DNA of 64,000 nucleotides from Lepidodermella squamata (lineage: Eukaryota; Animalia; Gastrotricha). The stretch lies in contig JBLDXI010000015.1 of assembly GCA_047495785.1 (NCBI GenBank), positions 3,906,001-3,970,000 of the forward strand, written 5' to 3'. The translations under genes and the position numbers were made by a program. Shown here one piece after another: positions 1-64,000 of the stretch (the stretch's first letter is position 1; the number at the start of each line of letters is the position of its first letter). Below the pieces are notes generated by a model, which saw nothing but the letters and a program-made list of their open reading frames with translations, made no database searches and was not told the origin of the DNA.

Positions 1-3000
1 CGTCGGTCGGCAAAGTCATGGTTGCTACAACTTTTCTGTTCAGCGTCATTTCTCTCGTTGTCTACATGGTCGACACGTTATTGTACGCCTGATTATTTCG
101 AAGCCCTGATTTTTTCATCAAACAATTGTTTCCCCCCTCACCTAGGTATCATGTCGAAAGCTGTATGCCCTGGAACGGTGCTTTCACCCGCCAAATAGAT
201 CTCGTCCTCAACATGTATTTTCTCATCAACTTTTTCCTTCGGGTGAGTATTCCGATGCGTATATATCATGTTATTGATTGCGTTTTTCTTGTGTTTCTTC
301 TCCGCCGTCGCGCCGCTGCTTGCTAGATTATGAATTACATAAACCTGTAAAAACGCGCGCCGATATTATTTTTAGTAGCGGCACGAGAGACTAGTCTGTA
401 GAGGAGAAGAAAAAAATCAATTAAAATGAGCCTAATCAGGTGTAACTAATTCATGGTGTTTACATTTCACAGTTTGTTGCGGCTGAGGACAAGCTTATCT
501 TCTGGACAAACATTTATTCGATTGTCGATTATTTTACCATTCCGCCTGTTATCCTCGAAACCGTCATGAACCGATCTTGGATAGGTAAATTTTCGAAAAA
601 AAATTGAGATGAAAAATGATTGATGATTTTTCTTATTTTTTTCAGGACTTCGGTTCATGCGTGCCATTTGTTTTATGCAATTTTCGGACATTTTACAATT
701 TCTTCACATTTTACGCACTGGCAACAGCATACGTTTAGCTCAGCTAGCCTCAATCTTCCTTACCGTTTGGGTTGCTTCAGCAGGAATGTTTTATTTGGTA
801 AGTTGTGCTTTTTATCGATTATCAGCTCGCTAAAAATAAATTGCGTGTCTACAAAATTGGGACAGTAAAATCAGCCCACCTAGCGCGATACGTTGCTATG
901 TCCATGGCTATTTGCGTAAAACGCAAACGCAAACGCAAAATGACGTATTTTCCGCTAGAAAATCGACCTAAAAACAATAATGATGAGAGGACTAAAAACT
1001 AGGTCACGCACTAGCCGAATTACGTGGAAAGGTCAAATTTTATAGCTAAAACAATTTGCATGACCTATAGGCAATAAATATGGAAAATGCGTAATTATTT
1101 CAGGAAAGTAATTTTAAGGAGGAATTTTTGAAAAATGATGGTAATTTTTTTATTTTATTTTTTTGCAAATATAGTTGGAGAATACTGGCGATCCGTTTTA
1201 TTCGTACCAAAATTCGCACGACATAGACTATTTCAACTGCATGTATTACCTCCTGGTGACAATGTCGACGGTCGGCTACGGCGATGTAACGCCGACGACC
1301 GTTCTCGGCAAGATTTTCGTTGTGTTGTACATTCTTGGCGCGCTCGCCATGTTCGCCACCTTCATCCCCGAGATGGTCGAGTGCATATCGACCGACAAGT
1401 ACGGCGGCGAGTTTGAAAAAGAGCCGAACAAGCCGCACATCGTGCTGTGCGGCAACATCGACTACCGATCCGTCGACAACTTCTTGAAAGACTTTTTACA
1501 CGAGGACCGAGAGGACATTAACATAACAACGGTGCTGCTAGATAAGCAGACACCGTCGTTGGAGCTACAGGCGTTGATGAAGCGCCACTTTACCAAGGTG
1601 CAGTTTTTTCGCGGCACGGTTATGAACAGCCGCGATTTGTGCCGCGTCAAGGTGAGCGAGGCGGACGCGTGTCTCGTGATCGCGAACAAGAACGCGGACG
1701 ACCCGCACGCCGAGGACATGGCGAACATCATGCGCGTGATAGCCGTGAAAAACTACTGCCAAAACATCCGCATCATCGTGCAGCTGCTGTGCTACTCTAA
1801 CAAAATCTACCTGATGAACATTCCCGGCTGGAACAAGGAGGACTGCATCGTGTGCCTGCCGGAGCTCAAACTCGGCTTCATGGCGCAGTCGTGCCTCGCG
1901 CCGGGCTTCTCCACGCTGCTCGCCAACCTGTTCACGATGCGCTCGGACAACGTCACCGACGACATGCCCGACTGGATGAAGGACTACGTTATCGGTGCTG
2001 GCATGGAGATGTACAAGGAACGGTTGTCGTACTCATTCACCGGCATGTCGTTCCCGGACATGGCGCTGCTGTGCTTCTTCAAGCTCAACCTGCTGCTGGT
2101 TGCGCTGCAGCAGTTCGACGAAACTTACAAGGAGACAACGCTCATTGTCAACCCAGGCAGCGACGTGCACATCGTCAGCTCGGCCGAGGGCTATTTCATC
2201 GCGCAGTCGGCCGAGGAGGCGAAGCGCGCCTTCTACTACTGCAAAATCTGCCACGACAAAGTCTCCGACCCTGACCAAATCAAGAAATGCGTCCACACAG
2301 AAGGTACGTCTAACATTTGAAACCACGAACCAACTTCACAATTCCAACCTCACTCGTACCGCCTCATTTTGCTTTAATTTTTAATTTTAATTTAATTTTT
2401 TTTCGTCGCCTTTAATTTTCATCCACAGAAGTTATTCGCCGGCAGCAACCAAATAATGGTTAAAAAAAACATGTGGAATTTTATAGATATATTTATATCG
2501 ATATCTTTCTATGCTAGCTGAATTTTGTTTTTGAAATATTATTGCATTTCTCACTCGGCCAGTCACTGATCACTTCCTGGCAAAAAACAATCACGTCATC
2601 GATATGACAGGAAAACCTTGGAAATCATCACCGGCAAAAATCCTTTACAGAAAATCACTCCATTCAACTTATAGTTACAGTAGCTACACTTAGCAAATTG
2701 GAATTCAACACTAGCAAAACCTGAAACATTCAGCTGGATGCTGATTGCTGAAAAAACACGAAAATTCATGGAATCGTAGTGTTAGCTCCGGGACCTATTT
2801 GTGAATAAGCATTATGTATCACAGCAAATGGCTCACATTTTTAACACGAATGATGGACCGAACCCCGAAATTTAGGGACTTGCTTTGCTTAGACCTTGAA
2901 AAGTGGAGTTTGGCAAAGCTTTTTGACATTGAGAGATTTTGATAACCCAGTAAAGATATCAAAATGAGGCGAATGATAATCACAGTTTCTAAGGAAATTA

Positions 3001-5848
3001 ACGAAGTTTTTGCTAGTCTAAACCTTTTTGTCGATTGTTTTTAGGGGCATTCTGAGGGAAGAATCTCGCTTGAGGTTTAGAAATTCGTCAAAAATGTTTC
3101 TATAGTCTCCAGAAATACCTAAAATGGTCGGAACTTTTAGTGGCGATTTTTCCATATTTTAAGGAGGATATGATTTAGGATCATCCTGATGCTTGGAAAT
3201 TCAAAATCTGCAATTGAAAAGGTTTCAAGACACGTTCGTGGTTTGCTAACGAAATTTCGGGAAATTCGTCAAATCCTGCTTTCTCTGCTTAAAATGTCCT
3301 AATTTCCAAAATTTGATCGGTGAAAAGTGTATTAGATGGAGCGGGTGTAATCGAAATTTCGAACTTCGAATTTCAAAGGGGCGACGGCGACTGGTTTTTT
3401 GGCTTTAATTATAAGTCATTTGCCGTGGAGCCAATTGTGAAAAGATTAATGTGCTGCGTGAAAGCGTAAATTATGTTGAGTAGCCGTAAATTATTGTGGG
3501 GTCTTAATTATTATTATTATTACTGATCTACTTGATTATTTTTCTTAATTTATTAATTTTGTGCGTTTTTTTGCGCTTGCAGAGAGGTTGCGTCCTATAA
3601 AGCCGTCGGATAGTTCTAACAAGAGCAAAAAATGGCGGACGCAGGTGACGGCGATGAAGGTGACGCCGTCCAAGTCCAACTCGCGGCTCGCCACCATGGT
3701 CGAATACCTGCACCTGCGCAAGGGCCAAGACAAGCCGCAGGAGATGTTCGACGAGACGGGCATGTTCCACTGGTGCCCGGAGCGGCCGATCGAGGCGTGC
3801 CTGGTGACGCGCAAGGAGATACAAACGATGAACCTGCACAACCACATCATCGTTTGCATATTCGCCGACACGCAGTCGCCGCAGTACAGCCTTAACAACT
3901 TTATGATGCCACTGCGCGCCTCCAACATCCACTACCACGAGCTGAAACACGTCGTGCTCATCGGTGACGAGCAGTGGATACGCACCGAGTGGCCTCTCAT
4001 TCAGAACTTTCCTATTATCACTGTCTTGCCCGTAAGTTATCTCAAAATTATTCCTTAAAATTCTTGAGATTTTAATGTGGATTTATTTGAATGCTATAGG
4101 GCGCACCTCTAAATCGCGGCAACTTGAAAGCTGCGAACATTCAACACTGTGATATGGTCGTTATTCTTTCCCCTAAAGTGGCCTACGAGGCCGACAAGAT
4201 GCTAGTCGACAAGGAGACGATTCTTTGCTCGCTCAACATAAAAGCAATGACCTTCGAAGAAATCGATGACGGCGGCGACGCCAACGCGTCGCATTCCACC
4301 GACATCGAGGCCATCGAAAGGCGTAAGTGTCTTCACTACATCCTGTTCCAGCTTAAAGAAATCGAGCTAAAATTACTGAAAAATTATCCACACATTTCCC
4401 AACTTCAAAAATGAAACTAAAATTGTTGACGAAATTTTTCCAACTTTTAAATTGAATCAAAATTATATGAAAATCGTCCAAACGTTTTCCAACTTCAAAT
4501 TTGTAAAAAATTACCCAAGATGAGTGATGAAAATTTTTCGAAGCAATTTTTGTAATTTTTTCGAAAATTTTCCTCGAGGGTGACTACAACTACACGCTGT
4601 TTAAAATATTCCTACATGCCCATGATAAAATGTTGCCTTAGAATTGCTTTATGGCTCTGTAAAAAAAATTAAGGTGGAATTTTTGTTTCAATTTTAATGC
4701 TATTTTGACGCGGGTGTTTATGCCTCGTAAACACTCTAAAAAGTGGCCCCAGATTTTGCTCATATAGGACTACTCTTTGGCTAAGCGACAGAGTATTTCC
4801 TCATAATTAAATTGCGAGAAAAATTTCGGAAATATTTCGAGAGAGGCTATTTATCTGTTGATTAAGATTTTAGAAAGATACGTTCGGATAAAAAAAAACA
4901 AGGTCACGTGACCCAATTTCCTCCGTGTGATCGTAATAAATTTTAATTCCCCTATTTAAATTTTAAAATAAATTCAGCTTTACAAAAAATTCTGAAGAAA
5001 TAATAAAAATTGATGTTTTTTCTTGTTATTTTTTTGCGCAGTTCGGTCTCAAGCGAAAAAGCGCACAAAACTCGGTCACGAAGTCCCGATGATATCCGAG
5101 CTCGAGTGCGACACGAACGTGCAATTCCTCGACATCGAAGACGAGGACACGCCGGACGCCGAGCTCTACCTCTCCCAGCCATTTGCTTGTGGCACGGCTT
5201 TCGTCACCTCCGTACTCGATTCGCTCATGAGCACGGTAAATTTTAATCAAATTTTTTAAATTTCGAAATTTAACTGTGTTTTTTTGTATTACAGGCTTAT
5301 TTTAGTAGTGGTGCTCTAGCTATCATTCAGTCGCTTGTAACGGGCGGGGCGACTGTGGAACTCGAGGAAGCGCTCGTGCACGGCGACGGCACCATACGGC
5401 ATTGTGCCAAACCTGCCATGTTAGCTAATCGCTATCGGTGTCGCATCAACCAAATATCGTTACGTGGTTGTGGAATGGACGAGTTCGAAAATTTCGGGGT
5501 AAGATCAATTTTTTTTCAGGAATCGAAAAAAAATCGTTAAATTTTGCGTTTTTATAGCAATGTGGTGGAACTTACGGTGATCTGTTCGAAATCGCGCTTA
5601 CTCGTCGATGCATGTTGTGCATAGGCATCTATCGCAAGATTCCGGCAACTTCCAAGCAAAAAGCGTCGCACAAACGCTGTACAATAACAAACCCTTCGAA
5701 AGACTTTTGGGTGTCGCCCGACGACAAAGTTTTCGTGCTACAGCCTTTCGACGATTCTGTCCTCATCAAGGAAGTTCAGCAGGCTCAAGCGGCGATGGCC
5801 GCCATGCAGCTACAGCACCAACAGCAGCTGTTACCGCCATCGTCCTAG
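1..5848 (+). CDS. slo1: Large-conductance Ca2+-activated K+ channel (Slo1/BK) alpha subunit, 5'-truncated by the window edge; predicted exons <1-82, 146-242, 473-584, 646-797, 1175-2303, 3583-4032, 4100-4322, 5042-5236, 5295-5498, 5558-5848
   Basis: Spliced translation gives S1-S4 (NRSWIGLRFMRA), pore [12 protein letters not shown]1 [29 protein letters not shown], the CKICH heme motif and the Ca-bowl [27 protein letters not shown]. Introns are GT-AG and keep the frame. Confidence 0.96.
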
Positions 5849-7249
5849 ATATCAATTCTTCCTTATAATAAACAATTTCGATTTATTGTTCATTTTACTA
5901 GCGCTAAAAAACTATTCAATTTCTTCGTGTTATTATAAAAATCGCCGCACACTTTCTCATCAACAGCAGGGTGGTATTTATATATAATATCAGTTGAAAT
6001 CACGAGAGCGAGCTAGGCCGAGGCCGAGGCAGGAAGAAAATCGATTCTCACGCGATTTTCGAATTCACAATTTTTATGCACTCAGAAATAATCCGATGAT
6101 TCAGCGGTACATATTATACAGAAGCTATTATATAACATTATTATATCATTTCACATTTTATTGTGTATTCAAGCGAATAATTGTCACTTCTTTTTTTCGG
6201 CAACGACCATGAACTTGTTATTTTTTTTCTTCAAAAAAAACGTTAAAACAAACACGCTGGCCGAACGAACGAACGAAAATTGTTATATTATCATCCGCAT
6301 TTGAAGGGCACATGAAAAAGTAAACGAATAAATCGCTTTCTTCATTATTGCCATAACAATGTTTACTTATCGCGCTTTGTTTACTACCGGTTCCAATTGC
6401 AATCTAAAACGAAAAGCGTGCCCAAAAGTTATCAGTTTGATATCTTCTTCTGCTATCTCTAAAACCTATGATGGTATTGATGCCTTGAGCTATCGGGGTT
6501 CCATTTAATTTAGTACCTGATTTTTCAAATGCCTTCCGCCTGCCCGACAACTTTACCTTAATAATACACGATAATTCGTTCTAATATAGGCTAATAATAT
6601 CAAATAGCGTCCCATCTTAAAATTCGTGTTTAGCTTTTCAATAGCGAAGCGATAATTTTATATTATCCTAGTTGCACTGAGTCAACACTAGCGCAACTGC
6701 TTTTTTGATTCATCTTTAATTATAACGAACAACAAACTAACAATATACACACTGTCGCTGCGATACACACCTGTCGTTTATTTAGCTGAAAAAAACTGAT
6801 GAAAATTTATATTCAATGTTTATGCAGCGCTTTATCGTCTCTCACTTCAAATCCATGTTTACAACCTCGTTCGAGGAATATTGTAGAAACGAGAAGAGCG
6901 TCTATATAACAAACAAAATATTCTCTACATGTTCATGTCTTATATGTAACGAAAAATATTATATATCATTTGCGATGATGATATGTAAAAATGGAGAAAA
7001 ATCATGTTGAAAATTTATCAATAATTATTATATTGTTATATAATTTATCAATTGCGAAAGCTATGATGTTGGCGAGATGGTTCCGGCGCCGATGAGCGCC
7101 GAGGACGTTGAAGCGACTTTTTTGAAAAGCAAATAATAAAAATACAAAAAATTGATACGTCAAGTGTTTTTGGATTATTTTTCCACACAGTTAAAACCGC
7201 GCCGATCGATAGTAAAACGAACGATTATCGGCTTGCCGGCACAAAATAT

Positions 7250-8640
7250 CGCTAGCGTTTAGCTGGGTTCACGGACTCGCGATTTGTCGCGCGCGACAAC
7301 TGAGCGGCGCGACAAATCCGGTGTCGCGCGCGACAGTCGCGCACTTGTTCACGGACTCAGCGGTGTCGCGCGTGTCGCGGGTGTCGCATCAGTGTTGTGC
7401 GCGACAAAACGGTAGTGCGTTCACGGACTCAGCGACGCGACGGGCGCCCGAACAATAGGGCTGGGCGGCCGTTGCGTAACAGCGAGCGACAGAAAGAACA
7501 ATGGATTTTGTCGCGTGTCGCGTCGCGAGGGTGAAAATCGCCTGTTTTGAGCGCGACAACGCGACAACGCGACAAGTTGAAGGCAAGAAGGCAATAATAA
7601 TAATAAACTATAAACCGCCCGCCCGCTCAAGATCAAATGCCGCCCACGCAAAACACTGGTTTAATAATAACTCAATAATAAGCGCATAGGCTTTATTTTC
7701 ATTTTTTCGCACGAGAACCCCCATATTCATTCGATAGAGAATTGTTTAGATTATATTGCAGTATAAAAACCGCCGCGATATTTGAAAGTAGCCATTTGAC
7801 TTCTGCGCGCGCGGCCAAAATGTTGCTGAAAATTATTTATGTTTTTCTATAATTTTGCTCCGCTTTTAACCGCAATTGCGCAACCGACGCTTGGGGGCCG
7901 GGCGGAACTACTGTGGGCCCGCAATTGAGCCACAACAAAAGTTTGTCGCGCGCGACAGAACTTTCAAGCGTGACTATCTGTGTGTGTCGCGTCGCTGTTT
8001 TCGTGCGACACACCCGCGACAGTCGCGTTGTCGCGCGCGACACTTGTCGCGCAGTCGCAGAGTCCGTGAACCTAGCTTTTTTCGGTATAACTCTCCATTT
8101 GACGGTAATTATTTTACCGCAGCACGCAAACAAGGTCACCTCAATGCTTGTGCGGTAAAACGAACGCTGCCGCGTTTGTAAATTTTTACCGCACGCAGCG
8201 TTACTTTTACCGTAGAAGCAATTGGGGCAGTTACTATTTAACGTAAGCTTTTGTCTTTCCACTTACTGTACGGCTGACACGGCGAGCGCAAGAAGCATGC
8301 TGCATAGGAGCCATGGAGGAATCCCGCGCGCACACCATGGTAACGCGTCATTTTATAACACCCTAAACCAACAGGCAATTTTTCTGTTATACCCATGCTC
8401 TACAGCGGTTGCGTAACAAGCTCTATTGTAAGAACGCGAGCAAAGACTCCGACTCCGTTATTTCTATTTCTCCATAATATGAGCTGAGCTTACCGCAGAA
8501 AAAATAATTTTACCGCGCGCGAGTATATGTATGCTTCAGAGTCGAGGTGGTGCCGTTTACGGTAAATTGTTTACCGCAACTAGAGAACAATGGCGAGATG
8601 GAGTTACCGTCAAATGGAGAGTTATACCGAAACGCTAACG
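7250..8640. mobile_element. MITE family A, copy 1; left TIR interrupted by MITE B
   Basis: Right end ttaccgtcaaatggagagttataccgaaacgctaacg is identical to the end of the copy at 16836-17314. The left TIR is split into cgctagcgttt (7250-7260) and ttcggtataactctccatttgacggtaa (8081 onward). Internal ttttaccgc repeats. Confidence 0.85.
7261..8077. mobile_element. MITE family B (possibly PIF/Harbinger-like) with tgtcgcg/cgcgaca subterminal repeats
   Basis: 18-bp TIR agctgggttcacggactc / gagtccgtgaacctagct with 1 mismatch. Dense tgtcgcg palindromic repeats at both ends. No transposase ORF. Confidence 0.8.
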
Positions 8641-10085
8641 AACCTGCAAATACGAATTAGAACTAAATGGTAAAAAACTTGAAAAAGTTACCAAATTCAA
8701 ATATTTAGGCAGTATTATCACCAGCGATGGCAAAATTGACGAGGAACTAAATTATAGGATTTCTAAGGCTGGTAGTGTATTCGGGGCTATGAATAAGTTT
8801 ATGTGCAATAAAAATCAGGTTTCCATATCAACAAAATTAAAGGTCCTAACTTGCGTGATAATACCTACCATCATTTACGCCTGTGAATCCTGGAACATCT
8901 CGATAGTCCAAGAAAGTAGGCTAAATACAATAGAGTATCGATGGCTTCGATCAATAGTAGGTGTCCACCTAATGGACTACATTCCAAATATCGATATTAG
9001 GCTGGCTCTATGTGGAGGGCTCATTGAAGTGAGTCGCATAGTAGAAAAACAACGTTTAAGATATTTAGGACACATTGTTAGATCACGTGATTACGATGAA
9101 AAAACCTGCGATTAATCATTAAAAAAAAATGAAATTTTCTCTCTCGGACATGGCCCCCCGGAGCGTGAGCGCGGCTCTGATGGCCCGTAGAGGCTCTCGT
9201 TGTCAGCCGGTGGGCTAGCGCGAGCCTTGTTTTGTCGGGCCTCCTTAGCTATGCGCTCAGTTGTCTCCGGGGATCCCATTTCCCAGAGAGAAAAGGAAAG
9301 AATAATGAGGTGAAACGAATATCCTGTAAACTGACACATTTCAGTTCGTACTTCCGCATGCATTGACTATTCCTATCTTACTTGATCTTGGTTTTTTTAA
9401 CACTCTTCGCATATAATAATATTTCACGATTTTACATTTTTGAAGAACAAACTGATACTATAATGACAGTTAATATATACACTCAAAGTAATCAAAACAC
9501 TAATACTAACCTAAAAACAATTAGCGGTTATATAAGATTCTACGGTTTTACATAATCGCGGGGTTGAACCCAAATAAAACATGATATTTAAAAAAAAAAA
9601 CGATGAAAAAGGTCTAATAAATAAAATTTATACCTGGATGCCCCGGTCGGGTGGTTTGCACCCAGAGGAAGACCCCGGACCAGGTGGATCAACGGAGTGC
9701 ATATGAGTTTGATTAAAGTAGGTCTCACTAAGGAAATACGCCGGAAAAAGAAATCTAACACTAAGAAAGACAGCAAGAATAAGGGAACTAAGAAAAAAGG
9801 TGATAAGAAAAAACCCGGCGAAAATAAAAATAAATTTGAAACCAAAATTATTCCTGATTTACAATTAGCTGAACTCGCATCCTTTGAAAAAGATGAATGG
9901 CGCATGATTGTTAACTCAATTGATGATTATGAATTTTTCGGAAAAAGCAGAATCTTCAACTGTGGGGGTGGGTAAGGATCAATCTTTGCCTGCCTTCGCC
10001 CTCTTCAAAACCGGAAACGGTATAATGACGTGCAGTCTAGGAGAGGCTAAATAAAACTATTATTATTATTATTATATATTATATT
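8641..10085 (+). mobile_element. 5'-truncated RTE-like non-LTR retrotransposon remnant (C-terminus of RT ORF plus 3' UTR)
   Basis: Translates to FKYLGSIITSDGKIDEELNYRISKA, ISTKLKV..IIPTIIYACESW and QRLRYLGHIVR. After the insertion it continues as PRGRPRTRW and ends in a (TAT)n tail near 10058-10085. Confidence 0.85.
9105..9600 (+). mobile_element. Polyadenylated retroposed insertion inside the LINE
   Basis: Flanked by the direct repeat cgatgaaaaa (9095-9104 and 9601-9610). AATAAA near 9572 and an A11 tail at 9590-9600. Confidence 0.7.
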
Positions 10086-10452
10086 ATATCCAATCCTAGA
10101 CTTCGGGAAGCAGTGAGAAGTGAGAAGGAAACTTTCTAAACAATCTTAAGAAGGCGAGCGAGCTCAGAGCGTGCGAATTATGGGTAAAATGAGGAGAGAG
10201 AAGCGTACCCCCGGCCTGCAGAGGTCCACTATCCCACCTCGAAAGCAATATAATAAATTTGGGGCAGATAAACTCAAGCGTTATCAGGAAGTGGAACCAC
10301 AAGGGAGCGTCACAATGGCTTATAGCCACAAACCGAATATGCTTTGCATTATCAGTTAGATAAAAACCGCTTCAAAATGATGTCTTTTTTGTCTCGCTGT
10401 AAAAATAAACCTTAATTAATCGCGAATTCACTCCTTTGAACGACCGGCAGTA

Positions 10453-13400
10453 ATGGCTGCTGCAATGGAGACTATTTTTTCAGTGGAAAATTTCACAATC
10501 GAGAAGTATTTAGGAAGGGGCTATTTCGGCTCAACGGCGCTATGCAGGCGGACATGCAACGACGTGGCACCTTACGCTGTCAAAGCAGTAAACCTCACGC
10601 GAATTCGTGAACTTCACGCGGGGGAACCCCATTTTGCTGAAAGAATGGTTACTCTGTGCAGGGAAGAGGTCAGCATTATTTCATTTCATTATTTATCCAT
10701 CACAAAAACCATCCCTTAATATGGTTTTTTCGAATCCACAGCATGAAAAACTGGTCAAGCTCTCACATCCAAATGTTGTTTACGTTTTTGGGGCCTATTT
10801 TGGTAAGTTGTGCTAAGAACGGATCCATGATACACGATACATCTATATCAGGACTTGGTGACCAAGGGCGTTTAACCCTTAGCCGCCGAAGACGTGTACA
10901 CGCGTTAATTCCGGAGAAAATTCACCGTGGTCGGAGGATTTGGGCTATCGAACCCATTGTTGCGTCATAAATTATGATAAATCAATAGGAAGAAACAAGC
11001 ACTCCCCGAAAATCCAAATTTTCAAAGCCATTCTGACCAGGTCGAAAATAGTGAGAAAATTTTTAAATGACTTGTTAACACGTCATGAAAACGCGTTAAC
11101 ACGTCATAGCAACGGCAACCCAGGTAAAATTCTTCTGAAAAAGAGGTTCGGCTTTCAATCTTAGGCTAAATGTAAGACTTTCTGCCGACTCAGAATTTGA
11201 TTTTATCCTCTTCTTGATTTTCTGGGATTTTCTGAAAGGTGCTCGAGTTAACACGTCATTGCGCCGGCGGCTAAGGGTTAATCATCTCTAAAAATTAGCT
11301 CCTCTCCTTAACCACTTCGAATGCCTTTTCATTCGCTCACCTAACAGACTTCGCTCTCAGCTATGCTGATTCATGTTTTTTCATCACAGAGAAGGACGCT
11401 TCCGGAGCTGATGTGTATTACCTTGTCATGGAATACTGCTCAGGAGGAGACTTGGACGATTACATGAAGAAAGCTAGCACACCTATTCCCGAAAATATGC
11501 TGCTGGAGTGGTCGCTACAACTTGCCTCGGCACTGGCTGCTCTGCATGAAAAGCAAGCCCTCCATCGCGACATAAAGCCAAAAAATATTTTCCTGCACAA
11601 TGGTTCAGTGAAACTCGGGGATTTCGGCTTGGCGAAGATTTATGATAGGTAGGAATATTAATTATATTCGTTATAATAGATCATATAAACAACGATTACA
11701 GCTCTTCAAATAGTATCCAACAGACATCTTACAACTTCAGGCTTGGAACAGAGGCTTACAAAGCGCCTGAATTATTTGGTAATATAGGACACTCGGTTGA
11801 GAGCGATTGGTGGTCTTTGGGTGTAACGTTGTTCGAGCTAGCAAATTTTTACTTGCCCGTTAGTTTTTTCTGTGCCTTTTTACATTTTGTTTACTATAGC
11901 TTCTTTTCAGTTTGAATATGCTCTGGATATCATGACGTAAGTTTCAGCCCAACATTATTAGTGGATGACCATAGCGGTAAATTTACAGAAATCATCAGCA
12001 AAAGTTCAGCGATTCGCGCGGTTATTCGCCAGCGTTCCGTATCGTTATTTTGGGATTTTTAGTTCGAGATCGTTCGAGGCGCATCCCACCGCTAACTCTC
12101 CTAAACTCGTTGGATGATCCGAATTCTCAGCATATCCTGAACGCCACTCATGAAATCAACTCGACAGAACTCTTAGATCCAACCTCTCCGCAAATGGTAT
12201 GAGAAATCGATTTCAAAATTGTAGGCATACTTCTTCTATGTCTTTTCAGCGTCTTTTTCGTCTCATCAGGCAACACAAAACGGGAGAAATTGAAGCGCTG
12301 TTATCAAATTCAACTCCGGCATTGGACGTGAACTGCAAGAATGATGAAGGCCTTACCCCGCTGTTTCTGGCTGTACAAGAGGGCCGGGATGACATAGTGG
12401 ATCTTCTGGTGACCAAGTTCAAGTCTGATCCACTATCGAAGGACTCGTTGGGGAGAACGCCGATGTACGTCGCCGCTGATTGTGGTCGAACAAATGCTGT
12501 AAAACTTCTAGGAAATGTTTCAAGAGAAAGCGTTGATTGGGCGGCTGAAGATGGTAAGACACCGATATGGGTTGCAGCTGAGAACGGCCAGGCTATGATT
12601 GTTAGATTGTTGGCTAAAGAAATGGGCGCTCAAGCGGAAATAACGAATGAACAGGGCATGAGCTTGTTACATGTCGCTGCGAATGGAGGTCACGTGGAAG
12701 TAGCGAGAATTCTCGCAACTGAATTCATTGATAAGGACAAGACTATGTATTCGGGCTATACACCTTTACATTTGGCCGCGCTTAGAGGCCACGTGGACAT
12801 GGTGATTTTACTCATTGAATTCAAAGCTGATGCGAACGCGAAATCGAGAGACTGGACGACGCCTTTGCACCTCGCCGCTCGCCAAGGGTTTACAGGGATC
12901 TTGAGAATGATAGCCACAAAAGACAATGTTCGTGCCAGAGATAATCAATGCGAGACTCCATTGTATGCCGCTGCTAGCAATGGACAGGCGGAAAGCGTGA
13001 GAATTCTAGTCCGAGAATTCCATGCTGACGTTAATGCCACTAATAAAACCCACAAGACTCCGTTGCATATCGCTGCTGAGAATGGACACACGGAAACCGT
13101 AAGAATTCTAGCTGGAGAATTACATGCTAATGTCAATGCATCAAATAAACGTGGCGAGACTCCGTTACAATACGCTGCTATGAAAGGACACGCGGAAACG
13201 GTGAGAATTCTAGCTGGAGAATTCTATGCTAACGTCAATGCATCAAATAAAGATGGTGGGACTCCCTTACATTACGCTGTTTTGTATGGAAAAGTGGAAT
13301 CCGTCAGAATTCTAACTGGAGAATTCCATGCTAACGTCAATGCACAGAATAAACGTGGCTGGACTCCCTTACATTACGCTGTTTTGAAAGGACAAGCGGA

Positions 13401-15075
13401 AACGGTGAGAATTCTAGCTGGAGAATCCCATGCTAACGTCAATGCATCTAATATAAATGGCGAGACTCCCTTACATTACGCTGCTATGTATGGAAAAGTG
13501 GAATCCGCCAGAATTCTAACTGGAGAATTCCATGCTAACGACAATGCACCAAATAAACATGGCGAGACTCCCTTGCACTACGCTGTTTTGAAAGGACACG
13601 CGGAAACGGTGAGAATTCTAGCCGGAGAATCCCATGCTAACGTCAATGCATCTAATATAAATGGCGAGACTCCCTTACATTACGCTGCTATGTATGGAAA
13701 AGTGGAATCCGTCAGAATTCTAACTGGAGAATTCCATGCCAACGTCAATGCACCAAATAAACGTGGCGAGACTCCCTTACAGTACGCTGTTATGAAAGGA
13801 CATGAGGAAACGGTGAGAATTCTAGCTGGAGAATTCCATGCTAACGTCAATGCATCAAATAAACTTGGCTGGACCCCCTTACATTACGCTGCTATGTATG
13901 GAAACGTGGAATCCGTCAGAATTCTAGCTGGAGAATTCCATGCTAACGTCAATGCATCTAATATAGATGGCGAAACTCCCTTGCGTATCGCTGCTATGTA
14001 TGGAAAAGTGGAATCCGTCAGAATTCTAACTGGAGAATTCCATGCTAACGTCAATGCACCAATTAAACGTGGCGAGACTCCCTTACATTACGCTGTTTTG
14101 AAAGGACACGCGGAAACGGTGAGAATTCTAGCTGGAGAATCCCATGCTATCATCAATGCATCTAATATAAATGGCGAGACTCCCTTACATTACGCTGTTT
14201 TGTATGGAAATATGGAATCCGTCAGAATTCTAACTGGAGAATTCCATGCTAACGTTAATGCACCAAATAAACGTGGCGAGACTCCCTTACATTACGCTGT
14301 TTTGAAAGGACACGCGGAAACGGTGACAATTCTAGCCGGAGAATCCCATGCTAACGTCAATGCATCTAATATAAATGGCGAGACTCCCTTACATTACGCT
14401 GCTATGTATGGAAAAGTGGAATCCGTCAGAATTCTAACTGGAGAATTCCATGCCAACGTCAATGCACCAAATAAACGTGGCGAGACTCCCTTACAGTACG
14501 CTGTCATGAAAGGACATGTGAAAACGGTGAGAATTCTAGCCGGAGAATGCCATGCTAACGTCAATGCATCAAATAAACTTGGCGAGACTCCCTTACATTA
14601 CGCTGTTATGTATGGAAACGTGGAATCCGTCAGAATTCTAGCTGGAGATTTCCATGCTAACGTCAATGCATCTAATATAGATGGCGAAACTCCCTTGCAT
14701 ATCGCTGCTATGTATGGAAAAGTGGAATCCATGAGACTTCTAGCTGGAGAATTTTATGCTAACGTCAATGCATCAAATAAACTTGGCTGGACTCCCTTAC
14801 ATTACGCTGCTGATAATGGACATGAGGAAACGGTGAGAATTCTAGCTGGAGAATTCCATGCTAACGTCAATGCATCAAATAAACTCGGCTGGACCCCCTT
14901 ACATTACGCTGCTATGTATGGGAACGTGGAATCCGTCAGAATTCTAGCTGGAGAATTCCATGCTAACGTCAATGCATCTAATATAGATGGCGAAACTCCC
15001 TTGCGTATCGCTGCTATGTATGGAATATTGGAATCCATGAGACTTCTAGCTGGAGAATCAGGGTTTTCGGTTTAA
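10453..15075 (+). CDS. NEK-like Ser/Thr kinase fused to ~27 ankyrin repeats; predicted exons 10453-10668, 10742-10802, 11390-11648, 11702-11858, 11911-11936, 11989-12196, 12250-15075
   Basis: Motifs GRGYFG, AVK, HPNVV, MEYCSGGDL, HRDIKPKN, KLGDFGLAK, YKAPE and SDWWSLG. Splice phases join in frame to the ankyrin ORF (GxTPLHxAA repeats). Confidence 0.9.
10876..11277. mobile_element. piggyBac-like MITE in kinase intron 2
   Basis: TTAA TSDs at 10872-10875 and 11278-11281. TIR cccttagccgccg / cggcggctaaggg. Confidence 0.85.
13050..15059 (+). repeat. Coding tandem array of ~20 near-identical 102-bp (34-aa) ankyrin units
   Basis: The motif agaattctagctggagaattccatgctaacgtcaatgca recurs every 102 bp. 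Confidence 0.95.
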
Positions 15076-16228
15076 ACTCAAACCGGTTTACTATATTTAC
15101 CGGTGCCGGTATAAACAGGTTTTTTCACGTTTAATAAAAACCGCGGTTTAAAGTAAACAGGCAAATCCGACGGTTGGATGGTAAGAAATCACAAGGAATG
15201 TGTCCTCCTAACAGAAAGTGTTGACACAAAGTGTAGTTTTAATATCCGGAGTTGCATTAGAAATGATATTAACCTTTGATTATTGGCGTGAAGGATCATT
15301 TGCCAAGTAAGATTCTGACAAATTCGAACAAATATCAATCATTCACAGTGTAATCGATAATCGATAATCGATAACCGATAATCCCATTATAAAAACTGAC
15401 GTGTTACGTGTTTGCCCGTCACCCGTGGCTGCTTTACTTCATTACCATCACTACCAGCCAAGCCGCCTTACCCGTCAGCGCCGATTTTTGAAACATCGCC
15501 GGATGGTTGTTAGTCCAGTCCTTCGCCTGATGATGGATCTCGCTTCACATCTCGCGCCAGCAGCACGGAGGCCTTCGTTAATGCCATCGGTTTCTGTCGT
15601 CATTTTAGAGGCTCTGTTAAGAGAAATTTCGATTACACAGCTGAGGAGTTACGGAAAATTGAATTTCATTTTTTCCAAAGCGTAAATAAAGCAATTTCAA
15701 AAAATGAATTTAAAAATGATACTTTCTTCTTTATGGGTTGATTTTTACTTGCAGCCTCAATTAGTCGAATATTTCGAGACGTTGAATTTTTTCAATAATT
15801 TTTATCTGCTGACATTTGCTTTTACCTTTTACCATTTGCCAATCGGAAATTGATTAAAGAATATTTGACTATTAACGCGAAATCATTATGTCGGAATTGT
15901 GTCGGAATCGTGTGGATATAAATCCGACATATAACCGGCCTTGCCTGCGGCTCGGTCCGTTTTGTGGGATTTATTCAAATAATGCTTCCTCTCGGTAGAA
16001 TATACCTATACACCAGATTTTTCCTCGGTTCCGGTCGAGTCGGGTTTTGAGGCCAAGACGGGACACTTGGTCTCGCCATGTACAGTAGCGAATGCCACTG
16101 CAAGCAGTCTCATCCGAAGATTAGCTGCAAGGATGGGGGCCTGTTAAAACGATCACCTTGTGGAGCAACCTATCCCTAGGATAGACCTGCCAATGAGCAG
16201 GTCACAGCACTGGTATTACCATAGACAT

Positions 16229-16664
16229 GATTCATCAATTTCTTGGTGGCCAAAAATCGAAACTTTTTAATTTCAACCGTCGATTTCTTGACAATTAAAG
16301 GCCGGAGTACAAAGAACCAAGTGACATTAGATAGATCTCTTCATGAGGAACACTTGGGATATTTTTTTCCACAATTTCAGCAAATAAGGAACTGACTAGA
16401 ATTAAGGAAACAATGTTTTGCTTTCGGAAATAAACCATGGCAGCTGCTTCGATATAGTTAAAATGAATGGCTTTTTTAGGAAACTAGATTCGCCACACCA
16501 AGAGCTACCTTCTGATTTCTGATACTTGGAGCGACATTGGATGATTTTTCCTGATTTTCTGGGAATTTCAAAGAAATTTGCCCCGAAAACCAATGCAAAA
16601 TAACTGAGTAAGAAATCGACGGTTGAAAGTTAGAGTTTTTTGGTTGGCCTCAAATTGATGAATC
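16229..16664. mobile_element. Degenerate inverted-repeat element (old MITE)
   Basis: gattcatcaattt...tttcaaccgtcgatttctt (16229-16289) is an imperfect reverse complement of aagaaatcgacggttgaaa...aaattgatgaatc (16611-16664). Confidence 0.55.
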
Positions 16665-16835
16665 AGCAGACTATATGGCGTTACACCCCTTTTCTCGTGA
16701 GTAGACATTACTGACCAAAGTCCAGAGATTGTTTTTACGGCGAAATTTGATTTTCACGTGAGATCAGCAGCAAACTCTTATTGATTATAATTGAGGTGCA
16801 ATTTGAGCGAAAAAAAATAAATTGTCATTGTCACT

Positions 16836-17314
16836 CCGTTAGCGTTTCGGTATAAGTCTCCATTTGACGGTAAGTATTTTACCGCAGTACGCAAACCAGG
16901 TTACTTAATGCTCGTGCAGTAAAACTAACGGCGCCGCGTAAGTTAATTTTTACCGCACGCGGTGTTATTTTTACCGCAGAAGCACTTGCGGCTCGCAGCA
17001 ATGCGCTACAGCGGTTGCGTAACACGCTGTATTCCATGTACGCGAGCGGTACCGCTCGCGTACACACCATCATATAACCTGAGCGCAGTTCCAACTCCAT
17101 TTCTATTCCTCCATAATATGCTTGTAATTCCTACTGTTCCTACAAGATAATATGAGCTGAAATTACCGCAGAGAAATTAATTTTACCGCACGCGAGTATT
17201 TTACGCTTTAGTGTCGCAGTGTAGTGCTGTTTACGGTAAACTATTTACCGCAACTAGAGAACAATGACGAGATGGAGTTACCGTCAAATGGAGAGTTATA
17301 CCGAAACGCTAACG
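16836..17314. mobile_element. MITE family A, copy 2 (intact TIRs)
   Basis: ~37-bp TIR cgttagcgtttcggtataagtctccatttgacggtaa / ttaccgtcaaatggagagttataccgaaacgctaacg. Internal sequence is homologous to 8081-8640. Confidence 0.88.
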
Positions 17315-17808
17315 ATATAGCGTGTGCATATGCGAGCTGCACATTAGAATGGAATTTTTTGTGCACCGAGATTATTGCCTTCTACTACTACGCGCATTAT
17401 TGTCAGTGCATTATAAAAATTGCGGCCTGGCTTGTTTGCACCGGTCTCCAAAAAGCAGAAGCTAATGTCGGTATTGGTGTTTTTTTCGATTTTAATGACC
17501 TAATAAATTTGACCCAATTTATTTTTGTATATCATTAAGCTAGATTATATCTCCAGCTCCTGGGGCCTTTGCGTATTATAAAATTTGACGCGTCCCTTAG
17601 ATAAGCGCATTTATATATTTATCATAAACAGGATTTTCGCGTACTATCAAACCTATAGCCCTATAGCGATAAATATAGTTCCACAATTAGAATTTTCAGA
17701 ATAGCCGTAGGCTTTTTTCATCTTAAGGTAATTTGTTGCTGCTTTTCACACCTTTTGAATGTAATAGTTTTTACTGGATAATTACTCGAGTGAATGAAAT
17801 TATTTTAA

Positions 17809-18345
17809 ATGTCGTGCCCAATTTGCTATGGTCAGCTTCTGAATGCTGTTCTGACGCCTTGTCGGCATATCTTCTGCGAGAAATGCATAATTCGATGGAT
17901 TCAATTCGATCACAATTTCTGCCCTGTCGATAGGGTCCCTCTCAAATTAGAGGACTTGGAACGGGTTTTCATTGGCGACTCGACTCCGAATGCCGACTCT
18001 AAGATATCCCTGCCAGCGATCAGCAGGAGGAATTATGAAGCGAACGAAGCTCAACTTACTCCTAGCGCTATTGACGATATCGAAGAAAATGCTGCCGGCT
18101 CAATAATTCATGGGGTGATAATGGGGTCAGTTGTTGCCATAACTCTAGCCGCAATGCAGGAAAAAATCGAAAAATTTGCCGAGTTTATGATAACAGGTGG
18201 CTTCATCGGCGGTCTGATCAATCTTTACACCATCGAGTCGAAACTCGGCGATAAATTGTCGTTTCATCGAAGCGGAATTTACCGGCGATTAGTAGCGCCT
18301 GAAATTTGTGAAAAATGCGGAAAATCACCGTGGAATTGTGATTGA
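17809..18345 (+). CDS. Small C3HC4 RING-finger protein (putative E3 ligase) with two hydrophobic segments
   Basis: CPIC..PCRHIFCEKC..CPVDR RING at the N-terminus. Hydrophobic stretches IIHGVIMGSVVAITLAAM and FMITGGFIGGLINLY. Single exon. Confidence 0.8.
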   Translation: MSCPICYGQLLNAVLTPCRHIFCEKCIIRWIQFDHNFCPVDRVPLKLEDLERVFIGDSTPNADSKISLPAISRRNYEANEAQLTPSAIDDIEENAAGSIIHGVIMGSVVAITLAAMQEKIEKFAEFMITGGFIGGLINLYTIESKLGDKLSFHRSGIYRRLVAPEICEKCGKSPWNCD

Positions 18346-18483
18346 TTTCATTCTTTATTATATTTTAACACAGAAATAAAATGAAATAAACTTTGATTCC
18401 TTATTACCATTACTATTTTTTCAAAATAATTTTTCCACGAAGAAAAAAAAATGAAATAATTTTGTTGAAAGTTGTTTCGTCTG

Positions 18484-21400
18484 TCACATGACGTTGCAGC
18501 CGGTGCATGATTGAACGCGAACCGCGAGAGCATTGCCACCCGGTCCGCCGGCGTGATCGCCGCCGATGAGTTGCGACCTTGAGCCGACACTATGTGCCGA
18601 CAAATTGACAGCCGACGACCTTTGACTGGAGCGAGCGCGTAGCACGCTCAGCACCCCACTGTGAGCCTGGGCGCGGCCGTTCGGCGACGCCGAGTTCGGC
18701 AGATACCCAGCTACAATATCAATCACCTGGCTGAGACGGCCGAGAAAATCAGCCTCAAGCCCGCCGCCGCCATGCCCACCAACGCCTTTCATGTCAACGT
18801 AGACCAGGCGGGCTAGAACTAGGCCTAATGGGCCAGGTGGTGGCCAAGGGATCTTCTCGAAAACAATCGGTACAATCGGCTTATTCAACAAATCAGCCAG
18901 CCATATTTCGCGATGGCAATGCTGCGAGACGAGGTAACGCGGCGACAGGCATGCGAGGAAAACCCGGCAATTCCTGATCGCCCGTTCGATTTCAACCGCC
19001 AACTGATCGCCAGCTGACATTTGAGCGTCGTCCAGCCAGTAGGTATAACCGCGGAATTGGAGCCATTCGCAAAGGGCTCGGACATCTGCCTGGGTGTCGT
19101 ATTGATACGAAACGAAAACCTGAACAGTTTTCGGCGTCCGGCGGCCGGTTCGAATCGCGCCGACTACGTCATGCCGCCCCATTTGTTCGAGGTAGGACAG
19201 CAGAACATCAACAGCTAATTGGTTATTCCCCGCTGTTATGATCCAGTCGCAGAGTAGGGCTAGGCTCGAGTTGACGTCGTCGGCAAATCGATGAACGGCA
19301 GATTCGTGGTAGCCTAGTAACCGGGCTAGTTCGACCCAACCCTTAGCGTCGTCATCGCTATCGTCGTCATTAACGCCATCTTCGTTATTCGGCTCAGACG
19401 GGTCTTCGACATTCATCAACTTCGCGGCTGTTTTCAGCCATTGCGGGATGGAGTTGCCCTTGTGAAGTTCGATGTTGTCGAACGTGTCGACTATCACGCT
19501 TTCGGGTAGGACCGGCGAGGCGCCTGATTCGTCGTCAGTCGCGCAGGTCGGCATGACAACGCTCGGGAACCACGCTCGAATCGGCGCCGTATTCGTACGG
19601 CTGTCCAACTCGCAGGTAACGCAAGCGTTTGTCAAACACTCGCTGAGACTGATAAGGTGGACGCAGGCCTCGTGGCTGCACGCCGCCTTATCATGCAGGG
19701 CGCATTTCGACGTCTGGCAGCCACAAGCGACCGACAACTGGAAAGACAAGCGATGAAACATGGTTGTCTGAAGGTCGCCGAATGCCCTCAAAACACATTT
19801 TCTCAGGTCGTTAAGCACTGTTAGGATGGCCTGTTGATTCACGGCCATAGACGCCTCTGCGTCCAGCGCTAGGGTCCTGCTATCTGAGTAAGTCCTATGA
19901 AGGGTTTCAGGGTGTAGGGAGTCGCCTAGCGTGGACTTGCTGGTCGTAAGTTGGCCCTGGCTCGCGGGCTCCTCGTTTGTTTTGTTCGAAAGGGTGCGAA
20001 TCGAAATCTTGATGCGGTTGTACTGCGTGATTTGATTCGCGATAACAATAACCAACGAGGAGGAGCCGCTAGCCAGTTGCAGGTCGTCTATGCGGATGTA
20101 AGACACGTTTCGACTCAACTGATGCGACCAGCTGCTGTTGGCACTGCCGGCTACAAAGTCGACCAACGACTTGGCTTGTTCCATCATTGGCGACAAGCTG
20201 TTGCTCGAACCTCGACTGCCGTGTTGGTTCAGCTGGTTCGCCCGAGATACCACCCATCGAAGACATCGGCTGAGGAAGAGCGGGTACAAAAATTCACTCG
20301 CAGTCGAACGAAATTCAACGTAGAACGTGAATAGCGGCGGGACACCGCCAGTTGGCAACAACCCGAAAGCTTCACTATTCGACCCTGAAGATAACTTCGA
20401 AGGAATCAATGGGAATAAAATGAATTTCCTTTGATAAGAGCTTTCGTTCGGCTTCATAAGCCAAGGAGTTGCTATATCTAGCTTGTTGAGTAGCCATGTT
20501 ACCCATCTCAACTGTCGATGGCTGGTTGATTCGGTGTGATGAACATTAAGCTGGTTACCGCCGTTTGATTTCAGCAAATCATTCAGGGCTGATTGATGTT
20601 TCTGAAATACCGAGTGGATCCTGTCTTCTGGGAGCAACGGTGGCGGTGAGTCGTTGTCTTGTTCATGGGCCTTTACCAGGGTGACCAGTGAGTTGGCGAT
20701 GACGCTGGCTAGATTGTGAGGTTGGACGAAGAGAATTCCCTCAGAAATGACGTTGTAGTCTTGCAGCTGGCTAGTTGCGCCCGTTGATGCAGTTGCATAA
20801 TAAATTCTACCCATTGAATGGGCATAGCGGACGTAGGCTGTCAACTCGCTGTCACTTGCAATCGAAGAGTCTGAAATGAAAGTTAAGGTAATAAAAAACA
20901 TGAAGCGTGTCCCATAAGTTGCGCAACCATTTTGTAATTTCGAAAAAATTTCAAGAAATTAAACTAATTTTTTGAAATTAAGCCCACTGAGGGAATCTTC
21001 CATTATTTAGCCACAATTTTACCGAATAATTTACCGGAAAAAACCCTGAAAACTCCGATGGTAACTGGTTCGGTAATTTTCGGTTTTTACCTGGTTGGAT
21101 CAAATTTCTTCGGATTTTCCTGGCCATGAGTAGTGACTTCCCCTATCATTTTAGAGTTTCTGATCCCTTTGCTGTGTACTTCCTTAGTTCGCGTTACCTA
21201 TGGGACATGCTGCAGAATAAAATAAAACTAGACCGATAACTGCAACGAGGGGTAACTTTGGAGAAAACATGTTTTTGAAGGATGAAACTAAAACTTCGCT
21301 CGAGAAATTCTGAAATTTAAAGCTAAGCTAGGCAAGGTGATTCCTGATTTTACTGTAAATTTTGAGAATTTTTCTATTTTCCCCTGATTTTTAGCAATTT

Positions 21401-24400
21401 AAAATATTTGTGGGTAATCTGGATTCAATAGCCTGATAGGAAAATAGGGTCGAATTTTGAACAAAAGAACAGATAAGTTGTTTTGAACTTAAGGCTAAAG
21501 TTTCCAAGTGTCTATAATTACCTGATGCCAAAGTTCGAAGTTGTTCAGTGGTCAGGAAAGTGAGTCCCCCGGTCGCAAGGTCAGCAATAACGTCATCAAG
21601 CTCCACCCAGCGTTTCGGAACAAAGCATTTCGTTGTAGGTTGTTGTCTCGCAATCGACTCAAGCGACTTCCTCAACATCGCTATGCCGCAGATACTCGGA
21701 ATATTCGAAGACGACAAAATCGGGGCAGATAACCCAGGGGTGCATGCCATAGCTTGAGGCAGTAGCATCGTCGGGACGAAAGCTGTCAGGCCGACTACGT
21801 GTCTGAACAACGGCCGGCTCGAGAACCAGTCAGCAACATACTTGAGCTTAGTCACGATATTCCTCAGTGTCTCAGCGCATTGCGAGGTCGCTAGTCTATC
21901 AGCTTTCGTTCCAACCAAGACAACGCTAGGTAGGAACAACTCGCCATTATTGTGGTCGAAAATGTCATCGCGTTGCATTTCGTGATTGCCCGCCGGGGCA
22001 GACCATGGTGAGAAATGGTTTGACTCTGAATGCCGAAGGTAGATCAACTCGAGCCAGACGGATAATTCGTCTAGATAAGCTGTTGTTGGCGTTGCCGTAG
22101 CGTTGACTTCATTGATCAACGCCGAGGTGGTTTCGATTCGCGTTAAATCAAACGCAAGCACGTAAATGCCTTTTGGAAGCAGAATTATCGGAGACAGCCA
22201 GTAGCTTATGTTAGTCTTCGCGCCAAGATCACACAACCGATACGAAAGCCCAGCGACCCCAGCTCGCCTTCGCATCGAAGACGCCGACGACGAGACTGAA
22301 GAAGTTCGAACCATGGGGACAACACCGGGGGTAACCCCGGTTCCAGCTTCATCTGCCATTATGATTTCGTCAAACATTGTCTGGGCGAGGAGTAGCAAGT
22401 CATTCGGGGTGGTTGCGACTAGGTTAGGCGAGAGAAATGTAGGTAACCTTGGCGAGTTCGGGTCCGTGGCTGCATCATCCTTTTCGTCCTTATTCTCAAC
22501 CGGCGATCCAGTCGCAGCTTTTTTCTCTTCGAATTTCGACAAAGCTTGCAGCACAAGATTCTGAGCAGCGGAGACTGACATTCTCAGGAGATGGTCCGAT
22601 GTTTTCGGGCCCCCTAAGAAAGCGCCCTGCTTATTCTTCCGCTTCGGCCTTTGCCGGATTGCCTCACTGCAAAGGTAAGCCCCAGACCATTGCTCACTGT
22701 CTTGAAGATTCAGCGAGCCAGACAATGTGTTAGCAAATAGTTCCGGGTTCAACTCAGCCGCCTTAACCAGGCCATTTGCTGTCGTTGCGAACGCCGTCCC
22801 TTCCAATAGAGCTGGGCTCAGGGATTGCCCGGTAGCCAATGCGTTGCAAACGACTGATTTCCCAGCTAGAGTTGGCCCGATGAAGACGATAGGGACGTCG
22901 GATTCAGGCGAGATTCCGCTTTGCTGGCAGGCCTCGGCATAGGCCTGAGTCGCCTCCTGGCCGCCCATGAAAACTTCACTCGGGGAGTTGATACCGTCAG
23001 CAGTCGCGAGAAGTTCGATGCCGGTTGTACTGCCGTACAGGTCGAAGAGGAGCCATAACTCTGGGGCGGCGGGGTCTGGGGGCTGCTGAGACTGAAGTGA
23101 CTGCTGTTTAGCTAAGCTGTTCACTTGGCTAACGCGTTTTACAAAGACGTTATTCACGCTGATGACGCTAGTTTTTCGGCTGAAATGTTGAGCCACGGAG
23201 ACGAACTGGTGGCCGCCCTGGGGCGTATTGCTGCCATTGTCTGAGTAGTGAGCAAAAAGCCGACCGCAGTAGTTGTTATTGATGAAGTAGTGCAGATTGC
23301 CGTCATATCCGTAGCAAATGCATAGACGGCAGCCATCGGAAAGCAGATCGTTTGACATGCACTCGGTCCAAACGCCTGATAGAAAAAATGCACACAAGCG
23401 CAATTAACCACAGGTTTCCTTAAGATTTTGTAAATATTTTAGGCTCGGCAGAAATTTGAAACGCACTCATGGATAGAATTTCCTAAAATAGAAATTCGTC
23501 TTCGCCGCATACAAAAAAAGAAAATTTAACATTAATGACCTAATATATTTGACAAGACGTTCAAAATGGACGACCATAAGCAAAACCAGAATTTCTGATG
23601 AAATGTTGTGAAAATAGGATTTTCCTCTTGTGCATCGATTTAATAAATAATTGATTTGGCTGCACATAGGAAAGCTTCTCAGAAAGCAGAATGAGGTTAA
23701 TGCATAAAATAATTGGTGATCAGCGATCGTGAAATAAAAAATGAATAAAAATTCCCCCTTAACTTCGAATTTAAAATTTTCCATTGCCTTTAAAAATTAA
23801 AATTCTAAATGCGCGCAATTTCTCAAAATCGGCCAAAAATAAAAGTCTCAATCCTCCATTTCATCCATATTTTGGTCTTCTGATATAAGGTAATGAAGTT
23901 GTTTCCCTTTCAAGAATGCAAGAGCTATAAAAATGCAATTATTCTTTTAAAATGCTGTAAATTCACAAAATTCAAAAAATGATAGTTCTTAACTAGGAGT
24001 TAACAATAAGGCTCAGTCCTATGCGGAAAATTGGTTGGACGCTAGCCAAAGTCTAGCTAGCAGGCTAATTCTTGAAGTGTTACAGCCTCGTCTGATAATC
24101 ATCATTCATCTTTCCTCATGCAGAACTTGAAAAATTGCAATTTACCAGCTGAGGATTATCAACTTCAAATTAACAAGGTCAGTTTTGGGTTTTCTTACCT
24201 GATCCTAGACGTTTTTCTACATCGGGGCAGAGATAAGGAGGAAGTTCGCCGGGCTGGTTAGGAGCTGGTGCACCCATAGGACTACTGCTTGGGCTGTTGC
24301 CATTCGTGTTGACCACGCTAAGAGGCGGGCTGACAAGCAATAGCCTGTCGTAGTTATCAACAGCAGCAATCGTCAACCCGCCGACAAGAGCTTGCGGCCT

Positions 24401-24742
24401 GTCGCGGGCGTGTTGATGCAGTCGAAGCAGCACAGACCGGCCAGGGACTAACGGGTCCGCATCTATCGTACAGACTATGCCATGTGACCACGTATCAGGC
24501 TGGCGGGTCGCGACTAATCCACTCGGGGCGACAGTAACATTTTTGCCACGAAGTGATTTCGAAAATCGAAGAAGGACAGCAGATCGATCGCCCGAGCCTA
24601 ACCGGCCGCCTCGAAGGCTATTCTCATGCTTCTTGTTCGCCGTGGTGTTGACAAACTCACCCGCCTCGGCGAACGGATCTTCCGGGCCGTACATCGTCTC
24701 CGAAACCAGCGAACTGCTGGTCGTGAAAACGGACGATGTCAT
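18484..24742 (-). CDS. NHR (neuralized repeat) - Roc-like GTPase - COR-like - Death - TIR protein with a C-terminal CaaX; exons approx 24742-24199, 23378-21462, 20870-18484
   Basis: NHR: LRFSKSLRGKNV..GLVATR and LWLLFDLYG. P-loop FIGPTLAGKS, then IYVLAFDL, VVLVGTKAD and VPKRW. Death-like WVELARLLGY..LLCDW. TIR VFVSY..WLD..SPRYLVSQHCHRE. Ends CNVM*. Confidence 0.82.
20905..21212. mobile_element. Degenerate Tc1/mariner-like MITE in an intron
   Basis: Imperfect TIR agcgtgtcccataag / ctatgggacatgctg. Confidence 0.4.
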
Positions 24743-26391
24743 GTTAATTTTATTGCAATAAAATTGCGGTCAAATCGGAAAGTTGCGGGTAGGAACAGCA
24801 GTTTAGTCCGAGCATAATTTGAAAAATAATATTAATTGTCAGGTAAGAACTATAATATAAAATTTGAAATGAATATAGGGCGAAATTCGTGTCCAGCAGC
24901 ACGTTAGCATGTGATGTTTTCGTCTGCGTCATTTTTCTCGCCGTGGGCGTTGATTCTACGAGGTGGAGAAAAGAGAGTGTTTAGAAGACGCGAGTGTCAG
25001 CCCGCAGCGAGAAGAGGCGCGAGGAAGCCGAGCCCTAAAACCTTGCTGCTGCCGCTGCTCCATCAGACACTTTTCAAGCTCGCTCTGTCATCATTTCTCT
25101 CCCTCGCTCACCTGTGTATGCGCCTGCGCGTAAAACTAAAATCAATAGTCATCACGTAAAACGCTATATTATAGTATGCAATGCTCGACTAGCAGCATCG
25201 TGATTAATAATAATAATAGCAAATATGGCGGCGCGCGTCTCGCCTTTCGTCGCTCTCGCTCTTTGTTCGCGCACCATTTCGCTTACCGATTTTTTCTACT
25301 CTCATTTGCTTGCTGCTGTATATTTCGTTGTTTTTGGGAAAACAACCGCACTTGGCAACGCGCGCGCATCGATCGCTACCAGCAAACAATTTACACACGA
25401 AAAAAACCAGCATATTGCTTTAACGATCTCCGGTGCGTTTTGTTTTTAGTCGCGGTCATACTTGTTTTTTAACGATTCAAGTGCCTAGCGCTTTAGCAAA
25501 CAATGCGCTGCCGCGGTTTCACTGCGGAGAACAAGTGGCTCTTCAATACAGGAAATTCCATTCACGGAAAGGAGATTAAATGAAGGCGTAGGCTCGGACA
25601 TAACATAGGTGACCGATGCCAACTTGATATCGAGAGTGGAATGTACAAATTTTGACTGCAAAAAGGACAAATGAATCATAGGCTTTGAAGATCATAAATT
25701 TCAGTCAGGCACTTATTTGCATTTTGAAATTCAACGGGGGTCAGGCTTGCACTATCAATCGATTGCGGTCTTGGATAAAGCTAATCAAGAAGTGTCAATT
25801 GACGGAAAGTCGTCTGCATTTTTTGTAATTAAGGAGCGTTTTATGAAAAAAACATCAACGCTCCGCTTCCTGAAGGCGCTGTTTTTTTATGCGCTCTGCA
25901 GGCTTAATGAGTATGTGAGCGGTATAATATCGAGTCGGAAGCATCGAAGCCCTGGATTGTGTCGCGAAATATTCATCCACGGCGTGTCTTTTACGCAAGA
26001 GAAATTCTCCACAAGACAAAGCGGCTAACGTGTCTTCTGTGATATTTGAGTTGGGTAAGGGTGTGGGATGAGTCATCAGCCACCGGTCCAACTTCGACAG
26101 CAATGCTATTGATTCGTTACACGCTCAACTTAATCCTCAGGCTCAAAATCTATAAAACATGAAATTCGACGATAATGGGCATGTTTTATTTTGCTAACCG
26201 GTCATTTTAAACTTCAGCCTAGAAGTTCTGCTTTCATAAATAAGAGACCTATATTTACATGGGTAAGGATATTGTCATATAATATTAATCAGGTGATGCG
26301 TGATGCTGTCAAACCGAAACGGTTGGGGTGCGTAAAATATCAAGAAATAATGTTCAAATTTAATCTCATAGAGTGCAGGCAGGTTCAGCCT

Positions 26392-28875
26392 TCAGGCTGA
26401 CAGGCGTAGTTTCGGGAAAAGCAAGATGAGGCTCATTGTAGCCGAGTAGGCCAACTCGCCCATCGAAAACGCTAGGTTTTGAATGCACGGAACAACCGAA
26501 CTGCCAACAATCAGCATGATCAGAACAATAGCAATGAACAGAAAATCCGCGTTAACAACTGCAAGTTGGATGAGTTTGCACGTCAAGGCGTGTTCACTAG
26601 GAACTTGCCGCTTGCTAGCGTCATAAGCCAACGTACCAGCGTAGAACAACGCCAAACCGTGGATAACCAACATTGCGCCGATGAAGTATGTCATGTAATC
26701 CGATGAGCAGACTCGTATCGTTGTGTCAAAGTAGTTGTCGCTAACCTCGTCGAACTGAATCTCAGAAACTTGCAGATCAACAGCTGGGGAGTCCACGCCG
26801 TACCAAATAGCGAGAACTACGATGCAAGCTGCGAAAATGACCGCTATACCAGCAATGATGATGAAGTTGATTGTCTTGCGGCTGTGGTGGCATTCTGTAT
26901 CTTCAGCTGAGATTTTCGCCGGTGGAACAGGGCTTGAGCTCGTGACCACAAGGCCGCTCATACTTTCCGCAGGAGTCAGAATTTGTGCCCGCTTCATTGT
27001 CGGCGTATCAGGAGCTAAAACAGCTACCGATGACGCACTCACCGAACTTTTCCCGCTTAGTTTACTCTTACCAGTAGCCTTTGAGTTAACCGAACGCTTC
27101 GAAGAAGACGCCATGCCAGTTCCACTTTTGGCCTTCCGCGGGAAGTTCAGTAGCTTGGTATAGCAGAGCATATGCATTACAATAGTTCCATTTATCCCGC
27201 AGAGTCCAATCACTGATAGAGCAGGCCGCATGACGCATTCCGGTTTCGGGAAATAGTCACTTCCAACCGTTGCAGTCAAAGCAGAGGCGTTGAGAACCCA
27301 GCATGATACGATGAAGAAGCTTTTGTATTTGATTTCAAAGTACAGGTCAGGATCATTCCGCTTGCAAGCGATCAGGAGCAAGCCAAGTTGCCCTAAGGTG
27401 ATGATGAATGCTAAAGCGATCACGACTCCAACAGCCCCATCTCCACATTGAGTTAGACGTTTTTCAATTTCCGACAAATCCTTCGGCGGCTGCCCAGATT
27501 TCGTGAACCAGTTGATCTTGTTGTACTCGATGATTTTGAAGTTGGACAGGTTGAAGAAATTGGCTCCACTAGGCGCGATGAAGTTGAGCCGGAACAAAAT
27601 TCGAGGCCCAGTTGCGGCCATTTGCGACACGTAGACGTCCTCAGCGACTTCGCCTCGGATGTTAAACTTAACTGGGCCGATTCGAAGACCGTGAAACTCA
27701 GATTGCATTGCGCTGGAATTCGCAACCCTTTCAACAACTTGCGGATGTTTGTTGAAGTCTTTCAAAGTCATATTGTGATGATGCCTCAGCCTCGTCTCAG
27801 TTTTATTCAGAGCAACAACCGCAGCCATCATGGCGTCGTGGCAAACGTGGCGAAAGAAGTAGTCTGGAGCCTTCTCCCGTTCCTTTGACGTCTCGTTGAA
27901 CTTCGCCTCAAAGGTCCGATACGTGTATCCTAACGTGGTTGGTGTATCCATTTTCGGCTCAATCGCGTAGGTGAAATAGCCCGAGAAGAATGATATTTTG
28001 AACTGCTCGGCCACCATTTCTTTCGTACACATCGGGTCAGGCATCGTCAGACTGCTCAAATCCGCCGTAATTGCGCAGTACGAGATGTTTATGAAAACGT
28101 AATGAGGCGCCCTGATACCCAACATGTATGTATAACAGAACAGCTTCATGCAAAGAGCAAGGGATAGAATGTTCATCATGATGATCCGGGCGCCACTTTC
28201 TTTCAACGCCCTCACAGAGTCCATTGTTATGTCAAACTCTCGGGTGTAGTAGACAACTTTGATGTTGTTATCAGTTAGGACGGTGTACAATTTTTGAGCC
28301 GTCAAATAGACATTAGCATTTGTTGCATCTGTTATCAGCGCGACCTGTTTCCAACCTCCGAATTTCTGAGCGAGAGCCAAAGCGCCTGGCACAGTATTAT
28401 CCCCCAACATTTGGAGTGAATACAGTGATTGAAATATATTCTTCTTCGAGGCGATGAACGGCCCATGACATTGCTGGGAAAACGTTGTCAAATGAAGTTT
28501 ATGGATCGTATGGGCGGAGCTCTGGCAAGCAACTGTTGGTCCAACCATAACTGGCGACATGTAGGTGCCCTCTGGGATAGGCTTATTCTGGAACGCCATG
28601 ATTCCGGAGTTCGAGAGTTGTGAGCTAGCTGGGCCTTCGTTTTGGATGTCTGGTTCGATCTCGTAGTCGGGAAGAATGTCTCGCTGAGCATTCGCGTAGT
28701 CAACGACGAGCTGCATCGTCGTTGCGCAAGCTGGCAGAGTCGTCTGGCCCTTTGCGTCGAACGGAAGCAGGACCAACATTCGAAGCTTAGGCCTCTTCGC
28801 ATCTGTTGCATTCGGCTCAAATCCCGAAGCCGCAGTTGCGAGAAATGTAAGTATCAAGAATTGTTTTGTGTACAT
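26392..28875 (-). CDS. Intronless class C GPCR (GABA-B receptor-like: Venus flytrap plus 7TM)
   Basis: Signal peptide MYTKQFLILTFLATAASG, then VDYANAQRDILPDY, GWKQVALI, LKESGARIIM and HDAMMAAVVALN. Seven hydrophobic segments ending LFPKL. No cysteine-rich domain. Confidence 0.85.
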   Translation of the reverse strand: MYTKQFLILTFLATAASGFEPNATDAKRPKLRMLVLLPFDAKGQTTLPACATTMQLVVDYANAQRDILPDYEIEPDIQNEGPASSQLSNSGIMAFQNKPIPEGTYMSPVMVGPTVACQSSAHTIHKLHLTTFSQQCHGPFIASKKNIFQSLYSLQMLGDNTVPGALALAQKFGGWKQVALITDATNANVYLTAQKLYTVLTDNNIKVVYYTREFDITMDSVRALKESGARIIMMNILSLALCMKLFCYTYMLGIRAPHYVFINISYCAITADLSSLTMPDPMCTKEMVAEQFKISFFSGYFTYAIEPKMDTPTTLGYTYRTFEAKFNETSKEREKAPDYFFRHVCHDAMMAAVVALNKTETRLRHHHNMTLKDFNKHPQVVERVANSSAMQSEFHGLRIGPVKFNIRGEVAEDVYVSQMAATGPRILFRLNFIAPSGANFFNLSNFKIIEYNKINWFTKSGQPPKDLSEIEKRLTQCGDGAVGVVIALAFIITLGQLGLLLIACKRNDPDLYFEIKYKSFFIVSCWVLNASALTATVGSDYFPKPECVMRPALSVIGLCGINGTIVMHMLCYTKLLNFPRKAKSGTGMASSSKRSVNSKATGKSKLSGKSSVSASSVAVLAPDTPTMKRAQILTPAESMSGLVVTSSSPVPPAKISAEDTECHHSRKTINFIIIAGIAVIFAACIVVLAIWYGVDSPAVDLQVSEIQFDEVSDNYFDTTIRVCSSDYMTYFIGAMLVIHGLALFYAGTLAYDASKRQVPSEHALTCKLIQLAVVNADFLFIAIVLIMLIVGSSVVPCIQNLAFSMGELAYSATMSLILLFPKLRLSA

Positions 28876-29594
28876 ATGAAGTGGTTTGAAAATCAAAATG
28901 AAAATCTTGGAACTGCTGGTTCCAGTACAGCTCCGGGGGTATTTATGCAGCAAGTTTTTGCGGCTGATTAAATTCGAGTTAATAAAACAAATGCATTTTT
29001 TCAGGTTCAAAGACTTTTCAACATTGTAATCACAATTTTCCTTGATTAGTTAAGCTGGAGACATTATGTACAAAGATTAACGCATTTTAATGTGGGTGTA
29101 TTTCAATTTTTGGCTGGTTTTTCTTAGCAAACGCTCAATTAGCTGTAAGTAAACTGTCGGATGAACATGTTTACAGCATGAAACAGCTTCTTATAGTGTA
29201 CAAAGTGACTGTAAGAATGTCTGTTTATCAACACTAAAACTGATGACTTTGAAAACGAAGACTTTTTAGGGGGGGGGGGGGGGGGGAGTTTAATCGAGAT
29301 CATTCTCAGCTGGGTCGAGTCGATGCGTGGATCAAGGATGATTAAAAAAATTTGAAACGAACACGAGGGAACATGAATACTGGCTACGAATGTCCCCACT
29401 GTTCAATTTCTAATAGCTGTCCAATGAACAAGAAGAATTTCCCAGGGCATTTGAAATGCTTGAACCTTGTTCATTCCTTGATACATGCTGAATAAGGCTT
29501 TCCTGCTGGATGTCTGAAACTCGAAAGTAGAATCGCTTCACATTTTTTTTACTTCGATTGACAATATAAACGGTAACAATAATAAAAATTTGAA

Positions 29595-32500
29595 CTACCA
29601 AGCCGAGTCTAATTCGTCTTGTACCATAATTCTCCAGCCGACATTTTGGTGCCCATAAGACTGAAAAAGATTATAGCCTTAGGAATAATTTGAGTTTAAT
29701 GCATCAACTTACCATGTAGTACACATAGTCCGGTGTGTTATTATCCGGGGTCCAATTGACGACTCCGATTGTGCCTGGTGGATCGCAAACGACACTCAAA
29801 TTCTTCGCGAATTCCTTATACGTCGAGGCGTCAACCGAACGGTCAATGTAGCCAGGGGTTTCATGACACTTGTCCGTATAGACACATCGTTTACCAACTG
29901 TTATCAAAACGTTGCTAAAAGTTAATATTTAACAAAAAGATTTCTACCTGAAGTCTCGTCAGGGTATCCATTCACTAAACCAGCATAAACCGTGGTTCTG
30001 GCCCGTTGATCCTGGGTAAATTGCTCATATCCTCCAGTTGAATCGCTGGTGATGTAGAACGCATTCTCGCGACCAGTCGCCGTGAAGAAAAGATATTCGG
30101 AAAACCTTCGAACAATGATTTCTGGAGCTGGGAAGCCATTCACATAAAATATGAGATCAGCCGGTTGCCGGCCAGTGTAAGCAGAGTAGCCTCGTTTCCC
30201 TCCATTCGGCCCCAAAGTAACCACAAAAACCCAGTTTCGAACCGGAGAAAGATCCGGCCATGGCCTGATCATCGGTGCCGTTATACTTGTGGTTGTTGAA
30301 GTCGTTGAGGTCGTTGTCGAAGTCGTAGTGATTGGCTGGATAAAGCTGACTCCAGTGCACTGAGAGAAATCATTTGTTCCCTTGCCAAAATCAACCAAGA
30401 ATCCATTAGCAGATTCTTTAACATCCTCTATCGATTTTGTCGGGCGCTGAAAGATGAGTTCATCCAGATCTCGACGTAACGACCCTATCGCCCACACGAT
30501 GTTCTGAGCGACGCCTGGTTTGATCCTCCGATCTTCGAGTGGCTCCTGATGCTTGAACAAATAAAGTTTCCGGACAAATGAAACCTCGAAAGCAATCGAA
30601 TCGTCGGGCTGAGTTGAATTGGACCATCTAACTAGGTCAAGGTCATTTGAACCCGAGTCGACGCACAGGCCTTGCCGCCCGGATCCAGATTCCGTCGAGC
30701 ACTCAAATGGCCGGCCAATGACTACCAAATCTACAACTTTTACTCGATTTTCGACTTCGTCAAAGTAAGCAGCCCAAATGTCAGAGCCATTCAGATCAGA
30801 CTTCCAAGGGCTTCCACTCAAGCCAAATGCGACATATTCATTTGTTCCTAAAAATGAATTGAATTCCAAATTTCAGTTTTATAAGTGAGCTTACCAATAG
30901 AAAACAAGTAATGAATAAGAACATGACTGGAATTGAGGACTTTCCATCTAACTTCGAATCGGTCGTCAAAATGTTCGCAGCCATCCACCTTGAAAAAGAA
31001 ATAACAAATTGATGAGAATTGCGCAAAAGTGCATTACCGTAGCAATATTTTGAAGGTTCTCTTCTTTAGGAATCGCATCGCCTGAAGCTGTTTTAGTCTT
31101 CGCATCAGGACGGATGAACAATTGGGCCAAGCTCTGATCGTCAACTGGTGAGAATAAGGCCAAATACTTCGCGAGTCTCAACGAAGGACTCGACTTGGGT
31201 AGATGTACAAGGAGATTGGTTTTATTACTAAATTTTATCGGCTGCACTTTTTGATTGTTCACTGACTGATTGGTTGGTGTGAATTCGTTGTAAGGCAAAG
31301 GATAGCCGAACTGGCTTGGTACATCGCCGGTTCCTGTCCAGAAAAACGTCGGCCCAGTCTCGTTGGTTGTCCGGAAGGAGAATTTGTCGATTTTGAGAGT
31401 TCTAGAATTGACAGCCGTCACTAAACCAGTCACATTAGCACCGGATGGGCGGAACATTCCGAGGACAACTGACGATGGGGATCTGAAGCCCTTCGGGACC
31501 AAAACGCTGCCGAGATCGGTTTCAGTTAGCCGATTCCAAACTGAAAACCATCTCATATTCGCCGTTGTTATACCCTTCGGAAGTCGTAGAACAATGACGG
31601 AATCGTTGTAAGAATTTAGCATTGAATAACTACCAAACTCATTCGCAACCTGGATACAACCCTTGTGAGGCGACGGCATGTCCAAATCTTTCGAGGTTAG
31701 GAAATACGTCCCTGGTGCTAGACCATCGAATGTGAAACCAACAATCGCGAGGGTTGTCAACGAAGCTGCGAAAACTTTCCCGGTCGCTGGGGCTGTGATC
31801 AAATCTTGCTTTGCAGATCTTGGTACTGCAAGTGACCACGGGTCGTAGGTTGGTTTCGTCACCACAGGGTAATCGATCGACAGTTCTCCAATATAAATCC
31901 CGTAGTAAGGCTCTTCCAGCAAATCCGGGCCCATAGTCACTCGAAACTCGGTTGGGGAATTTGTTGGCAAGACAACTGAGACAGGATTCAATTCCGGTAA
32001 CTTAGGCTCGTGTGCGGTTTTCGTAACATTTTCTGTTGTGTTAGTTTCGGAAACTGTCCGGTTCTGGGTGAAAAATACGTCAACAACCGTGCTGTAAGTC
32101 AACGTAGTCAGATCGATAGTTCTATTTCGATCAGATGCAGTTACATTCATTATCATAATCGGAGTCGTTCCGTTTACAATTTTCAATTTCGTAGATTGAG
32201 TTGAAGTTGCGCTAGAACTGGACTGTTTCGTGCTTCGCGATGTTGTCGGTCTCGTCCTCACGGAAGTAGTAACTGTTGTCGAGCTAGTCGATGCTTGTGT
32301 CGGTCTCGTTCTTATCGAAGAGGTAGTGGTTATAGAAGCAGGAGGCGTTTTCGTTCTATTGGTAAGTTGAGGCACGCCTAAGCCTCGGCTCGGGTGGTAT
32401 TTCCCAGGCTTCTTCGACCCAACTTGATAGCTAGCAGTTGTCGTCGTTCGTTTGGTGAACTTACTGATCGGAGCGATCGACGAGCCAGGTGTCCTCAGCT

Positions 32501-34794
32501 TCGACGTTGTAGTAGTAGTGGCTGCGGAAGTTGAAGTAGTCGACGTCGAGCTAGTAGTGGAAGTCGTTGTCGTTGTTGTTGATGCCGTTGTAGTAGTAGT
32601 AGCTGTAGTCTCAGGCCTTGGTGTTGTAGTTGTAGTTAAGCTACTTCTCGATGTCTTAGCAAGAGTCGAAAATCGTGGTCCAGTAACTTTGAAGTATTCC
32701 CCAGGCCTGATTGGCCCCCACTCTCTTGAATCCAATTCACCTTGCGGCTCACTTGTGGTGGAAGCAAACACCTGAACTGGAACCGTTGTCGACCCTGCAG
32801 TTGTTTCAGTCCTAGTCGGAACAAATACGCGAGTCGTTGAAAGAGCCGTTGTCGACCGTGTGGTTATTGGCACTGTAGTCATCTCCAGTGGTAAACCAGT
32901 TGATGTTACCATCGCCGTTGAAGGGAGTAAGGAGGTGTCCAGACTTGTAACTACTTTCAGCTGCAGCATAAATCCTTTCCTCAGACCACCCTCGGTCGTA
33001 ACTCGCCGACCCGCCAGAGCGACCCAGCTAGCTTTCCTGCTATCAGGTGTGGTCGGCGTAGTTAATCCCAACTTCTTCGCGTAGTACTGGTGCCGCTTAG
33101 GTATGGTACTTTTCATCATAGGCCGCCGTGTTGTGCGCGGTAGGTCGACTTTCTTCGGTGTCGTTAGTAGTCGGGTGGGTTTAGCGGTTCTCGTCCTCAG
33201 TGTAGGCGGCGACCACGTGACTCCCGGCATTACCGACCCAGCTGCATCGGTCATGGTACACTCCCAGAAAGGCTCAGCCCAGAAGTCGACCGAAATGATT
33301 TCATTTACCAACTTGCGATGAACCAGCAAGTTATCAAGAGCCTCAGCATCGTCCCTATTAGCCAATGGACCAGCAGCCCAGACGACAGGTATGTGGCCAT
33401 GTTTTATCGGCCGATATCCATCATAAGCGAAACTGCCGTCGTCGACCAGCCAGCTGAAATGAGCGCTTACAATCCCGGATTGAACAAGGGTCCATCGAAC
33501 GGCTAGGGGTGAGTCGACCTCGCATGTCCCTTCGCCTTCTTTACACATTGTTTTAGCGGATATGTAGTAATGCCGCAGGGTGATGTTGTCGTCATTCGCT
33601 CGGGACAAAATGACTGGGGCAGATCCTACCATTTGAACCGTCTCAGTCGAACCACTCTGGCCAAATGCAAACCACCAACCAGGTTCTAGGTACATTTTTT
33701 AGGGATTTTCAAAAAACGAAGCTTTCATTTTACTCACCTAATTTCAGAGTATATCGAACCGCGATTGTTTGGTTATCAGGCTCGACTCGCCATCCTATTT
33801 CGAAGTCATCATTAAGTCTGAGGCAGTGATCAACATCTGTCGCTTCATCGTCTTCAAGGACTCGATGGGCGCTTGGTACATCGTCATGCGGCGGGTCGAA
33901 TACGTATGGCACTGTCGGAATATTTTCCCGCCTCGTCAGCGATGTGCCTTTGTTTAAATAAATTTTTTAAAAATTCGGAAAAAATTCAAAATATTTACAG
34001 GTCCAAAAACCAGCGTCTCCAAAGTCGATAACTATCGGATCTGTAAAAATTCGAAAAATGTCCTTAAAGCTGGGAAATAGGTCAAGGAGCTTACTGTGAA
34101 GTCGATTGGGTCCATGGTAGAGAGGTCCCCCTCGCCATCTTCCTGATGCCCATATTAAGGACTGGAATGTCCCTGGCCTAATGGGCGTGTCATTTGGGTT
34201 GACTGAAATAGTTAATTAAAAAATAAGAGCAATGCAATTTTTTTGAAAATTCCAGCTTAAAATTTACCTCCTAAAAGATGGCGCCTTAACCTCACGAAGA
34301 CTTCTCGGCCGCGCACCCGTGTTAAGCTGACTTCTAAATTGTCGCTTTTGTCCGGGCATACACCAAGACCAGCTGCGGTGCAGGTTGATTGAGTTTCTCG
34401 GATTTTATAGCTCGCAACTGATACTGTCATGCCGTTGTGAGTTATCATCGCCAGAACATCAGATCCAACCATGGCCATACTGTCGACTTCATCGTTAAGG
34501 CCGAGGGCGAAATAGTGATCGGCATCAAAGGACAAAGAGAATTCGAAAACGACGTAGGGCCCACTGCCTGAGTCATCTCGAGGCATGATCGCCCAGCCAA
34601 CCTCGAATTCATCTTTCAATTTTACGCATGATTGAATCTGAGCGAAAATATTTAAAAAAAATTAGTTGAGCTTATGAAATTATTAGACAAACCGGGTGAT
34701 TTTCTGGGTCCCAGGTCTCATCGCTGACAAGCCGGGCGATAGTTTCCGCGACGAAGAGAAGGAGGCTCGTGATCAGGCTTTTACTTATCCGCAT
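29595..34794 (-). CDS. Secreted DOMON/DM13 (Skeletor/knickkopf-like) protein with a large Thr/Ser mucin-like insert; multi-exon
   Basis: Signal peptide MRISKSLITSLLLFVAETIA. DOMON motifs YFALG..MVGSD, WWFAFG..MVGS and YVAFGLSG..GSD. DM13 motifs LRLPKG..WFSVW..DLGSV and FFWTG. Skeletor tail GKRGYSAYTG, YVNGFPAPEI, WTPDNNTPDYVYY, SYGHQNVGWRI. Confidence 0.8.
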
Positions 34795-35621
34795 CGTTGT
34801 GTTTCGATATTGTTTGTTTCTCTTCAAAACAATGCGTCATTCATTACGCTCATGCACTGCCTAGGAAACACGAAACTTTTTGGTGATGACAGTTAGTGAC
34901 CGGTCAACAAAAAGTCACGCCAAAATTGGCAGGCAGCACAGGTGAGGTGAATGGCCATTACTCGACACTATAAACTGCGCCAAATATTTGCTCGCGCAAT
35001 GATATAAAAATCGCGCGCGCGTTTGGCACGTTTCGTTGGCTATCTTGCGAAAAAAGCATTTTATAGGCGCGTTTACAATGTTTGCGAATCACAACGCAGA
35101 AAAATGAACGAATTCACATGCTCACGATTCGCTAACAATTCGTTTAGCAAACATTTAAACTGATGAGAGTTATACATGACTGTGCTTTGAACACCCTGCG
35201 TAAAACATGACACTAAAAACAGCAATAAATGGTGGGAAATGACACGTTTCAGCATTCATCTACTTAATGAATAGCATCGAGGTACCATCACCTTGAATCA
35301 GCTTGCGACCATACGAGTTCGTATTTTAAATCCTTCTGGAGACATTTTTGAAATGTCCCTAATTTTGGTACAAATCATTTATAATTGACTCATAAACACC
35401 CTGAAAGCTTTTGCCGCGCTTTTGGAAAAAAATAGGACAACATCGCGGTATTTTTTGCCCTGGTTATTTGTTCAAACTTGTTTACGCCAATTTTCGCACC
35501 GTAAATTTTAAATTTCAATACATCTCAGAATTCCGAACACAGCAAGCATTTTAGGTTTATTTCCATACTCATTTAAAATCGATACAGCAAAGAGAAAACG
35601 AAGCGACGATGCCGGTTTATA

Positions 35622-38600
35622 TCACGCGTAGAGTAGCGCTGATGATGCTATCAGAATCAAAATTGTATTCGCACCGTGAATGCTCGGTCCATGGCCCCAA
35701 ATTGGCTTCGCGTAAACTACCTGAAAAAACTCAGTAGCTTTGTACCACAACGATGAGCTGTTATCACTAACTTCTAAGGGCTTCGAGCCCGGCCATAGAC
35801 ACCGCGGTGAATCATTCGATCCCTTGCAAGTCAAGCAGACGTAATTGGCTTCGCAGACGTTTTCTCGATTAAGAGGGCAATTTCCGCCCTTGGGAATCGG
35901 GTCATTTCGAGCGCATGTTGTAGCCGTTGTGTTTTGCTCGGTTTTATACGTCTTGTAAACATAGCCTGATTGGCACTGGCAAGTTCCGGAAACGCATTGA
36001 GACCTATAATAAAACCAAATAAAAAATCAAGAATAAAAAAAACTAAAATTAAATTAAAATAATGAAAATTATTAATTAATTGATTAATTTAACAATATTT
36101 AAAATATTTGTGACCTGTCCAATAAACTGCAGTCGACATCGCTGGTACAGGAATCCCCGTACTGAGTTGGCCGGCACGAGTAATCGGACTCTTTGATCGA
36201 CCCAGGGGGACATACGCACATACCTTAAAAATGGGTTTTTTTCATCGATATGAAAATTGACAAAAATTACCATTGCGGCATGTCAAATCGTAGTAGCATT
36301 CATTCGGGAAGCTGCATTGTTCGCCGAAAATTTTAGTTGCCGTTTCACTAGCGCACCGATTCAAAGGACCGCGCTTATAACCATCCTGTGAATAAATCAA
36401 GAATTTATATCAATTAACACTTTAAATGCCAAAAATAGACTGCGAGGTCCGATATTTGGGTCTAATTCCTGGGTCTGTCAAAAAGTCTTTTTTTTCGGGT
36501 CAACGATGCGTCGAAGGGCGAAATGCCTGACGGCAAAGTGTAGGCCATGACCTGGCGGTTCTTTTGACACTGAATTCGGGGCCACAAGGTCTGAGCAGGT
36601 CATTGAAAATGACAGTGAAATAACGTCGAAAATTTTGGATTAGAGCCAAAAATCAGACCCAAGAATTGGACCTAATTATTAGACCCAGATTATGGCGCAA
36701 CAATCGAAATTTCACTGTTTTTCAAGTTTGATTTCTGTGCGTTCCTTGAAGTCTTTGGCCCCAAATTCGGTGTCAAAAGAACCGCCAGGTCATGGCCTAC
36801 ACTTTGCCGTCAGGCATTTCGCCCTTCGACGCATCGTTGACCCGAAAAAAAAGACTTTTTGACAGACCCAGGAATTAGACCCAAATATCGGACCTCGCAG
36901 TCTATTTTTGGCATTTAAAGTGTTAAAGGCTAATTATGGTCATTATACTTGACATGTGCAAACGCCCTCCGTTGAACAGAATGAATTATCGGAACAGGCG
37001 ACGTCAACAGTGTCGCATCTTTCGCCAACCCGTCGCGGTTGTTGGCACCGTCCGTTGATTAAACGATAGCCCTTGCTGCAGATGCAAGTGCCGGATGAGC
37101 ACTGGTATGAAACCAGGTCGCAGTTCGTGTTGGCAACTGTACATTGCGTCCCGGTTTGGCAGGTCCCCCCAACGCCGATTCCACTCGACTCCGTTTGATC
37201 GCAAGAATACCCGGTATAGCCGGCATTACAGGTACAAACATTCTAAAAAATCAATAATTTATAGCAACAATTCCCGATTTTATAGTTTCATGACTTACAG
37301 AGCCTGTGCACCGGCCGTACAAACATTCTGAAAAAATATCGGAAAATTCGAAAAATTCAAATTTTAGATTTTACACTCACTTTGAGTACAAGCCGGAGTT
37401 GCGCAACCGACACCAGCCCAGCCACTTCGGCATTTACAAACCTCAGGCGCGACACAGTCCCTATAATTTTCATGAAAATCTTTGAATGGAAGGATGAAAG
37501 ATGATTTTTCTTACCCATTCACGCCACAGTCGACGGAGCAAATCGGCTTACAGCCGTCGCCACCGTAGCCATTATCTGAGGTAAATAACTTAGATCTCGA
37601 CATTTTGATTTAACAAGATTTTACGAACTGCATGTGCATTCATCTGGAGCCGTGCACCGGCCGTTAGTTCCGCATCCTCCCGAACAAATCGGAGTAGCGC
37701 ACTGTAAACCGCTCCATTTCTCGTTGCAGACGCATCGACCAGCTGAGGCTGAGCATGCCCCACGGCCGTCGTCGAACCCGCAATCGCTATCAGTGCTGCA
37801 AGTACGGGCGGGAGGAGGTGGGGGAGGTGGTCGAACTGTTGGCGATGGCGCGGGGTTACTGCCAGTCTGGCACGTTGATCCCGAAAACCCAGTCCCTGCC
37901 AATCATAGAATCTATAAAACGTGGACGTCAGGTTGCACTTGAATCCTTACTGCAGGTACATGTGTTAGGTCCAGTGCAAGTTCCGCCATTCCTACACGCA
38001 GTCGTACATGTAAATGTTTCTGCGGTATAAGAAAATCGTAAGAAATAAGGCCAATAAATAAGCAGGAAATTACCGCATTTTGTGCCAGTCCAACCGCGAA
38101 CGCAAGAACAATCACCAGATTCTAGGATAGTTCCGCCATTTTGGCAATCATCTGACAAAATTTTATTAAAATTTCCGCCGATTTTGTTTCGAAATTTTAA
38201 GGACTTACTGACGACTTGAGAGCTGTCGTAGGTCTCGCAACGTTGCCCGCTGTAACCTGGCCGGCAAACGCAAAAGTTAGGGCCCTGGCAGGTACCTCCG
38301 TTACGGCAAGTTGGATTGCAAGCTGAAAATAAAAAAAAGATTAGTCAAAAATTCAAAAAATATTTGATTAGCTCGCCTCCTCGATTCGGCTCAGGGCAAC
38401 CATATGCAGAGCTGAAAAATACAGTGTAATTTGCAAAATTTCCATGTTTCAAATTCTCTAACTTGATTGCGCTGATGTCGCCGTAAGACAAGCCAAATCG
38501 TTGGCCCATCAGCCGCGATTGAGGCGTATCGGCGCTAGCTGTAATAGTTTGTTGTTGCGCGTCCACAGCGTAAGCGAAAGGTCCGAAATGGGTCACAGAG

Positions 38601-39773
38601 GTGTAGTCATAAGTTCCGACTTTAAGGGCGGCATTATCTACCGCCATCAAGTCCATCCCTTCATCCTGAAATCGATGATTAAGAACACTTTATTTGGGAC
38701 ATTTTACCTCCTTATACCTGAACATTGGCCATATTGATCGTTATGTAATCATCCCGATCCGCCCGTTGGTGTTCATGGCCGAACCCGAGGATGTGCATCA
38801 ACAAATGCATCATCTCACCGCTGTTACTCAGGCAACTATCGCCGAGTTCGGTCTCGTGCTGCCCGCCGATATATCCGACAGATGCCCGGCATTCGCTGCC
38901 ATCACCGCGTCTAAAATTGACGAAATCTTCCTCATTCTTGCGGTTTACGAATCGAACACAGGTCAACTGGTTGATTGTAGCAATGGCTTTTGAGATGGCA
39001 GACCGGGCGCCCTCGTTGAACGCCGAATCTGAGTCGATTTCGTAAGGAACTTGGCTATTCGGCCACATGCCAGAGTTGATCATGGCTCGGGACGAAGCGT
39101 CGGAATCAACAGGCCGCAGCACATCTCCCGATCCTGATTTGAAGCAGTTACCTGTCGCCAACTTCGCCTGAGCCACCTTAACAGTGTAGTCTTTAGCTAT
39201 TGATGACGCGACGATTTTAAGGCGGAATGCGTTCTGTGTCTTGATGCCGAACTGAACCTGTTGCCACTTGTTGTTCGTGCTTTGCGTTGAGAAGGACGGC
39301 GAGTCTTCGTAGACACTTGGGTTGTTGTCCAAAGTGCGGTAAATGTTTAAAGAGCTATCGCCAGTTACTAGATAGTATATGGAGAAGCAGTACGATCTAG
39401 ACCGCGAACTCGCGGCAACTTGAGGGCTGATAATCAGCGCCTTCAGCTGGTCATCTGCCGCCTCACGTTTCCCGCGACCTCGGCCGTTGTTATTGTCATC
39501 ATCCCCATCGCCTTGTGAGGCTTGGGTAGTGGCTCGGACGGCTGCCCGGGTTGTAGGCGCGTTTGACATGCGGGTTGTTGCGAAAAGTTGGAAACGTTCT
39601 GTTTTTGACCCGCTCCTCGCGATGATCCAAGTTAGCTGGCGAGTTCCAGTGGTGCCCTCTGAGGCGACTTGCCAGCGGCAGAAGTTGCTAGAGAATGGAC
39701 ATCGAAGTTCCTCCTGGCAGCTTGCCAGCGGGATTAAGGCAGAAAGTAGGAATAACAACTTGTTGTTGATCAT
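35622..39773 (-). CDS. MAM - astacin-like (catalytically altered) - EGF/EB repeat protein, paralog 1; multi-exon, hydrophobic C-terminus
   Basis: Signal peptide; MAM (CPFSSNFCRW, FCFSIYY); WPNSQVPY, TCVRF, HLLMHILGFGHEHQRADRD, YDYTSVTHF, MGQRFGLS; many EGF exons (CQNGG, CTGPNTC). Confidence 0.85.
36418..36922. mobile_element. TTAA-flanked fold-back MITE (piggyBac-like) with ~153-bp perfect TIRs, intronic
   Basis: 36418-36570 is the exact reverse complement of 36770-36922. TTAA on both sides. Confidence 0.9.
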
Positions 39774-41133
39774 CAAAGTGATTTAAATTCTAAAAAAATA
39801 GCCGATTTATTACTTTTAAAGCTAAGCTATTTCCCCATATTGATTTTGGGATCGGGATTCATTCCCCATCCGTCTAATAATGCCAATCTTGATTGCGGAC
39901 TACTGAGTTTTGGTTGCGTGATTTGGTTGTATTCTTAATGGGTGTTTAACAACCGTGGGATACAGCAGGTAGGTAACAATGCACTGACTGCGCTCGGTTA
40001 TTGTTCTCACTTGACGCATTTCCCAGCCCTGCGTGGCCGTTGATGTGGTAATGCTACTTGTTGTGTACTTTTTTGGTCACGTCGTTATACCGGGAATCGA
40101 CTACGACGACACGATTTCGGCGTTTTTCATTCATTCATTGAATGAGGTTTGGCTATAATTATAACGAAAACCATATGATCAAGGACTGGATTAAACGGCT
40201 ATAATAATCCATGGCTACAATAGCAACGTTTGCTTCGGCTTTAGCCTGTTCGCTTAACGCATTTCAAGAAAGACAAACAAGTCATAAAAGCAGTACTCAT
40301 GAACTATCAGAAACATTATTTTTCTTTCAAAATCCGAAATTTTAATCCGAAAAATCGGGCTACAACCGAGCTGTTGTGTCATTCATGCAGGAAGTTAAAA
40401 TTTTAAACAAATGGTTTCCTCGCAAAATGACTTGAACAAAATTATCGTTAACAAGTGAAAAATGGGGTTTGGCGTATTATCTGATTTTTCAGAAAATGGA
40501 AAAAGTGTCTTAACTTGAAGAGGGACGATACCTGGATTCCTAGATGACCATACTCAGCTATTCTTAAGGATTTTGAATTTTCAAAATTCAGACCTCTAGG
40601 AGGGTCCCATCCACCTCAGAAGACGGGAGACACCAAAGCGTCGAGGCTTATCGATTCATGTTGACGTGGAAGCACTATCATGATGTCATCAACATTGTTG
40701 AATATCTAGCAACATTCCTCACCTCAGATGACCCCGAAAAATCTCGATTGCGCATAGGAAAATAACAGAATTTATTGCGCGACGAATTAATAATTGATGC
40801 AATAAAAAACTTGATTTGTTAAGCGCGCATTTTTCGAAATTGGGAATTTTCAGCCGTTAACTTTGAAGCCTATATCCTCAGCAACTCTGATGATAATCAA
40901 CCTCTTTTTGATATCGCTCGACTCTCCGTTCATTAATCTTGACAGAGGCTTCTCGCATAAATTTCGCCCAACCCCACTTTTCACTTTTTAACGATCATTT
41001 GGATTCTAACCGCTGCCTTCAGTTGTTTTTATCAAAAGAAAACATTCTTTTATCAAATTTTTATTCAAAATACAGAAATATTTATAGAAAAGCTATCAAG
41101 CCACGAGAATTCGAAAACACGAGATTTCAACTT

Positions 41134-44100
41134 TTAACACAGACGCGTGAGAACGCAGATGAGAGGTTTCCCGCCATTATTGTTGTTGCCACCATTCGAA
41201 CCTTTATTGTTAGGATTCACCGTCGTATCGACTCCAGGTGCCTTGACGATCTAAAATTGGACATACGATAATATTCAATATCTTCAGCGATAATTATATT
41301 CGGGATAAACTTACAATTAATCCAGGCGCAGTGACGACTTCGATCTGCGCAGGCTGATTGCATTGAGCACCCTGATAGCCTGATTGGCACGTACATGTGT
41401 TCTGAAAAAATTAGAGCAATAAAAAAATTCAATAATAAAAAATAATCAACTTACAGGTCCTGTGCATGTTCCGTAAACGCAACCTGATGATTACAAAAAT
41501 TACGAAATCGTCCCTATTAAATTTTCTTTTATCAAGTCTTACCAGCATCGCATTGGAATGTTGTACATCCATTGCCAACCCAACCGCTGTTACATTGGCA
41601 AGTGTTGGGACCCGCGCAATACCTAAGACAGTCGAATTCTCAATTAAGATGGACAGAAAAAAGTTCAATATAAGTTACCCATTACTGCCACAACCAGATG
41701 GACATGATGGGGTATTGCAACCAACGCCTGACCAGCCGAAATCTGAAATTGCATGATTTTTGCTATCGGTTTTTTTCTTGATTTATCGGATCAATTACTG
41801 CAAGTGCAAACGCCTGGCCCAGTGCACACAGCATTTGATCCACAGCCAGCAGGGCAAGAGGGGATGTTGCACTGGTTACCACTCCAATTAGTCGAGCACG
41901 AGCCTATTAATCAACAACCAATAATTATTGAAATTCGAGGTACAGGATTTCGCTTACATTTTCCCGTTGACATTGTGCAAGCTCCACGGCCTTGCGAAAA
42001 GCCGCAATCGTTATCCGAGTTGCAGTCGCGAGGTTGATTGTTATTGTTAGTTATCATACAGGAAAATCCGGAGTATCCGGCCGCTTAATTAGGAAATTAA
42101 ATTAAATTATTTAGGATTTGCTAAAATCGAAGTTCAAACTCACTGCAGCTGCATTGATTAGGCCCAACACAGGTTCCACCATTGAAACAAGTCTGAGAGC
42201 AAATAGCCATTTCTTTAAAAAAATAAAATCCACATGATTTCGGCTGGAAAAATAGCTCAATTAATTACGGCAATACTGGCCAGACCATCCCGAGACACAG
42301 GAACAAGCACTGGTCGGTTGGTTCCATGTTCCACCGTTTTGGCAATCTTTGGAATCGTGGATAACGTTTTTATAGAAAATAGGTCTCGAAATTGTTCATC
42401 ATACTATTATTGTTGTTGTTATTGTTATTTATCTGGCAGGAAGTTCCAGAGAATCCAGCAGCTTGAATTGGGAAATTAAATTAAATTAATTCAGAATTTA
42501 TTATAACCAAAATTGAAACTCACTGCAGCTGCATTGGTTAGGTCCAACACATGATCCCCCATTAAAGCAAGTCTGAGAGCAGATAGCGATTTCTATAAAA
42601 AAAACATTAAAATAATCATAATCTGGCAGAAATTTAAATTATTTACGGCAATATTGGCCAGACCATCCCGAGATACAGGAGCAAGCACTGGTCGCTTGGT
42701 TCCATGTTCCACCGTTCTGGCAATCTTAAAATTATGAATTAATATGATACGGGTATTGGATCTCGATGAAATTATTCATTATACTGTTATTGTTGTTGTT
42801 ATTGTTGCTGTTGCCACCTATTGAGGTTGCACAGGTTTGCCCGGTAAAACCAGCGGGGCAGACGCAGAAATTCGGGCCTTGGCATGTTCCACCATTGCGA
42901 CAGGCCGGCGAGCATTCTGAAAAAAATAATCTCAAAATAAATATTTTTAATTTTCATTCAATTTACGAGCTGAAGGCTGCGTGCCAGTGCATTCGTAGGC
43001 TTGGCTAAAACAAAATCAAAATTAAGGCTGATAATTTTCGATTTTTCACGTCATACTTAATAGCAGCGATGTCACCGAAAGAGACACCGAACCGCTGCCC
43101 CATCAAGCGGGACTGAGGCGTATTATTGATTGGGGTTATTGTTTGTTGGTTCGAGTCAATAGCGTAGGCCAATGGGCCGAAATGCGTGATTGAGGTGTAA
43201 TCATAGGCTCCAATCTTCAACGCACTGTAGTCAATCATCATCTGATCCATACCATCGTCCTATTAATTACTTATAGCTATAGGAAACTATAGGCTAGATT
43301 TTGCTAAGACTTACGTTGACATTAGCCAGGTTTACATTGACGAAATCGTCACGGTCGACTCGTTGGTGCTCGTGGCCGAAGCCGATGACGTGCATCAGAG
43401 CGTGAAGCATTTCGCCCGGGTTTCTCAGACACGCCGAGCCGAGCTCGCTGTCATGCTGCCCGCCGACGTAGCCAATCGAGGCACGGCAGACGTCATCGTC
43501 TGATTTCTTAAAATTAACAAAGTCATCCTCGCCATTTCGAGGCACAAACTGAACGCAAGAGGAACGATTGAGGGTGCTCATGCCGTTCAACAGAGCTGTT
43601 CGATCTGACCCAGTAATCGGCGAATCCGAGTCGATTTCGTACGGGACTTTGTTCTCAGGCCACAGCCCTGAAACAAGCAAGCCACGGGCTTGAGTGGCCG
43701 AGACAGGTTTCAACGTATCTGCCCTGAAGCTTTTGCCGTTATTGACGAAACATGGGCCGTAGGCAAACGCCAATTTAGCCAGCTTAACGCCGCTTTCAAC
43801 CGCTGGCGTAGTCGCCATGATTTTCAGCTTAAATTCAGACTGAGTGCTGATTGCGAATTCGGTTGAATTCCAGTCGGCCATAGCTGTCCGAGCGGCAAAA
43901 ATCGGACTGGTTTCATAGGCATTAACGTTTCCATCTTGGGTTTTGAAAACCTCCAACGCACTCCCAGCCGCGACTTGGTAGCTGAAAGATAGGCAGAAAG
44001 TCCTAGCGGCAGATCCACTGGCCGCGGCAGCGACCGAAGGGCTGACCAAAGAAACGCGTAATTTATCATCAGCTGGTCTTTGAGTGGTAACGCTCGATGC

Positions 44101-44391
44101 CGTAGCTCCTCTAGGCGGTCGCGTAGTCGTGGCTGCTTTCAACTTGGTCGCAGCGTAACTTTTGATCTGATCGGCGGACGATCCCTTCAAAATCTGCCAG
44201 TTGATCGTCGTCCCGGTTGTTGCTCCCTCGGCGGTATTCACCCATTTGCATAGATTATTCGTGAAAACACACTTTAGTTGCTTAGCAGCTTCGTTCTGGC
44301 CAGTTTTCTTGTTCTGCCCAGGATTCTTCGCGCCGCTTACGAAAACAGCGGAAACGACGAAAAGGTTGAGGAACGTTAACAAAAATTTCAT
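41134..44391 (-). CDS. MAM - astacin-like (catalytically altered) - EGF protein, paralog 2; multi-exon
   Basis: Signal peptide MKFLLTFLNLFVVSA; CVFTNNLCKW, WPENKVPY, HALMHVIGFGHEHQRVDRD, YDYTSITHF; EGF exons. Confidence 0.85.
42140..42727. repeat. Tandemly duplicated pair of EGF exons with flanking intron sequence
   Basis: 42140-42350 closely matches 42518-42727 (aactcactgcagctgcattg... and ggccagaccatcccgaga...). Confidence 0.8.
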
Positions 44392-44741
44392 TTTTTCTCG
44401 ATAAATTTCCTGCGGTTTGTTTTGTGAGAAATTAGGTCTGTTGACAAATTTAAAAGAATGCTGCCGTTTATTGTGTCGCTGCAAGAGCTATTTCTTGGCG
44501 GAGTGCTGTTTTCAATAGGCGTGTTCACGCGCGGATCGCTAAGCCCTTACAAAAAGCCCACGCACACACGCAGAATAAAGTTTTTTGCACACGTTGTATA
44601 CTACATAACCGCGATGACGTGAGGTATATACCGGGCGTGAATAATCTGCCTCCACATCACGAGCAAGATATCCTTCTTTATTCACTGCTGTTAGATTTCG
44701 AAAATGTCTGAAATGTTCAATCTGTCTATTTTCATCAGTCA

Positions 44742-46917
44742 TCATTCAGCTATTCCAAGGAATACAACAAGACAGCCGAACACGATTGAAATCGCGGCGC
44801 TTTCGATGTTGCCGGCTGCGATAAGTGTAGGCTTCCTTGTTGTATAAGAAAGCACCATCGTTGTGTCAACACCAGGTCGCTTGTCAATCTATAAGTTGAA
44901 TCAAAATAGTGAGAAAATTTATAAGCGGAGATACAACAAACCACTAGCAGCGGGGTAGTCAGCGGCTGAATGTTGAAAAACCCAGATTAAATTGTATCCA
45001 TAATTCTTTGGAGTAAATAAACATACTGAGCCGGTAACTTCTTTGCAAGTATAAGGAGCAGTGCATTGACCGGTTGGTCCGCAACCTTTTAGGGAAAGGG
45101 ATAAGTTTCCATTTCATTCCTAATTTAAAGAAAAATACCTCCAGGGCAATTGGGCAAGCTGCATTTGCTTCCAGTCCAGCCCTGATTGCAAACACCTGAG
45201 ATGAAACAAAATCCATCAATGAAGCTCGATGTAATTTATCAAAGCCTACATTTCCCAGTAGAAGCCTGGCAAAGCCCTTGTCCGTTCAAGACCCCGCAAT
45301 CATAATTGGACGCGCAATCGGGCGTCGTATTAGGCGTGGCTGTAGTAGCTGTAGTAGTAACAGTCGCAGCTGCTGGTGTTGTTGATTCTTCAACGCTGTA
45401 ACCAGCGTCGCCGAGATAATCACACGTTCTGCCTGAATAGCCCTTCGGACAGATGCAAAAATTAGGGCCTTGACACGTTCCACCGTTTTTGCAAGCTGGA
45501 CTGCACGCTGAATAAGACAATAATGCTCGACCTCATTTTTGATGAGTAGAAATTAAAAACTCACTTGACGGCTGGGAAGCCGGGCAACCGTATATAGAGC
45601 TGTAGATAATTTCACATTTCAAGGAGGAATTTTTGTAATTTTCATTCCATTAGTTACTCACTTAATTCCGGCAATGTCTTTAAAGGACAGGCCAAATCGC
45701 TGTCCAATCAGCTTTGTCTCACTCGTATCCGTCAAAGCCGAAATTGTTGGAACAGCAGGATCCAACGCGAAGGCAAACGGGCCGAAATGCGTGATCGAAG
45801 TAAAATCGTAGGTTCCGATTTTCAAGTTGTAATTGTAATCAATCGACATCTGCTCAACCCCGCCGTCGGCAACGTTCGCAAAGTCGACGAAAATGAAATC
45901 ATCTCGATCCGGCCGTTGATGTTCGTGGTTGAAGCCGAGAATGTGCATGATAAGGTGGACGAGCTCGCCGTTATTCCGCAGACAGCTGCCGCCTAGTTCC
46001 ACGTCTTCCTGCCCGCCGAGGTAGCCGATCGGTGCTCGGCATGACTCATCGTCCAATTTACGAAAGAAAACAAAATCATCCTCAGCAGTTCTTGCTTTGA
46101 AGGTTACGCAAGTTGTGGAAGAAATGCTGGTTAATGCTGACGTTACAGCTTGACGTTCGGAAGCTGTGAACGCTGAATCTGGATCGAACTCGTATGTTAT
46201 CGCATTAGACGGCCACGCGTTGCCAGCAACAAGCGATCGAGTCGAATCTGTAGAACCAACCGGTCTCAATGTATCTACCTTAGGATTGGTCCCGATCGGC
46301 TCGAGACATTTACCAGCTACCAGGGTGACTGCAGCAACTTTGACCGAGGCATTTCTAGCCCCGGAACCTGCTGTAACTTTCAACCTGAAAGCTGTTCTAG
46401 CCTTAATCGGAACTTGAGCTTTCATCCACCGGCCGGAGCCGCTGTTCACGGAAAATAATGTTGAAGCTTCGTAAACACTTACACTGCCCTCTTGAGTTTT
46501 GAAGAGTCGCAGGGACGAGTCTCCCAAAATCAGGTAATTTAGAGTAAGGCATAAGGTTCGGTTTTCTGACCCTGACGGAACTATAGGGCTGATTAAGGTG
46601 GCTGAGAGTCGCTCGCCGGCCTGGCGCTTCTTCCTAGCATATGGCGGGGCTAGCGTAGTGGTAGTTGCCTCTGTAACCCTAGTTGCGGCGTAGAATTGGA
46701 ACTTCTCAGTCGGAGAGGCGCTTTTCAGAATGACCCAGGTCATGCGGTTCCGGCTGTCGGCGACATTGGAACCTTCCGGCTGGACTTGCCATCGACAGAA
46801 TGAGCTCGAGAACGGGCAGCTAACAGCCCGTACCGGGTCCCTAGTACCAGCTGTTTGACAGGCAGCGTAACTGCCCAGTGTCAGAAGCAAAATAGCCGGG
46901 TGGATAAAACTCGCCAT
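44742..46917 (-). CDS. MAM - astacin-like (catalytically altered) - EGF protein, paralog 3; multi-exon
   Basis: Signal peptide MASFIHPAILLLTLG; CPFSSSFCRW, WPSNAITY, HLIMHILGFNHEHQRPDRD, YDFTSITHF. The predicted last exon shares PGVDTT with paralog 2. Confidence 0.85.
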
Positions 46918-47129
46918 TTTTTTAGGTGGCGAAAAACTCGAATTTTATCTCCCATATCACCTCAAAGAAAAGTAGCCGCTAAATCCTTCTTAATTTGAAG
47001 GTTGCATCTTGTGTGGTCAATTTATCTCACGTGTGCCTGACTGTAATCCGCCGTTTCGTTACAACATTTTTATTTATCTGATATCTCAAGCAATTGTTTT
47101 GGAGCCCCACTTGAGGCTGATTGCTGCAT

Positions 47130-47993
47130 TCATACAACGTAAATTTTGCCGCCCATATTCGGCTTGGTGTAAGACTGAAAAAAATATCGCATTAAGTCGT
47201 TGTGAAAATGAGGGGAAAATTACCTGGTAGTAAACAGTCGACGGGGTATTTTCGTCCGGAATCCATGTAAAATATGTTGCTAAGCTTCTGTCGTATGTCG
47301 GAGCGCATCCAAGCTGAAAGAGATTATCAGATTTCGAGAAAAAATCTCAAAATTCCAAAACTAACATTAAGAGTTTTGAAGTAACTGGCGTAATTTGGAA
47401 TTTCGTCAGGATAACTTGTATTCGACTGATAGGAGCAATAAAGTCCGACAAGTAAGGGCAGGCCAGTTGAATTTAGCCCAGCGAAAATTTTGATTTGCTA
47501 TAAGGAAAATCGAAAAGTTGCCCTTAATTTCCAGCAAATCTTACGCTTCTCTTGTTGCTATCTTGATTCACATAAGCACCATCCGGATCGTCAGTAATGT
47601 ACAGCGGGTAGTCGACACCAGTCAGAGGGAAGAAGTAATGGGTTCTATTTCGTTTGACTGTGATATCAGGCGCCATCAAGCCGTTGACGTAGAGGACCAA
47701 ATCGCTTTCTCTCAGTTGAGTTTGAAGGTTTCGTATGGCGGAATACCCGCGAACATTGCCCCCATTTGGGCCAAGATGAACGATGAAATGAGAAATATTG
47801 GTCACTGTCGGAATGTCTCTCCAAGCTTGAGACGCATCGCTTTGTCTCCTTATTCGGCTGCTGAATGGAGTTCCTAAAATTTCGAGTTTGTCCAATTTTG
47901 CGCATCAATAACGGAAAACGTGTAACCTTCTTGTGACGACAAATCACTTGCAATTAAGATGAGAAGGATCGAAGCGAGAATTGGTTTATGCAT
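47130..47993 (-). CDS. Small secreted protein consisting only of the Skeletor-type C-terminal domain
   Basis: Signal peptide MHKPILASILLILIA; LGPNGGNVRGYSAI, YVNGLMAPDI, LYITDDP, WIPDENTPSTVYYQ, SYTKPNMGGKIYVV*. Homologous to 29595-30240. Confidence 0.75.
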
Positions 47994-48170
47994 TGACTAA
48001 CTTATTTTACCAAGACTCGTAAAAAATTGCCTACGCCCACCTTGAATACTACTTCGGTACGAGTAATGCCCTCTTGTTGTAGTAAGCAGAAACGTTTCGT
48101 GCTGTCGTTCTAGCAGCATGAATTTTGAGAAAAAAATGATACGCAGAAAGTTTTATTCTATCGTAAAAAG

Positions 48171-49410
48171 TCATAGGTCACGAGTAAAAACAGCGTCTTC
48201 ATCTTCGCAATTGTTAATTTTTTGGTATTTTAGGCTCCTCGATTCGATCGAATGATTATCATTTTGGCACTTGGACATGCATCTACAATTTTTATTAATA
48301 TTAATAAAATTCGCGAAAAATTCAAAATCCAATTCACCTTACGACAAGACCTATTAGCCCAGTAATTGCCATACAGCCGAAAAAATTGAAACTGAGTGAT
48401 ATAATAAAAAATAGAGAAATTATCTAGGAAAATAATGGTTGAACAAACCAGTACATCATCACGATATACATAGAGTTATCCTGTGAATAAATGTCCCATG
48501 TCGTTTGGCGACCGTTCCATGGTGGGGCTAATATCCACTCAATCTAAACAGAAACATTACCAAATTCGAATATGGAAATTCGACTAAAAATAAATCTTAC
48601 ATTGCAGAGCCAAGTTCCTTGAACAATGAAAAAAGTAGCCCTGGTAAGTGAGAGCAAAAAGTGACTTTTGACGAATATCTCCACAATCACGAAAATGGCT
48701 GTCGTGAAGATTGTGTAGACTAAAAGATCGTGCACTGCCATCTTTTGAAAAATAGGTTGAAAAATAGGTAGGAAAAATAGGTTTTGAAGCTCTCAATCCT
48801 AAGTCGCCTACCTGAACTACAGGATGTTGATCACCGTGCGAACCCATCGGATGACGATGATTCGAGAACGCCATCCCTTCTACCACGAAAGCTAAGGCCG
48901 AAACGGCTAAAAGCAAGAGGTTATTAAAGAGCTGGTTAGTCATCAGGTTAAATCTACCGAAATCGGTGCGTTTCGGTATCCAGGAAATTTTGAAAAACAT
49001 CAAAATATCGACCAATCCAGTTATTCCGAAAGCTGTGAACATCGCAACCTGATATGGAGAAATATTGTAAAAGTTTCACTTTGTGGCCGTAATTTTACAT
49101 GAACTGTGTTTCGAGCGCCAATCTTGCCGCTATCTCCCCTGATATCAATTTTAAAAATACAGCTCGATTTTTCATTATTTAAATGAATATTTTACATGTA
49201 ACCGGTGGTGATTTCGAAGAATGATCCCAGTGCTGTAGCCAGAATTTTCAGGACCCCTTCAACGGGTAAATTATTGCCGAAACATGAGTAGCTTGACAGT
49301 AATTTCAAGCACTCCTGATTGCGATAAAAATTGACGTACATGCTGGCAATGTGCCATAACCCGAAAAGGATGAAGAAAATGCCCGGAAGCACATGACCTG
49401 GGTAGAACAT
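48171..49410 (-). CDS. TMEM45: TMEM45-like (DUF716) multi-pass membrane protein; multi-exon
   Basis: N-terminus GHVLPGIFFILFGLW, then LPVEG, MFTAFGITGLVD, LAFVVEG, VHDLL and QGTWL, all typical of TMEM45. Confidence 0.85.
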
Positions 49411-49826
49411 TGGCAACGATTTTATTAAAGCAACTCTGGTAGCCTATTATTTAACAGCACTCTTCACCTACGCTTTGTTTTTTTATATTAATTTTTTTGT
49501 TACGAATACTATATACACTAGGTTGTTATTGCAGTACTTGTCATTTTTAAGTTTTTCTTTGAGTATAAATGCGTATTTTTATGAAAAAAACCAGTTGATA
49601 AAAAGTGATAGACACCGACCGCAACTGTAATCATTTCGAGGATATCATGATCTAATTTTGGGCCGTAAAATTGGTATCTCGCCTGTCCGCGATAAGCTTC
49701 TGGTCAAAAACTGAGTCCTTATCTGCTGCATTTTATCTTGTGCAAATTGCGGAGAGCAGTTACGAGGAACAAGTAGCGAGGTGAGAGTCCATTCTCGATT
49801 TTCGTTTTTCTTTTTTTCCCATATTT

Positions 49827-52800
49827 ATGGCCTCAATAACTGACAACCCGTCGGTCTACCTTAGTTTTTGCCGCCAAAGTGAACGCTGCTCGGATGTAGC
49901 TCAACTCGCTAGCCTACTACGCGAGAAAAACGGCGTTGTATTTCGAGGCGATGAAAATGAGAAATGCAGCTCGGAGGTTGCCTCAAAAGTAAGAAATTGC
50001 AAGATGAACGATTTGCCGAAAAATTAATTCCTAAATTAAGGCCATCAACGACTCGGACGTCGTTATCATTTTCATCACTTCAGAGTACTATGACTGCGAG
50101 AATTGTAAACGCGAGGCTGAGTACATTTTCAACAAGAAAAATGGCTTTGTCCCAGTGCGAATGTCCTCGCGACCTCTGAATGGCTGGATTGGATTGTCCA
50201 TCGCCGGGAAGCTCTACGTTGATTTCTCAAGAAATTCTTCCAACTCCGGGGAGGTTTTCAAGTCCACTGCGGCTGAAATCTTCAAGAAAATCTACGGCTA
50301 CTTGAGAGCCCAACAAAAACACGGTGGACTAGAGACTGCGTTCAAGTATGCAAAAATTAATAAAAAAATCGTTAAAATCCCGCCCCAAATTTTTTTTCAG
50401 GGCTGAGATTGAAAGTTTGCATATCGAAGTTGAGAATGATCGGCTCGAGAAGGTTCGAAAGGCGAGAGAGTCGAGAGAAATAAAATCGCGGTCAAGTTTG
50501 AGCCCTCTTCCGAGCTCATCAGCAAGCTCAGTCATTTTGGACCCGAATCGCGAGCCTCAAGTCTTGGTTAGCTACGACTGGAGGCAAGATCCAAGTGAAG
50601 TCGGAGAAATAATTGAACAGTTGAATACGTACGAAGTTTTGGCCTATAGTACGGATGGAGACGCGGCAAATTCTTTCTATCAGGACATAACACAGGTTTC
50701 TAATACCTTGGAAAACCGCATAATTTATGTAATTTACATTTGGCTAGATTGTTCAAACCGCTGATGTTGTCGTAGTGTTGTTCTCGAAAGCTTACAAGAT
50801 GAACAATGAATGTAAAATGACCGCCGACTGGGCGAAAAGACTCCGCAAAATAATCATCCCCGTGAGACAAGAACTAGAATGTGCTGTTGACGGCGAGCTA
50901 GAAGTGATATTCGGTGGTGACGAAGTGATCGATCTGCCTTCTCTGAAAAGCCCTTCAAAGTGCGCATCTGCCATCATCGAACGAATCGCATCACTTCGGA
51001 ATAACAGGTAAAATACCCAAATAATCATTTGACGATTAAACCTACTATACTATAAATAGTATTGAGCGTCGAAAGCAAGACTCATCGGACAAAAAAAAGC
51101 CAGGTCACACCGCAGTTCCAAGCAAGTCAAAGTTAGCTATAGTCTAATAGTTGTTTATTTTCGCTTTTTTAGGCGACGAAGAGAGGCTGCAGATATTTGT
51201 TTCTTATTGCCTACTATCAGCCGAGCGGCTGGCGAGTGTAGAAAAGGTGATAGCAGGTTTGAAAAAGCGAACCGATCTCGTCATCGGTGTTGGAAAAGAT
51301 TCGCATGAACATTTTGATCGAAGCAGAATCGCAAAGGTAATCTGATTTTTTTTCATTTAACCCTTTCACGGCGGGAAGGACGATTTCGGAATTTCGACTT
51401 TGAAAATTCGCAGAAAATTGAATTCGATGAATTGTTGATCGTCCTTTCCAGGAATATTGCTTTTCGATGTTGGCTACACGGTTTTGAGACAAGTTCGCCG
51501 TTATCTTGCATGGTCAGGACATACAAGCAATTTGAAAATAGTCAACCTGAGATTGAAGTTTCGATTTTTTTCAACTTGAAATTTCATAGGTTTCTGATCA
51601 TTGTTTGATTCAACAAAAAATACCACCGTGTCCGCCATAGTCTCATTGACCTCTGTGTAAATTTTTTCGAGTTGGAAATTAAAATTGACGACGCTATTGA
51701 CATTTAATCAAACCGGCCGAAATCGTCCTATCCGCCAGGACTCATACAGGCGGAGTGCGTGGTTTTTGTGCTGCAAAAACTGTCGCGAGCAAAAACTGGA
51801 ATAGCTGAATTCAGATCTGAATGCTGAGCCTCTGAAACTTTTTTAAACTGAATGTTTTCGGCGATTTAAGTGAGGGAGAATATTGGGGACATTCATGGGA
51901 GTAATTTATAATCTAAAATTCCAAAGCTGGAATCACCTGACACAGAAAATAGGGTGTTCGAAAAATCTGCTGAAATCAGCTGGGCGGATAGGACGATTTC
52001 GGCCAGTTTTTGTACAGCATTAACGGTGATAGATAGAGATAAACGGGTTTCAAAATCGTGATCGGGGCCCTTTAAAACCCCTAGAACTGCCGTCAAATAT
52101 TTTTTCTCCCGCAGATAAATAATTCCGTCATGAAAGGGTAACTCTTCATCTCTTCTAAATTAACAGATGATTGAATGCTGCAATTACGCGATAATCTTTG
52201 TAAACCGAGGCTCCAGCGCTTGTGGCATATGCGCTCGAGAAATTGATTACGTTTTGAGGACTGAAAAGCGCTACGTTGTAGTCGAGCTCGAACGTGACTG
52301 CACATCCTCGGGGGCTGATGGTATCCTCGGAAGTGGCAAAATGCCAGTTGAATTCTTCTCGGATAAGGATCCTATCGTAGCTGAGCTAGAGCTGCTCTTT
52401 CAAATGTTCAAATATTTCGAAAAAAATGGCGCCCAGCAACTGCTCCAGTATTACGAGTTTGTTTTAATAGCTTTTGAAATTGTGTTTTTTTCAAATTTTT
52501 TCATTAATAGGCTTCAGAGGTTGCAAATTCAACAAGAATTAATCAAGCAAATGTCGCATCAGCGCCCTAATACTGAAGAATCTGATTACCTTCTAAGCAA
52601 AAGGCTCAGGCCAAGGAAGCGGGAACCACTCAAGAGTAAAAACTACCACTTATTGATTTCTAGATTGATTCTAAATTCTATTTCTTATTGTTTAGGGACA
52701 ATTCGTAAAGCTGACCCAAACTCTGAGATCAAGGTTTTCATAAGCTACAACTGGTCACAAAAAGCTGAGGACTACAAAGCTGTCGCAGCTCTTCTCCGTC

Positions 52801-53261
52801 AAACAAATGAATACTGCCCGATAAACGTTTGGATCGATGAGAAGAACATGGAAAATGATTTAAGGGATAACATGTCAAAGGTAAAAGGATAATTCAGATC
52901 AATAACAAAATTATTATTAATTATTATTATTATTATTATTATTAGCTAATATTATTAGCTAATATATTATTATTAGCACGGTGGCTCAGTTGGGTTGATG
53001 AGCAACTGTGTATCTGAGGGGATATTGCTCGGGACTGGGTTCAAGTCCTAGTGACGGAACCAGGATCGAGTCCCCCCTTGGCCCCGCGGTGGTTTTACCA
53101 ATCCATCGCGTTACAAAATAGAAAATTGGGAGACTGGGAGTGTCAGCTAGACTGCACCAGTCAAATCCCGTCATACGGAAATCTTACTCACTTACGATAA
53201 GACCTAGGGCTAGAGTAAGTGGCATGCCCTTCTAGTCCTCAAAGCTCGCTTTGAAACAGAA

Positions 53262-53303
<42 letters not shown>

Positions 53304-56300
53304 GGCGTTTATCTCAGGGTATCGAGGGCAGCGATGTTGTTGTAATTTTCCACACCCCGCAATACCTGCAACGACCCAATTGCAAGAAAGAGGGCCATTA
53401 TGCGATTGACAATAACCTCTACGTCATACCGGTTCAAGTCGAGCCGGACTCTCCGATTGACCAATGGCTGGCGCTGCGTCTTCGGGACAACCAGGAAGCG
53501 ATTGCATTCGACAACGCAGAACAAGTTGCTGCGGCTATTTTGGACCGAATACTCGTTGCCTTCAATTTCAAGTAAAAACCTAGAGCAATGTAATAATTGT
53601 CTTCTATTTACTCATTTTAGGGTCAAGCGGCATAATTTACCCAGCGAAGTAGGCGAAACGATCAGTCGAAAGGACTATGGTCCCCTCAGAGCAATGATAC
53701 AAACATTGTGTTTAGAGCCATCAAAAAGTTCAGATTTTGGAAAATTTCACAACTTCACCTTCATCTTTCTGCTTCTAGAATGTCTCTCTATGCTCGTTTT
53801 TGGGGAGGCAAATGTTGGAAAAACTGCTCTTGTCGCAAACGCTCTCAGCGACCAAGCGAGCGAAGCTTATCTACTCAAAGAGTGCCGGGTCCGATTCGTT
53901 GGATGGATCAGTGCTTCATTAGACAGCAACGTTTTCGAAAGAACCACATTTCTCGAGCAGCTAAGAGAACTCTTCTACGAAACCACTGGGATCGCTATCA
54001 GTCAACTTACGGTGGCCGCCTTCAAAAAGGCCCTCGCCCAAATTACCGACGAAAATAACCTGTTTTTGCTGGTCATTGATGATATTAGCAACATCGAAGT
54101 CCTGCAACTAGTCAGCGAACTTGGGCCATCTGTTCGTTGTATAGCGATTTCTAGCGTTCTCGGTGAAGAATGTATAGACAGCAACGTTGGTGTGTTCAAA
54201 TGCTTGAATATCGCCCTCAGCCAGGAAGAAGCAGCCGACGTGTTGCTAAGCATCACCCCGCGGAATCGTAACTCGCAATACAGGGGCGACGTCAAAGCCC
54301 TTGGAGCGAGACTGAAGGCGAAGCCTTCTATGCTAAGATTGTGCAGGTCTGCACTAAATCTACGCCACACTGATTCGAACGCGTCAGACTTCGATAGGCG
54401 CCTCAGTTCTCTCCTTGTTGTCGACTCTGAACTGGATGATAAAGACGTGCTGCTTGACATAATGACCAAGTTCTTCCAGCAGAAAGACGTCCCTGTCACT
54501 CAACAGATGTTTCTTACTCTGATGATCTTCGAACCGGGAGAAAACATTGATGTCAAAGACCTGGCTTGTATATGGGGTAATTCAGGCAGCATCAAGCTGA
54601 TCTGCCGAGCTCTTGAGGAGAACTGCCTACTGAAAGTTGTTCGCAAGTCAAGCGAGGCGAGGAGGGTCGTTTTCGATTCCGCAATTCAAGGCGCGGCAAT
54701 TGAATACGCGGCAAAGTCAGGATTCGCAAATTCGAAAGAAGCCTTGATTTCCAAAGTTATCTCCCTCGATGTACTCAGGAACACTGCGAAGCGCATGAGG
54801 TCCAGTCTTTTGAATAGACTGATAAATCTTCTTGACGAGAAAACTCTAGCGGAACGTTGCAAGTTTCGCTCCCCGGTGACGAATAACAGGAACTTCCTTC
54901 AATTCCTTTACTCCTACAAAGATCAATGGCGGATTTTCGAAGGAACTGATTCGGAAAAGAGCATTGCGATTGAATTTATGCTGAAAATTCTGCAAAGGCT
55001 CTACAATGCTGATCCAGATGTGATCAAAGAAATTGTATCAGCCTCGGATAATGAAGGCGACTGTTTGTTACTTCAAGTCATGGATAACAAGTCGTATAAC
55101 AAGAAAATTGAACATCAACAACTAGCCCACGTCTTGGAGTCTATGGGAGGTTATCGGATCCAAACTTCATGTTTAGAGAGCCGGTACTGGATCCTTCTTA
55201 CTAAGAAGCTTGCGGCGAAATCGAATCACCTGTTGATTTTTAAAATACTTACCGGTGAAATCCACTCCGTGGTCAAGTCGATTCCGACAATGGCGGACAG
55301 CATCAATGACAGATGTGAACCATCGGGGGAAACTGCGTTATCAGTAGCTTCCGCTAAAGGATTGGATAGAGTTGTAGCTCGATTAATCGAACATGGCGCT
55401 AACGTTAACATTTGCAATGTCGAGGGCGTTACTCCATTGCATAGATCGTCATTCAACGGGCACTTGAAAATCGCGAAACTTATTTTCGAGAATGGCGCTA
55501 AAGTCGATGCGAAGGATACGAAAGGCTTTACAGCTCTAATGAACGCTGCGATCGCAGGCCATTTTGAGGTTGTTACTTACCTCGTAAAATCGGCGAATGC
55601 TAACGTGAATCTTCGCAGTAAGTTAGGCTTTACATCACTAATGTTCGCGGCGCGGAATGGTTATAGGAAAATTGTTGAATTTCTATGCGAAAATGGAGCT
55701 GACGTGAATGCGAGGACTGAGCAAGGTGGGACTGCGTTCAGATACGCGGCTCAACATGGCCATCTAGAAATTGTCGAGTATCTTGCCGAAAAAGGAAAGG
55801 CACTAGCAGCCGAATCAGAAATAAACACCCGTCTTCCTCCTGTGATGATCACAGCCGCGATGAATGGCCATTTTTTCATGGTTCAATACCTGGTTGAGAA
55901 GGCCAAATTGTCGCCGTTGTGTCTGGATTCTCAGAAACATACTGCTTTAATGCATGCTGTTCGCCATGGTCACCTGGCCGTTGCGAAACTCCTCCGCGCC
56001 TATCGTGTTGACGTGAATGCGGCTAATGAAAACGGAACCACAGCTCTGTTTTACGCAGCTTATTACGGATTTGTTGAAATAGCGAGATTTTTAATAGAAA
56101 ACGGGGCTAGAATCAATGCGAAGAATATTCCCGGGCAAACACCGATCATGCGAGCTGTCGAGGGTGATCAGCGTGATATGGTCGTCTATCTCCGCGAAAA
56201 CGGGGCCGAATTGACGCTGACAGACGCGCGTGAAGGCAGCAGTTGCTTGATGATAGCCGCAAAAAATAATAACCCGGAAATGGTTCATCTTCTACAACGC

Positions 56301-56600
56301 CTCGGTGCCGATTTGAACCAAACTAATCGAGCTGGGCTGACTCCTATCATGATGGCTGCACGTAAGGGCTTCAGCGAGGTTGTCGAGGTTCTGCTAGAGT
56401 ATGGCGCCGATGTCGAGGTGGAGGATTCGCAGGGTTGGAATGCGGTCACCCATGCGAAGAAAGGCGGGCATTTCGATATTGTGGAGAAACTGACGGAAGC
56501 CGGGGCGTTGTCACAGACTGTTATACCGATTAGTCACATTGCCAGCCCTATGAGTTTAGGGCCAATGATGTCATTAATGCCGCCGAGTAACGAGGACTAA
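49827..56600 (+). CDS. 4xTIR - STAND NTPase (NB-ARC-like) - ankyrin repeat protein; multi-exon, large last exon approx 53621-56600
   Basis: Four TIR starts (VYLSF, VLVSYDW, IFVSY, VFISYNW), each followed by a DVVxxF..Y..C..E-type exon. Walker A GEANVGKT and Walker B FLLVIDDI. Winged-helix DLACIW. About 11 ankyrin repeats. Confidence 0.85.
51361..52138. mobile_element. Older piggyBac-like MITE in an intron of the TIR gene
   Basis: Left end TTAA|ccctttcacggcgg; right end ccgtcatgaaaggg|taac (2 mismatches, degenerate TSD). Confidence 0.6.
52977..53300 (+). mobile_element. tRNA-derived SINE with (TTA)n tail, intronic
   Basis: A box TGGCTCAGTTGG near 52982 and B box GGTTCAAGTCC near 53038, then a non-tRNA body and a (TTA)n tail. 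Inserted within a TTA microsatellite. Confidence 0.75.
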
Positions 56601-56707
56601 TTATCATTATTATTCAAGTTATTCAAGTAAACTCAATTGGAATCAATAAAAATTTTCGATTTTATTCTATTACAAATGATTTCTTACTCATATGGCCTGT
56701 AAATTTT

Positions 56708-57062
56708 CTATCTAATCAACAACGCCGCAGTAAGGCGATTCGACTTCGGTGTCAATAAAAAACCGACCAGTAAATTTGTTGACATTCGTATCGTAGAGTA
56801 GGGTTTTATTCGCGTGCCAGCCCATGCGGGTGCTGATTCCTGATAGGGCGCCGTGCATGGTGTACACTTACTAGCCGGGGCCTTGGCGCAACTCCTCGCG
56901 ACATAGAGACAAGTCTCGCCGATCGACAAGGTGAATAACTCCAAGGCACGGCGAGATGAACAGCGTTGAGGTAGGTCAGAGTCCTTACCCTCACATTTAG
57001 GTTGGGCGTGAAGGTTCCAATTTACGAAAAAGTCCATATGCCACACAGCCTCATCCGCACCA
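56708..57062 (-). pseudogene. Duplicated 3' fragment of the lipase-like gene (frameshifted, 5'-truncated)
   Basis: Nearly identical to 61913-62260. A small indel near 56830 shifts the frame (QESAPAW vs QQCIRMGW). Confidence 0.85.
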
Positions 57063-57383
57063 TAGAACCAATAAGAGTAATCTCACAAAATTCCAAGAGC
57101 TGATTTCATCAGATGCCATCACGTCCTGAACCTCAACAGCTACTACGGCTGGTCACGCGGTCTTCCTCACTAACGCCTAGATAACGTAGCAAACTCGCTG
57201 ACCACTGGATCGATGTTGACGCTGACGACAGGCTCGACTTCGAAAGCTGATGATCAGCTGATCCACGGTCACGTCCGCGTCCACGGCCGCGAGCACGCGT
57301 AGAAATTTCCCCGTAATACGAGCGGAATAGATTGCAGGGCTTATAGGAATGATGAGCTGCAATTTCAGCATTTTGTACATCGT

Positions 57384-57569
57384 TAGCGACGCGCCAAAAC
57401 AACCACTTTACTATTTATAGCTTTTTTATGGGAAGTACGTTCGACGTAAATTCAGATTACGATAAGTACGATTAGCGCTCAAATCAGCCGAACGTACTCC
57501 TTCTTTACGTTCGGCTCGTCAAAGTACGATCGAATGAGTCACCAAAGTGGTTGTTTTGGCGCGTCGCTA
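57384..57569. mobile_element. Small MITE (~186 bp)
   Basis: Perfect 26-bp TIR tagcgacgcgccaaaacaaccacttt / aaagtggttgttttggcgcgtcgcta. Internal aagtacg repeats. Confidence 0.8.
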
Positions 57570-58901
57570 TAACGACATTGTAATAACTCTCCGCGTAAAT
57601 AATATGTGATTTCTCGAAAATATCCCACCCCTCGAAAATATCCCCCACCCCCGCCCCGAATACAACCCTAAAACAACAACCATTTGATCATGAATTTACC
57701 GCACCTCGAAATTCTACCCCTTCTCAAGTTAAAAATGCACTGCGCAGTGTCAATTTATTAACGAAATTTAAATTGCGCTACACCAGACTGTTGTTCAGCT
57801 TGGGCTTCGCGTCAGATTATTAGAGCAAAATCGATTATAAAAGGACGAGAAGGGAAGTGGCAGTGGCATCCTCTAGAATCATTTTGAATTTTAACTTAGA
57901 ATTAATCAGCAACCCAATAGAAATCGACGCTGAAAGTGACTCAGCCGAAGAGGCCAACACTGGCAACGACATTTTCGATGAATAAAACAAACTTTTAATG
58001 CCAATAAATGTGCTACATCTTTCATTTTCACACTCAAGTTTTAAACAATTAATTTGCTTATATCTGAGAAATTTTCTCATGGATCAACGTTCACATTTTT
58101 ATACAAATTTAGGGCACCATCGAGAGGGTTTTCATTGTTCACTTTTTCAACTTTGTAACGGTAAGGAATTAGCCCTTGGGATTTTGTGAGATTACTCATA
58201 TTGGTTCTAACAATGTATGAACGAAAGGGGAGTTATTTTTAAACCTTTGACTCATGTCAGAATTGTACTTTTACAACAATGATAAACGATAAAAAGTCAT
58301 AAAACGGTCATTATTAGTTAAACAGATGTGGGAATATCATAGATAAAACTGGATTTTGTGGGTATTTTCGTGTCGTTTTTTCTTTGGTAGCTTTGATGTC
58401 TACGTTGACGACCGCCATGTCATGATCAGCCGCAAGGCAAGTGCCCTTGTTTAATTTGTTTCGTTTAACAGAGGTATAGAGTGAACCCGCCGGGATCCAA
58501 GCTTCGCGGTTCGCGCGCGATAACTCAAGCTCAGTTGGGGCCTCAGATGAAAGCCGAGGTAGCAAAACTTGTTCCCCTGCGGCAATTGCTACTGGCGTAG
58601 TGACCGAATACCATCGACTCGCTAGGTGTCTTGCACCAGTGCTAGTTGACTCAGAGAGGCCCATCAGACGCAGGTGTTGTAGTTTATCCAATACGGCCAG
58701 TTGAGCGCATCGTCGGCAAATGTGCTTTTCGAAACGCGGAGCGAGCAGTCGTCTGGTTGTGAATCCATCAAACATAACAAAACACAACACAACACAACAC
58801 AACAACACACAGCACACAGAGAAAAAGTATTGCCACATCAAGAACCAAATAGTGCGATTTTTCTTGCGATTGTTGTTTATGTCAATCTCCTGCTTTCAGT
58901 A

Positions 58902-61127
58902 CTAAGCGAAAACGGGATAGAAAATTATAGCCGTTATTGAGGCTGACAAAAGCATGCAAGCTACAGCAATCGTATCTTGACTCGCTATCAGTGATGACTG
59001 CGCTAACAGAATGGCAAATATCGACGCAACTGAAATAGTGACCAAGTTTGCCATTGCTATGCCGAAAACACGATCTTTCCGTTGTATTCTTAGCGACCGA
59101 AGCCTAAACGCAAGTAAACATCCTGTAAATTGTAGGAATAGATGAACGGCTGCAAATGCGAGGTAATAAGCGTCTTGCGCCGCTGACAGACACACCGGTT
59201 CTAGCATCAGCGTGAGAGTATCACTTTCAAGGTCATATAGTTCCTTCGCACTTTTCATCCACTTCAGATGAGGTGGGTCTGATACTACCAAAACAGTGGC
59301 GATAATAAAATTCACAATTGTCCAGCAAATAATTGCAGTGACTACTTTGATGTGGTGTTTAGAGTAGACATGGATGTACTCGGTTCTACCTCGCCTCGAA
59401 GCAACAGACCTTTTACCCGGCTTGTAACTGCTAGATCTCAATAAAGCATACCTTTTAAATTGCTTGGCGCTGTGGGCTAAGGAAGCTAGCCTGAAGAAAA
59501 CGGAGCCATCTAAAACCGACATCCCGATAATTACGAGAACAGGTCTTATACGGCATAGATCTGCAGTTAAAGCGTAAAATATCGCTGCAGAGTCAAGAAT
59601 AACGCATCCGATAAGCAAGACGCGATAATCCCACGCGTGAGAGAAACGTGACTTTTTCTTCAGTCTGGGGTGTAAAAATATGCCCAAATTAGCAACGGCC
59701 GTTAGCGATGCGCAAGCAATGATTGCAACAGTGGCAGGTACACTGAGACGTATTTCAATTATTGAAATTGACGCTGAGTCTCGAGGAGGACGTGAATCAT
59801 CAGTTGCCCAATCAATGCGTAGCAGCTCCACGATGCTCCCCAGCGATTCCGGAACTTGTTTGAAATGGGCTTGATGGCCGCGTTTCGCGTTCCAAGATTG
59901 AACATATAGCGGGTCATCATCAAATTCCAATCGCTTTGAATATTTCAGAGGGCCTGTTCTAAGCCCGATGAAATCAGTATCAGCAACACTGTTATTGACA
60001 ACCTTCATAATCGTTTCGGGTTCAATTTTGAAATCACGTAGCGATTTCCCAATTAGGGACAATTGTTTTTCAGATTTATCCAAAGCTAAAACTGCCATCA
60101 GCATCATATCGTGGCAGTTATACTGGTCCGCGAAGTCTGATGTTGCATTTTGTCGAATTTGCCGAAATTTTGATTCGTAAACAGATTTGCTCATGCCAAG
60201 GATAGACGTATTTGAGTGGTTTTCCATGGGAATCCGGGGTGGGCCAAAAAGAAAAGATTGCTGATACTGCGCAATAATCATTTCCTTCGTACATCCAGGA
60301 CTAATTACATCAGGTAGACCTAAAGGGTCCATTGTACCGGATGTGCAAAACAGAAAAGCATATCGACTACCTCGTATGCCAGATGCGTGTGCGAAGCAGA
60401 AAAATTTGAGTAAAACTGGAAGCTCAGCAATGTGGAGAACAAATATTCTGGCGTCACTACGCTTCATTGATTCGACAGTTGCCATGCTGATCTGTGGTCC
60501 GACATCAACCCACACAAGGCTGACGCCGAAATGGTCGACCATCGAATAAAAATGAGTAGCTAGCATTGTGTTATAAGAATTTTCCGCGTTTGCGTACATA
60601 GCTATCTTCGTCCAGCCCATGCGTTTCACAAAGTGGAGAGCGATCGAGTGGTGCATTTCAGCTGAGCTATAAACGCGATATAAATTAGGAAATATCTTGC
60701 GATTCTCTGTGTATATAGGACTCAAGCACGAGAATGCGATAGCCACGCTGTGTATGTGATGTGCCATAGCTCCGAAAGACTTACAACCAGGCGTGAATGT
60801 GCCGCCAAGAATGATAGGAGACTGATAGGTCGAAACCAAATTCTTGTCCATTTCGCGCGAAAAAGAAACAGCAAGCTTGGTGTCAAACACGCCACCTGGG
60901 CCGTCGTCTAACGCCCGAACAAGGATGTGGTAGTCGGGCAAGATATCTGATCTGCGGTTGATTTCTCCCGCGACGAACTGAGCTGCAGCAGTGCAAGTCA
61001 TCTTATCGACTGGAAGGTTTTGTTCTCCTAACAGATGCAGAACTGTGAGGTTGTAAGGTTTTGATACCGACAATTTGACTGCTAAGGAGACGAGGAACAA
61101 TCCTCTAACGATGTTTATCGGCTGCAT
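58902..61127 (-). CDS. Intronless class C GPCR (GABA-B receptor-like), paralog 2
   Basis: Signal peptide; INRRSDILPDY, FPNLYRV, MGWTKIA, MKRSDARIFV, HDMMLMAVLALD; 7TM ending FYP. Confidence 0.82.
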   Translation of the reverse strand: MQPINIVRGLFLVSLAVKLSVSKPYNLTVLHLLGEQNLPVDKMTCTAAAQFVAGEINRRSDILPDYHILVRALDDGPGGVFDTKLAVSFSREMDKNLVSTYQSPIILGGTFTPGCKSFGAMAHHIHSVAIAFSCLSPIYTENRKIFPNLYRVYSSAEMHHSIALHFVKRMGWTKIAMYANAENSYNTMLATHFYSMVDHFGVSLVWVDVGPQISMATVESMKRSDARIFVLHIAELPVLLKFFCFAHASGIRGSRYAFLFCTSGTMDPLGLPDVISPGCTKEMIIAQYQQSFLFGPPRIPMENHSNTSILGMSKSVYESKFRQIRQNATSDFADQYNCHDMMLMAVLALDKSEKQLSLIGKSLRDFKIEPETIMKVVNNSVADTDFIGLRTGPLKYSKRLEFDDDPLYVQSWNAKRGHQAHFKQVPESLGSIVELLRIDWATDDSRPPRDSASISIIEIRLSVPATVAIIACASLTAVANLGIFLHPRLKKKSRFSHAWDYRVLLIGCVILDSAAIFYALTADLCRIRPVLVIIGMSVLDGSVFFRLASLAHSAKQFKRYALLRSSSYKPGKRSVASRRGRTEYIHVYSKHHIKVVTAIICWTIVNFIIATVLVVSDPPHLKWMKSAKELYDLESDTLTLMLEPVCLSAAQDAYYLAFAAVHLFLQFTGCLLAFRLRSLRIQRKDRVFGIAMANLVTISVASIFAILLAQSSLIASQDTIAVACMLLSASITAIIFYPVFA

Positions 61128-61155
61128 TTCAATTGACTGCTGAAAAAATGGGTCA

Positions 61156-61542
61156 GTGCAGGTTTTAAACAGCGACGCGCTCATCAAAAATGAAACCTGA
61201 TATCAAGTATCATATGATGCAGGTTTGGCACAACCCCGAACCCCGGTTTTAAACGCGCTCATTAAAAATGGATGTGGCTATGTGAACACAGGAAAAGTGT
61301 ATCGCCCAAAATGGCTATGCGTACACACATTGCGTGACACACAGCCAGATTTAAGCGCGCGTTGTGTTCAAGTAGCCAATCACGCACGCACAATGTGTAC
61401 GTATAGCCATTGGGTGATCCTGTGTTCACATAGACAGGACCAAAATGCTGAAAAGATCGGTCCGTGCAGGTTTTAAACAGCGACGCGCTCATTAAAAATG
61501 AAACCTGATATGTATCATATGAAGCAGGTTCGGCACAACCCC
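61156..61542. repeat. ~85-bp direct repeat (2 copies plus a partial) upstream of GPCR paralog 2
   Basis: gtgcaggttttaaacagcgacgcgctcat...ggcacaacccc at about 61156 and 61464; partial copy near 61246. Confidence 0.75.
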
Positions 61543-61639
61543 AACAATTGTCCCTTCGCAAAGGAATTTTACCAACATTAACACGTTCACCGCGGCAGCT
61601 AATAATCAGGGAGCGCTCACAACAGCCGTCTGAAGCCGT

Positions 61640-61770
61640 GCTAACGTGAATCTTCGCAGTAAGTAAGGCTTTACTGCACTTGCGACGCGGAATGGTTATA
61701 GGAAACTTGTTGAATTTCTATGCGAAAATGGCCAATGATGTCATCAATGCCACCGAGTAACGAGGACTGA
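61640..61770 (+). pseudogene. Relic of the 3' end of the TIR-STAND-ANK gene with an internal deletion
   Basis: Matches 55599-55696 joined directly to 56560-56600; contains indels. Confidence 0.85.
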
Positions 61771-61912
61771 TTAATCATTATAATTAATTAATTGTTATTA
61801 TTCAAGTTATTCAAGAAAATTCAATTGGAATAAATATAATTTTTCGATTTTATTCTAACACAAAATTTGATTTTATACTCATATGGCCTGTAAATTTAGC
61901 AAATTTGTCTAT

Positions 61913-63228
61913 CTAATCATCAACGCCGCAGTAAGGCGATTCGACTTCGGTGTCAATAAAAAACCGACCAGCAAATTTGTTGACATTCGTATCGTAGAGT
62001 AGCGTTTTATTCGCGTGCCAGCCCATGCGGATGCATTGCTGATAGGGCGCCGTGCATGGTGTACACTTACTAGCCGGGGCCTTTGCGCAACTCCTCGCGA
62101 CATAGAGACACGTCTCGCCGATCGACAAGGTGAATAACTCCAGGGCACGGCGAGATGAACAGCGTTGAGGTAAGTCAGAGTCCTTACCCTCACATTTAGG
62201 TTGGGCGTGAAGGTTCCAATTTACGAAAAAGTCCATATGCCCAACAGCTTCATCCGCACCTAGATCACCCAGACTCACCACACTGTCCCGCTCATTACCA
62301 ACTGAACCACCTGTTGTAGTGTGGATCACATCCACCTGCCCAGCATCGGTCTGATCCAAACATTGATGGCCACATCCCTTAGGCACGGTCGGGTTTAACG
62401 CGCTTATCCTGGCGAGCGGTTCGTGGAATGAATCCTGAAGTTGGGCACAAATGTGAGCTCCGATATCAACGCCGATACAATGAAGACCAAACTGCGGCAA
62501 AATTGTGTGGCGCTTGTTGTAGAGACGATGCAAAAATTTACCTAGAATTCTTGGGAAAGAAATTCGATTAATAATTGAAGAAAAGATTTTTTATAATTTT
62601 ACCTTGCTGCGACTCGAGAATTGCTGAAGGCCGTTGAAGCTCTGCGTTTAAAATTCGCATTGCTGACGACGCTTGTATAACCGCCGAAACTACCTCCCCG
62701 CCAGTCGACGACTATAACGTTACATTCACATCTGTAAACCATTTTCCGGGCCAGTTCGATGACCAAGATATTGGCGGCATTCATGCCAAATCCGTGGACG
62801 AACACCTTCAACGGCCGATCGTCCATGAAATTAACGCTCTCAGCCGTGACCGGTAAATCTTCGACCGTCGACGACTCGGGGGTGTACAGGTAATACCTAA
62901 GCGGCATTCCAACGGGCGGGATGGGTAACGGTAGACCGTTATAAGGTGGCTGGTCGTTCGTGAAGCAAATGCCATCTGCGTAACAAACGCGCCGGCTTTT
63001 GCCCGTGTTAACATCGGGCGTATCGTCGAAACGCTGCCCGAGCCCGGCTACGTTCGTGCCGCTGCTTCTAGCGGTTTTATCCGCCGACGATAATCCACGT
63101 GGTTTGTCCCGGGGCGATTCCGAGCCGATTAACTCGGTGCCTCCGCCTTCGTCCGGGTACAGTTGATTGAGACACCCTGCAGCGGGTCTGATGATCGCAC
63201 TTGAAATAAGCAGAATAGTAAACAGCAT
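61913..63228 (-). CDS. Secreted pancreatic-type lipase-like protein (triad substituted); one intron approx 62541-62602
   Basis: Signal peptide; VCYADGICF, FVHGF, NVIVVDW, HCIGVDIGAH, RISALNP, LDQTDAGQVDVIHT, GHMDFFVN, QPKC, CSSRRA. Confidence 0.85.
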
Positions 63229-64000
63229 AATTCTACGAATAATAGCTACAATTTGAGCGAATAATAAGGCCCACGCTTGTCTGGGAAAAACGACGCCGCT
63301 GCTAAAACTTTGTTGTTTTAGTTAAAGCCGAAAAATTCCTGGCATTTTGTGTGTGTGTGTGTGTATGTCTTCTATAATATTGTGAGCAGCATCTAGCTGT
63401 ATACGTTTTGGAATATAAGTAAGGAATGAAATGTAAGATGATAACGTTATTATAATATTTGCGTTTTATACTGTGATATATACAGATACTTGAAATTTTC
63501 GTAAAATAACACAGCTTTGATTCAAGACTTGCCAAATTAGCATGTGCGCAGTCGCTTTGGCGCCAAAACAAAAAGACACGCGCACGCGACCAAAGCGCGT
63601 CTTTGTGTTTAACGTATTAGGTATAACCTACTCGAGATATTGAATAATGACTGGCTCGCGACTATGGCGAGACAAAACATCACAACGGCGCCGGACGGCA
63701 ACATCCGCCGGTTCTAGAAAATGTCGGATTGATAAACGTGTCCTCATTGCAATGCATTTTGAAGGCGAATCATCGTTGAAAAATGTTAAACAATTACGGC
63801 TTGAAACGTTTTAAATTTCAATTGATTAACCATAAAATCATTTGAACCAAAATAATGGCTCATTTACTTCTATAGAAGAATGTTTTCTTTCCATAACAAC
63901 CAGGCAGCTGTAAAGATTTCTTGGGGAATAATCCCCTATTATGAATTCGAGAATGCTATTGGATAGATTCGAGGCATATTGCAATAGCTTGATCTCCATG

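Follow-up and report, generated by a model that had tools for sequence, protein, structure and literature searches.

The window analysed here, a 64,000-nucleotide stretch of the Lepidodermella squamata genome, carries on its minus strand a single intact, selectively constrained three-exon gene, and the protein that it encodes is a fast-evolving and very divergent ortholog in a conserved bilaterian family. The chain begins with an NHR domain and continues through a Roc GTPase with a degenerate G3 motif, a COR region, a Death domain and a TIR domain to a C-terminal CaaX box. Every part of this domain order, which had been proposed in an initial annotation, proved correct by Pfam, hhalign and fold search, and the motif strings quoted there (GPTLAGKS, CDLGA, SQHCHRE and SCTGCNVM with its stop) are all found in the translations. 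The coding region runs from an ATG at 24742 to a stop codon at 18484-18486; all coordinates refer to the window and to its minus strand. Exon 1 (24199-24742) encodes a 60-residue N-terminal extension followed by the first half of the NHR domain, exon 2 (21522-23375) the second half of the NHR domain, the Roc domain and the start of COR-A, and exon 3 (18484-20870) everything from the remainder of COR to the CaaX box and stop. The likeliest reading of this sequence is that of a prenyl-anchored, nucleotide-gated Death/TIR signalling protein, and we consider the explanation as a whole, which takes the locus, the family and this mode of signalling together, to be probable.

The architecture is not unique to this gene, and instead belongs to an old and widespread invertebrate family that has never been studied. 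The same NHR-Roc-COR-Death-TIR architecture is found in around 50 proteins, full-length and about 1,250 residues long, that are annotated as "uncharacterized"; family members include XP_052830315.1 from Octopus bimaculoides, XP_019640924.1 from Branchiostoma belcheri and the "neuralized PATS1" of Saccoglossus kowalevskii. Their hosts are molluscs, one annelid, nemerteans, one flatworm, echinoderms, hemichordates, amphioxus, a spider and a tick, and none turned up in vertebrates, insects or C. elegans in the searches made. Pfam identifies Neuralized, Roc, COR-A, Death and TIR_2 domains in seven of the eight distant matches scanned, the eighth being a 300-residue fragment. Molluscs, deuterostomes and chelicerates fall into separate groups of the gene tree, and this grouping by lineage is as expected for orthologs. 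In a tree of the Death-TIR region, the window gene sits on a long stem next to a flatworm, a position supported at 85/88. Gerdol et al. reportedly defined "ecTIR-DC" classes in 2017. The initial annotation did not recognise the domain combination from any characterised protein, and this holds insofar as no member has been studied: a literature search found no biochemical, localisation or induction data for any family member. However, an architecture search shows that the combination is already present in the roughly 50 annotated bilaterian proteins, and the same domain build is depicted in an in silico study of the Aplysia immunome (PMC9334734). That study places a ROCO-carrying protein (LOC101861518) among its MyD88-like proteins (PMC9334734), and this protein probably also belongs to the family. 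In the literature searched, the C-x-x-C-a-a-X tail, the Cys/His module and the WPPPG and GGHGGxG motifs are unreported for the family.

The window protein and the family are alike in domain order from end to end, being colinear by both hhalign and BLAST, and they have in common the Cys/His module, the WPPPG and GGHGGxG motifs of the TIR domain and the C-x-x-C-a-a-X end. The window protein differs in its length of 1,594 residues, with extra inserts in the NHR domain, the Roc insert, COR-B and ahead of the Death domain. Its Roc-COR region is only ~21% identical to the family and lies under Pfam detection, whereas the Roc and COR-A domains of other family members are found by Pfam. In contrast, its C-terminal half is ~40% identical, with residues ~340-760 of exon 3 aligning to the C-terminal half of the family at an E-value of about 1e-89. 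This lineage shows strong divergence in the half that holds the sensor and the switch, and tight conservation in the output half, Death-TIR-CaaX. The closest relative is metagenomic, and its locus carries the same three pieces in the same order. It was the only relative returned by a word-indexed protein search with exon 3, the length window of which excluded full-length relatives. A second search, with the Death-TIR-tail region as the query, gave a single close cluster at 76% identity, indicating that this divergent clade is barely sampled.

At the C-terminus, a low-complexity linker after the TIR domain leads to the sequence S-C-T-G-C-N-V-M and the stop (18484-18510), in which the CaaX box CNVM is preceded by a second Cys three residues upstream. 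The initial annotation had drawn attention to this pair of Cys residues, and the tail is both identical in the closest relative and conserved in the family, with a C-a-a-[L/I] end in 52 of the 53 family proteins with intact ends and a Cys at -7 in 47 of these. Judged by sequence, the C-x-x-C-a-a-X tail is a hallmark of the family. Within the CaaX box of the window protein, the Cys at -4 is followed by Asn at a1, which is not aliphatic, and by permissive residues at a2 (Val) and X (Met). The X residue sets the preference for FTase or GGTase-I, and Met is of the FTase type. The window protein thus ends in a farnesyl-type residue, in contrast to the geranylgeranyl-type Leu or Ile of the family. 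The C-terminal Cys would be prenylated, with a farnesyl group on CNVM and a geranylgeranyl group on the CxxL of most relatives. There may be a second lipid on the upstream Cys, and both lipids together would hold the protein on the membrane.

Between COR-B and the Death domain lies a Cys/His-rich module, C-x-C-x4-C-x2-H-x4-C-x4-C-x-H-x6-C-x7-C (19612-19728), a putative zinc site. Across an alignment of 19 sequences none of its seven Cys or two His varies, and it has no match among Pfam families or PDB sequences. Directly ahead of the Death domain lies an acidic insert of 17 residues. The Death domain itself (19135-19455) is recognised by Pfam above the gathering cut-off (E 3.5e-08). Searched against the PDB, it matches NRADD (E 6.5e-06), and the family Death profile matches NRADD (3.8e-13), p75NTR (4e-11) and MyD88 (3e-07). 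VIA-align of the Death domain gives the death domain of ankyrin-G (Z 10.2, rmsd 2.1, 84 residues), in keeping with a six-helix fold.

The TIR domain (18691-19134) is of the TIR_2, or SARM1-like, class, matching the Pfam TIR_2 model at E 5.1e-22 compared with 1e-05 for the TLR/MyD88-type TIR model. It contains the motifs SQHCHRE (18907-18927), WPPPG (18832-18846) and GGHGGGG (18760-18780). The conserved Glu of SQHCHRE (18907-18909), which the initial annotation had assigned to the catalytic position and which falls on the alpha-C helix, is placed by profile alignment on SARM1 E642 (...HKE...) and on the corresponding Glu of AbTir (...NYE...). These features bear on whether the protein may be an executioner in the manner of SARM1, with NAD+ cleavage by the TIR domain as the essential output. 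Roc-COR-controlled oligomerisation at the membrane would then trigger NAD+ depletion or the production of ADPR/cADPR-type signals, and the Death domain would merely aid assembly. We regard this as possible and hold it tentatively. In its favour, in addition to the TIR_2 class, the best solved matches of the family TIR profile are all NADases (Cat1, AbTir and SARM1, E 5e-09 to 7e-08, with SARM1 at 3e-08), the invariant Glu falls on their catalytic Glu, Foldseek ranks TIR-1 and SARM1 first, and a WP.P motif is common to the family TIR domain and SARM1. However, SARM1, AbTir and Cat1 have a Trp four residues ahead of the Glu that the family does not conserve, and the TIR domains of TLRs and MyD88 carry a Glu at the same helix position but have no NADase activity. 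Fold comparison does not separate NADase from adaptor TIR domains, since VIA-align scores Hydra TRR-2, SARM1, RPP1, TIR-1 and MyD88 all at Z of about 16 (SARM1 16.2, TIR-1 and MyD88 both 15.9). The resemblance to SARM1 and C. elegans TIR-1 is also confined to the output, as the window protein lacks the ARM and SAM domains of SARM1 and would be regulated through Roc-COR instead of an NMN/NAD-sensing ARM domain.

A purely adaptor-like function, as in MyD88, is doubtful. The TIR domain would then be non-enzymatic and would dock on Toll-like or other TIR receptors, the Death domain would nucleate assembly of IRAK/Pelle-type kinases, and the Roco region would regulate availability only. The window protein does have a Death domain directly N-terminal to its TIR domain, as in MyD88, and this reading also agrees with the family Death profile matching the MyD88 death domain, with the Z of the MyD88 TIR domain, and with the listing of the Aplysia ROCO-carrying protein as MyD88-like (PMC9334734). 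On the other hand, the Death domain is closer to NRADD and p75NTR than to MyD88, the TIR domain is of the TIR_2/SARM1-like class, and the MyD88 TIR domain is absent from the TIR sequence-profile matches. Moreover, MyD88 has nothing equivalent to the conserved prenylation signal or the Roco switch; in the window protein, some 1,000 residues that make up the sensor and the switch precede the Death and TIR domains. Whereas MyD88 is defined by two domains, with a TLR/IL-1R-type TIR, four further modules are present in the chain described here.

The switch half includes a Roc GTPase (about 21619-22980), which is encoded by exon 2 and contains a large insert of helices. COR-A starts there at VPKRW (21607-21621), and the rest of COR-A followed by COR-B is encoded by the first part of exon 3 (19969-20870). 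The initial annotation had called for confirmation of the domains by HMMs and AlphaFold, and the outcome was divided. Pfam recovered the Death and TIR_2 domains and a borderline NHR domain, but the Roc (PF08477) and COR (PF16095) models gave no match to the window protein even at E-values up to 1, neither domain was among the Pfam and NCBIfam matches of the single exons, and phmmer of exon 2 against the PDB gave only noise. Both were recovered through hhalign and fold search. By hhalign, exon 2 aligns to family positions 87-579 with 99.85% probability (E 1.4e-30), and residues 1-211 of exon 3 align to positions 583-763, where Pfam places COR-A in relatives, with 82% probability (E 1e-05). The family profile in turn matches M. 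barkeri Roco2 (1.9e-20) and LRRK2 (3e-18) in the PDB.

Structural comparison points in the same direction. The AlphaFold model of exon 2 has a low overall mean pLDDT of 56, with core blocks at 75-88. VIA-align matches model residues 132-585 to the Roc domain of LRRK2 (Z 15.1, rmsd 2.9, 176 residues aligned), followed by LRRK1 (Z 14.4) and M. barkeri Roco2 (Z 13.9), with Rab and Rag GTPases about 2 Z units or less from these Roco scores. In exon 3, model residues 1-438 match the COR domain of C. tepidum Roco (3dpt_B; Z 10.1, 251 residues), a loose superposition at an rmsd of 7.9. In these models, the Roc fold is present in the window protein. A STAND/NACHT-type NTPase was also considered for the P-loop region and was rejected, as the fold and profile matches are to Ras-like/Roc proteins and not to AAA+ proteins. 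The window protein shares the Roc and COR folds with LRRK2, LRRK1 and prokaryotic Roco proteins, and the GTHAD sequence at G4 of the closest relative resembles the GTHLD of LRRK2. Unlike these proteins, it has no LRR, kinase or WD40 domains, has a Death-TIR output and, between switch I and G3, contains a helical insert that is specific to the family and about 200 residues long. DAPK1, a kinase-ankyrin-Roc-COR-Death protein tied to cell-death signalling, offers a second parallel. It likewise follows Roc-COR with a C-terminal death domain, but the window protein lacks the kinase and ankyrin repeats and has instead an NHR domain, as well as a TIR domain and a prenylation signal. DAPK1 is absent among the fold and sequence matches listed.

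As read from the sequence, the nucleotide motifs of the Roc domain are intact at G1 (GPTLAGKS, 22855-22878, an intact GxxxxGKS) and G4 (GTKAD, 21898-21912, a canonical [NT]KxD guanine-specificity motif), but not at G3. In the switch II sequence CDLGA (22219-22233) the Asp is kept and the DxxG glycine is replaced by Ala. The initial annotation had called this motif degenerate, and the family alignment bears this out: relatives have WDFAGQ with a nearly invariant glycine, the closest relative has CDVGGY, and the residue after the glycine position in the window protein is Lys and not Gln. Loss of the glycine suggests that the GTP cycle may be slowed or altered. The Roc domain of this lineage could even be a pseudo-switch, one that binds nucleotide without cycling and leaves the protein as a constitutive membrane scaffold regulated through the NHR domain or through abundance alone. 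This is somewhat unlikely. The Ala and Lys substitutions are consistent with it, as is the low identity of Roc-COR relative to the C-terminal half, and in Ras the G60A substitution blocks the switch. However, the G1 and G4 motifs are both intact, most relatives have a less canonical G4, and the Gly one position earlier (DLGA) might substitute. In addition, only four exon 2 differences to a related genome (X2) are shown, three of them at third codon positions, which is consistent with constraint.

The NHR domain is divided between exon 1 (about 24203-24556; Pfam Neuralized profile positions 3-65, 22.5 bits) and exon 2 (about 22984-23375; profile positions 129-148), and each part falls just below the Pfam cut-off. 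Exon 1 together with the relative aligns by hhalign to family positions 5-87 with 92.7% probability (E 4.4e-07), and the family profile matches the NHR structures of Drosophila and human Neuralized with E-values of about 3e-17. Neuralized itself is an NHR-NHR-RING E3 ligase and likewise has an N-terminal NHR domain. The window protein differs in having a single NHR domain, interrupted by long low-complexity inserts and borderline in Pfam, and no RING.

In the prenyl-anchored, nucleotide-gated signalling that we favour, the SPRY-like NHR domain would bind a peptide or protein cue, and Roc-COR would act as a nucleotide-dependent conformational or dimerisation switch, as in other Roco proteins, gating the oligomerisation of the Death and TIR domains. 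The assembled Death domain would recruit death-domain partners, and the assembled TIR domain would scaffold other TIR proteins or cleave NAD+, the latter option arising from its SARM1-like character and its retention of the catalytic-position Glu. The initial annotation had proposed a membrane-tethered, GTPase-switched hub for immune or cell-death signalling. This fits the predicted anatomy, and the protein is a good candidate for an immune or death switch. The proposal gains strength from a CaaX box conserved throughout the family and from a TIR Glu that aligns with SARM1 E642; its weakest link is the GTPase switching, given that the switch II glycine is lost in the window protein.

A more far-reaching view is that the whole family corresponds in invertebrates to SARM1 and the Myddosome, as a membrane-anchored system so far overlooked in which a Roco GTPase gates a SARM1-like NADase TIR domain and a death-domain assembly within one prenylated chain. 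We consider this unlikely as it stands. If true, a kinase-less Roco protein of animals would for the first time have a function, animals would have their first lipid-anchored TIR enzyme, and the window lineage would represent a case in which the switch half was remodelled, with the DxxG glycine lost and farnesyl in place of geranylgeranyl, while the output half remained fixed. Roco GTPases are medically relevant (LRRK2 and DAPK1), and research on cell death is at present much concerned with TIR NADases, including SARM1 and those of plants and bacteria. A conserved single chain that joins a Roco switch to a Death domain and a SARM1-like TIR on one lipid anchor would be a natural experiment in the nucleotide gating of TIR and Death assemblies. 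The family, old (chelicerates to amphioxus) and uncharacterised, is a clean target for first functional work, for which the C-x-x-C-a-a-X tail, the Cys/His module and the WPPPG and GGHGGxG motifs can serve as guides. The window gene shows which parts tolerate change (NHR, Roc and COR) and which do not (Death, TIR and tail).

These readings presuppose one gene. Exon 1 ends at the donor AG|GTAAGA, exon 2 lies between ...TATCAG and GTAATT, and exon 3 follows ...ATTTCAG. Introns 1 (23376-24198) and 2 (20871-21521) are both GT..AG introns in phase 1, and the joined exons give 4,785 nt, or 1,594 codons and a stop, in an uninterrupted frame. The one-gene model follows from these phase-matched introns and from the colinearity of the three exons with the family, as exons 1, 2 and 3 map by hhalign to positions 5-87, 87-579 and 583 onward, so that the NHR halves on either side of intron 1 fall on adjoining family positions. 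In the metagenomic relative, exons 2 and 3 read as a single 968-residue ORF straight over the intron 2 junction, and the relative and the window protein have the same M-T-S-S start. The initial annotation had treated the exons as one chain, and these observations uphold it; separate transcripts are rejected on the split NHR mapping, the intron phases and the relative's ORF spanning exons 2 and 3. Reads of a run that we guess to be RNA (X1) cover the exons and not the introns, with zero depth over 23400-24199 and coverage of the flanking exons. The splicing evidence from this run is one of coverage, as no joint or contig across either intron is among those listed.

Comparison with X2 adds evidence of constraint. 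In exon 3, 32 of the 33 listed differences are at third codon positions, and the listed indels comprise six in intron 1, two in intron 2 and none in the exons; this third-position bias and the restriction of listed indels to introns argue for a gene far beyond chance. That the exons are separate transcripts, or that the locus is a decaying pseudogene, is extremely improbable: the guessed nature of X1 and the lack of a listed splice junction are set against the long open frame with matching intron phases, an NHR domain cut exactly at intron 1, the relative's ORF and the third-position differences. A functional link to a convergent RING-finger neighbour was rejected, as the relative's locus has other neighbours. 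Intron 2 also contains a MITE-like repeat (20901-21214).

The protein encoded in the window, which joins NHR, Roc, COR, Death and TIR domains to a CaaX tail, belongs, as a divergent member, to a catalogued, unstudied bilaterian family, and its architecture is not new. The initial annotation did not recognise this combination from any characterised protein, which holds in that no functional study of any family member was found in the literature searched, but the same architecture occurs in ~50 full-length proteins (1,230-1,340 aa) recovered by profile search. The family is found in gastropods, bivalves, cephalopods, a chiton, the annelid Owenia, nemerteans and the flatworm Macrostomum, as well as in echinoderms, hemichordates, amphioxus, a spider and a tick. 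Nearly all members are named 'uncharacterized protein'; one is called 'neuralized PATS1', and two partial entries from sea slugs are called 'protein neuralized'. In the literature searched, only one paper, an in-silico Aplysia survey, was found to show the architecture: its Figure 6 legend gives NHR, ROC, COR, Death and TIR, and its text counts one ROCO-carrying protein among 'MyD88-like' proteins (PMC9334734). In a tree built from the Cys/His-Death-TIR region, molluscs, deuterostomes and chelicerates form separate groups, the pattern expected of orthologs. The window gene and its closest relative, from an ENA metagenome contig (L001), share a long stem (1.84 changes per site) beside Macrostomum with support of 85/88, a placement that may stem partly from long-branch attraction.

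Within 18484-24742, the minus strand has three long open frames, which are exons of one gene. Exon 1 (24742-24199) begins with an ATG at 24742 and is followed directly by GTAAGA, exon 2 (23375-21522) lies between ...TATCAG and GTAATT, and exon 3 (20870-18484) is preceded by ...ATTTCAG and ends with the stop codon TGA. Read from the sequence, the junctions of both introns are canonical and in phase 1, and the coding total is 4,785 nt (1,594 codons plus stop). Five independent lines bear out the single chain that had been proposed. Each exon was searched and folded singly. Intron 1 splits the NHR, such that exon 1 covers positions 3-65 of the Pfam Neuralized profile and exon 2 covers 129-148. 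Profile-profile comparison places exon 1 on family positions 5-87 (probability 92.7%), exon 2 on 87-579 (99.85%, E 1.4e-30) and the start of exon 3 on 583-763 (82%), and the remainder of exon 3 is ~40% identical to the family C-terminal half (E about 1e-89), such that the positions covered adjoin without overlap or gap. In addition, the 968-aa closest relative, predicted as one ORF, runs continuously across the exon 2/3 junction, with identities of 42.5% (BLASTP) or 46% (phmmer) to exon 2 and 39% to the initial 300 exon-3 residues; a 177-aa ORF with the NHR start precedes it and a 349-aa Death-TIR ORF follows. Contig depth in the public run X1, which we guess to be RNA, covers the exons, drops to zero in intron 1 and, apart from a repeat, is close to zero in intron 2; none of the X1 contigs listed spans an exon junction, making coverage the form of its splicing support. 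Finally, comparison with X2, a DNA run from a close relative, puts 32 of the 33 listed exon-3 differences at third codon positions and every listed indel within the two introns. The relative's own gene (L001 6663-11645) has tiny introns, one splitting the NHR (below 100 nt) and one (~60 nt) that precedes the Cys/His module and sits elsewhere than window intron 2, indicating that intron positions have shifted between the two lineages.

All five domains of the initial annotation are present according to profile comparison and AlphaFold fold matches, and its quoted strings (GPTLAGKS, CDLGA, SQHCHRE and SCTGCNVM) all occur in the translations. Support from curated profiles was partial, as single-exon Pfam searches returned Death (E 3.5e-08), TIR_2 (E 5.1e-22) and a split, borderline NHR, and no match for Roc or COR. 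A phmmer search of exon 2 against the PDB gave no match, and an exhaustive one against 1.84 billion representatives recovered the closest relative and nine weak matches (E 4e-06 to 3e-04); seven of the eight weak matches scanned carry Neuralized, Roc, COR-A, Death and TIR_2 in Pfam, the eighth being a 300-aa fragment. The exon-2 model (mean pLDDT 56; GTPase core 75-88) matches LRRK2 Roc best (Z 15.1 over 176 aligned residues, rmsd 2.9), followed by LRRK1 at Z 14.4 and the RocCOR of M. barkeri Roco2 at Z 13.9, while Rab and Rag GTPases score about 13. In the exon-3 model (mean pLDDT 65), the first 438 residues match the Chlorobium Roco COR domain (Z 10.1 over 251 aligned residues, rmsd 7.9). 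Roc and COR are therefore present, and their divergence is too great for curated models. A module between COR-B and Death (19612-19728) carries seven Cys and two His that are invariant; it has no match in sequence searches of Pfam or the PDB and is probably a zinc site. Its middle part is missing in amphioxus, hemichordate and one unnamed member. The Death domain matches that of ankyrin-G by fold (Z 10.2), and its profile scores best against NRADD (3.8e-13) and p75NTR (4e-11), followed by MyD88 (3e-07), ankyrins, PIDD and RIPK1.

The CaaX box with an upstream Cys is likewise upheld, and the window protein and its closest relative share an identical end, ...VRVQSCTGCNVM. Among family proteins with an intact C-terminus, 52 of 53 end in Cys-a-a-Leu/Ile, with a second Cys at -7 in 47 and at -6 in 5, making the predicted CaaX anchor a family hallmark; no mention of this conservation was found in the literature searched. 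Under the CaaX rule, Leu at the X position directs geranylgeranylation and Met farnesylation. Given its Met in place of the family Leu/Ile, the window lineage has switched its predicted anchor type.

In the mechanism we infer, the prenyl anchor would tether the protein to a membrane, perhaps aided by another lipid attached at the upstream Cys, and the SPRY-like NHR would bind a cue. As in other Roco proteins, Roc-COR would switch its conformation and dimerisation in a nucleotide-dependent manner, after which the adjacent Death and TIR would oligomerise, death-domain partners would be recruited, and the assembled TIR would either scaffold TIR partners or cleave NAD+. The best solved-structure matches of the TIR profile are all NAD+-cleaving (Cat1, 5e-09; bacterial TIRs including AbTir, 6e-09 to 5e-08; SARM1, 3e-08). 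The catalytic-position Glu is indeed kept: the last residue of SQHCHRE is invariant in the family and aligns with the corresponding AbTir Glu and with the Glu of SARM1 ...HKE..., the catalytic E642. The TIR also has an invariant WPPPG (18832-18846), aligned with SARM1 WPEP, and an invariant GGHGGxG (18760-18780) in a loop that is modelled with low confidence and precedes the last helix. However, the Trp that lies four residues before the Glu in these NAD+-cleaving TIRs is not conserved in the family, and fold scores (Z about 16 for TIR domains) tie SARM1 with MyD88 and Hydra TRR-2. NAD+ cleavage and a purely adaptor role have roughly equal odds, each being a tentative reading.

In the Roc domain, G1 is intact (GPTLAGKS; GxxxxGKS) and G4 is a canonical TKxD. 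G3 is degenerate as described, keeping its Asp in DLGA, compared with DFAG in the family and DVGG in the closest relative (family alignment A2). The DxxG glycine is the gamma-phosphate sensor, and it has been lost from the window protein. A crippled GTP cycle in this lineage is a tentative reading, less likely than not. A helical insert between switch I and G3 is conserved in the family (~145 profile positions; ~200 residues in the window protein). In the same alignment, most canonical members have GTHRN, GTHRS or GTHKK at G4, without the [NT]KxD Asp, and may be unusual in guanine specificity, whereas the window protein, though divergent, has TKAD.

The gene sits between a convergent RING-finger gene and an ANF-receptor/class-C-GPCR-like gene. 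The former (17809-18345, plus strand) encodes a 178-aa C3HC4 protein with a hydrophobic segment, its stop codon 139 nt from that of the window gene. NHR and RING form the Neuralized combination; the adjacency is probably coincidence, since the relative's locus has no RING neighbour. Its neighbours differ from those here, giving no sign that the gene neighbourhood is conserved. Immediately upstream, also on the minus strand, an 872-aa single-exon ORF (26392-29010) encodes an ANF_receptor ligand-binding region (E 2.8e-18) and, after it, hydrophobic segments; by its predicted domains, it is an orphan class-C-GPCR-like gene. Intron 2 contains a MITE-like element of ~314 bp (20901-21214) with 24-nt terminal inverted repeats (20901-20924 and 21191-21214; 79% complementary), and no second copy lies within the 64,000-nt window. 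X2 contig depth is ~36,000 at the element versus ~70 in its flanks, which suggests that it is probably present in hundreds of genomic copies.

Follow-up and report, generated by a model that had tools for sequence, protein, structure and literature searches.

A predicted NLR-like protein with four tandem TIR domains, a divergent P-loop NTPase and ankyrin repeats encoded in an invertebrate genome

Amphioxus encodes an Apaf-1 homologue with a TIR domain, i.e. a TIR-NB-ARC protein (PMC2246300). TIR domains are combined with NACHT/NB-ARC in Hydra viridissima, and Acropora has NACHT/NB-ARC proteins with ankyrin repeats (PMC7642931). The gene described here, which is located in a window of 64 kb (the whole stretch of DNA that was analysed), resembles the animal TIR-NB-ARC and TIR-NACHT proteins in its N-terminal TIR, central STAND NTPase and C-terminal sensor built from repeats other than LRRs, and in the pattern of lineage-specific expansions. 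However, the proteins in PMC2246300 and PMC7642931 have a single TIR whereas here four are arranged in tandem, and the NTPase scores below the Pfam thresholds for both NB-ARC and NACHT. The joining of TIR, NTPase and ankyrin repeats in one protein is absent from the combinations given in these two papers. An earlier note on this DNA had presented the locus as a candidate for an undescribed system, which is overstated given the amphioxus, Hydra and Acropora proteins. The receptor class is already known, and the novelty lies in the four-TIR head.

Plant TIR-NLRs, such as the resistosomes of RPP1, ROQ1 (preprint 10.1101/2020.08.13.246413), and WRR4A, also have a TIR with the catalytic-position Glu ahead of an NB-ARC-type switch. 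The working unit of the plant TIR-NLR tetramer consists of four TIRs. These are contributed by four protomers, whereas the present gene encodes all four in a single chain. In addition, the sensor is an ankyrin array instead of LRRs plus C-JID, and the MHD-like place, as assigned by motif order, does not contain a His. Nothing points to a recent common ancestor with the plant proteins, and the introns are of the animal type with 50 nt. Apaf-1, CED-4, and Dark provide the best or tied-best structural matches to the nucleotide-binding domain (based on models with low pLDDT) and agree in how the Walker A and Walker B motifs, the helical domain, and the winged helix follow each other. Unlike this protein they combine a CARD effector with a WD40 sensor and not a TIR array with ankyrin repeats, and the similarity remains under the Pfam thresholds. 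More than one TIR per polypeptide, with the copies diverged, is also found in the mollusc Toll-2 family, which has two C-terminal TIRs (PMC4929906), and in Dictyostelium TirE with its two diverged TIRs (10.64898/2026.04.30.722052). However, these two-TIR proteins are a membrane receptor and an RCC1 protein, respectively, and in neither of them do four TIRs precede a STAND NTPase. According to language-model features the nearest clusters (0.89-0.91) are of the ANKRD50/TANC/NPHP3_N type, which we treat as a lead only. They share the P-loop STAND domain followed by ankyrin repeats but are without TIR, and the Pfam models NPHP3_N and WHD_TANC1 did not match the four-TIR protein.

The plus strand carries, at positions 49827-56600, a genuine invertebrate gene of an NLR-like switch protein, which is intact and transcribed at least in part. 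A single all-open model of 11 exons (Table 1) codes for 1693 aa. Four domains of the TIR_2 type come first, followed by a P-loop NTPase, a region with helical and winged-helix parts, and finally 12 ankyrin repeats. The earlier note had proposed the same succession of TIRs, STAND-type NTPase and ankyrin array, and its assumption of an animal host is supported by the BK channel, class C GPCRs, and astacins encoded in the same window. One exon of the BK channel shows 60-63 % identity to proteins of nematodes, 56-58 % to those of arthropods, and 99 % to a metagenome contig. Its count of about 11 repeats was too low, as the array contains 12 at aa 1270-1668 (Pfam Ank_2, E 3e-80; Ank, E 4e-72). With moderate confidence we regard the locus as one gene for an intracellular NLR-type switch composed of four TIR_2 domains, a divergent NB-ARC-like STAND NTPase, and a 12-repeat ankyrin sensor.

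Table 1. Coordinates of the exons and other features of the four-TIR gene
Feature	Position	Strand	Content and evidence
Exon 1	49827..49988	+	Start codon and N-terminal half of TIR1; phase-0 end; donor GTAAGA
Exon 2	50041..50345	+	C-terminal part of TIR1; CxxE Glu79 at 50113-50115; Pfam TIR_2 35.2 bits, E 2e-8, HMM 46-112
Exon 3	50401..50695	+	Charged linker and N-terminal half of TIR2; frame and GT-AG sites; cDNA contig 50506-50595
Exon 4	50748..51007	+	C-terminal part of TIR2; Thr279 (50820-50822) in place of Glu; Pfam TIR_2 23.0 bits, E 1e-4
Exon 5	51060..51121	+	Linker micro-exon of 62 nt, phase 2 to 1; followed by GC-AG intron; cDNA joint
Exon 6	51173..51336	+	N-terminal half of TIR3; cDNA joint into 51173
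MITE-like insertion	51353..52139	.	Within intron 6; high-copy, polymorphic
Exon 7	52167..52456	+	C-terminal part of TIR3; CxxE Glu441 at 52239-52241
Exon 8	52511..52635	+	Charged linker, phase 2 to 1; prediction based on pyrimidine tracts and GT-AG sites
Exon 9	52696..52880	+	N-terminal half of TIR4; Pfam TIR_2 24.2 bits, E 5e-5, HMM 1-44
Exon 10	53318..53571	+	C-terminal part of TIR4; CxxE Glu641 at 53390-53392; Pfam TIR_2 39.5 bits, E 1e-9, HMM 43-111
Exon 11	53621..56600	+	NTPase, ARC/winged-helix-like region, helical linker, 12 ankyrin repeats; stop codon 56598-56600
Candidate extra intron	53728..53778	+	51 nt, in frame, just before the P-loop; uncertain
Exon 11, Walker A	53802-53825	+	GEANVGKT
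Exon 11, Walker B	54066-54086	+	LLVIDDI
Exon 11, ARC/winged-helix-like region	to ~54743	+	
Exon 11, helical linker	54744-55313	+	
Exon 11, ankyrin repeats	55314-56522	+	

The frame is open over all codons without any stop or frameshift, and the splice sites are intact. Introns have GT-AG ends throughout the model except for one cDNA-supported GC-AG intron, and most are 49-60 nt long, the two long introns containing repeat insertions. The introns on either side of exon 8, with lengths of 54 and 60 nt, contain no stops and preserve the frame. An in-frame stop codon is found 45 nt upstream of the ATG in exon 1, and an AATAAA at 56645 past the stop codon of exon 11. Nine of the 13 listed exon variants are synonymous, and in exon 10 this is true for four of the five listed. 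The candidate intron in front of the P-loop begins with GT and ends with AG, is rich in pyrimidines towards its 3' end, and has a length that is usual for the gene. However, AlphaFold predicts a helix in this region, which also partly aligns to a related protein, P0001. On the minus strand, a divergently oriented neighbour gene has its start at 49416. The insertion in intron 6 is bounded by terminal inverted repeats of 15 nt (51360-51374 and 52125-52139), the sequencing depth over it is about 10,000 compared to about 50 in the flanks, and it is absent from one DNA contig of run X2, which jumps from 51352 to 52139. A broken partial copy of the 3' end of the gene is found 5 kb downstream.

All four TIR units of the earlier note were found in the expected places. 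The individual exon halves were scanned with the Pfam TIR_2 model (PF13676, curated cut-off 28 bits). The C-terminal halves of TIR1 and TIR4 score above the cut-off, the C-terminal half of TIR2 and the N-terminal half of TIR4 below it, and the HMM ranges of the two TIR4 halves abut across the intron. The exon halves of TIR3 did not match any Pfam model, but an HMM of TIR1, TIR2, and TIR4 gives TIR3 a score of 26.9 bits, compared to 10.3 for the highest-scoring of 2000 shuffles. PDB sequence searches with the TIR1 exon and with a profile of the four C-terminal TIR exons did not return TIR matches. Each of the four TIRs is split by a phase-0 GT-AG intron in the identical alignment column and each module ends in phase 2, while the pairwise identity of the copies is only 16-27 %. 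The common intron column, the phase-0 split, and the phase-2 ends therefore indicate an old duplication of a TIR exon module, so that both the similar intron positions and the module duplication suggested before are supported. The motifs NCKRE (TIR1), ECKMT (TIR2), ICARE (TIR3), and NCKKE (TIR4) were also read correctly, and TIR2 is the only copy without the CxxE Glu. Judging by the motif and the HMM coordinates, not by a structure, this column would correspond to the catalytic Glu after the third strand (WxxxE/CxxE-like motif) in SARM1 and in the TIRs of plants. A Glu at this position is necessary but not sufficient for TIR activity. Its conservation in three old and diverged TIRs and in the TIR of P0001 is the pattern expected under selection on the residue.

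The NTPase is more difficult to classify. The GEANVGKT and LLVIDDI motifs named in the earlier note are present and agree with the Walker A (GxxxxGKT/S) and Walker B (hhhhDD) patterns. The two Walker B aspartates are followed by I, where extra acidic residues are typical of NACHT domains. The isolated domain obtained 12.7 bits (E 0.075) against Pfam NB-ARC (PF00931), which is below the cut-off of 23.5. ATPase_2, AAA_16, and AAA_22 outscore NB-ARC but are still under their own cut-offs, and Pfam NACHT (PF05729) did not match at E-values up to 10. A PDB sequence search with the NTPase profile did not give STAND matches. The MHD-like place, set by motif order only, reads VVFD (54666-54677). In comparison to P0001, and again by motif order, the Arg after the fourth strand (the NB-ARC sensor-1 position) and the MHD His are missing, and the GLPL motif, recognisable in P0001 as GHPLLA, is degenerate. 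Two AlphaFold runs with a three-row alignment resulted in poor models (pLDDT 41 and 45). The nucleotide-binding domain of the low-pLDDT model matched CED-4 (Z 11.6), NRC2 (Z 10.8), and Apaf-1 (Z 10.3 over 203 residues). ORC/Cdc6 proteins matched it equally well as CED-4 (Z 10.8-11.6), whereas the NACHT proteins NAIP5, NLRP3, and NLRC4 reached Z-scores of only 7.1-7.5. Foldseek with a low-pLDDT model also placed Dark, Apaf-1, and CED-4 on top. Because both models are poor, these fold matches are weak support. Together with the NB-ARC score of P0001, the ranking suggests a STAND-type NTPase nearer to NB-ARC than to NACHT, in line with the earlier reading.

Among 1.84 billion representatives, an exhaustive HMMER search revealed relatives of the NTPase in one cluster (P0001, E 3.7e-6). 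A word-indexed search found no NTPase relatives and no relatives of P0001 outside its own cluster, and a scan of the JGI metagenomes with the alignment found no NTPase relatives either. P0001 and P0002 are encoded on a metagenomic contig of animal origin. P0001 is an uninterrupted ORF containing the C-terminal half of a TIR, the NTPase, and an ankyrin array in the same order as here, and it passes the cut-off of Pfam NB-ARC with 29.2 bits. Its TIR has the intron position in common with the four-TIR gene and contains the CxxE Glu. A recent transfer from bacteria was considered and rejected based on the spliceosomal introns shared with P0001 and on the PADLOC models (Avs, Thoeris), of which only ThsB matched, at E 0.012 and to TIR4 alone, and none matched the NTPase.

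Run X1 is regarded as cDNA because a SMART adapter is present at a contig end. Its contigs cover both TIR and NTPase-ankyrin exons, those in exon 11 spanning 54332-54427 and 55044-55699. Splice junctions in the cDNA are limited to 51007/51060 (exons 4-5), where the contig of exon 4 continues directly into exon 5 and includes its first 17 nt, and 51121/51173 (exons 5-6), where the intron has GC..AG ends. A GT donor at 51103 had been considered for exon 5 and was replaced, based on the cDNA, by the GC donor after 51121. The TIR4-to-NTPase junction 53571/53621 is absent among the cDNA joints shown and is predicted only. Without splicing, a reading through the end of the TIR4 exon meets a TAA at once. 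It could be that the locus generates two products, a four-TIR-only protein that retains the 49-nt intron and ends at this TAA after exon 10, and an NTPase-ankyrin protein whose initial Met would be an internal one some 36 residues N-terminal of the P-loop, where in-frame Met codons are present. However, the ends of the 49-nt intron are canonical (GT-AG), its boundary is in phase 2 like the end of every TIR module, P0001 carries TIR and NTPase in one ORF, and a separate promoter or 5' end was not seen, so that two genes or products seem improbable to us. It is even harder to imagine that the gene is a functionless, decaying duplicate. The NTPase is indeed very divergent and devoid of some canonical NB-ARC residues, and the broken downstream copy could be a hint in this direction, but the long open frame, the intact splice sites, the spliced cDNA, and the excess of synonymous variants make decay extremely unlikely.

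The single gene would then be a member of a lineage-specific TIR-NTPase-ankyrin family, and its four-TIR head would have arisen through old duplications of a TIR exon module whose intron phases were conserved. In analogy to Apaf-1, CED-4, and plant TNLs, a ligand binding to the ankyrin array might release autoinhibition, nucleotide exchange would allow the NTPase to oligomerise, and the oligomerisation would cluster the TIR arrays. By the same kind of analogy TIR1, TIR3, and TIR4 probably cleave NAD+ or produce a nucleotide signal, and the Glu-less TIR2 might be a structural partner. Alternatively, the same gene and switch could operate with non-enzymatic TIRs that form a multivalent scaffold nucleating TIR-TIR adaptor assemblies, the Glu being incidental or structural. 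Most characterised animal TIRs signal through assembly, as in Toll/MyD88. The loss of the Glu in one of the four copies, their low sequence identity, and the bacterial NADase TIR models of PADLOC that barely register would agree with a scaffold. However, the Glu has been retained in the three other copies and in P0001, and the domains fit TIR_2 and not the Toll/MyD88-type Pfam TIR. We therefore consider a purely scaffolding role possible but doubtful. If the TIRs are enzymes, the four linked domains could even form two asymmetric pairs in one chain, similar to the plant resistosome, with TIR2 as the non-catalytic partner opening the active site of its neighbour. In this case the NADase would be assembled beforehand and the STAND-ankyrin part would serve to gate it instead of bringing it together, an arrangement that we rate as rather unlikely.

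TIR enzymes become active only when their TIR domains meet in defined pairs. A natural receptor that has four old and diverged TIRs on a single chain, of which three retain the Glu and one does not, is a compact system for studying the number of TIRs required per active site and the role of a 'dead' TIR. The gene adds to the evidence for plant-like TIR-STAND receptors in animals outside the model phyla. Standard domain searches overlook its NTPase owing to the strong divergence, and receptors of this kind are therefore probably more numerous in the genomes of invertebrates than present counts suggest.

The gene with four TIR domains, a STAND NTPase and ankyrin repeats in this order is real, and the earlier note described it accurately. 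Three-frame translation of the forward strand reveals a string of short open segments at 49600-53800 leading into an ORF of 1066 codons (53400-56600). The gene model, whose junctions were placed by eye with one boundary then revised from cDNA, has 11 intact exons and, after revision, encodes 1693 residues with zero internal stops. An in-frame stop precedes the start codon, which is 410 nt away from a gene of divergent orientation; this neighbour encodes a multi-pass membrane protein and had no Pfam match in a scan of its two exon ORFs. AATAAA is found 45 nt 3' of the stop codon. Eight of the ten introns are only 49-60 nt long, and the other two are long and bear repeats. The insertion in intron 6 (~786 nt, 15-nt terminal inverted repeats, contig depth ~10,000) is a high-copy, MITE-like element; it is missing from one DNA contig of the public run X2 and is therefore an insertion polymorphism. 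The repeat in intron 9 (~2,000-4,000-fold contig depth, (ATT)n microsatellites on its flanks) is probably a SINE, with a start that resembles a tRNA, although ARAGORN did not detect a tRNA in it.

Exons of the receptor gene and other features, in window coordinates
Feature	Position	Strand	Remark
Exon 1	49827-49988	+	
Exon 2	50041-50345	+	
Exon 3	50401-50695	+	
Exon 4	50748-51007	+	
Exon 5	51060-51121	+	cDNA-revised end
Exon 6	51173-51336	+	
Exon 7	52167-52456	+	
Exon 8	52511-52635	+	
Exon 9	52696-52880	+	
Exon 10	53318-53571	+	
Exon 11	53621-56600	+	
Intron 6 insertion	51353-52139		
Intron 9 repeat	52890-53310		
Ankyrin repeats	55314-56522		aa 1270-1668
Divergent neighbour gene	48544-49416	-	
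Broken copy of receptor 3' end	61639-62264	+	partial; matches 55598-55696 and 56560-57066
Class C GPCR-type gene	58902-61187	-	ANF_receptor + 7tm_3
Second class C GPCR-type gene	26392-29010	-	ANF_receptor
BK (Slo) potassium-channel exon	1175-2317	+	

The receptor stretch was found in two public runs, and the gene is at least partly transcribed. Run X1, whose label is a guessed RNA run and which has a SMART cDNA adapter on one contig end, contains two contigs spliced exactly at the exon 4/5 and exon 5/6 boundaries of the model, and further contigs fall on exon 3 and the NTPase-ankyrin exon. The GC-AG intron following exon 5, with its non-canonical donor at 51121/51122, is seen directly in a cDNA contig. 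Nine of the 13 listed single-base differences within exons are synonymous, far above the roughly one quarter expected for changes without constraint.

The four TIR domains are each split by an intron in the identical alignment column and in phase 0 (MAFFT, four spliced domains), with phase 2 at the end of each C-terminal TIR exon. TIR3 and TIR4 additionally have a common three-exon layout, in which a linker exon (phase 2 to 1) precedes the N-terminal half (1 to 0) and the C-terminal half (0 to 2). This pattern is the signature of an exon-module duplication, as had been proposed, and the duplication must be old because the copies are only 16-27 % identical in pairwise comparison. In the Pfam scan, which covered exon pieces, TIR_2 matched the C-terminal exons of TIR1 (35.2 bits) and TIR2 (E 1e-4) and both exons of TIR4, whose N-terminal and C-terminal parts cover HMM positions 1-44 and 43-111 (39.5 bits for the latter) and thus together form one complete domain. 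TIR3 had no Pfam match in this exon-piece scan. It reaches 26.9 bits against an HMM of the other three copies (best of 2000 shuffles 10.3), and leave-one-out HMMs gave 38-58 bits for TIR1, TIR2 and TIR4. The four-domain alignment bears out the motifs noticed before: three of these old copies keep Cys-x-x-Glu following the third strand (TIR1 NCKRE, TIR3 ICARE, TIR4 NCKKE), and TIR2 has ECKMT without the Glu. From motif knowledge and the HMM coordinates it follows that this residue would be homologous to the Glu with which the TIRs of SARM1, plants, and bacteria perform catalysis.

Both Walker motifs, GEANVGKT (A) and LLVIDDI (B), are present in the NTPase. The domain scores 12.7 bits against Pfam NB-ARC (cut-off 23.5), stays below threshold in its matches to ATPase_2, AAA_16, and AAA_22, and does not match NACHT. 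No match to the receptor gene came from the PADLOC models for STANDs and TIRs of bacterial defence. A word-indexed search of 5.8 billion proteins retrieved no relatives of the NTPase, and an exhaustive phmmer search of 1.84 billion representatives retrieved a single cluster, P0001/P0002 (E 3.7e-6, 25 % identity). These proteins are encoded on ENA metagenome contigs also bearing 7tm_1 GPCR and kinase genes, so that their source is an animal; in this uncultured animal the gene adjoins Band_7, kinase, and 7tm_1 genes. P0001 passes the NB-ARC cut-off with 29.2 bits. In pairwise alignment the receptor NTPase and P0001 have in common, in NB-ARC order, the P-loop, hhhhDD, GxP (GHPLLA in P0001, degenerate in the receptor), and a hydrophobic-FEP-x(6-8)-LAxxWG block similar to what NB-ARC proteins have in their RNBS-D/winged-helix region. 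The sensor-1 Arg and the MHD His are absent from both at the expected places, as far as these positions can be set by motif order only.

The AlphaFold models of the NTPase, built on an alignment of three sequences only, are poor (pLDDT 41 and 45), and their secondary structures come in the order of a STAND/AAA+ nucleotide-binding domain with helical domains after it. With these poor models, the highest Foldseek ranks went to Dark, Apaf-1, CED-4, and the NB-ARC domain of NRC1, interleaved with ORC and NLRC4, and VIA-align gave Z-scores of 11.6 for CED-4, 10.8-11.6 for ORC/Cdc6, 10.8 for NRC2, and 10.3 for Apaf-1, compared to only 7.1-7.5 for NAIP5, NLRP3, and NLRC4 on the NACHT side. Based on motif order, the score of P0001, and the fold rankings we call the domain a divergent STAND NTPase of NB-ARC-like type, its membership of the family in the strict sense being short of proof. 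The STAND assignment of the earlier note is thus upheld in this NB-ARC-like sense, but the domain itself misses the family cut-off. By language model, the domain has its neighbours among STAND-ankyrin proteins such as those of the ANKRD50/TANC/NPHP3_N type (0.89-0.91), an affinity to be regarded as a lead only.

A helical stretch of ~190 residues connects the winged-helix-like region to the ankyrin array, which is present as claimed but comprises 12 instead of ~11 repeats. Past a class C GPCR-type gene that faces the receptor gene tail-to-tail, part of the receptor 3' end recurs as a broken copy, which extends over the end of an opposite-strand lipase gene. In this copy ~95 nt from a single ankyrin repeat (88 % identity, containing a stop) directly abut a block with 89 % identity, made up of the final ~40 nt of the CDS, the 3' UTR, and ~470 nt from further downstream. 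Structure and place of this copy identify it as the remnant of a segmental duplication. The window also contains a second class C GPCR-type gene and a BK (Slo) exon with 99 % identity to an ENA metagenome contig, 60-63 % to nematode proteins, and 56-58 % to arthropod proteins.

The TIRs and the NTPase-ankyrin part could belong to two genes. The 53571/53621 junction, the most important one for the fusion, is absent among the cDNA joints listed, and translation would stop immediately if the 49-nt intron that separates TIR4 from the NTPase were kept, so that a four-TIR-only isoform is possible. However, this intron has canonical ends, its phase-2 boundary matches the other TIR modules, and P0001 has a single ORF that runs without interruption from the C-terminal TIR half through the NTPase into a long ankyrin array. 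The N-terminal TIR half is located upstream of this ORF, beyond an intron whose position agrees with that in the receptor gene, and the contigs stop ~250 nt before the TIR. Two separate genes are therefore very improbable. For the single receptor, the analogy with Apaf-1/CED-4 and plant TNLs suggests that the ankyrin array would probably bind a ligand, upon which the NTPase would exchange nucleotide and oligomerise, the TIR arrays would become concentrated, and the Glu-bearing TIRs would either cleave NAD+ or produce a signal of nucleotide type. Against such an enzymatic role stands, as the main rival, a TIR array (one copy of which lacks the Glu) that would act without enzymatic activity as a scaffold on which TIRs assemble. 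The idea of the earlier note that active and inactive TIRs might be pre-paired within one chain is attractive, four being exactly the number of TIRs in plant resistosomes.

The earlier note regarded the receptor as the best candidate for an undescribed system in the window, which goes too far. TIR-NB-ARC proteins were reported from amphioxus in 2007 (PMC2246300), Hydra viridissima combines TIR with NACHT/NB-ARC and Acropora has ankyrin-type NACHT/NB-ARC proteins (PMC7642931), and the NB-ARC expansions of placozoans carry WD40/TPR repeats (PMC6321704). As a recent TIR atlas points out (10.64898/2026.04.30.722052), several clades of animal TIRs are uncharacterised. Tandem TIRs are known as pairs from mollusc Tolls (PMC4929906) and Dictyostelium TirE (10.64898/2026.04.30.722052), whereas the receptor gene has four, and a four-TIR STAND protein was not found in the literature searched. 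The receptor is thus of a kind already known, and what is new here is its four-TIR head together with a very divergent NTPase.
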